This document shows positions 1-32,000 of a DNA stretch of 32,000 nt, piece after piece. Positions within the stretch are counted from its first letter, which is position 1; each line of letters begins with the position of its first letter. Under the pieces are notes generated by a model that was not told the DNA's origin, ran no database searches, and was given only the letters and a program-made list of their open reading frames with translations. Origin of the DNA: Candidatus Syntropharchaeum caldarium (GTDB lineage Archaea > Halobacteriota > Syntropharchaeia > Syntropharchaeales > Syntropharchaeaceae); contig LYOS01000003.1 of assembly GCA_001766815.1 (NCBI GenBank), positions 12,988 through 44,987 of the forward strand. The letters run 5' to 3'. Position numbers and translations under genes: made by a program.

Positions 1-104
1 AGAAAGGAGATATCTTAAATATTAAAAATGGACTGGCAAAAAATTATTCTTACAATGATAAAACATACCCCCAGATAAATTGTGACGAAAGATACGGTTC
101 TCAG

Positions 105-515
105 GTGGAGATCAAATATAAAAAAGAAAGAATCCTCGTTGACGGAGCAAATGTTGCATGGGAAGCAAAAAAAGAGGGAGGGCCAAATATAGATAATATC
201 GAAATAATCCGGTTAAAATTGGAGAAGCAAGGATATACCCCAATAATTATTGTTGATGCCAGTCTGAGGCATATAATACCCGAAGCAGATAAAGAACGGT
301 TTGGAAAGTGGATCGATGAAGGAAAAGTGATCCAGGCCCCTGCACAAGTAAGAGCGGATGATGCGTTATTGAAATTTGCAGATGGAAGAGGACTGAAAAT
401 AGTTAGTAATGATACATTTAAAGATTACAGGAATATTTACCCTTGGATTAAGGATAGGAGTAAAAGGGTACCGTTTAACATAATAGGTACTCAGGCTATC
501 TTGCATTTCCATTGA
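105..515 (+). CDS. NYN / Zc3h12a-like (PIN-fold) ribonuclease domain protein
   Basis: ILVDGANVAW ... IIIVDASLRH ... RADDALLKFA ... KIVSNDTFKDY matches the acidic-residue pattern of NYN/Zc3h12a-type RNases. The track start is GTG at 105, but I translated the same frame back to base 3 and found no stop, so the true start may lie upstream of the window. Confidence 0.6.
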   Translation: MEIKYKKERILVDGANVAWEAKKEGGPNIDNIEIIRLKLEKQGYTPIIIVDASLRHIIPEADKERFGKWIDEGKVIQAPAQVRADDALLKFADGRGLKIVSNDTFKDYRNIYPWIKDRSKRVPFNIIGTQAILHFH

Positions 516-534
516 AAAAGCTGGAGTGAAGTGT

Positions 535-660
535 ATGCGGAAGAAGCAAATGTATAGAAATGTAGTTTTCCTCAGTATACCAGCAATTGTATTTGGTATA
601 ATTTCCCTGAGGTATAGGCTACTTCTAGATATGGTTTTGGTAGAAACCCAGGCGTTGTAA
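535..660 (+). CDS. possible 41-aa small membrane protein (below the ORF-track length cutoff)
   Basis: Hand translation gives MRKKQMYRNVVFLSIPAIVFGIISLRYRLLLDMVLVETQAL. It has a basic N-terminus plus one hydrophobic helix. GGAGTGA (523-529) lies 5 nt before the ATG. Length and composition make this speculative. Confidence 0.25.
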   Translation: MRKKQMYRNVVFLSIPAIVFGIISLRYRLLLDMVLVETQAL

Positions 661-886
661 TGGTAATAAAAGGCATAGAGTGTTCTTTGCTGATATGGAT
701 ATGCTTGATAATTATAGGCATTTCCTAGATTTGCGGTTGGTTAGAAAAATAATGACTGAAGAAAAGATGATAAGCAAGACAAACTCTCTAAATGTCACGG
801 AATCCATTGCGTGGAGGAGAGAGGGTAAGTGGTCGAACCCCTACTTGCTGAATTGGTGATACAGATGAAGCATTGGAGGAAAAGGC

Positions 887-1531
887 ATGAAATTTTGTAC
901 TTCGTGTGGAAAGATGCTTAAGTTTGACGGAGAAAATTGGTATTGCCCCACATGCGAACCCGCACGACACAAAAAGGTCCTGGATCGAGAAAGGAGAAGA
1001 AAAAGAATGCATGAAAAGCGTACTTACGCAGAGGCAAGACCACGAATTTTCGTTCGCAGGGATGAAAACAAAAGAGTGGATATCTTTCTCTATTGTGAAC
1101 CAAAAATATCAGGGAGTGAATACAGGAAATGTTGTGAAATTCTTGAAGAATGTGGCTTTAAACACGAAAAGAATCAAAAAGAGAAATGGCATAAAGATGG
1201 CGTCCCCCCATTTAAGTTACTTGAAAAATTAAAAGAATGTAACATGAAAATATATGATGATGATGCAAAGATCAACATTGCCTATGCAGACAATAAAGAA
1301 GGAGTGAAAGTCTATCTCTTTGATCCCAGAATATGGCTACCTCCAGATAAATATAAAAAATACTGCGAGATATTAAGAAAACAAGGTTTTGAACAACGTA
1401 CTGTCAGTACAGATACTTCCTACGGCAGGAAAGAAATATGGTACAGAAGTGATAGATCGGTCCTATACGATTTAATAGATGATCTAAAAAGACGTGGTAT
1501 TAACGTATTATTGCGAGGTGAAGAGGTATGA
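887..1531 (+). CDS. Zn-ribbon protein with basic linker and two tandem copies of an uncharacterised ~75-aa domain
   Basis: The N-terminus CTSCGKMLKFDGENWYCPTC is a CxxC...CxxC ribbon. It is followed by RHKKVLDRERRRKRMHEKR. Two repeats align by eye: (VDIFLY..SEYRKCCEILEECGFKHEK..KWHKDG..LLEKLKECNMKIY) versus (VKVYLF..DKYKKYCEILRKQGFEQRT..IWYRSD..LIDDLKRRGINVL). Confidence 0.6.
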   Translation: MKFCTSCGKMLKFDGENWYCPTCEPARHKKVLDRERRRKRMHEKRTYAEARPRIFVRRDENKRVDIFLYCEPKISGSEYRKCCEILEECGFKHEKNQKEKWHKDGVPPFKLLEKLKECNMKIYDDDAKINIAYADNKEGVKVYLFDPRIWLPPDKYKKYCEILRKQGFEQRTVSTDTSYGRKEIWYRSDRSVLYDLIDDLKRRGINVLLRGEEV

Positions 1532-1606
1532 TTCATAGCTTATTTTGAACTTTATTTGATTTAATGAGGAATAAAGAGTGAAAATATCAAATATTCTCCC
1601 CCCCCC

Positions 1607-2659
1607 TCAATACCTCAACACCGCCCCAACCCCACCAAGTCCCTTCAACTGCTTGCCAGGCTCAAACTCGCTGCTGAATATGACAACTCTCCCCCCTGCA
1701 TCCTCCACCAGCTTGATCAACTCCTCAAGCTTCCTCTCTCCTTCCATCCTGCTCTCTCTCAGAACCTCATCGAGTAGCAGCAGTATCTTAACAGCCCCAA
1801 TCTCAGCCTTGCTCCGCACCTCATCAAAGCCATAAGCTGCCTTGCCCTCAAGTGCAACCTCTCTCAAGAACTCCTCGATGAGTTCAGCCTCCTCTGCTAT
1901 CCTGAAAGAAGACGCAATCTCAAGAACCCCGCTTTTTCCTTTTCTCAGGACTTCCTGATACCCTGAGGGTCCTGTGGACTGTGTATCGACGACGATGAGT
2001 TTGGATGAGATCTCCTGGCTCTGCTCCCTGAGGCGTGATACAAACTCATTCTTCACAAAACCAGGACCTGCAACAACGAAAAGATCCGCTTCAATGGGTA
2101 CCCGTTTAAGGTGATCTATAACGATGGAAAAGAAATCCTTATCTGTGCCACCTCTTTTCCCCCTCGATCCACTGCACGTGAAGAGTTCTTCGACCCCAAA
2201 CTCCCGCAGCCTCCCACACGCAGCATATCCCTCTTCAATTGTTAGAACCAGCACACTCGTTCCTGAACCCCGCTCAACCGCGCTCTCCAACCGCTCGAGC
2301 TGATCCCCGTGCCATGATTTGGATACTTTAAGCTCACTTCCAGGCTCGATGTTGAGTGTGTGATATGAGCCGGTATCCATTCCTTCCTCAATTATACCAT
2401 GGATCCTCAATCGATTGGAAAACCTGTGAAATTCAACCTCCTCGACCCTGATCGCGAGATAGACCGGTTTTTTCTCCCGCTTCTCGGATCGTATCTTATC
2501 ACTTGCTTCTTCCACCCGCCTGTATGTCAGAGCATGAATGATATCCCCAGGTTCAACGATGTACTTCAGATGCCATAGATCATCGAGTGATTCCACCAGG
2601 AGTTTTACACTCCCTTCCCGACGTTTCAGCTTCTTTGCGAGTATCTGCACACAGTCCAC
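1607..2659 (-). CDS. pelA: Pelota (aPelota, no-go/non-stop mRNA surveillance factor)
   Basis: LVESLDDLWHLKYIVEPGDII at the N-terminus, a central eRF1-like region, and the C-terminal GKQLKGLGGVGAVLRY ending typical of archaeal Pelota. Length is 350 aa. The start is GTG at 2659; an in-frame GTG at 2650 is also possible. Confidence 0.9.
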   Translation of the reverse strand: MDCVQILAKKLKRREGSVKLLVESLDDLWHLKYIVEPGDIIHALTYRRVEEASDKIRSEKREKKPVYLAIRVEEVEFHRFSNRLRIHGIIEEGMDTGSYHTLNIEPGSELKVSKSWHGDQLERLESAVERGSGTSVLVLTIEEGYAACGRLREFGVEELFTCSGSRGKRGGTDKDFFSIVIDHLKRVPIEADLFVVAGPGFVKNEFVSRLREQSQEISSKLIVVDTQSTGPSGYQEVLRKGKSGVLEIASSFRIAEEAELIEEFLREVALEGKAAYGFDEVRSKAEIGAVKILLLLDEVLRESRMEGERKLEELIKLVEDAGGRVVIFSSEFEPGKQLKGLGGVGAVLRY

Positions 2660-2697
2660 CGCTTAAAACTTAAAGGATGAAGCCTAAAAGGTTTATC

Positions 2698-3726
2698 ATG
2701 CGAATTCTTGCAGTTGACATCGGTATGGGAACACAGGACATCATGATTGTGGATGAGGCTAAATCACCGCTTGAAGGTTCGTACAAGCTCGTTCTCCCCT
2801 CACCAACCCGTTATTTTGCACAAAAGATCCGATCCACAACGGGAGATCTTCTGATATACGGTGATACGATGGGTGGAGGACCGATAAATCGCGCAATCCT
2901 TGATCACCTCAAAGAACACAGGGTTTACATGACACCATCTGCTGCAAGAACGATAAGGGACGATCTTGAGCAGGTCAGGGAGCTCGGGATCACACTGATA
3001 TCAGACGATGAGCTTGAGAAAGTAGATTGTGAAAAGCTCAGGATAACAGATCTTGACCTTGAACTGCTCAGATCACGGCTTGAGGCATTTGGGATCGATA
3101 CGTCCTTTGATGTAATCGCTGTCGCAGTTCAGGATCATGGAGTTGCACCCCGGGGCGTGAGTGATCGTGAAAATCGATTTATCATCTTCAAGAAGCTTCT
3201 TTTATCGTCAAGACGGATCGAGGAATTTTCCCATTTAAATAAAATAAGGGGAGAATTCAGCAGGATGAAATCGATCTTGAAGCGACTCAGATCAAGCTTC
3301 ACAGGGGATATTCTCATTATGGATACAGGTGTCGCAGCAGCTCTCGGAAGCCTAATGGATGAGAGGATGAGTGGGATTCAGCGATCTGTTGCTGTTAATA
3401 TCGGAAACGGACATACACTTGCTGTATCGATCGAGGATCGAGAGATATGCGGCTTTTTCGAGCATCATACACGGATGATAGATCGAGATAAATTACTGCA
3501 TTTCCTTGATCGACTCAAAAAGGGCGTTATAACCTTTGATGAGGTATTTGATGATGGGGGGCACGGTGCCCTTATATTTGAGCCGATCGAACCTGATGTT
3601 ATTACAATCACAGGGCCAAAGAAGTCGTTTATGAAGGGGGCAGAGGTTCATGTTGCACCTGCGGGAGATATGATGATGGCAGGTCCTGTGGGGCTTGTAG
3701 AGGCTGTAAAGTACAGGCTGGGATGA
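2698..3726 (+). CDS. ASKHA-fold (actin/Hsp70/sugar-kinase-like) protein, DUF1786-like
   Basis: MRILAVDIGMGTQDI is a phosphate-1-like motif and AVNIGNGHTLAV is a second glycine-rich motif. The track start is 2677. I prefer ATG 2698 because 2677 is only 17 nt from the divergent pelota start, and ASKHA proteins usually begin directly at the first beta-strand. The stop overlaps the tldD start (ATGA). Confidence 0.55.
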   Translation: MRILAVDIGMGTQDIMIVDEAKSPLEGSYKLVLPSPTRYFAQKIRSTTGDLLIYGDTMGGGPINRAILDHLKEHRVYMTPSAARTIRDDLEQVRELGITLISDDELEKVDCEKLRITDLDLELLRSRLEAFGIDTSFDVIAVAVQDHGVAPRGVSDRENRFIIFKKLLLSSRRIEEFSHLNKIRGEFSRMKSILKRLRSSFTGDILIMDTGVAAALGSLMDERMSGIQRSVAVNIGNGHTLAVSIEDREICGFFEHHTRMIDRDKLLHFLDRLKKGVITFDEVFDDGGHGALIFEPIEPDVITITGPKKSFMKGAEVHVAPAGDMMMAGPVGLVEAVKYRLG

Positions 3727-5105
3727 AAATGGAGCTTGAGCGTCAGATGATGAGGGCAATCGATGATGGTGCTGACTACCTGGATATAAGGTACGAGAAG
3801 GAACAGAGTACAGTTATTGAGATCAGAGATGATGTATTACGGGAAGCAAAGGTCGGATTCGAGCTTGGTGCTGGCATCAGGGTACTCCTCGATGGGTCGT
3901 GGGGGTTTTATGCAACAAGCGATCCTTCAAGACTTGAAGATGGGATTACAAAAGCTTTAAAGCTTGCAAAGGCACATAAAGCGGATAAAAATATCAAACT
4001 CGCACCCTCTGACTCAACGAACGAGGAATTTAAGCTCAAGGTGAGAGAACCTCCTGAGGATGTGGGAATTGATCGGAAGATCTCGCTCGTCAGAGAAGCC
4101 TATAAGAAGCTTGTGGATGTGGATGAGCGGATCAAGAGCGCTTCTGTCTATTACACCGATAGTATAATCGAGAAGTTGTTTCTAAACTCAGAAGGATCTG
4201 AGATCAGGTTGCATCTCCCTTACATCTCGATCGGGTTCAGGGCGGTTGCATCAGAGGGGGGCGAACTTCAGGAAGCCCATGATCGAGTCGGCGCATTCAC
4301 GGGTTTTGAACTGATAAAAGAGAATGATCCTGGAGAGATCGCGGCGAGTGTATCAAGGCGTGCACTGAGGCTGCTTGATGCGAAAAATCCACCCTCAGGA
4401 AAATTTCCGGTGGTGATGAATGGTAAGCTTCTCGGCGTTTTTGCTCACGAGGCGCTCGGACATGCAGCAGAGGCGGATCTTGTTGTATCGGGTGAGTCGA
4501 TTCTTGCAGATAAGATCGGAAGCAGGATTGCATCCGAGATCATAACGATCGCCGATGATCCCTCAATCCCACAGACACATGGCTACTATCCCTTCGATGA
4601 TGAGGGAGTGAGATCCAGACGGACGCTGATCATAGAGAACGGGACCCTCAGGTCGTACCTCCATACAAGATCAAGTGCAGGAGAACTCGGAATGGAGGTT
4701 ACCGCAAATGCGCGGGCAGAGGATAACTCACACATACCGATTGCAAGGATGAGCAATATTATAATCGAAAGAGGAGACCAGAGCTTTGATGAGATTATTG
4801 AGGATATAAAGATGGGGATATATGCAAAGGGTATGCGCGGTGGTCAGGTTGATACGGTCGGTGGTAACTTCCAGTTCACAGCAGAAGAAGCTTTCATGAT
4901 CGAGAATGGTGAGGTTAAAGGCTCGATAAGAAACCTCTCTCTTGCAGGGAGGACGTTGGAGGTGCTTGAAAAGATCGATGCACTCGGCAAAGATGTAACT
5001 GGATCGATCGGATTCTGTGGAAAAAACGGTCAGACAGTCCCTGTATCAGAATCAGGACCTGATGCGAGGATTTCTGAGATTCTGGTGGGTGGTAACGATG
5101 CTTGA
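3723..5105 (+). CDS. tldD: TldD-family metalloprotease (catalytic subunit)
   Basis: HEALGHAAEAD carries the HExxxH zinc motif. The 460-aa length and C-terminal glycine-rich region (GGQVDTVGGNFQF) are typical of TldD. Confidence 0.85.
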   Translation: MKMELERQMMRAIDDGADYLDIRYEKEQSTVIEIRDDVLREAKVGFELGAGIRVLLDGSWGFYATSDPSRLEDGITKALKLAKAHKADKNIKLAPSDSTNEEFKLKVREPPEDVGIDRKISLVREAYKKLVDVDERIKSASVYYTDSIIEKLFLNSEGSEIRLHLPYISIGFRAVASEGGELQEAHDRVGAFTGFELIKENDPGEIAASVSRRALRLLDAKNPPSGKFPVVMNGKLLGVFAHEALGHAAEADLVVSGESILADKIGSRIASEIITIADDPSIPQTHGYYPFDDEGVRSRRTLIIENGTLRSYLHTRSSAGELGMEVTANARAEDNSHIPIARMSNIIIERGDQSFDEIIEDIKMGIYAKGMRGGQVDTVGGNFQFTAEEAFMIENGEVKGSIRNLSLAGRTLEVLEKIDALGKDVTGSIGFCGKNGQTVPVSESGPDARISEILVGGNDA

Positions 5106-6405
5106 TACCATGAAAAAAGGGCTTGAAACTGCGCTCAGGATTGCTTCAGAAGCCGAAGTTTACGCTTCTTTCTCGAATTTCGCTTCTGTTGAGATCGAAA
5201 AAGATAAGATACACAGGCTTGAGGCTGGAAGTGGTGGTGGAATCGGCATAAGGGCGGTAGTCGAGGGGAAGGTTGGGTTCGCTTACACGAGCGATCCTGC
5301 AAAGGTTGAGGACTGTGCCAGAGAAGCTGTTAAGCTTGCAAGGGTTGCTGGGTCTGATTTTCGGGGGTTTTCAGAGAAACAGGGAGCTTACCAATCGGTT
5401 AAAGGCATATTTGATCCGCTTATCGCTGATCTTGAAGTCAATGAGAGAATAGCGTATGCCGAGATGATGATAGATGCTGCAAAGGAAGTGGATGGTGCGA
5501 TCAAGGTTACAGGCGGGGAGATTGGCACATCTTCAGGCTCAAGATGGATCATGAACTCAAACGGGGTTGAGATAAGTGAAGATTCAACATCAATCGGGGC
5601 ATCAGTTAGCGTTGCACTGGGCGAGATTTCTGCATGGGACTGGCAGGAGTCGAAACTTCTCTCCAATATCGATCTTGAATCGCTCGCAAAAGAGACGGCA
5701 ACGCTTGCTGTAAACTCGCAGAAACCTGTAAAGACTGAGGGTGGGATAAAATCTGTGATCCTTTCCCCCCGTGCAGTCTCAAGCCTCTTCTCTGCTACAG
5801 CGATAAATCACCTTCTTGGAGATAGTATTCAGGAGAAGCGATCTCCCTATATGGAACGAGTCGATGAGGCTGTAGCATCCGATTCAGTTACAATAATAGA
5901 TGATGGAAGGTACTATAACGGAACAGGGAGCCGTATCTTTGATGGAGAGGGCACTCCTTCATGCAGAACAGTGGTCATCGAAGATGGTATCCTCAGAGGA
6001 TTTCTCTATGATATTTACACCGCAAGAAAGGAAGGGGTTGATAGTACCGGTAACGCATCGCGTTCATTTGATTCAACCCCAAAGACCGCCCCCTCAAACT
6101 TTGTTATAAAACCTGGAAATAGAGAGGAAGATGAGCTTATCGCCGAAGTTAGGGATGGAATCTTTGTAACAGACCTGATCGGGGCACATACTGCATCCAG
6201 GACATCTGGTGAGTTCTCGCTGCTCGTTCACAATGGTTTCAGGATCGAGAAGGGGGAACTTGGTGATCCGCTGGGGCAGGTGATGATTTCGGGATCGAGT
6301 CCTGAGGTGCTTGAAAATATCACGCTTCCTGGATCCAGTCTCAGACAGTATGGGGCAGTTATATCGCCATCTCTGCTCGTTGAAGGGATGAGGATAAGCG
6401 GGTGA
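5098..6405 (+). CDS. pmbA: PmbA/TldE-family protein (non-catalytic partner of TldD)
   Basis: Same fold family as TldD (GIGIRAVVEGKVGFAYTSD, GEFSLLVHNGFRIEKGE) but no HExxxH motif. ATG 5098 overlaps the tldD stop by 8 nt. The track extension back to 5017 lies inside tldD. Confidence 0.8.
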   Translation: MLDTMKKGLETALRIASEAEVYASFSNFASVEIEKDKIHRLEAGSGGGIGIRAVVEGKVGFAYTSDPAKVEDCAREAVKLARVAGSDFRGFSEKQGAYQSVKGIFDPLIADLEVNERIAYAEMMIDAAKEVDGAIKVTGGEIGTSSGSRWIMNSNGVEISEDSTSIGASVSVALGEISAWDWQESKLLSNIDLESLAKETATLAVNSQKPVKTEGGIKSVILSPRAVSSLFSATAINHLLGDSIQEKRSPYMERVDEAVASDSVTIIDDGRYYNGTGSRIFDGEGTPSCRTVVIEDGILRGFLYDIYTARKEGVDSTGNASRSFDSTPKTAPSNFVIKPGNREEDELIAEVRDGIFVTDLIGAHTASRTSGEFSLLVHNGFRIEKGELGDPLGQVMISGSSPEVLENITLPGSSLRQYGAVISPSLLVEGMRISG

Positions 6406-6410
6406 ATGGT

Positions 6411-6680
6411 CTACTTACTCCTTCTCGATCTTCCAAGTATGATGTGTGCGAGCGTTCCAAAATCCCCACCAAGATTATCGGTCATACCAATCTCAGGTAG
6501 AGGATCAATCTGATTTCCTTTTGGTGCCTTACCCTTCATCTGTTCAACAACACCATAGATCTGGGAGATACCTGTTGCTCCAAGCGGATGTCCTTTTCCA
6601 AGCAGACCACCTGACATGTTGGTTGGGATCTTTCCACCGATCTCGAAATCACCCTCCTTACATGCTTTGTATCCCTCAAA
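6411..6680 (-). pseudogene. 5'-truncated C-terminal remnant of a thiolase (acetyl-CoA C-acyltransferase family)
   Basis: Hand translation upstream of the track ORF gives FEGYKACKEGDFEIGGKIPTNMSGGLLGKGHPLGATGISQIYGVVEQMKGKA...NLGGDFGTLAHIILGR. This is the last ~89 residues of a ~390-aa thiolase (GHPxGATG block). An in-frame TGA at 6681-6683 ends the frame upstream, and ccmE starts at 6716, so there is no room for the N-terminal ~300 aa. Confidence 0.75.
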
Positions 6681-6715
6681 TCATTCAAAATCTATTTAAA
6701 CACGCTCACCTTAAT

Positions 6716-7108
6716 ATGGATTCAATGAATAAACAAACCCGCCTGGCGATTGGAGCGATTATAATTGTTCTCTGCCTTATTGGACTTGGACTCACCCTCA
6801 AAGGTTCTGTTGTACCATATATCACTGTCAGTGAGCTTAAATCAGGCGACTACGTGGGAGAACACATCCAGATCAACGGAACTGTGGTCACGGGATCGGT
6901 TGAGTGGCACCCAAAAGATGTTCTGCTGACATTCCAGCTAACAGATGGCCATGAGGTGGTGAATGTCGAGTACAGGGGCAGTATCCCGAACAACTTTGAG
7001 GAAGGCAAGATGGTTGTTGTTGGTGGAGTTTATGAGAGGGATCTCTTCGAGGCAGACGAGATACTTGTAAAATGCCCATCAAAGTACACCGAGGAGATCG
7101 AAGAATGA
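6716..7108 (+). CDS. ccmE: Cytochrome c maturation heme chaperone CcmE, archaeal CxxxY variant
   Basis: N-terminal membrane anchor (LAIGAIIIVLCLIGLGL), an OB-fold-like body, and a C-terminal VKCPSKY motif (Cys at 7073-7075, Tyr at 7085-7087) in place of the bacterial HxxxY. An alternative start is ATG 6725. The track ORF upstream part (6446-6715) is antisense to the thiolase remnant. Confidence 0.85.
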   Translation: MDSMNKQTRLAIGAIIIVLCLIGLGLTLKGSVVPYITVSELKSGDYVGEHIQINGTVVTGSVEWHPKDVLLTFQLTDGHEVVNVEYRGSIPNNFEEGKMVVVGGVYERDLFEADEILVKCPSKYTEEIEE

Positions 7109-9000
7109 ACGATCTAATCTTTCTTGGGGCGGCACTTCTTGCAGCAATGGCAGCGGTTCTCCTCTATGTGGTCGGGGCTGAACTCAAACGGAATGATCTG
7201 ATCGAGTGGGGAAAAGTCTCAACGCACTTAACTTTTATATTTATAACGATCGCATCGCTCCGGCTGTTTTATCTGCTCATCACTCATGACTTCCAGAATA
7301 TGTATGTTGCAACGTACACAAGTCGGGATCTCCCACTTTTCTATGTCGTATCAGCCTTCTGGGCAGGTCAGCAGGGTTCATTCCTTCTATGGGTCTGGCT
7401 CATTGCGATCTTTGCATCGGCTCTGCTTTTTATTAAGAAGGATGATGAACGCTTCATGGCATACACCCTGGCGATGCTTGCTGCGATCATGGTCGGATTT
7501 CTCTACATCCTTGTTACAGTATCAAATCCATTTGAACGACTTGATTTTATACCAGCAGACGGAAATGGGCTGAATCCACTCCTGCAGGATCCAGGCATGG
7601 TGCTACACCCGCCCGTGCTCTTCATCGGGTATGCAGGGTTGGCTGTTCCCTTCGCGTTTGCCGTTGCTGGTGTTATCATGAAACGGGACTGGATTAAATC
7701 TGCAAGAAGCTGGCTCATCCTGGCATGGGTAGCTCTCTCAATGGGTAATATCATTGGTGCATGGTGGGCATACCATGTGCTTGGGTGGGGTGGATACTGG
7801 GCATGGGACCCGGTCGAGAACTCGTCACTTCTACCCTGGCTAACAGCATCAGCACTGCTCCACACCATGATGATCGAGGAGAAAACGGGAAAAATGCGTC
7901 TCTCAAACTTTCTCCTTATCTCAATCACCTTCATTCTTGTCCTGTACGGGACATTCCTGACACGAAGCGGCATCCTCGAATCGGTCCACGCATTTGCAAA
8001 CTCCGGGCTCGGTGGCATACTGATGGGATTTTTGCTCATCATACTGACAGCATCTGTGAGGCTCATGATAAGAAGAAGGGATTACCTCAAATCAGATCCA
8101 GTTGGGTTTGATCTATCGCGATCAGGGCTCATACTGATCACTTCCATCCTGCTTGTTATATCTACAGGGACGGTTCTTGCAGGAAGTTTCTATCCATTGA
8201 TTCTTGAGTTTACAGGTGGGGTTCAGCAGATGGTTCAGGCTGAATATTATAACACGATGAATGTCCCGATCGCAGTCATGATTCTCCTGCTTCTTGGAGT
8301 TTGTCCCCTGATTGGCTGGCGGCGGTACACTATGATGGAGTTGAAGAAAAATGTCATGGTTTCAGCGATATCTGCGGTAACAGTTCTTGTAATTGCACTT
8401 ATTGGAGGCATTAGAAATCTTATTGCACTTTCTGGCATCATAGCGTGCACATTTGCTCTTACAACCCATATATTTGAGTTTTACACTACAAAAAAATCTG
8501 GAAATAATATTCTTGATGCTATAGGCAAAAACCATCGCCGTTTCGGGGGATACATCGTTCATATCTCGCTAATTGTAATGGTAATCGGCGTCTGTGGCTC
8601 TTCGATCTATGATGAGCGAGATATCTTCACACTTCAGATAGGTTCAGAGCATACAATCGGCGATTACACGATGAGATATGGTGGTACAGAGATGATCCCT
8701 TCGAAATCTGGTGTCTACTATGTTGCAATCGTTGATCTGTACAGGGATGGCAGGGTTATTGGACGAGCCATGCCAGATGTGTACTACTCATATCGATTTG
8801 ATCAGACGTATCAGCATGTCTATATCAAAAGCACACTATTGGAGGATTTCTATCTTGTATATCAGGGGTCTGAGCAAGGATACGCTCTTTTTGAAGTGCG
8901 GATTCTTCCCCTTGTAAGTTTCATCTGGTGGGGTGGCATTCTACTTCTCCTGGGTGGGATTGTTGCCCTTATGCCTGATAAGAGGAGAAATGAAAAATGA
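7105..9000 (+). CDS. ccmF: Cytochrome c maturation heme lyase CcmF
   Basis: Polytopic membrane protein with the WWD motif WGGYWAWDPVENSSLLPW (about 7783-7850). ATG 7105 overlaps the ccmE stop (ATGA). Length is 631 aa from this start. Confidence 0.9.
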   Translation: MNDLIFLGAALLAAMAAVLLYVVGAELKRNDLIEWGKVSTHLTFIFITIASLRLFYLLITHDFQNMYVATYTSRDLPLFYVVSAFWAGQQGSFLLWVWLIAIFASALLFIKKDDERFMAYTLAMLAAIMVGFLYILVTVSNPFERLDFIPADGNGLNPLLQDPGMVLHPPVLFIGYAGLAVPFAFAVAGVIMKRDWIKSARSWLILAWVALSMGNIIGAWWAYHVLGWGGYWAWDPVENSSLLPWLTASALLHTMMIEEKTGKMRLSNFLLISITFILVLYGTFLTRSGILESVHAFANSGLGGILMGFLLIILTASVRLMIRRRDYLKSDPVGFDLSRSGLILITSILLVISTGTVLAGSFYPLILEFTGGVQQMVQAEYYNTMNVPIAVMILLLLGVCPLIGWRRYTMMELKKNVMVSAISAVTVLVIALIGGIRNLIALSGIIACTFALTTHIFEFYTTKKSGNNILDAIGKNHRRFGGYIVHISLIVMVIGVCGSSIYDERDIFTLQIGSEHTIGDYTMRYGGTEMIPSKSGVYYVAIVDLYRDGRVIGRAMPDVYYSYRFDQTYQHVYIKSTLLEDFYLVYQGSEQGYALFEVRILPLVSFIWWGGILLLLGGIVALMPDKRRNEK

Positions 9001-9632
9001 AGGCTGAACGAATATTTTTCATACTGATAGTTACTTCTCTACTCTTCATGCCGTATGCTTCTGCCGGGTCAGATGATGCCGAGATCGAGATTGTTATGAG
9101 CCACATCTTTATTACCCCTGCCACAGATCATCTTGAGGTCACTGAAGTTCTTGCTTTCAAAAACGTGGGCCCAGTTACTTTTAATGGAACGATCGAGCCA
9201 ACACCCTTTGATGGGTGGCAAAATCTTGATGCAGAGCCTTTCACAGGAGAAATACAGGCAAACGAGAGTGTGCAGATGATGCTCTCATACAATATCGAGA
9301 TCTCTGGCGAGACTGTAAAACTTACAAAGATCACACCATATACGATCAAAACAGTGAGCCTCTTTCTACCGGTAGAAAGGGGTCTTATAGTGGATGATAA
9401 AGGAAGCTTTGAGTCTGTAACCGGCAGCACGATCCGGGGGAACGAGTATTACGTACTCGAATCGTATGATGTACCCCCTGAATCCACCATCTGGGCAAGC
9501 TTCGGTATACCACAACACGAGAAGGTGACTGATGAAACTGATTACGATATTGGAGTGATCGTTCTAATTATCGTACTCATCACGATAGCTCTTTTTCCGA
9601 ATTTAAGGGACTACCTGAGGAAGAGAGATTAG
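8997..9632 (+). CDS. Exported, C-terminally membrane-anchored protein of unknown function, translationally coupled to ccmF
   Basis: Sec-type signal peptide (MKAERIFFILIVTSLLFMPYASAGS), a cysteine-free beta-rich ectodomain, and a C-terminal TM plus basic tail (IGVIVLIIVLITIALFPNLRDYLRKRD). The ATG overlaps the ccmF stop (ATGA at 8997-9000). Confidence 0.6.
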   Translation: MKAERIFFILIVTSLLFMPYASAGSDDAEIEIVMSHIFITPATDHLEVTEVLAFKNVGPVTFNGTIEPTPFDGWQNLDAEPFTGEIQANESVQMMLSYNIEISGETVKLTKITPYTIKTVSLFLPVERGLIVDDKGSFESVTGSTIRGNEYYVLESYDVPPESTIWASFGIPQHEKVTDETDYDIGVIVLIIVLITIALFPNLRDYLRKRD

Positions 9633-10593
9633 ATGAGGAGGAGGAAGTGGGCTGTAACTGCGGTAATTCAATTCCCATCGCCTCAACCATATCTTTGTAT
9701 CGATTTCTGATCGTGACCTCTGTAACACCTGTCGCTGCTGCAACTTCCTTCTGCGTCCGTGTGATCCCACACATCCTTGCTGCTATATATATCGCAGCCG
9801 CAGCGATTGAAATTGGACCTTTGCCAACGGTAAGTTCCTGTGTCTCCGCCTTATTCACAATTTCAACCGCTTTTGTACGCACGTCCTCCTTCAGACCAAG
9901 ACGTGAACAGAACCTTGATACAAATTCCACCGGAGAGGATGGCTGCAGCTTGAAGTCAAGTTCTCGTGAAAGGAAGCGATATGTTCTTCCGATTTCTTTT
10001 TGTTTAACTCTTGAGACGCTGCCAACCTCCTCAAGCGTTCTTGGTATGCCCTTCTGTCTGCAAACTGCATAAAGGATTGCTGTCGCAAGTCCTTCAACGC
10101 TCCGTCCCCGGATAAGATCTTTTTCCATCGCTTTGCGGTACATAAGTGCTGCGGCCTCACGTACATCTTTTGAGAGTCCGAGCGCTGACCCCATCCGATC
10201 GATCTCAGAGATCGCAAAGATGAGGCTCCGCTCGCTTGAACTGCTAACGCGCACCCTATTCTGCCATTTTCGAAGTCGATGGATGTTAGCTGCACTCTTA
10301 CCATGCACATTTGCATCGCGCCAGTCGATGAATGTGCTGAGTCCTTTATCATGGATCATGTACGTCATAGGAGCACCGGTTCGTGCCCGCTTCACCATCT
10401 GTTCATAGTCGAATGCTCTCCATTCGGCACCCTGATCCATGATATTCTCCTCGATAACGAGTCCACATGAATCACAGATTATTTCCCCTCTTTCATAGTC
10501 CTGCTTTAAGATTGGTGAATCACATTCAGGACATTTCGTAGCAGCCCTGTACACTCGCTGCTCCTCTTCCGCTTTTTCCTTTGCTTCAGTCAT
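9580..10593 (-). CDS. tfb: Transcription initiation factor TFB (TFIIB homolog)
   Basis: N-terminal Zn ribbon CPECDSPILKQDYERGEIICDSCG, a B-reader region (DQGAEWRAFD), and two cyclin-fold repeats. It ends in an unusual Ser-rich C-terminal tail. The 3' end overlaps the convergent gene by 53 nt. Confidence 0.9.
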   Translation of the reverse strand: MTEAKEKAEEEQRVYRAATKCPECDSPILKQDYERGEIICDSCGLVIEENIMDQGAEWRAFDYEQMVKRARTGAPMTYMIHDKGLSTFIDWRDANVHGKSAANIHRLRKWQNRVRVSSSSERSLIFAISEIDRMGSALGLSKDVREAAALMYRKAMEKDLIRGRSVEGLATAILYAVCRQKGIPRTLEEVGSVSRVKQKEIGRTYRFLSRELDFKLQPSSPVEFVSRFCSRLGLKEDVRTKAVEIVNKAETQELTVGKGPISIAAAAIYIAARMCGITRTQKEVAAATGVTEVTIRNRYKDMVEAMGIELPQLQPTSSSSSNLSSSGSPLNSEKELS

Positions 10594-11021
10594 GCCTTCC
10601 CCCCTTCGGTATCTACAGTCATGCCATTCATGGCATGGAGTGAAAGCTGGCTTTTAGGTATATTCAGGATGGACTCGACATGCTTCAGGAAGCAGATTCG
10701 ATCCGTAAGTGGCATCTTTGATATAAACATCTCAACATCATCCTTTACTCGCTCAAAAAGCGCCTCTTTGCACTCATCTCTCACTGTATATATTTTTTTG
10801 TATCTACCTTTAATACCATTATCCTGGGTGACCTTGCCACAGAGAAGATTGAACTCCTCCATCTTCTTCAAATGCTGGCTGATAGCCGAGATTGAGATGG
10901 AAAGCCCGGCACACTTTTCCAGGCTATATGCTGTGTGTCCATTCGTATTACTCTCAAGTAACATAGAGAGTATTATTCTACGATTTGGGTTGCTCAAGAT
11001 TATATCTATCTCTTTTTGCAC
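10590..11021 (-). CDS. ArsR-family winged helix-turn-helix transcriptional regulator
   Basis: ILSNPNRRIILSMLLE...YSLEKCAGLSISISAISQHLKKMEEFNLL...KGRYKKIYTV matches the ArsR/SmtB-type wHTH pattern. GTG start is preceded by GGGTGAG. The stop overlaps the tfb ATG (ATGA at 10590-10593). Confidence 0.65.
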   Translation of the reverse strand: MQKEIDIILSNPNRRIILSMLLESNTNGHTAYSLEKCAGLSISISAISQHLKKMEEFNLLCGKVTQDNGIKGRYKKIYTVRDECKEALFERVKDDVEMFISKMPLTDRICFLKHVESILNIPKSQLSLHAMNGMTVDTEGGKA

Positions 11022-11060
11022 AGGCTCACCCGCATTTAGAATGGTTAGAATTTCTCACCA

Positions 11061-11089
11061 TATTATACTGCTCAGTAATAATATATAAA
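11061..11089 (-). promoter_or_regulatory. Candidate TATA elements for the wHTH-tfb operon
   Basis: On the minus strand, TTTATATA (complement of 11082-11089) and GTATAATA (complement of 11061-11068) lie about 40-65 nt upstream of the GTG start at 11021. Confidence 0.3.
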
Positions 11090-11186
11090 GGTTGCGGTAT
11101 CTGGTGCTGATCAACGCTGAATACATCCTGATTGATGCGTCAGCTGTATGTGATTTGTGTATGGATGGTTCAAACAATCGTGGGTG

Positions 11187-11202
11187 CAAAAGACTTTTAT
11201 AG
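11187..11202 (+). promoter_or_regulatory. Candidate BRE/TATA promoter for the tRNA-Lys / rpoH transcription unit
   Basis: Purine-rich CAAAAGAC is followed by TTTTATAG. The predicted TSS near 11225 would give an ~85-nt leader before the tRNA. Confidence 0.35.
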
Positions 11203-11307
11203 AAGCGACCGTACTATTGATTGAAATCTGTCATGCTTAGGCTATTCTATCTACTGTGGGTGGTGCAATCAGGATAATGCGGAAAACAGATCGTAATGAT
11301 AAAAAGA

Positions 11308-11381
11308 GGGCTCGTAGCTCAGTTAGGCAGAGCACCTGGCTTTTAACCAGGTGGCCAAGGGTTCAAATCCCTTCGAGCCCG
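11308..11381 (+). tRNA. tRNA-Lys (anticodon UUU)
   Basis: Hand-folded cloverleaf. The acceptor stem GGGCTCG pairs with CGAGCCC, and the D arm is GCTC AGTTAGGC AGAGC. The anticodon stem CCTGG/CCAGG carries loop CTTTTAA. The variable loop is TGGCC, the T arm is AAGGG TTCAAAT CCCTT, and the discriminator is G. CCA is not encoded. Confidence 0.9.
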
Positions 11382-11396
11382 TGGAGGTTATAATAA

Positions 11397-11636
11397 ATGA
11401 AGGACGTAACCCTGTTAGATCATGAAATGGTACCAAAACATGAGATACTTTCGAAAGAGGAGGAAAAGTTGATTTTGAAAAAATATAATGCCTCCAAGGC
11501 TCAATTTCCAAAGATCTATCACAGTGATCCGATAATAAAGGAGATTGGAGCAGAGGTTGGTCAGATCATCAAAATAACACGTAATAGCAAAACTGCTGGT
11601 AAATCAATTGCGTATCGCGTTGTGGTAGATCAGTAA
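11397..11636 (+). CDS. rpoH: DNA-directed RNA polymerase subunit H (Rpo5)
   Basis: LDHEMVPKHEILSKEEEKLILKKYN...FPKI...DPIIKEIGAEVGQIIKITRNS...IAYRVVV is the canonical RpoH/Rpb5 C-terminal domain. GGAGGT lies 8-13 nt upstream of the ATG. Confidence 0.95.
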   Translation: MKDVTLLDHEMVPKHEILSKEEEKLILKKYNASKAQFPKIYHSDPIIKEIGAEVGQIIKITRNSKTAGKSIAYRVVVDQ

Positions 11637-11657
11637 GCAAATGTAGGGGGTCAAATT

Positions 11658-14600
11658 TTGTTAAACAGACGTATATTGTCGGAGGCGTATTTTACAAAGG
11701 ATAAGCTCGTGCAGCATCACATCGATTCGTTCAACGAGTTTCTCGAACATAGACTTCAGGCGATTGTTGATGAGCAGGGAGTGATCGAGACAACAATTGA
11801 GGGGGGTTCTGATCAGGATAAGTACAGGGTGTATGTTCAACTCGGTGAGATCAGAGTCTCTACACCCAAGGTCAAAGAGGCGGATGGATCGCGGGAAAAT
11901 CTTTTTCCAGCACAGGCACGCCTTAGAAACCTCACCTATTCCGCTCCGATCAACCTCGTGATGAAGGTTATACAGGAGTATGTGGCGAGTGGTGAGACCA
12001 ACGAAATTTTAGTGGAAGAGGTTGAGATCGGCGAACTTCCAATAATGGTTGGATCAAAGGCATGCAACCTCAAAGGACTCTCAAAAGAAGAGAGAATCAG
12101 AGCAGGCGAGGATCCACTTGACCCAGGAGGATATTTCATCATTAACGGCACGGAACGGGTTGTTATAACACTCGAAGATCTTGCGCCAAATAAGATACTT
12201 ACCGAATATGAGATGCGTTACGGAGATCAGGTCGAGATTGCAAAGGTCTTCTCGCAGCGATACGGCTACAGGGCGCTTGTGGTCATCGAACGTAACCGCA
12301 AATCAATCCTTGAAGTCTCATTCCCATCGATTCCTGGTAAAATCAACTTTGTAACGCTGATGCGGGCACTTGGTCTTGAAACCGACGAAGAGATCGTGAA
12401 CGCTGTATCAGACGATCCAGAGATCATCAAGTTCATGATGGAGAACCTGGAAGAGGCAGAGGTTGAAACTACTGAGGATGCAATGGATAAACTCGAGAAG
12501 AAGATCGCATCAGGGCAGGCAAAGGAGTATCGTGAGATAAGAACAAAGTATGTCCTCGACAGGTATTTGCTCCCGCATCTTGGTGAAGGAGAGGAGTCGT
12601 ACATCAAGAAAGCGCATTTCCTTGGTAGAATGGCTGAGGCATGCTTTGAACTTGCACTCGGACGCAGGGGTGAGGATGACAAGGATCATTACACAAATAA
12701 AAGGCTCAAACTCTCTGGTGAACTGATGGAGGACCTCTTCCGTGTTGCGTTCAATCGACTCCTCAAGGACATAAAGTACCAGCTTGAGCGGGCACATATG
12801 CGAAACAGAGAGCTCCAGGTTTCAACTGCTATACGATCTGATGTCCTGACAGAGCGTCTTTTCCATCCACTTGCAACCGGCAACTGGGTTGGTGGACGAA
12901 CAGGGGTCTCACAGCTCCTGGACAGAACAGACTACATGTCATTTCTTTCACATTTAAGACGGCTCATATCACCGTTGTCCCGTTCCCAGCCTCACTTTGA
13001 GGCACGAGATCTGCATCCCACCCAGTGGGGAAGGATCTGTCCGTCAGAGACACCAGAAGGACCAAATTGTGGGCTTGTCAAGAACTTTGCCCAGATGGTC
13101 GAGTTATCACGTGATATAACCGAGGAGGAAAACGCGAAACTCAACGAAGCACTCGAAGAGCTTGGTATGATACCAATGAGCCGACTGACCCATGCCACAG
13201 AATCTGAAGGGATGCCAGAACCTAACACAAGAATCTTCCACAACGGTGATCTGATCGGTATGTGCGCCAATCCATCTGAGATAGTGCGATCAATAATCCA
13301 GATGCGCCGAGAAGGAGCGATTTCAAGATATATAAATATCGCCTATCATGGAACAACCAAGGAAGTATTTATAAACTCAGATCGTGGGCGGATGCGCAGG
13401 CCGCTGATCGTGGTAGAGGCTGGATCACCTCGCATTACAAACGATCACATCGAACATCTCGCAAAGGGGAACATAAAATTTGATGATCTGGTTGATAACG
13501 GTTTTATCGAGTTTCTTGATCCTGAAGAAGAAGAGGACGCGCTGGTTGCAATAAACGAGGAGGATCTCACGCTCAACCACACACACCTTGAGCTTGATCC
13601 TGCACTGATTCTTGGAATCTGCGCAGGTATGGTTCCCTACCCTGAACACAACGCCTCGCCGCGTAATACGATGGGCGCTGGAATGATAAAGCAGTCACTG
13701 GGGGTCAGCGCAACAAATTTCAAACTGCGAGGAGATACGACAAACCACCTTCTGCACTATCCACAACGTGCAATCACAAATACACAGACAGCAACCTCGA
13801 TAGGCTTCAACGAGCGGCCATCGGGGCAGAATTTTGTTGTAGCAATCCTCTCTTATGAAGGGTACAACATCGAGGATGCATTGATCGTGAATAAAGGATC
13901 GATTGAGCGTGGACTTGGAAGAAGTCACTTCTTCAGGACGTACGGTGGGGAAGAGAATCGCTACCCGGGTGGACAGGAGGATATATTTGAGGTACCTGAT
14001 ATCGAGGTTGCAGGGTGCAGGGGCAGTGAGTTCTACAGCCATCTTGACAGCGATGGTATCGTAAACCCTGAGACCGTTGTTGGCCCAAATGATGTTTTGA
14101 TCGGGCGAACAAGCCCACCGAGATTCCTCGAAGAACCAGCCGATATCGGCATTACACCCCAGCAACGCAGAGAAACATCGATTACGATGCGTTCGAACGA
14201 GAAAGGGGTTGTTGATACGGTCATCCTCTCTGAATCTGAGAATGGATCGAAACTTGTTAAAGTGACTGTGAGAGACCAGCGAATACCTGAAATTGGAGAT
14301 AAGTTTGCATCCAGACACGGACAAAAAGGCGTAATCGGATTGATCCTTCCTACAACCGATATGCCGTTCACAGAGAGCGGTCTCGTACCGGATCTCATTG
14401 TGAACCCACATGCGATTCCTTCAAGGATGACGGTTGGGCATGTGCTTGAGATGATCGGGGGTAAAGTCGGTTCGATGGAAGGCAGATTCATCGATGCCAC
14501 CGCCTTCTCTGGTGAAAAGGAAACTGACCTCAGATCGGCGCTTGCGAAGTTTGGGTTCTCACACACGGGTAAGGAGGTCATGTACAACGGAATCACAGGT

Positions 14601-15032
14601 GAAAAGTTCAATGTTGATATATTCGTCGGCGTTATCCTTTACCAGAAGCTATACCACATGGTTGCATCCAAAGTACATGCCAGATCAAAAGGTCCTGTAC
14701 AGGTTCTAACGCGCCAGCCGACCGAAGGGAGAGCAAGGGAAGGTGGATTGAGATTTGGTGAGATGGAACGGGACGTACTGATTGGATATGGTGCATCACT
14801 CACGCTCAAGGAGCGATTGCTTGATGAGTCGGACAAAGTTGTGTTGCTTGTATGTGAACGTTGCGGGATGGTCGCAAACTTCGACAGGAGATTGAATCGT
14901 GTTCACTGCCCTAACTGTCAGTCAGATACTGACATCCACTATGTTGAGATGAGCTATGCCTTCAAGCTCTTGCTGGATGAGATGAAGGCACTCTGTATTA
15001 CGCCGCGTCTTGTCCTGGAGGACGCCGCGTAG
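11658..15032 (+). CDS. rpoB: DNA-directed RNA polymerase subunit B (Rpo2), unsplit
   Basis: [11 protein letters not shown] at the N-terminus, [13 protein letters not shown], and the C-terminal Zn motif CERCG...HCPNC. Length is 1124 aa in one frame. TTG is the only start possible between the rpoH stop and the conserved N-terminus, and it is preceded by GGGGGT. Confidence 0.95.
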
Positions 15033-15042
15033 GAGGAATGAA

Positions 15043-17670
15043 ATGATCGCAAACCCAAAACGGATAAAATCAATAAAATTCGGTATCTTCTCACCAAAAG
15101 AGATCAGAAAAATGAGTGTAACAAAGATTATAACACCTGACACGTACGATGATGACGGCTTCCCTATCGAGATGGGACTGATGGATCAGCGTCTCGGAGT
15201 TATTGACCCAGGACTTCGCTGTAAAACTTGTGGTGGAAGGCCTGGCGAGTGTCCGGGTCATTTTGGACATATTGAGCTTGTTGCACCGGTTATTCATGCA
15301 GGATATGCACGTCTCATCAAAAAGATCCTGCGTTCGACGTGTGTATCCTGTAACCGGGTTCTGCTTGAGAAGAAGGATCGGGACAGGTTTGTGACGCAGA
15401 TCAAGAGATTCCAGCAGGTAGGTCAGCCACTGGAAGAAATCCTGAAAGAAGTCTTCAAAAAAGCGATGGCCGTTGAAATATGTCCCCACTGTGGAACAAA
15501 ACAGCCAAAGATCACATTCGAATCTCCGACCACATACGAAGAGGATGGACATAAACTCATGCCTGCAGACATCAGAGCACGACTTGAACAGATTCCCGAT
15601 GAAGATCTTCCTGTTATGGGTATGAACCCAAAGGAAGTAAGGCCTGAATGGATGGTATTAACCGTTCTTCCTGTTCCGCCGGTTACTGCCCGTCCCTCGA
15701 TCACGCTTGAGAGCGGGCAGCGGAGTGAGGATGATCTAACACATAAGCTCGTTGATATAATCCGTATAAACCAGCGTTTTCAGGAAAATAGGGAAGCGGG
15801 AGCGCCTCAACTAATTATTGAAGATCTTTGGGAGCTTCTTCAGTACCACGTAACAACCTATATCGATAACGAGGTATCAGGCATCCCGCCTGCGAGACAC
15901 CGCAGTGGAAGACCTCTGAAGACCCTCTCACAGCGGCTTAAAGGAAAGGAAGGGCGGTTTAGAGGAAGCTTATCCGGTAAGCGTGTCAACTTCTCAGCCC
16001 GTACTGTGATCTCACCAGATCCAAACCTGAGCATAAATGAGGTTGGTGTACCGCAACGGATAGCAGAGGAGATGACGATAACCGAGAATGTCACGGATCG
16101 AAACTTTGAATCAATGCAGAAACTCATAAGGCGCGGAAGGAGATATCCTGCTGCCAACTATGTCAAACGTCTGGATGGCAAGCGTGTGAAGGTAACAGAG
16201 GCAAATTATGAGGAGCTTGCAGATCAGATGCAGGTTGGCTGGAAGGTCGAACGACAGCTCAGGGATGGTGATATCGTCCTTTTCAATCGTCAACCATCAC
16301 TCCATCGGATGAGTATAATGGCGCACCGCGTAAAGGTGATGCCAGGCAAGACGTTCCGACTCAACCCCGCTGTCTGCCCGCCGTATAACGCAGACTTTGA
16401 TGGGGACGAGATGAACCTCCATGTGCTCCAGAATGAGGAGGCACGGGCAGAGGCCAGGATACTGATGGATGTTGAGATGAATATACTTTCACCACGCTTT
16501 GGAGGACCTGTCATTGGTGGGATACACGATCATATCTCAGGGCTTTATCTCCTGACAAGGGGTGATATGCGGTTTGATGAGAATGATGCGCTCGAGTTGC
16601 TGCGCAGATCCAGAATCACAGATCTGATTGAGCCATCCGCAGGAGAGGGAAACAACAAACCATACTGGAGCGGAAAGGATATTTTCAGTATGATCCTGCC
16701 AGAAGGATTAAATTTGAGATTTGAGGCTGAGATATGCCAGAATTGTGATACCTGCCTCAAAGAGCAGTGTGAGCATGATGCTTATGTTGTGATAGAGAAC
16801 GGCAGGCTTATAACCGGCACAATCGATGAGAAAGCGATCGGAGCGTTCAAAGGAAAGATCCTTGATCGAATTACAAAGGAATACGGCTATGATCGTGCGA
16901 GAAAGTTCATCGACGAAGCCACAAGCCTTGCGATAAGGGCGATAACGCGGCTCGGGTTTAGCTTTGGAATCGATGATGAAGATATACCACCCGATGCACA
17001 GCGGCAGATACAGGCGTCGATCATTGCCACAGAAGAACGGGTTGCTCAACTCGTAGATGCGTACGATAACAATGAGCTTGAACCTCTGCCAGGCAGATCA
17101 ATCGAGGAGACTCTTGAGCTTCGGATCATGCAGGAACTTGGAAGAGTTCGTGACGCAGCGGGTGAGATCGCAGGGAAGTATCTTGGTATGGATAACACCG
17201 CGGTAGCAATGGCAGTTTCTGGTGCAAGGGGCTCGATGATGAATCTGACACAGATGGCTGGATGCGTTGGTCAACAGTCAGTACGAGGTGCACGGATCAC
17301 GCGAGGATTTGATAAGAGAACGCTCCCTCATTTTAGACGGGGAGATCTCGGTGCAGCAGCACACGGATTCGTCAAGTCCTCTTACAAAGAGGGATTAAGC
17401 CCAACTGAATTTTTCTTCCATGCGATTGGTGGGAGAGAGGGGCTGGTCGATACTGCAGTGAGGACATCTCAGTCTGGTTACTTCCAGCGTAGACTCATAA
17501 ACGCACTACAGGATATAGAGGTAAAGTACGACAGAACTGTCAGAGAGACACGGGGTATGATAGTCCAGTTTGAGTATGGAGAAGATGGCGTTGATCCATC
17601 GCGTGGTGATTATGGAAAGTCGGTCAATATCGATCGGATAATAGAGCTTGTCACCGGAGTGGGGGAGTAA
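15043..17670 (+). CDS. rpoA1: DNA-directed RNA polymerase subunit A' (Rpo1N)
   Basis: CKTCGGRPGECPGHFGHIEL is the Zn motif and YNADFDGDEMNLH is the catalytic Mg motif. ATG 15043 is preceded by AGGAGGA. The track extension to 15010 overlaps the rpoB 3' end. Confidence 0.95.
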   Translation: MIANPKRIKSIKFGIFSPKEIRKMSVTKIITPDTYDDDGFPIEMGLMDQRLGVIDPGLRCKTCGGRPGECPGHFGHIELVAPVIHAGYARLIKKILRSTCVSCNRVLLEKKDRDRFVTQIKRFQQVGQPLEEILKEVFKKAMAVEICPHCGTKQPKITFESPTTYEEDGHKLMPADIRARLEQIPDEDLPVMGMNPKEVRPEWMVLTVLPVPPVTARPSITLESGQRSEDDLTHKLVDIIRINQRFQENREAGAPQLIIEDLWELLQYHVTTYIDNEVSGIPPARHRSGRPLKTLSQRLKGKEGRFRGSLSGKRVNFSARTVISPDPNLSINEVGVPQRIAEEMTITENVTDRNFESMQKLIRRGRRYPAANYVKRLDGKRVKVTEANYEELADQMQVGWKVERQLRDGDIVLFNRQPSLHRMSIMAHRVKVMPGKTFRLNPAVCPPYNADFDGDEMNLHVLQNEEARAEARILMDVEMNILSPRFGGPVIGGIHDHISGLYLLTRGDMRFDENDALELLRRSRITDLIEPSAGEGNNKPYWSGKDIFSMILPEGLNLRFEAEICQNCDTCLKEQCEHDAYVVIENGRLITGTIDEKAIGAFKGKILDRITKEYGYDRARKFIDEATSLAIRAITRLGFSFGIDDEDIPPDAQRQIQASIIATEERVAQLVDAYDNNELEPLPGRSIEETLELRIMQELGRVRDAAGEIAGKYLGMDNTAVAMAVSGARGSMMNLTQMAGCVGQQSVRGARITRGFDKRTLPHFRRGDLGAAAHGFVKSSYKEGLSPTEFFFHAIGGREGLVDTAVRTSQSGYFQRRLINALQDIEVKYDRTVRETRGMIVQFEYGEDGVDPSRGDYGKSVNIDRIIELVTGVGE

Positions 17671-19050
<1,380 letters not shown>

Positions 19051-19051
19051 A

Positions 19052-19318
19052 ATGGATATGGATCGAGCACTAAAGATTGCTATGAGAACGGGGAAGGTAG
19101 TACTGGGTACAAAACAGACGCTTAAATCGATCAGAAATGGACGTGCAAAGGTCGTGGTCGTCTCAGCAAACTGTCCAGATTCAGTGAGAGATAAGATAGA
19201 GGGAGTACCCATACAGGAGTACAAAGGATTGAATACAGAACTTGGCCCTGCGTGTGGTAAACCATTTCCTGTCTCAGTGCTTGCAGTCATAGAGCCAGGT
19301 GATTCCGGGCTTGTATAA
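19052..19318 (+). CDS. rpl30e: Ribosomal protein eL30 (L30e)
   Basis: ALKIAMRTGKVVLGTKQTLKSIRNGRAKVVVVSANCP...GKPFPVSVLAV. The position between rpoA2 and nusA is the conserved one. Confidence 0.9.
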   Translation: MDMDRALKIAMRTGKVVLGTKQTLKSIRNGRAKVVVVSANCPDSVRDKIEGVPIQEYKGLNTELGPACGKPFPVSVLAVIEPGDSGLV

Positions 19319-19324
19319 AAACCA

Positions 19325-19768
19325 GTGAGGGATTGTAGTTTGACAGTGACACTGGATACAGATTGTATGCGATATATTGCACTCTTTGAGAGTTCAACTG
19401 GTGCAGTGGTGCGTGATTGTGTCGTTGATAGTGAAAATGATCGGCTGATATTTGTCATCAAACAGGGCGAGATGGGGCTTGCCATTGGTAAAGGAGGAGA
19501 GAATATAAATAGGGTCAGGGATATGATAGACAAAAAGATCGAGGTTGTGGAATATTCGGATGATGTGTGTGAGTTCATCTGTAACAGTTTCCAGCCAGTA
19601 CCTATAAAGAGTGTCAAAATTGTTGAGAAAAAAAAGAAACAGCTCGCATATGTCGAGGTTTTGAAGAAAGACAAGGGTCTTCTGATAGGAAAAAATGGTA
19701 GAAACATCCAGAAAGCCAAACTGCTGGCGAGCAGACATCATAATATCGATGATATACTGGTGATTTGA
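19325..19768 (+). CDS. nusA: Archaeal NusA-like protein (two KH domains)
   Basis: [18 protein letters not shown] plus two KH GxxG loops ([22 protein letters not shown]). The start is uncertain: GTG 19325 or in-frame GTG 19346. Confidence 0.85.
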
Positions 19769-20196
19769 TGGGAAAAGGAATGTATGCAGTTAGAAAATTG
19801 CGCAAAGATAGAAAAAAGTTCAGATGGAGCGATAGAAAATATATGACTCACGCGCTCAATCTGAAGAAGAAGGTAGATCCGTTAGAGGGTGCTCCCAGGG
19901 CACGTGGTATTGTACTTGAGAAGATTGGGATTGAGGCAAAGCAACCAAACTCTGCGATACGAAAGGCAGTCAGGGTTCAGCTTATAAAGAATGGTAAGCA
20001 GATTTCTGCATTCTGTCCAGGCGATGGTGCCATCAGTTTCATAGATGAGCACGACGAGGTCACGCTCGAGGGTATCGGCGGCAGAATGGGTGGCGCGTAC
20101 GGTGATATCCCTGGCGTTCGCTACAAGGTTGTTGAGGTCAATAACATGTCGCTTCGAGAGATGGTTCTTGGAAAACGTGAGAAACCTGTGAGGTAG
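19768..20196 (+). CDS. rps12: Ribosomal protein uS12
   Basis: [30 protein letters not shown] and the C-terminal GKREKP. ATG 19768 overlaps the nusA stop by 1 nt. The track start 19765 is a TTG one codon upstream. Confidence 0.95.
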
Positions 20197-20201
20197 GTAT
20201 C

Positions 20202-20780
20202 ATGGCAGAAGAGAGCTTCGGAAGTCATTTTCTTGTATTTGGCAAGTGGAGTTGTGAAGGTCTTGAATTCAAAGATCTTGGAATTGATCGATGCATTGGA
20301 CTTGAGGGTTTCATCGTTCCATACTCCACTGGCGCAAAGAAGCGGTTTGACAAGATAAAGATGCCAATCGTTGAGCGACTCATAAACAAGATAATGAGGG
20401 GTGAACATAACACAGGCAAGAAGCAGAAAGCTTATAATATCGTGAAAGAAGCATTTGAGATCATCGCTGAACGAACAAATAAGAACCCACTTCAGGTTTT
20501 TATCACAGCAATCGAGAATGCAGGACCGAGAGAGGAGATCGTGAGGCTGAAGTTTGGTGGTATCTCAGTCCCCAAGTCTGTTGACACATCGCCGCTGAGA
20601 CGGGTTGATCAGGCACTTATGAATATCGCAAAAGGTGCCAAACGGTCGGCGTTCAAGAGCAAGCGATCGATAAGTGAGTGTCTTGCCACAGAGATCATCG
20701 CAGCGGCAAACTATGACGTACGAGCATTCTCGATCGCGAAAAAAGAGGAGAAAGAGCGTATCGCAAAAGCGGCACGGTAG
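20202..20780 (+). CDS. rps7: Ribosomal protein uS7
   Basis: PIVERLINKIMRGEHNTGKKQKAYNIVKEAFEII...LQVFITAIENAGPREE...KEEKERIAKAAR. The position after rps12 is the conserved one. Confidence 0.95.
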   Translation: MAEESFGSHFLVFGKWSCEGLEFKDLGIDRCIGLEGFIVPYSTGAKKRFDKIKMPIVERLINKIMRGEHNTGKKQKAYNIVKEAFEIIAERTNKNPLQVFITAIENAGPREEIVRLKFGGISVPKSVDTSPLRRVDQALMNIAKGAKRSAFKSKRSISECLATEIIAAANYDVRAFSIAKKEEKERIAKAAR

Positions 20781-20810
20781 TCCATGGTAAATCGCATCTG
20801 CGGTTAATGT

Positions 20811-20818
20811 TATATAAA
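20811..20818 (+). promoter_or_regulatory. TATA box for the KaiC-like module (leaderless geometry)
   Basis: The centre of TATATAAA lies ~25 nt upstream of ATG 20839, the spacing expected if transcription starts at or next to the start codon. Confidence 0.4.
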
Positions 20819-20838
20819 CTCGCATCGATAATTATGTG

Positions 20839-21144
20839 ATGGAGATCTTTGATAGGGAGTCAACAAAAGAATTAATTGAGGGGTTTGTCCTTATCATCCA
20901 CCGCACAGTCCTGAAAGAGATTGGGATTGAGAAGGTCATTGACGATATAAAGAAGGATAATGGGGAGGAAAAAGTCACCATAGAGGTGCAGATCCCTTCC
21001 AGTCTTCTGAAGGAGATTGAAGAAGACTTTGTTGGGATGGATCTTGCATCAAAGCTTTCGATAATCTTGGCTTATGGTGTTGCGGTTAGACGCTTTGAGA
21101 AGAACGTGAAAAACTATGAGCTTGCGATAAAAAAACGAGAATGA
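20839..21144 (+). CDS. Small highly charged helical protein of unknown function
   Basis: 101 aa (102 from GTG 20836), rich in E/K, with no motif I recognise. A 9-nt gap containing GAGGGG separates it from the next gene. Confidence 0.5.
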   Translation: MEIFDRESTKELIEGFVLIIHRTVLKEIGIEKVIDDIKKDNGEEKVTIEVQIPSSLLKEIEEDFVGMDLASKLSIILAYGVAVRRFEKNVKNYELAIKKRE

Positions 21145-21153
21145 GGGGTATAT

Positions 21154-21855
21154 ATGGATCGGCTTACAACCGGGATAGATGGATTGGACGATATGCTGTA
21201 CGGGGGGATTCCTGTAAACCATGTTGCAGTCATTGCCGGACCTGCTGGTGCTGGAAAAACGATCGCATCTCTGCAATTTGTTCATGCAAACCTGTTAAAA
21301 GGTAAGAACTGTCTTTATATCAGTGCAGGCGAAGATCCAGAGGCGTTGCTGGCAAACACAAGATCGTTTGGGTGGGAATTTGATCGTTTCCTCGATTCTG
21401 GAGCCCTTACATTGATGAAACCGAGACTGATCGAGGTTGTCAATCTCACGTCAGACTTTCTTGAGAAGCTTCCGCATGTGGTCAAGCGATCGAATGCCGA
21501 GATCATCGTAATCGACTCGATAACCGAGTTCAACGATCTCTGCCAGACAGATATAGAACGCAGGGGGAGAGTTCTCAACCTGTATGAGGCAATAAAAGAG
21601 AGTGGAGCGACAGGAATTTTAACGGCTGAGGCAGCTGTGGACGGTAATGGAACAAGATACGGGATTGCTGATTATGTCACCGATGGCGTGATCCTCCTGA
21701 GGCGGTTACAGTCAAAGGATCTGAGTGAACTCATTCATGTCGTCCAGATCAGCAAGATGCGATGGATTCAACATTCAAAGGAGATTCGCCAGTACGAAGT
21801 TACCGAGAAGGGGATACGAGTTCATTCAAAGTACAGTGTGATATTCAGTGAATGA
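21154..21855 (+). CDS. Single-domain KaiC/ArlH-like RecA-superfamily ATPase
   Basis: TGIDGLDDMLYGGIPVNHVAVIAGPAGAGKT is a Walker A and EIIVIDS a Walker B. The SFGWEFDRFLDSGAL segment is typical of KaiC-like rather than RadA/RadB proteins. Length is 233 aa. Confidence 0.75.
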   Translation: MDRLTTGIDGLDDMLYGGIPVNHVAVIAGPAGAGKTIASLQFVHANLLKGKNCLYISAGEDPEALLANTRSFGWEFDRFLDSGALTLMKPRLIEVVNLTSDFLEKLPHVVKRSNAEIIVIDSITEFNDLCQTDIERRGRVLNLYEAIKESGATGILTAEAAVDGNGTRYGIADYVTDGVILLRRLQSKDLSELIHVVQISKMRWIQHSKEIRQYEVTEKGIRVHSKYSVIFSE

Positions 21856-22654
21856 TAGAGGGGATTTTGATTACATGATATTTGCTGATCGGGATAAAGA
21901 GCGCAAGGAAGTTGTAGAGGGTTTTCTCAAAGATGGCAGTACACTCGTCATCGGTCTGCGCTCAGCGAGGGTTGAGCGCTATTTTTACAGGCTTGCGTAT
22001 GATATTTATGAGATGAGCGATGAGATCGATGGAATTCTATGGGTCTGTTACAATGCCACCCCAACTAAGGTGAGAGAACGATTTGAATCCTACGAGATCC
22101 CGATCCCTGAGAACTTCTGGTGCATCGATATGATAAGCTCAATGATAGGGCTTCCAAAAGATGATCCACAGGTGATCTACTGCAACACACCAACTGACTA
22201 CAACTGCATCTTTCTCACAATAGACTATGTGATCAAGAAGATCGGTAGGGTGGTTGTTGCCTTTGATGATCTGAATGCTGCCCTGAGCTATGACTCGCCG
22301 GATCGACTCGTCAAGGTGCTCAGAAATCTCAATAACAGGATACCAGAGAAAGGATGTACAAGTCTGTATCTGCTTGTAGAAGGAGCTACAACGCCTGAAA
22401 CCGAGAATGCAATCCAGGCAACGATGAATGCAATATTCAGGGTCGGTGAGAAGATACAGGTTTCTTCCCCAACACGTTCGATCAGGCTTAAAAAATGGTT
22501 CAAGACATGGGAGGAGCTTGAGAAAACAACATGGAGTGATGTCTTTTCTTTCAAAGACCCGGTACTTTATATATTGTTATTGATATCGCTGGTTGTGAAC
22601 GTTTTTCTTATGATGCTCCTCTTCTATGTTGTGATGCAGCGGATCGGGATCTAA
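21848..22654 (+). CDS. Predicted inactivated KaiC-like domain protein with C-terminal TM helix
   Basis: Collinear by eye with the preceding ATPase: GSTLVIG matches AVIAG, VVVAFDDLNAAL matches IIVIDSITEF, and TSLYLLVEG matches TGILTAEA. The P-loop position reads GLRSARVER. The C-terminal helix is VLYILLLISLVVNVFLMMLLFYVV. It overlaps the upstream gene by 8 nt; ATG 21875 is an alternative start. Confidence 0.5.
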   Translation: MNDRGDFDYMIFADRDKERKEVVEGFLKDGSTLVIGLRSARVERYFYRLAYDIYEMSDEIDGILWVCYNATPTKVRERFESYEIPIPENFWCIDMISSMIGLPKDDPQVIYCNTPTDYNCIFLTIDYVIKKIGRVVVAFDDLNAALSYDSPDRLVKVLRNLNNRIPEKGCTSLYLLVEGATTPETENAIQATMNAIFRVGEKIQVSSPTRSIRLKKWFKTWEELEKTTWSDVFSFKDPVLYILLLISLVVNVFLMMLLFYVVMQRIGI

Positions 22655-23082
22655 GACCTGAATTCAATATTAGTTCCCCTTTCAAGTCCAGCCTCTCTGA
22701 TCGTCCCTGCTGGTAGTTCAATTACAAACGAGACCGGTACCTTCGATGATCTGTATCCGATAAAGGGTTTCAGGGTTGCGAGATCCAGGATTTGGAGTGA
22801 TTTATTCAGAAATAGCAGATCGATCGGAAAGAAAACGAATAACATGTGGATCCTGACAACTGTTTCCTTTTTAAACGGAAAAACGAGTGCCGTATCCTTG
22901 AACGTACGCCTTAACATCAACCCTCTCACCTTTCTGAGGTAACTGTCTGCACACTCAACGTTTTCTGCGATCACACGTCCATCCGCCTTTGTGATCAGGT
23001 TATCCCCTCCATGGCCCCAAATCCACCTATCATCGATGCTGTACCTTTCAGCGTGAGAACCGAACTCATCGCACCGATCCAC
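22651..23082 (-). CDS. DUF192-family protein
   Basis: ADSYLRKVRGLMLRR...ALVFPF...IHMLFVFFPIDLLFLN...FVIELPAGT...GLERGTNIEF follows the DUF192 pattern. The start is uncertain. The track start would overlap the upstream gene by 88 nt, and the conserved part begins near 22990. Confidence 0.6.
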   Translation of the reverse strand: MDRCDEFGSHAERYSIDDRWIWGHGGDNLITKADGRVIAENVECADSYLRKVRGLMLRRTFKDTALVFPFKKETVVRIHMLFVFFPIDLLFLNKSLQILDLATLKPFIGYRSSKVPVSFVIELPAGTIREAGLERGTNIEFRS

Positions 23083-24668
23083 ATCATTATAACAAAGTGC
23101 AGTGTTGCACCTTTGAGGCTCCCCCCTTCAACAAGTTTGATCATGATAGCAGATGCGAATGAATGTCCTACGAGAATCACCAGGAGGAGAACATTCAGTA
23201 TCGTGGGATCAAGCGTCTCCTGGAGCATGCCGCCAACAACCTCCTGAGGAAGTGATGTTGATGAGAATAGGTCCTGCATCGTCCCAACGATTCCAAGCGA
23301 AAGATAGAGTGTGACCGCAACACCCGCCGTGAGACCGTACATCACACCCACAAGACTGCTTCCTGTCTGGTATCGCTGTGTCCTCAACCCCATAATATGT
23401 ATGAAGTTATTTGAGATGATATTACCTGCGGAATCTGCCTTGCCACCCACATCGATCGACTCGATGAACATATCAGAGAAACGCTGAATCAGGCTGCTTC
23501 CGGTCTCTGCTGCAAAGTGATACCATGAGCGCATCTTGTTGACACGAATCGCCAGCCGCTGATAGAGGTTGTTGACGTCCTGAGTTAATGCCCCAAAATC
23601 ATGTGCCCTCAGATCTTTGAGCGCAACATCCACGATCCCCCCTCTTGCAGCAGCAGACGCACCCAGTGAACGGATGAAGGATGCAAAGTTATCATCCCTC
23701 CGCTTTATATCCGCCTCTGCCTTTTTGATTACATGACCTATGAGTATGAGCGGCGTGAAGACAATCGCAGCCTTGAGCTGTAGTGGAAGATCAAGTTGCA
23801 GGAGAAGAATTAAAATCAGCATTACAAGGCATCCTGTGATTGCGACAGGAATTGTTCGCTTTATCTTTTGCTCCCTCTCTGTCTCCAGATTGACCGTGTG
23901 CCAGAGTTTCTCATGAGGGGTCTTTGTATTGACAAAGAAGACCAGAACCGTTTCCATGAATATGAACATGAAGACCGTCATCATCATCATCTGTGCCGGA
24001 TCGACACCGGTTATAAGAGGCATTATGATCGCGAATGACGCCATAAATATCAGCGCCATCACCATCGAGAGGTACATCTCTTTCATCAGCTCGATCTGGT
24101 AGAGCTGTCCTCTGTATACAACGTCATACTGCTTCATCACAACCTCCTGCTCACTCGTCAGGAAAACATCCATTGCTTCACCTGCATCCATCGCGTGTGC
24201 CAATCGATCGAGAAAGTCTGAGAGAAGAAGTGAAGGAGTTCTTCTGCCGACAAACCTGCACGCCTCTGACATGCTTAAATGCCATGTATCGACCATCAGG
24301 AAGATCTTACTGATCTCGTCTGCAAGCGCCCCGTATTCCTCTTTTTTCTTGCGAAGAAGCTCAAATATACCGGTCAGTGTGAGATCAGAGGTTGCTAAAA
24401 CGCCCATGTGAGTTATGAAGTAGTGCATGTTGTTGTTGATGTCTGCCCGCTTCTTATCAACCATCATCTTTGGATAGGCAACGGTAAGGAGGGTACCAAA
24501 GAGCGGGATTAAATAGATGACCAACCTGAATATACCTTCACCAAATACATCAGGAAAAAGCAGGAGCATAACAGCCGCAAATGTGAAGCTCATCAGGATG
24601 ATGGGCGCAGCAAATCGCTTGACATACCGATCCACTGGCATATCAAAACAATCCATCGTGCTTGGCAT
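22995..24668 (-). CDS. ArlJ/PilC/TadC-like polytopic membrane platform protein (type IV filament family)
   Basis: ~557 aa with repeated blocks of cytoplasmic helical domain plus TM bundles. Its position directly after the secretion ATPase fits. I prefer the start at ATG 24668 (MPSTMDCF), which is preceded by GGTGGTG. The track start 24734 would overlap the ATPase gene. Confidence 0.7.
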   Translation of the reverse strand: MPSTMDCFDMPVDRYVKRFAAPIILMSFTFAAVMLLLFPDVFGEGIFRLVIYLIPLFGTLLTVAYPKMMVDKKRADINNNMHYFITHMGVLATSDLTLTGIFELLRKKKEEYGALADEISKIFLMVDTWHLSMSEACRFVGRRTPSLLLSDFLDRLAHAMDAGEAMDVFLTSEQEVVMKQYDVVYRGQLYQIELMKEMYLSMVMALIFMASFAIIMPLITGVDPAQMMMMTVFMFIFMETVLVFFVNTKTPHEKLWHTVNLETEREQKIKRTIPVAITGCLVMLILILLLQLDLPLQLKAAIVFTPLILIGHVIKKAEADIKRRDDNFASFIRSLGASAAARGGIVDVALKDLRAHDFGALTQDVNNLYQRLAIRVNKMRSWYHFAAETGSSLIQRFSDMFIESIDVGGKADSAGNIISNNFIHIMGLRTQRYQTGSSLVGVMYGLTAGVAVTLYLSLGIVGTMQDLFSSTSLPQEVVGGMLQETLDPTILNVLLLVILVGHSFASAIMIKLVEGGSLKGATLHFVIMMWIGAMSSVLTLKGTASMIGGFGAMEGIT

Positions 24669-24684
24669 GCACCACCACCTTTTG

Positions 24685-26337
24685 TCAGACCGAGAATGGA
24701 AGCGATTCTGGACCTTTGCGGTAGAAGTCAACAAAGATCTGGTTCACCTGATAATAATCTGTTATACCAAGTTCGAGCATTCGTTCGATTATCCTTGCCC
24801 GATACATCATATCTTCATATATCTTACGCTTATCCTCGTAACCGAGCGTTTCTGCGATTTTCTGTTCAAGAATGTATGAGTTATTCATTCCCCTGAAAAA
24901 GTGTCTGTCCATTCCCGGATCCCACTGGAATACCGCCCTTGTTACAACTCCACCTGCGTCTGCATAATACCCCTCGATCTCATCGATGGATGTGCACCTT
25001 CTCAGAAACTTTCCCTTTCGGTAAACCGCCTGCTGGATGAGAGCAATGTTAAGATTATCGATGAACGTGATCGGGACGTTGATTGGATCGCCTGTGAAAC
25101 GCTGGATCATCTTTCCCACAGATGAGGCATGGAATGTGGCGAGCACTGGATGTCCTGTCTGCATTGCCTGGAATGCGACAGCGCCTTCTGCACCCCGAAT
25201 CTCGCCCACGATGATGTAGTTGGGTCTTGACCTCAAAGCTGCTTTCAGGAGATCGAAGAGGGTTACCCGTGAGTCTTCAGGTCCCTCATCACGGGTTATC
25301 AACTGCTGCCAGATCTCATGCGGTGGAAGTACCTCTGCTGTATCCTCTGCTGTGAATATCTTTGATTGGGGCAGGATAAACGGAAGCATTGCGTTCAGTG
25401 CGGTTGTTTTACCCGATGCAGTCTCACCGCAGACAAATATACTCATACCGTTCTCAAGACAGAGCCATAGATAGCCTGCAGCCTCTGCACTCAGCGTACC
25501 CCACCCAACGAGCTGAACGATACTTATAGGTGTTGAAGAGAACTTTCTGATCGTGAAGCTTGAACCGCGCCTGCTCACATCGTTCGAGTATATCGCGTTC
25601 AGTCTTGAACCATCGGGAAGCGCACCGTCAACGATCGGATGTGCCTCTGATACGGGTCGCCCAATCCGCTCGCACATCCCGCGCAGAAATCTTGTAAGCT
25701 CGAAGTCGTCTTTGAATCTGACATTTGTTCGGGTCATATCGAAGATCTTGTGGATGATATGGATATACCCTGTACCGATCGAATGTATATCTTCGATATA
25801 TGGATCACGAATCAACGGCTCTATGACCCCGCTCCCGATGATATCACGCTCGATGAAGTACCTGATATGATCGTATTCAAGCCCGGTCATCTTGACCTTC
25901 TTTTGTTTAACGAAATTGAACTTCCGCTTCTTCTCATCTGTTTCTTCTTCCGCTTCCTCCGTTACTATCACGGACTCACGTAAGAGTTTATTTATTACCT
26001 CTCGCAATTCCTCCTCTTTCTCAGGGACGGGTTCATAAGGAGCCTTTTCAAGAACGATCTCAAGGACTTTATCATATTTTGTTTTTTCGACATCATTTAG
26101 AACAGGTTCGATTGCGTGATATTTTATCACTCCTTCTGTATCATCCAGATAAACGTGGATGAATATAGGATCGCCGACCGGATAGATGATGTTGAGTGCC
26201 TCTTTTGAGATATCTCTGCCAACCTGAACCATAAATTCTGGTAATTTCTTCTTATTCGCCTTCCAGCGCTTCAGGTATTCCCCAAGATGTGGATTATTCT
26301 TTACCGCGGTCTTGAATGTCCTATCTGTCGCTGCCAT
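24685..26337 (-). CDS. ArlI/PilB-like type II/IV secretion-family ATPase
   Basis: Walker A GETASGKTT, Walker B RPNYIIVGEIRG, His box TGHPVLATFHA, length 550 aa. A G7 Shine-Dalgarno-like run lies 4-10 nt upstream of the ATG. Confidence 0.85.
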   Translation of the reverse strand: MAATDRTFKTAVKNNPHLGEYLKRWKANKKKLPEFMVQVGRDISKEALNIIYPVGDPIFIHVYLDDTEGVIKYHAIEPVLNDVEKTKYDKVLEIVLEKAPYEPVPEKEEELREVINKLLRESVIVTEEAEEETDEKKRKFNFVKQKKVKMTGLEYDHIRYFIERDIIGSGVIEPLIRDPYIEDIHSIGTGYIHIIHKIFDMTRTNVRFKDDFELTRFLRGMCERIGRPVSEAHPIVDGALPDGSRLNAIYSNDVSRRGSSFTIRKFSSTPISIVQLVGWGTLSAEAAGYLWLCLENGMSIFVCGETASGKTTALNAMLPFILPQSKIFTAEDTAEVLPPHEIWQQLITRDEGPEDSRVTLFDLLKAALRSRPNYIIVGEIRGAEGAVAFQAMQTGHPVLATFHASSVGKMIQRFTGDPINVPITFIDNLNIALIQQAVYRKGKFLRRCTSIDEIEGYYADAGGVVTRAVFQWDPGMDRHFFRGMNNSYILEQKIAETLGYEDKRKIYEDMMYRARIIERMLELGITDYYQVNQIFVDFYRKGPESLPFSV

Positions 26338-26374
26338 TTTCCCCCCCTTTGTCCAGTGATATACATCCGTTGAG

Positions 26375-26386
26375 ATATTATAAAAA
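26375..26386 (-). promoter_or_regulatory. Candidate TATA box for the ATPase/platform/DUF192 unit
   Basis: Minus-strand TTTTTATAATAT sits ~45 nt upstream of ATG 26337, in the 72-nt gap after aglB. Confidence 0.35.
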
Positions 26387-26409
26387 GTTGGTGATTATAG
26401 ATGTGCTCT

Positions 26410-28935
26410 TTACATATTTACCTCAATCAGACCACCATCGAGCACGTCCCGCTCTGTAACCCTGACCTCACGTGTTACATTCCCGACCTCAATTGTGTAC
26501 GGACCTGTTGGCGCGGTATCGAACTGAGTCTCGCCCTCAATCGGTCCTTCGGTCGAGTATGGAAGTGTGAAATGAAACTTACCATCGTCAGCAAGCGTTG
26601 CGGGTTGTGTGTAGTTGAAGGTTCTGCCCTGGTTCGTTAAGACCTCAACCGTGACGGTGGCAAATGTCTCATTCAAGCCAGGAGAAGGAGTTACAACAAG
26701 GTCTGCGCCCTTAACGTACTCAAAGATCTTGACAAACCTGATGGGGTCGTCACCTATCGTTATCGGCATCATGCTCTTTGACTCATGGATCAATCGATAG
26801 TTCTTGAGCGGCTCAATCCTCTCAATCCACGTTCCATCCAGGATGTGTAATCGTGCTTCCATCGTTGAGTAGTACTTCTCTGTGAGCACGGTCTCATATT
26901 GTCCCTTTTCGTTTAATATTCTGCCATAATAGCCATCAGTATCACCTGCCCAGACCGTCATCGCTCCGAATTTGTTGTAGACCGCATTCCACGCATCTGC
27001 CATCATGAAGTCAGAGATCACATACCTCCCACCGAGTGCATCCATCACCTCGTTTGCTACTGTTTCGTTTCTTGTGATGAAGAAGACACATGCTCCAGGT
27101 CTATCTCCCTGATGTGGACCCCCGATCCCGGCCTGGAAGGGGTTTGCGATCGGGATCCTGTGGGCGATTCTCGTGATCCAGTGCCCGTAATCCCACCATG
27201 ACATGACACCATACGCATTCGATGGATATGGATAGTCCTCTCCCCGCGGGATATCCGGATAGAGCGTGTAATAATTAAAACTATCGGTTGCGAAGTCGGG
27301 TGTATTTTCACGCATCCATGTGAGAGATTCGTACCAGTCTGTCTGTGGACCACCTGTATATCTGGCGCTATCAAGTGCACCTGTTCTGGGCGTGAAGATC
27401 GGTGGGTAGAAGATAACGACAAAGATGATTATGAATATAAGAACAAGATCGAGATTGATGTATTTCTTCAGGAACGAGTACTTATGCGCTTTAGGCTCAT
27501 GCCGCTTCTTTGCATCTGCTTTTACAGGTTCATGCACAGTCGATGGGGCCCCGAACTCGATGAACTTCCATGCAAGAAACCCCGTCAAAAGTGCGACGTT
27601 CACAGCGTAGTATGCGGCAAACCTGTTCTGACCAAACGATGCATAGAGCATCAGAGCACTCCACGTGATCAAGAGCAGTTCCTCTCCTTTTCCACCTTTA
27701 AAAAGGAGGTTGTATACAATCCAAGCATACGCAATGAACGCGATGAAGAATGGTGTTGTAAACCAGACCCATGCTTCGCAGCCCCCAATATTTACATAAT
27801 CAGGACGATTGAGCGGGTCCGGATGGATTACAGTCATTGGATGGATCTCGGCAACCGTGAGTGAACCTGCTTTGGGTGAGAAGACATTGAACATCGCCAT
27901 CATCGAGTGATATAGATCAGGTGCGATGATACTGAAAGCAAAAAGACCAGTTCCTGCAAGGACGATGAGTACAAAAGGATATGCAGCCCGTTCAATTTCT
28001 TTCACTCTCAATAGATGTGAGATTCCAGCAAAAATTGCCACCCCGAGAATCGATGCCGCAAGCGCTGCAACGGTTCTTATATCGATCGTTGATGGGGCCA
28101 GGTATGGCAGGATCATCAAAATTGCAATCACAAATGCAGGAATTGAGATTAAAAGAAGCCATGCAAGATCCTTTCCCTTCATATGATCAATTACTGCCTG
28201 AAGCAGCAGATAGACGAGAATCACAAGGACCGAGAGCACACCACCCTTCCATGCAAGTATATATGAGCCGAGCATGATCCCTGTAAGAATTGAGTAGAAG
28301 ATCGGCTTTTTGAGATGATTAAGGTCCTTATTCAGGATGTGATCCATTGTTACGCGATCCTGTGCAGACTTTACAGCGATCACAAAGAACGCAATCACCC
28401 ATGTTGCAAAAAGCGTCTCCATCACGTGGTGATCTGTAAATCCGAGAAGTGAACGTGAGAGAAACTGCCCTGGCAGAACAGCGATGAGTGCGGCTGACAG
28501 GATGCCAACATTCCTGTTGTATATCTCCTTTCCGATGATATAGACCGGTATAACGGTGAGTGCACCAAGCACGGCAGGATAATAGGCACCTATAAGCTCC
28601 ATGAGTTCATGTGATGGTGAGCCAAGCCCTGCCACCCATATGATGAATGCAAGTATCTGATCAAAAAGGAAGGCAAACGGATGATATTGACCATGTGGAA
28701 AATATGTATAGGCATCAAAGTTGATGCGGTGTGGAAAGTGTGTAAGCGTATTTTCAACGATCCGCATATTATACCATGGATCATTCCCGCCAAACTTGAC
28801 AAAACTACCGCCAAAAACATCTGCTTTTGGGAGACAGCGTATATAAAACGCAATGCCAGTGATTATCGCAACAAGTATGCCATAGATGAACGTTATCACC
28901 GTATACTGATCTTTGAACGGATTTTGCAACTTCAA
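26410..28935 (-). CDS. aglB: Archaeal oligosaccharyltransferase AglB (STT3 family)
   Basis: N-terminal multi-TM domain with GGNDPWYNMR in the first loop, the WWDYGHWI catalytic motif, and a large C-terminal soluble domain. TTG start is preceded by GGAGTGA. The next in-frame Met would delete TM1. Confidence 0.9.
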   Translation of the reverse strand: MKLQNPFKDQYTVITFIYGILVAIITGIAFYIRCLPKADVFGGSFVKFGGNDPWYNMRIVENTLTHFPHRINFDAYTYFPHGQYHPFAFLFDQILAFIIWVAGLGSPSHELMELIGAYYPAVLGALTVIPVYIIGKEIYNRNVGILSAALIAVLPGQFLSRSLLGFTDHHVMETLFATWVIAFFVIAVKSAQDRVTMDHILNKDLNHLKKPIFYSILTGIMLGSYILAWKGGVLSVLVILVYLLLQAVIDHMKGKDLAWLLLISIPAFVIAILMILPYLAPSTIDIRTVAALAASILGVAIFAGISHLLRVKEIERAAYPFVLIVLAGTGLFAFSIIAPDLYHSMMAMFNVFSPKAGSLTVAEIHPMTVIHPDPLNRPDYVNIGGCEAWVWFTTPFFIAFIAYAWIVYNLLFKGGKGEELLLITWSALMLYASFGQNRFAAYYAVNVALLTGFLAWKFIEFGAPSTVHEPVKADAKKRHEPKAHKYSFLKKYINLDLVLIFIIIFVVIFYPPIFTPRTGALDSARYTGGPQTDWYESLTWMRENTPDFATDSFNYYTLYPDIPRGEDYPYPSNAYGVMSWWDYGHWITRIAHRIPIANPFQAGIGGPHQGDRPGACVFFITRNETVANEVMDALGGRYVISDFMMADAWNAVYNKFGAMTVWAGDTDGYYGRILNEKGQYETVLTEKYYSTMEARLHILDGTWIERIEPLKNYRLIHESKSMMPITIGDDPIRFVKIFEYVKGADLVVTPSPGLNETFATVTVEVLTNQGRTFNYTQPATLADDGKFHFTLPYSTEGPIEGETQFDTAPTGPYTIEVGNVTREVRVTERDVLDGGLIEVNM

Positions 28936-28980
28936 AAGATCTCACTCCGTCTTTTTACACAGTAAGTGTATGTTCTTGCG

Positions 28981-29099
28981 TTATATAAAATTTATCTTTG
29001 ATACTATCTCAAGATTTTCCATAGCTTATTTATACTTAAAAATCAATAAATTTATATAATAGTTACATTAAATAATACCCATACATGATACTATCAAAG
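28981..29099. promoter_or_regulatory. Divergent A/T-rich promoter region with two copies of a GATACTATC palindrome
   Basis: TATA-like TTATATAAAA (28981-28990) and TTTATATAAT (29051-29060). CTTTGATACTATC (28996-29008) and GATACTATCAAAG (29087-29099) form a 13-nt inverted pair. Confidence 0.35.
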
Positions 29100-29173
29100 T
29101 ATGCCTCTGATTCTACGCGTAAGGTATCAATTAGAGGTGAAAAGAGAACAAATATACAGGGAGGTGAAATAAA

Positions 29174-30253
29174 ATGATAAAGATCGGAAAGATGTCAGTC
29201 ATATTTATGGCTGTAATATTCTCAATTTGGGCTGTGAATTCGGTTATGGCGGACGAAACCCAAGACTTTGGTGGGTGTGAAGGCTGTCATCCAGAGATTG
29301 CAGCAAACTTTACAACATCACTCCACTATACGGGTGCAGGGATGAAGGGAGAGTGTGAGAAATACGCAGCAAAGCATTTTGGTATCGATATGGACGAATA
29401 TTATGCAGAGTGGAACTGTTCCAAGTGTCACGCCACAACCTGCGAGAAGTGTCATGAAGGTGGACATAATGCAGAGATAACGATCGATACCTGCGATCAG
29501 TGTCATTTCAAGAAGCAAACCGCGACGTTTATCGGTGATATGCCGCTACACAAGAGCAAAGGCCCTCATGCAGACATTCACTATGAGAAAGGGCTTATCT
29601 GTATAGATTGTCATACAGCCACGGAATTACACGGTGATGGGAACGTGTACACGAGTCAGCTTGAAGCAGTCACGACGACGTGTGAAGATTGTCACGTAAG
29701 TCCAGGAAAGACCGTCAAGGACATGCCCGTGACGCAGTACGATTCCAATATTGAAGCGCACAGCAGGCACGAAGGAAAGCTTGACTGTATTGCATGCCAT
29801 TCGGGATGGATGGTGACGTGTGAGAACTGTCATCTGGATACCAGGAAAGGCACCACGTTTGATAGCACACAGTTCTATCTTGGCGTTGCCGCTGATGGCA
29901 AAGTAACAACATTCGTTAAAATGACGGCTATGAATGAATCTAATGCAACACATACAGGCTATGGTGAATGGTTCGCACATACAGTAACAGCTGAAGCAAA
30001 GGATTGTGCCTTCTGTCACGAGAACAAGGAAGTACTCTGTGAGGGTTGTGAAGGTGAAATACTCGGACAGGGAGGTTCGTTCATACCCCAGGAGACGATC
30101 GATAGGATCTATGGGATCAGTACCATGCCTGCTGAAACAGAAACAGAAGTTCCAGCAACCGCAACACCAGAAGAGACATCTACGCCTGGGTTTGAGATTG
30201 CGTTCGGTATTGTGGCGCTTGCCATCGCGACATATCTTGGAAAGTGGCGATAA
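29174..30253 (+). CDS. Nine-heme c-type cytochrome with signal peptide and PGF-CTERM sorting signal
   Basis: There are nine CxxCH motifs: CEGCH, CSKCH, CEKCH, CDQCH, CIDCH, CEDCH, CIACH, CENCH and CAFCH. The N-terminal signal is MSVIFMAVIFSIWAVNSVMA. A T/E/P-rich linker is followed by PGFEIAFGIVALAIATYLGKWR. GGAGGTGA lies upstream of the ATG. Confidence 0.9.
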   Translation: MIKIGKMSVIFMAVIFSIWAVNSVMADETQDFGGCEGCHPEIAANFTTSLHYTGAGMKGECEKYAAKHFGIDMDEYYAEWNCSKCHATTCEKCHEGGHNAEITIDTCDQCHFKKQTATFIGDMPLHKSKGPHADIHYEKGLICIDCHTATELHGDGNVYTSQLEAVTTTCEDCHVSPGKTVKDMPVTQYDSNIEAHSRHEGKLDCIACHSGWMVTCENCHLDTRKGTTFDSTQFYLGVAADGKVTTFVKMTAMNESNATHTGYGEWFAHTVTAEAKDCAFCHENKEVLCEGCEGEILGQGGSFIPQETIDRIYGISTMPAETETEVPATATPEETSTPGFEIAFGIVALAIATYLGKWR

Positions 30254-30257
30254 GCCC

Positions 30258-30284
30258 CTTTTCCTCCTTTTTATTTTGGATTTT
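30258..30284 (+). terminator. T-rich tract after the cytochrome gene
   Basis: CTTTTCCTCCTTTTTATTTTGGATTTT lies directly after the stop. Archaeal terminators are oligo-T runs. The tract overlaps the 3' end of the convergent cbiA-like gene. Confidence 0.35.
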
Positions 30285-31602
30285 CATGACATAAACTCAA
30301 AAAGTTTACAAACGCCTCAGGATGGCTCACAGCATGGATATGCGTATAGGATGCAAGCACATTCTTATACACCATCCCATCCATACCATCTACAATCCCT
30401 TTCCCCCGGATCATCCTGTATGCAAACCTCACATCACCCGGATGAACCACCGAATAGTGAAACTCATGCCCCTTCAGCACCTCACCCTTCCTTGATACCA
30501 CGGTATCACTCAAAGACTCGGCGATGACATATCCTACAGCCTGGAGTCTCTCTGTGAGCTCAGCATCGGCATCAAATATCCCGAGCATCTCATACCCATT
30601 AACCTTTCTCAGCGTGTACATCATCCCGCCACATTCAGCATAAAGTGGCATCCCCTCCTCAACCCTCCTCTTTATCTCCTCCCTTATCCCCTCATTCTGC
30701 TCAAGCTCCTCGGCATAAAGCTCAGGGTATCCACCGCCAAAGTAGATACCATCTACATCAGGTAGTGAATCCCTCAATGGACTGAACTCCACGACCTCCA
30801 CGCCAAGTTCCTGCATGATCTCGATATTCTCAGGATAGTAGAAGCAGAACGCCTCATCTCTTGCTACAGCAACTCTGCACCCTTTGAAGATCGGATCAAA
30901 CTCGGTGATCTCTCCTTCAATCTCACCTGCGTCTTCTGCGATCTTGACCAGACGATCAAGGTCGATGTTCTCAAGCGTAACCTCTGCGAGGTGGTCGAAG
31001 TCATACGTGGTCTCATGTGCCATCTTGAGCCCGAGATGACGCTCTTTGATCATCAGATGTTCATCCTTCGGGAAATGACCAAGGCAGGGCAGGATCCCAT
31101 CTATCCCGTCTTCCAGTATTTTTTTATACTTTTCACTCCCCACAGGGTTGAATATGATGCCCTGCAGATTCACATCAGGATCAAAATCCCTGTATCCAAG
31201 TGCGACAGCGCCAATGCTTCGTGCAATTGGACCGACTCCCGCTACAAGGATTGCAGGAGCTTTCAATATCTTTGAGACGTGTGCTGTGCTGCCCCGTTCT
31301 TCATTCTTCCCGCTCATGCCATCAAAAAACCCCATAACGCCCTCTATCACAGCGATAGATTCATCTGAAGTATTTTTAAGGAAGGAGGATCGTATCTGCT
31401 CAGGGGTCATCATGAAAGAATCGAGGTTATGGGATGGGTTTCCGGCGATAACACTCTGATGAGAGGGGTCGATAAAATCTGGCCCAACCTTGAATGGTCT
31501 GACATCATAACCCATCTTCCTCAATGCCGCGATGATCCCAAGTGTTATCGTGGTCTTTCCAACTCCACTCTGCACTCCCCCAATAACGATCCTCGCTCTC
31601 AT
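30271..31602 (-). CDS. cbiA: Cobyrinate / Ni-sirohydrochlorin a,c-diamide synthase (CbiA/CfbB family)
   Basis: N-terminal P-loop GGVQSGVGKTT, and a C-terminal glutamine amidotransferase domain with YAECGGMMY (catalytic Cys) and GHEFHYS. CbiA and CfbB cannot be told apart by eye. I prefer the ATG 31602 start (MRARIVIGG) over the track TTG 31659. Confidence 0.8.
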   Translation of the reverse strand: MRARIVIGGVQSGVGKTTITLGIIAALRKMGYDVRPFKVGPDFIDPSHQSVIAGNPSHNLDSFMMTPEQIRSSFLKNTSDESIAVIEGVMGFFDGMSGKNEERGSTAHVSKILKAPAILVAGVGPIARSIGAVALGYRDFDPDVNLQGIIFNPVGSEKYKKILEDGIDGILPCLGHFPKDEHLMIKERHLGLKMAHETTYDFDHLAEVTLENIDLDRLVKIAEDAGEIEGEITEFDPIFKGCRVAVARDEAFCFYYPENIEIMQELGVEVVEFSPLRDSLPDVDGIYFGGGYPELYAEELEQNEGIREEIKRRVEEGMPLYAECGGMMYTLRKVNGYEMLGIFDADAELTERLQAVGYVIAESLSDTVVSRKGEVLKGHEFHYSVVHPGDVRFAYRMIRGKGIVDGMDGMVYKNVLASYTHIHAVSHPEAFVNFLSLCHENPK

Positions 31603-31657
31603 ATCACGTAAAACAAAATCATATTGAGTTTTATTAAGCTTTTCTTCTGTCTTTAAC

Positions 31658-31674
31658 AAAAAAAAAAAGAAAAA
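31658..31674 (-). terminator. Oligo-T terminator (T5 and T11 on the minus strand) after the partial surface-protein gene
   Basis: The plus strand reads A11 G A5. On the minus strand this is TTTTTCTTTTTTTTTTT, beginning 11 nt after the TAA at 31685-31687. Confidence 0.5.
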
Positions 31675-31684
31675 GAACGGAGTT

Positions 31685-32000
31685 TTACCTCCGCCTCAAA
31701 AAGAATCCCACAAACACAAGCCCAAGTATCGCGATCACGATGAGCACCGCGATCCATGGAACACCGGATACCGGCACCGGGGTCTCGACCGTCGTCTCCT
31801 CCATCACCGTACCCTCAAGCGGCTCGTTCTGTGATTCTGCCTTCTCCGGGACAATCTCCTCGACTGTTCCAACACCTGCCTCCTCGGTCTCATTCCCACC
31901 GCCTGATCTGGGTGCAGGTGTGGGTGTCTGCCAGTTCCCGCTTCCACCACTATGATAAATGACCGTCTCCTGGCTCGTGGTGGTGATTGTGGTTGATTCC
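31685..32000 (-). CDS. 3' end of a gene running off the window: secreted/surface protein with acidic T/E/P-rich linker and C-terminal TM anchor
   Basis: This is not in the ORF track because there is no start in the window. Hand translation of the minus strand is stop-free from 31999 down to TAA. It reads ...ESTTITTTSQETVIYHSGGSGNWQTPTPAPRSGGGNETEEAGVGTVEEIVPEKAESQNEPLEGTVMEETTVETPVPVSGVPWIAVLIVIAILGLVFVGFFLRRR. Confidence 0.55.
   Translation of the reverse strand, partial: ESTTITTTSQETVIYHSGGSGNWQTPTPAPRSGGGNETEEAGVGTVEEIVPEKAESQNEPLEGTVMEETTVETPVPVSGVPWIAVLIVIAILGLVFVGFFLRRR

Follow-up and report, generated by a model that had tools for sequence, protein, structure and literature searches.

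The window, the 32,000-nt stretch analysed here (C3:12988-44987 of a 10-contig assembly of 95.8% completeness), contains four consecutive minus-strand genes arranged head to tail, in the order aglB, ATPase gene, platform gene and DUF192 gene, as the initial annotation had described; window positions are used for the genes of this block (Table 1). The gap of 17 nt reported earlier between the ATPase and platform genes was likewise recovered, the platform ATG being found 16 nt past the ATPase stop codon and preceded by GGTGGTGG. The gene order was reproduced in an independent Logan assembly (SRR3669912_2078), and the DUF192/KaiC junction is spanned by a JGI contig with 99.4% identity. Since both agree with the window, the gene order does not stem from faulty assembly; misassembly of the aglB-arlI junction in particular was ruled out by the same arrangement in the Logan assembly and the JGI contig.

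Table 1. Features of the four-gene block (window positions) and the other archaellum loci of the genome (contig positions).
Feature	Position	Strand	Basis or remark
aglB, oligosaccharyltransferase (841 aa)	26410..28935	-	TIGR04154 and STT3/AglB_core-like/AglB_L1 domains; neighbour of the arlIJ unit, not a member
aglB-arlI spacer, 72 nt	26338..26409	-	TATA-like box and G-run Shine-Dalgarno sequence, read from sequence
arlI, archaellum assembly and motor ATPase (550 aa)	24685..26337	-	NF058587 equivalog, motifs, tree
arlJ, archaellum platform membrane protein (557 aa, ATG 24668)	22995..24668	-	NF004704 equivalog, T2SSF; start and Shine-Dalgarno sequence read from sequence
DUF192 (UPF0127) gene, probably 107 aa from GTG 22974	22651..22974	-	PF02643
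arlB, archaellin	C3:217 kb		PF01917, 116.8 bits
arlCDE-arlF-arlG cluster	C5, 85 kb		ArlF 118.9 bits, ArlG 118.3 bits (cut-off 110)
arlH, solitary	C3:241 kb		266 bits vs cut-off 215
arlI-arlJ-DUF192	window		fourth archaellum locus, rows above

The ATPase scored 789.8 bits with the ArlI equivalog NF058587 (cut-off 550) as opposed to 200 bits with the next secretion ATPase family, BasE, and it was the only match of the genome above the cut-off, the four paralogues reaching 376-410 bits. All the NTP-binding boxes noted earlier were found, with Walker A (GETASGKT) at residue 304, Walker B (YIIVGE) at 374, and the Asp-box and His-box patterns. In the phylogenetic tree, the protein pairs with ArlI of S. 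butanivorans (100/99), the closest named relative of this Ca. Syntrophoarchaeum species, with which it shares 84% identity, and it ends on a short branch (0.11). This pair is joined next by an ArlI that a full operon of the sister family encodes (100/100), and the paralogues of the genome group apart in a clade of their own, across branches of 2.24 and 2.4. The gene directly after arlI scored 634.3 bits with the ArlJ equivalog NF004704 (cut-off 550), carries a T2SSF domain (PF00482, 43.9 bits) and encodes a polytopic protein with about nine hydrophobic segments, whose length was the same in an independent gene call. By its scores above the NCBIfam equivalog cut-offs and the place of the ATPase deep within the ArlI clade, the ATPase/platform pair is the genome's only true ArlI/ArlJ, with the predicted function of ordinary archaellum motor genes.

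Whole-genome profile searches gave no match in the window to archaellin, the pilin N-terminal domain, A24 peptidase, ArlF, ArlG, ArlCDE or true ArlH, which bears out the earlier statement that genes for pilin, archaellin and prepilin peptidase are missing from the cluster. A pattern search for class III signal peptides proved noisy and overlooked the known archaellin, and the HMMs TIGR02537 and PF07790 were used instead. Genome-wide, the archaellum gene set is complete and no internal stop codon was present in any match. The archaellin has the N-terminus ...AQAGIGTLIIFIAMVLVAAVAAAVL and three sequons, ArlCDE is a fusion, and the solitary arlH has lysA and cytochrome genes as neighbours. An A24 prepilin peptidase gene is located on contig C8 and a cheF/cheA/cheW cluster on contig C2. 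None of arlB, arlF, arlG and arlH lies upstream of arlI, all being outside the window, and the arl genes at these other loci come without an arlI or arlJ of their own. The proposal of a core machine with its subunits encoded elsewhere is therefore upheld by the archaellin, arlCDE-F-G, arlH and prepilin peptidase genes found at other loci.

In the euryarchaeal-type archaellum operon of Methanococcus, Pyrococcus and Haloferax, the known order is arlB-arlC/D/E-arlF-arlG-arlH-arlI-arlJ. ArlB, the ArlCDE fusion, ArlF, ArlG, ArlH, ArlI and ArlJ all score as equivalogs of this system here, the A24 prepilin peptidase, AglB and CheF are present, and arlJ directly follows arlI, as is usual. Unlike that operon, the genes here occupy four loci, with arlH solitary and apart from arlI and with DUF192 after arlJ. 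The four-way split was common to all three Ca. Syntrophoarchaeum genomes searched; in the two congeners (G001 and G002) arlH, arlCDE-F-G, arlB and arlIJ each stand on different contigs. Among 80 other ArlI loci, arlH-G-F-(CDE)-B was found upstream of arlI in about 75, and arlCDE-F-G-H-I-J is still contiguous in the sister family. These are ordinary archaellum genes in an unusual scattered layout, and the comparison indicates that the usual arlB-arlCDE-arlF-arlG-arlH-arlI-arlJ operon was broken into four loci in this genus. Scattered archaellum and type IV filament gene sets have been described in Asgard (Prometheoarchaeati) and DPANN (Nanobdellati) archaea, other archaeal phyla being said to keep ordered loci (PMC13705601, PLoS Genet 2026); neither DUF192 nor AglB is mentioned in that report. 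As in the Asgard/DPANN layout, the ATPase and platform genes stay together here and the filament subunits and system-specific parts are elsewhere, but the scattering occurs in a Halobacteriota genus whose sister family has an ordered operon.

Between this genome and G001, the MHC-aglB-arlIJ-DUF192 segment is 94-97% identical and the arlB locus 95.6%, with flanks of 70-80% in both cases. However, in about 190 kb of G001 sampled, 27% of the aligned sequence fell in blocks of at least 93% identity compared with a background of about 76%. Such blocks are genome-wide, as would result from recombination or a chimeric genome bin, and an archaellum-specific gene transfer was consequently dropped as an explanation.

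Taken together, positions 22651-26337 very probably represent a transcription unit of arlI and arlJ that belongs to a normal archaellum of euryarchaeal type and carries a DUF192 gene 3' of arlJ; the other parts of the machine are intact elsewhere in the genome. From established knowledge of these families, ArlB would first be cleaved by the A24 peptidase and N-glycosylated by the genome's single AglB, and ArlI hexamers would dock on ArlJ and ArlH and then assemble and rotate the ArlB filament. A role in swimming is assumed from gene content, for an organism whose genus grows in consortia. A euryarchaeal-type archaellum can remain intact after its operon is split into four units, which extends the Asgard/DPANN-type scattered layout to a Halobacteriota genus and offers a natural case for the question of how stoichiometric parts of a motor can be regulated together once they no longer share an operon. 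For annotation, it follows that an ATPase/platform pair without a nearby subunit gene should not be taken as an orphan or novel secretion machine before the whole genome has been searched.

That last reading, a secretion or uptake machine without a filament, had been considered in the initial annotation on the strength of the missing subunit gene in the window, and it is now extremely improbable. Equivalog HMM and tree both identify the ATPase as a bona fide ArlI, its short branch gives no sign of divergence from ArlI, and the genome has only this one bona fide ArlI/ArlJ pair, which it needs for its intact arlB, arlCDE, arlF, arlG and arlH; other type IV filament systems could draw on the four remaining PilB-like ATPases. 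An ATPase falling within ArlI, with the remaining archaellum genes elsewhere lacking arlI/arlJ, is in essence the outcome that the initial annotation had itself named as grounds for giving up its idea. A different use of the same archaellum, chiefly as a filament that adheres or conducts electrons in the exchange with a sulfate-reducing partner and not for swimming, would be suggested by related alkane- and methane-oxidising consortia, for which FlaB filaments have been proposed to act in direct interspecies electron transfer and high flaB expression has been reported (PMC10322722, PMC9539880). The presence here of multihaem cytochrome genes next to aglB and behind arlH agrees with such a use. 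On the other hand, no component of the motor, stator and switch (ArlCDE, F, G and H) has been lost and CheF, CheA and CheW are likewise retained, consistent with rotation under taxis control, and the cytochrome-arlH adjacency is not kept in G001 or G002, so that it was rejected as a functional link; judged from gene content, a mainly adhesive or conductive role appears unlikely. As the host is a syntrophic (butane-oxidising) alkane oxidiser, and archaella have been proposed as electron conduits in this context, the retention of the full motor and chemotaxis set is useful background.

The initial annotation had further taken the direct linkage of aglB and arlI as a sign of coupled glycosylation. 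AglB scored 734.5 bits with TIGR04154 (cut-off 450), comprises STT3 (PF02516), PF22627 and PF18079 domains (AglB core and AglB_L1) and shows the WWDYG motif in its translation (SWWDYGHW). A functional module coupling archaellin glycosylation to assembly would accord with the abutting of aglB and the arlIJ-DUF192 block in all three genus genomes and with the three sequons of the archaellin, and AglB-dependent N-glycosylation of archaellins is needed for archaellation in model archaea. This module is nevertheless very unlikely. The gene is the only STT3 match of the genome and encodes its sole oligosaccharyltransferase, which must therefore serve all N-glycoproteins; it belongs to an archaeosortase-associated subfamily and stands beside a PGF-CTERM cytochrome gene. 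Its side and orientation also vary, being upstream and co-directional here and convergent, downstream of DUF192 on the other side of the block, in G001, G002 and the JGI contig L132; a single inversion beside aglB would keep the adjacency to arlIJ automatically. In the sister family no aglB was found in the neighbourhood of arl genes, and among the 80 ArlI loci such proximity is rare. A conserved promoter-like motif moreover separates the two genes: in the spacer upstream of arlI, a TATA-like box with the sequence TTTTTATAATAT lies at 26375-26386, about 44 nt ahead of the ATG of arlI, and a run of G at 26341-26347 forms a Shine-Dalgarno sequence. The motif CTTTT(T)ATA(A/G)(T/C)ATCTCAAC plus GGGGGG is also kept in front of arlI in G001 and G002, although arlI has an unrelated upstream neighbour there. 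It is most likely, on this conservation across three genomes with differing upstream neighbours, that arlI is transcribed from its own putative promoter. Because aglB is convergent in the congeners and arlI has its own conserved promoter-like motif, the co-direction of the two genes is the result of a local rearrangement and not of coupling, and aglB is a general oligosaccharyltransferase. The arlI upstream box can be written in short form as CTTTTATA..ATCTCAAC. Inverted repeats at the ends of the inversion were searched for and none was convincing.

The DUF192 gene, with 64.8 bits for PF02643 (cut-off 27), was confirmed to be packed against or to overlap the 3' end of arlJ according to the start codon chosen. 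Its longest open reading frame begins at GTG 23082 (143 aa) and overlaps arlJ by 88 nt, whereas the shorter start lies 20 nt past the arlJ stop. Homologues measure 111-128 aa, the independent gene call gave 107 aa, and residues 1-26 of the long frame are disordered in its AF2 model (pLDDT below 50); the junction was compared across four genomes, and the codon that is an ATG in S. butanivorans reads CTG here. The product is probably the shorter one. Its stop overlaps that of a convergent KaiC-like gene at 22651-22654. Co-transcription of DUF192 with arlJ is probable. No evident signal peptide or membrane anchor was seen in the sequence. The AF2 model has the 3PJY/3M7A fold (Foldseek hit to 3PJY at E 5e-9, TM-score 0.68-0.74), superposing on 3PJY (Sinorhizobium meliloti R01717) and 3M7A (Novosphingobium Saro_0823) with TM-scores of 0.64-0.74. 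These bacterial structural-genomics entries have no assigned function and, unlike them, the window's protein is short, without a signal peptide and packed against arlJ. No functional study of DUF192/UPF0127/COG1430 was found in the literature.

An accessory role of DUF192, as first proposed, keeps a weak standing: the adjacency to arlJ is not confined to this genome, and beyond the cases below it does not recur in the phylum sample or in other contexts of the DUF192 subfamily. DUF192 lies immediately downstream of arlJ in the three Syntrophoarchaeum genomes and in one sister-family genome, G013; the arlJ-DUF192 junctions have a geometry of translational coupling (the genes overlap by ATGA in S. 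butanivorans, and in G013 GAGGTG precedes the ATG), and the adjacency outlasted both the operon break-up and the local inversion. In one unrelated metagenome contig, a DUF192 gene is also found within a type IV pilus-like cluster. These observations would fit a true lineage-specific archaellum accessory, a small cytoplasmic beta-protein acting with ArlJ or ArlI in the Syntropharchaeales. However, among 151 Halobacteriota genomes DUF192 was no more frequent in those with ArlI (44 of 92) than in those lacking it (23 of 59), which goes against the co-occurrence expected of such a component, and same-strand adjacency to arlJ was restricted to Syntrophoarchaeum in this sample, for which the table of ArlI was complete. 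All 11 genomes of one family have DUF192 with no T2SSE ATPase among the matches listed, DUF192 does not follow arlJ in three of four sister-family genomes, and among 39 metagenome loci no shorter than 5 kb with relatives of this DUF192, just 2 contain any type IV filament gene, one of them being S. butanivorans itself. The fold, as said, matches solely structures without known function. As the genus and G013 are kin, the adjacency may represent a single evolutionary event. DUF192 is at most a lineage-specific add-on, and both this accessory role and its more specific form, in which DUF192 was recruited in the Syntropharchaeales as a translationally coupled cytoplasmic partner of ArlJ and kept through break-up and inversion, are possible but doubtful. 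If true, the partnership with ArlJ would give a first functional handle on the widespread DUF192 family. An accessory DUF192 is compatible with an ordinary archaellum motor unit at this locus and would add to that explanation. The G013 genome also has a canonical arlCDE-F-G-H-I cluster, on another contig.

Open reading frame listing and profile searches of the window showed the four neighbouring genes of the initial annotation (aglB, a secretion-type ATPase, a platform gene and DUF192) to be present as claimed, all on the minus strand. Their junctions also agree with the earlier reading: the platform ATG lies 16 nt past the ATPase stop, preceded by a Shine-Dalgarno sequence (GGTGGTGG), and DUF192 starts either at GTG 23082, overlapping the platform gene by 88 nt, or at GTG 22974, 20 nt past its stop. 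The short form is favoured over the long one by the homologue lengths (111-128 aa), the predicted disorder of residues 1-26 of the long ORF and an independent gene call of 107 aa. In S. butanivorans, the DUF192 ATG overlaps the arlJ stop (ATGA); the window's genome has CTG at that position. Two plus-strand genes (window 21154-22654) run convergently towards DUF192, and the stop codons overlap. One encodes a KaiC_arch_3-like ATPase that falls short of that model's cut-off (177.6 against 249 bits) and is not ArlH (52.5 bits, cut-off 215), the other its membrane-anchored KaiC/DUF7090-like partner.

A whole-genome search recovered five ArlI-like ATPases, among which the window copy alone exceeds the equivalog cut-off, the other four scoring 376-410 bits. 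Walker A, Walker B, Asp box and His box are all found in the window ArlI. In a maximum-likelihood tree, it pairs with that of Ca. Syntrophoarchaeum butanivorans (support 100/99), whose strain BOX1 is the closest named relative (84% ArlI identity), and the pair next joins the sister-family ArlI of a complete operon (100/100), all within the clade of operon-encoded ArlIs; the end branch of the window protein is short (0.11), and the genome's four paralogues make up a separate clade with very long branches between. Judged by sequence, the window pair is bona fide ArlI/ArlJ, and the filament-independent machine considered initially was not borne out, the ATPase falling inside the ArlI clade and passing the equivalog cut-off.

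The other initial reading, a core machine with its subunits encoded elsewhere, turned out to be right. HMM searches of the whole genome (1.67 Mb assembly, 10 contigs, 95.8% completeness; the window corresponds to C3:12988-44987) found no archaellin or pilin N-terminal domains in the window and other pilins in the genome; the search for subunits and prepilin peptidase located the archaellin on contig C3 and an A24 peptidase on C8, with arlCDE-F-G and arlH at further loci. Since these parts lie at other loci, the archaellum set has no part missing, its operon being dispersed.

Archaellum-related features in the window and in contigs C2, C3, C5 and C8 of the same genome
Feature	Position	Strand	Context	Details
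aglB	window 26410-28935	-		841 aa; TIGR04154 734.5 bits (cut-off 450); STT3, AglB core and AglB_L1 domains; WWDYG motif
arlI (secretion-type ATPase)	window 24685-26337	-		550 aa; NCBIfam ArlI equivalog model 789.8 bits (cut-off 550)
arlJ (T2SSF-type platform)	window 22995-24668	-		557 aa; ArlJ equivalog model 634.3 bits (cut-off 550)
DUF192	window 22651-22974, or to 23082	-		107 or 143 aa; PF02643 64.8 bits (cut-off 27)
arlB (archaellin)	C3:216987-217493		between an unknown gene and rpiA/gyrB	N-terminus AQAGIGTLIIFIAMVLVAAVAAAVL, typical of class III; 3 N-glycosylation sequons
arlCDE fusion, arlF, arlG	C5, about 84.6-87.5 kb			ArlCDE 513 aa; ArlF 118.9 bits, ArlG 118.3 bits (cut-off 110)
arlH	C3:241271-241945		solitary; lysA on one side, two cytochrome genes on the other	266 bits (cut-off 215)
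A24 prepilin peptidase	C8
cheF, cheA, cheW	C2, 237-243 kb

Downstream of the solitary arlH, and in the same direction, come two multihaem cytochrome-like genes of 295 and 411 aa (L018:9254-12203, equal to C3:241.3-244.2 kb), an adjacency not kept in either of the two congeners (G001, G002). At C2:239493-239876 (-), in the presumed cheA region, a CheW-domain match contains one in-frame TAA, which may reflect either a gene boundary or a disrupted gene.

In both congeners, arlH, arlCDE-F-G, arlB and arlI-arlJ-DUF192 are spread over different contigs and have unrelated flanks. Of 80 further ArlI loci, drawn from Methanoperedens, Archaeoglobi, Thermococci, Methanococci, Thermoplasmata, DHVE2 and DPANN, about 75 have arlH, arlG, arlF, arlCDE and arlB upstream of arlI. 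The arlCDE-F-G-H-I-J order is still contiguous in the sister family, which places the break-up of the operon on the Syntrophoarchaeum branch. At this locus arlI and arlJ are ordinary, in a genus whose archaellum genes are scattered. A 2026 survey found archaellum and type IV filament genes scattered in Asgard and DPANN archaea and ordered elsewhere (PMC13705601); Syntrophoarchaeum resembles these but belongs to the Halobacteriota, and represents a further scattered case there.

Other departures were seen outside the genus. Four loci from ANME-2c and Methanosarcinales bins (L023, L026, L035, L036) carry a KaiC/ArlH-like gene, arlH and arlI in that order with no arlJ downstream, a further exception to the usually constant arlI-arlJ pairing; about 3 kb beyond arlI in L035 holds small ORFs only. 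Some archaellum operons of Methanoperedens and Thermoplasmata hold arlI twice, as adjoining full-length copies (L030, L038, L043, L054, L071, L072, L080, L083, L094), the copies falling into two separate conserved clades in the tree.

The coupled glycosylation of the substrate suggested from the aglB linkage was not supported either. Since the genome has no other STT3-family gene, aglB must be a general oligosaccharyltransferase; its subfamily is archaeosortase-associated and its divergent neighbour encodes a PGF-CTERM multihaem cytochrome. In both congeners and environmental contig L132, aglB follows DUF192 in convergent orientation, the 3' ends overlapping by ~44 nt, the arlI-arlJ-DUF192 block of the window's genome being reversed relative to aglB, with breakpoints at window 22704 and 26390-26409. 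Both arrangements are real, as the Logan assembly of SRR3669912 repeats the gene order of the window, starting at the cytochrome gene and running through S7/S12/NusA, and a JGI contig (L133) reads across the DUF192/KaiC junction with 99.4% identity. Moreover, the motif CTTTT(T)ATA(A/G)(T/C)ATCTCAAC ~44 nt ahead of the arlI ATG, followed by a GGGGGG Shine-Dalgarno, is kept in all 3 genomes despite differing upstream neighbours, which points to a putative arlI-specific promoter and argues against operonic coupling to aglB.

Nearly identical (99.4%) arlJ-DUF192 pairs occur naturally on separate metagenome contigs in two arrangements, attached either to the KaiC-like pair, which is the window's arrangement (L133), or to the aglB 3' end (L132). 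With the breakpoint 53 nt inside the DUF192 3' end, the two types differ in their last ~17 codons.

The case for the accessory role initially proposed for DUF192 is weak. The gene directly follows arlJ in 3/3 Syntrophoarchaeum genomes and in one sister-family genome (G013), with coupling geometry at the arlJ/DUF192 junctions, and a DUF192 gene also sits within a type IV pilus-like cluster on one unrelated metagenome contig; it is nevertheless absent after arlJ in 3/4 sister-family genomes. Co-occurrence statistics over 151 Halobacteriota genomes revealed no phylum-wide link, DUF192 being present in 44/92 genomes with ArlI against 23/59 without, and same-strand adjacency was confined to Syntrophoarchaeum (in genome G079 the gene is convergent and three genes off). 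One family carries DUF192 in 11/11 genomes and a T2SSE ATPase in none, and only 2 of 39 metagenome loci (at least 5 kb) with relatives of the window DUF192 hold a type IV filament gene, one of them from S. butanivorans. The only structures that the predicted fold matches are 3PJY and 3M7A, both of unknown function, and a literature search found no published function for DUF192. A lineage-specific archaellum accessory is therefore an unlikely role for this protein.

On JGI contig Ga0170573_10410641 (L131:122-9334), DUF192 is co-directional within a cluster of a PilB-like ATPase and proteins (117, 176, 1288 and 342 aa) that have hydrophobic segments at the N-terminus, which may independently tie DUF192 to a type IV filament locus.

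Compared with G001, the window's genome shows 94-97% identity over the cytochrome-aglB-arlIJ-DUF192 segment and at the arlB locus, and 70-80% in their flanks. Transfer of a surface-structure cassette was rejected, high-identity blocks being genome-wide with nothing specific to the archaellum: in ~190 kb sampled from G001 (L101, L118-L127; 162 kb aligned), 27% of the aligned sequence lies in blocks of at least 93% identity over a background of ~76%. These blocks are 0.5-8 kb long, and gene order relative to the window's genome is scrambled every few kb. Such a mosaic could stem either from rampant recombination among species that occur together or from a genome bin that is chimeric.
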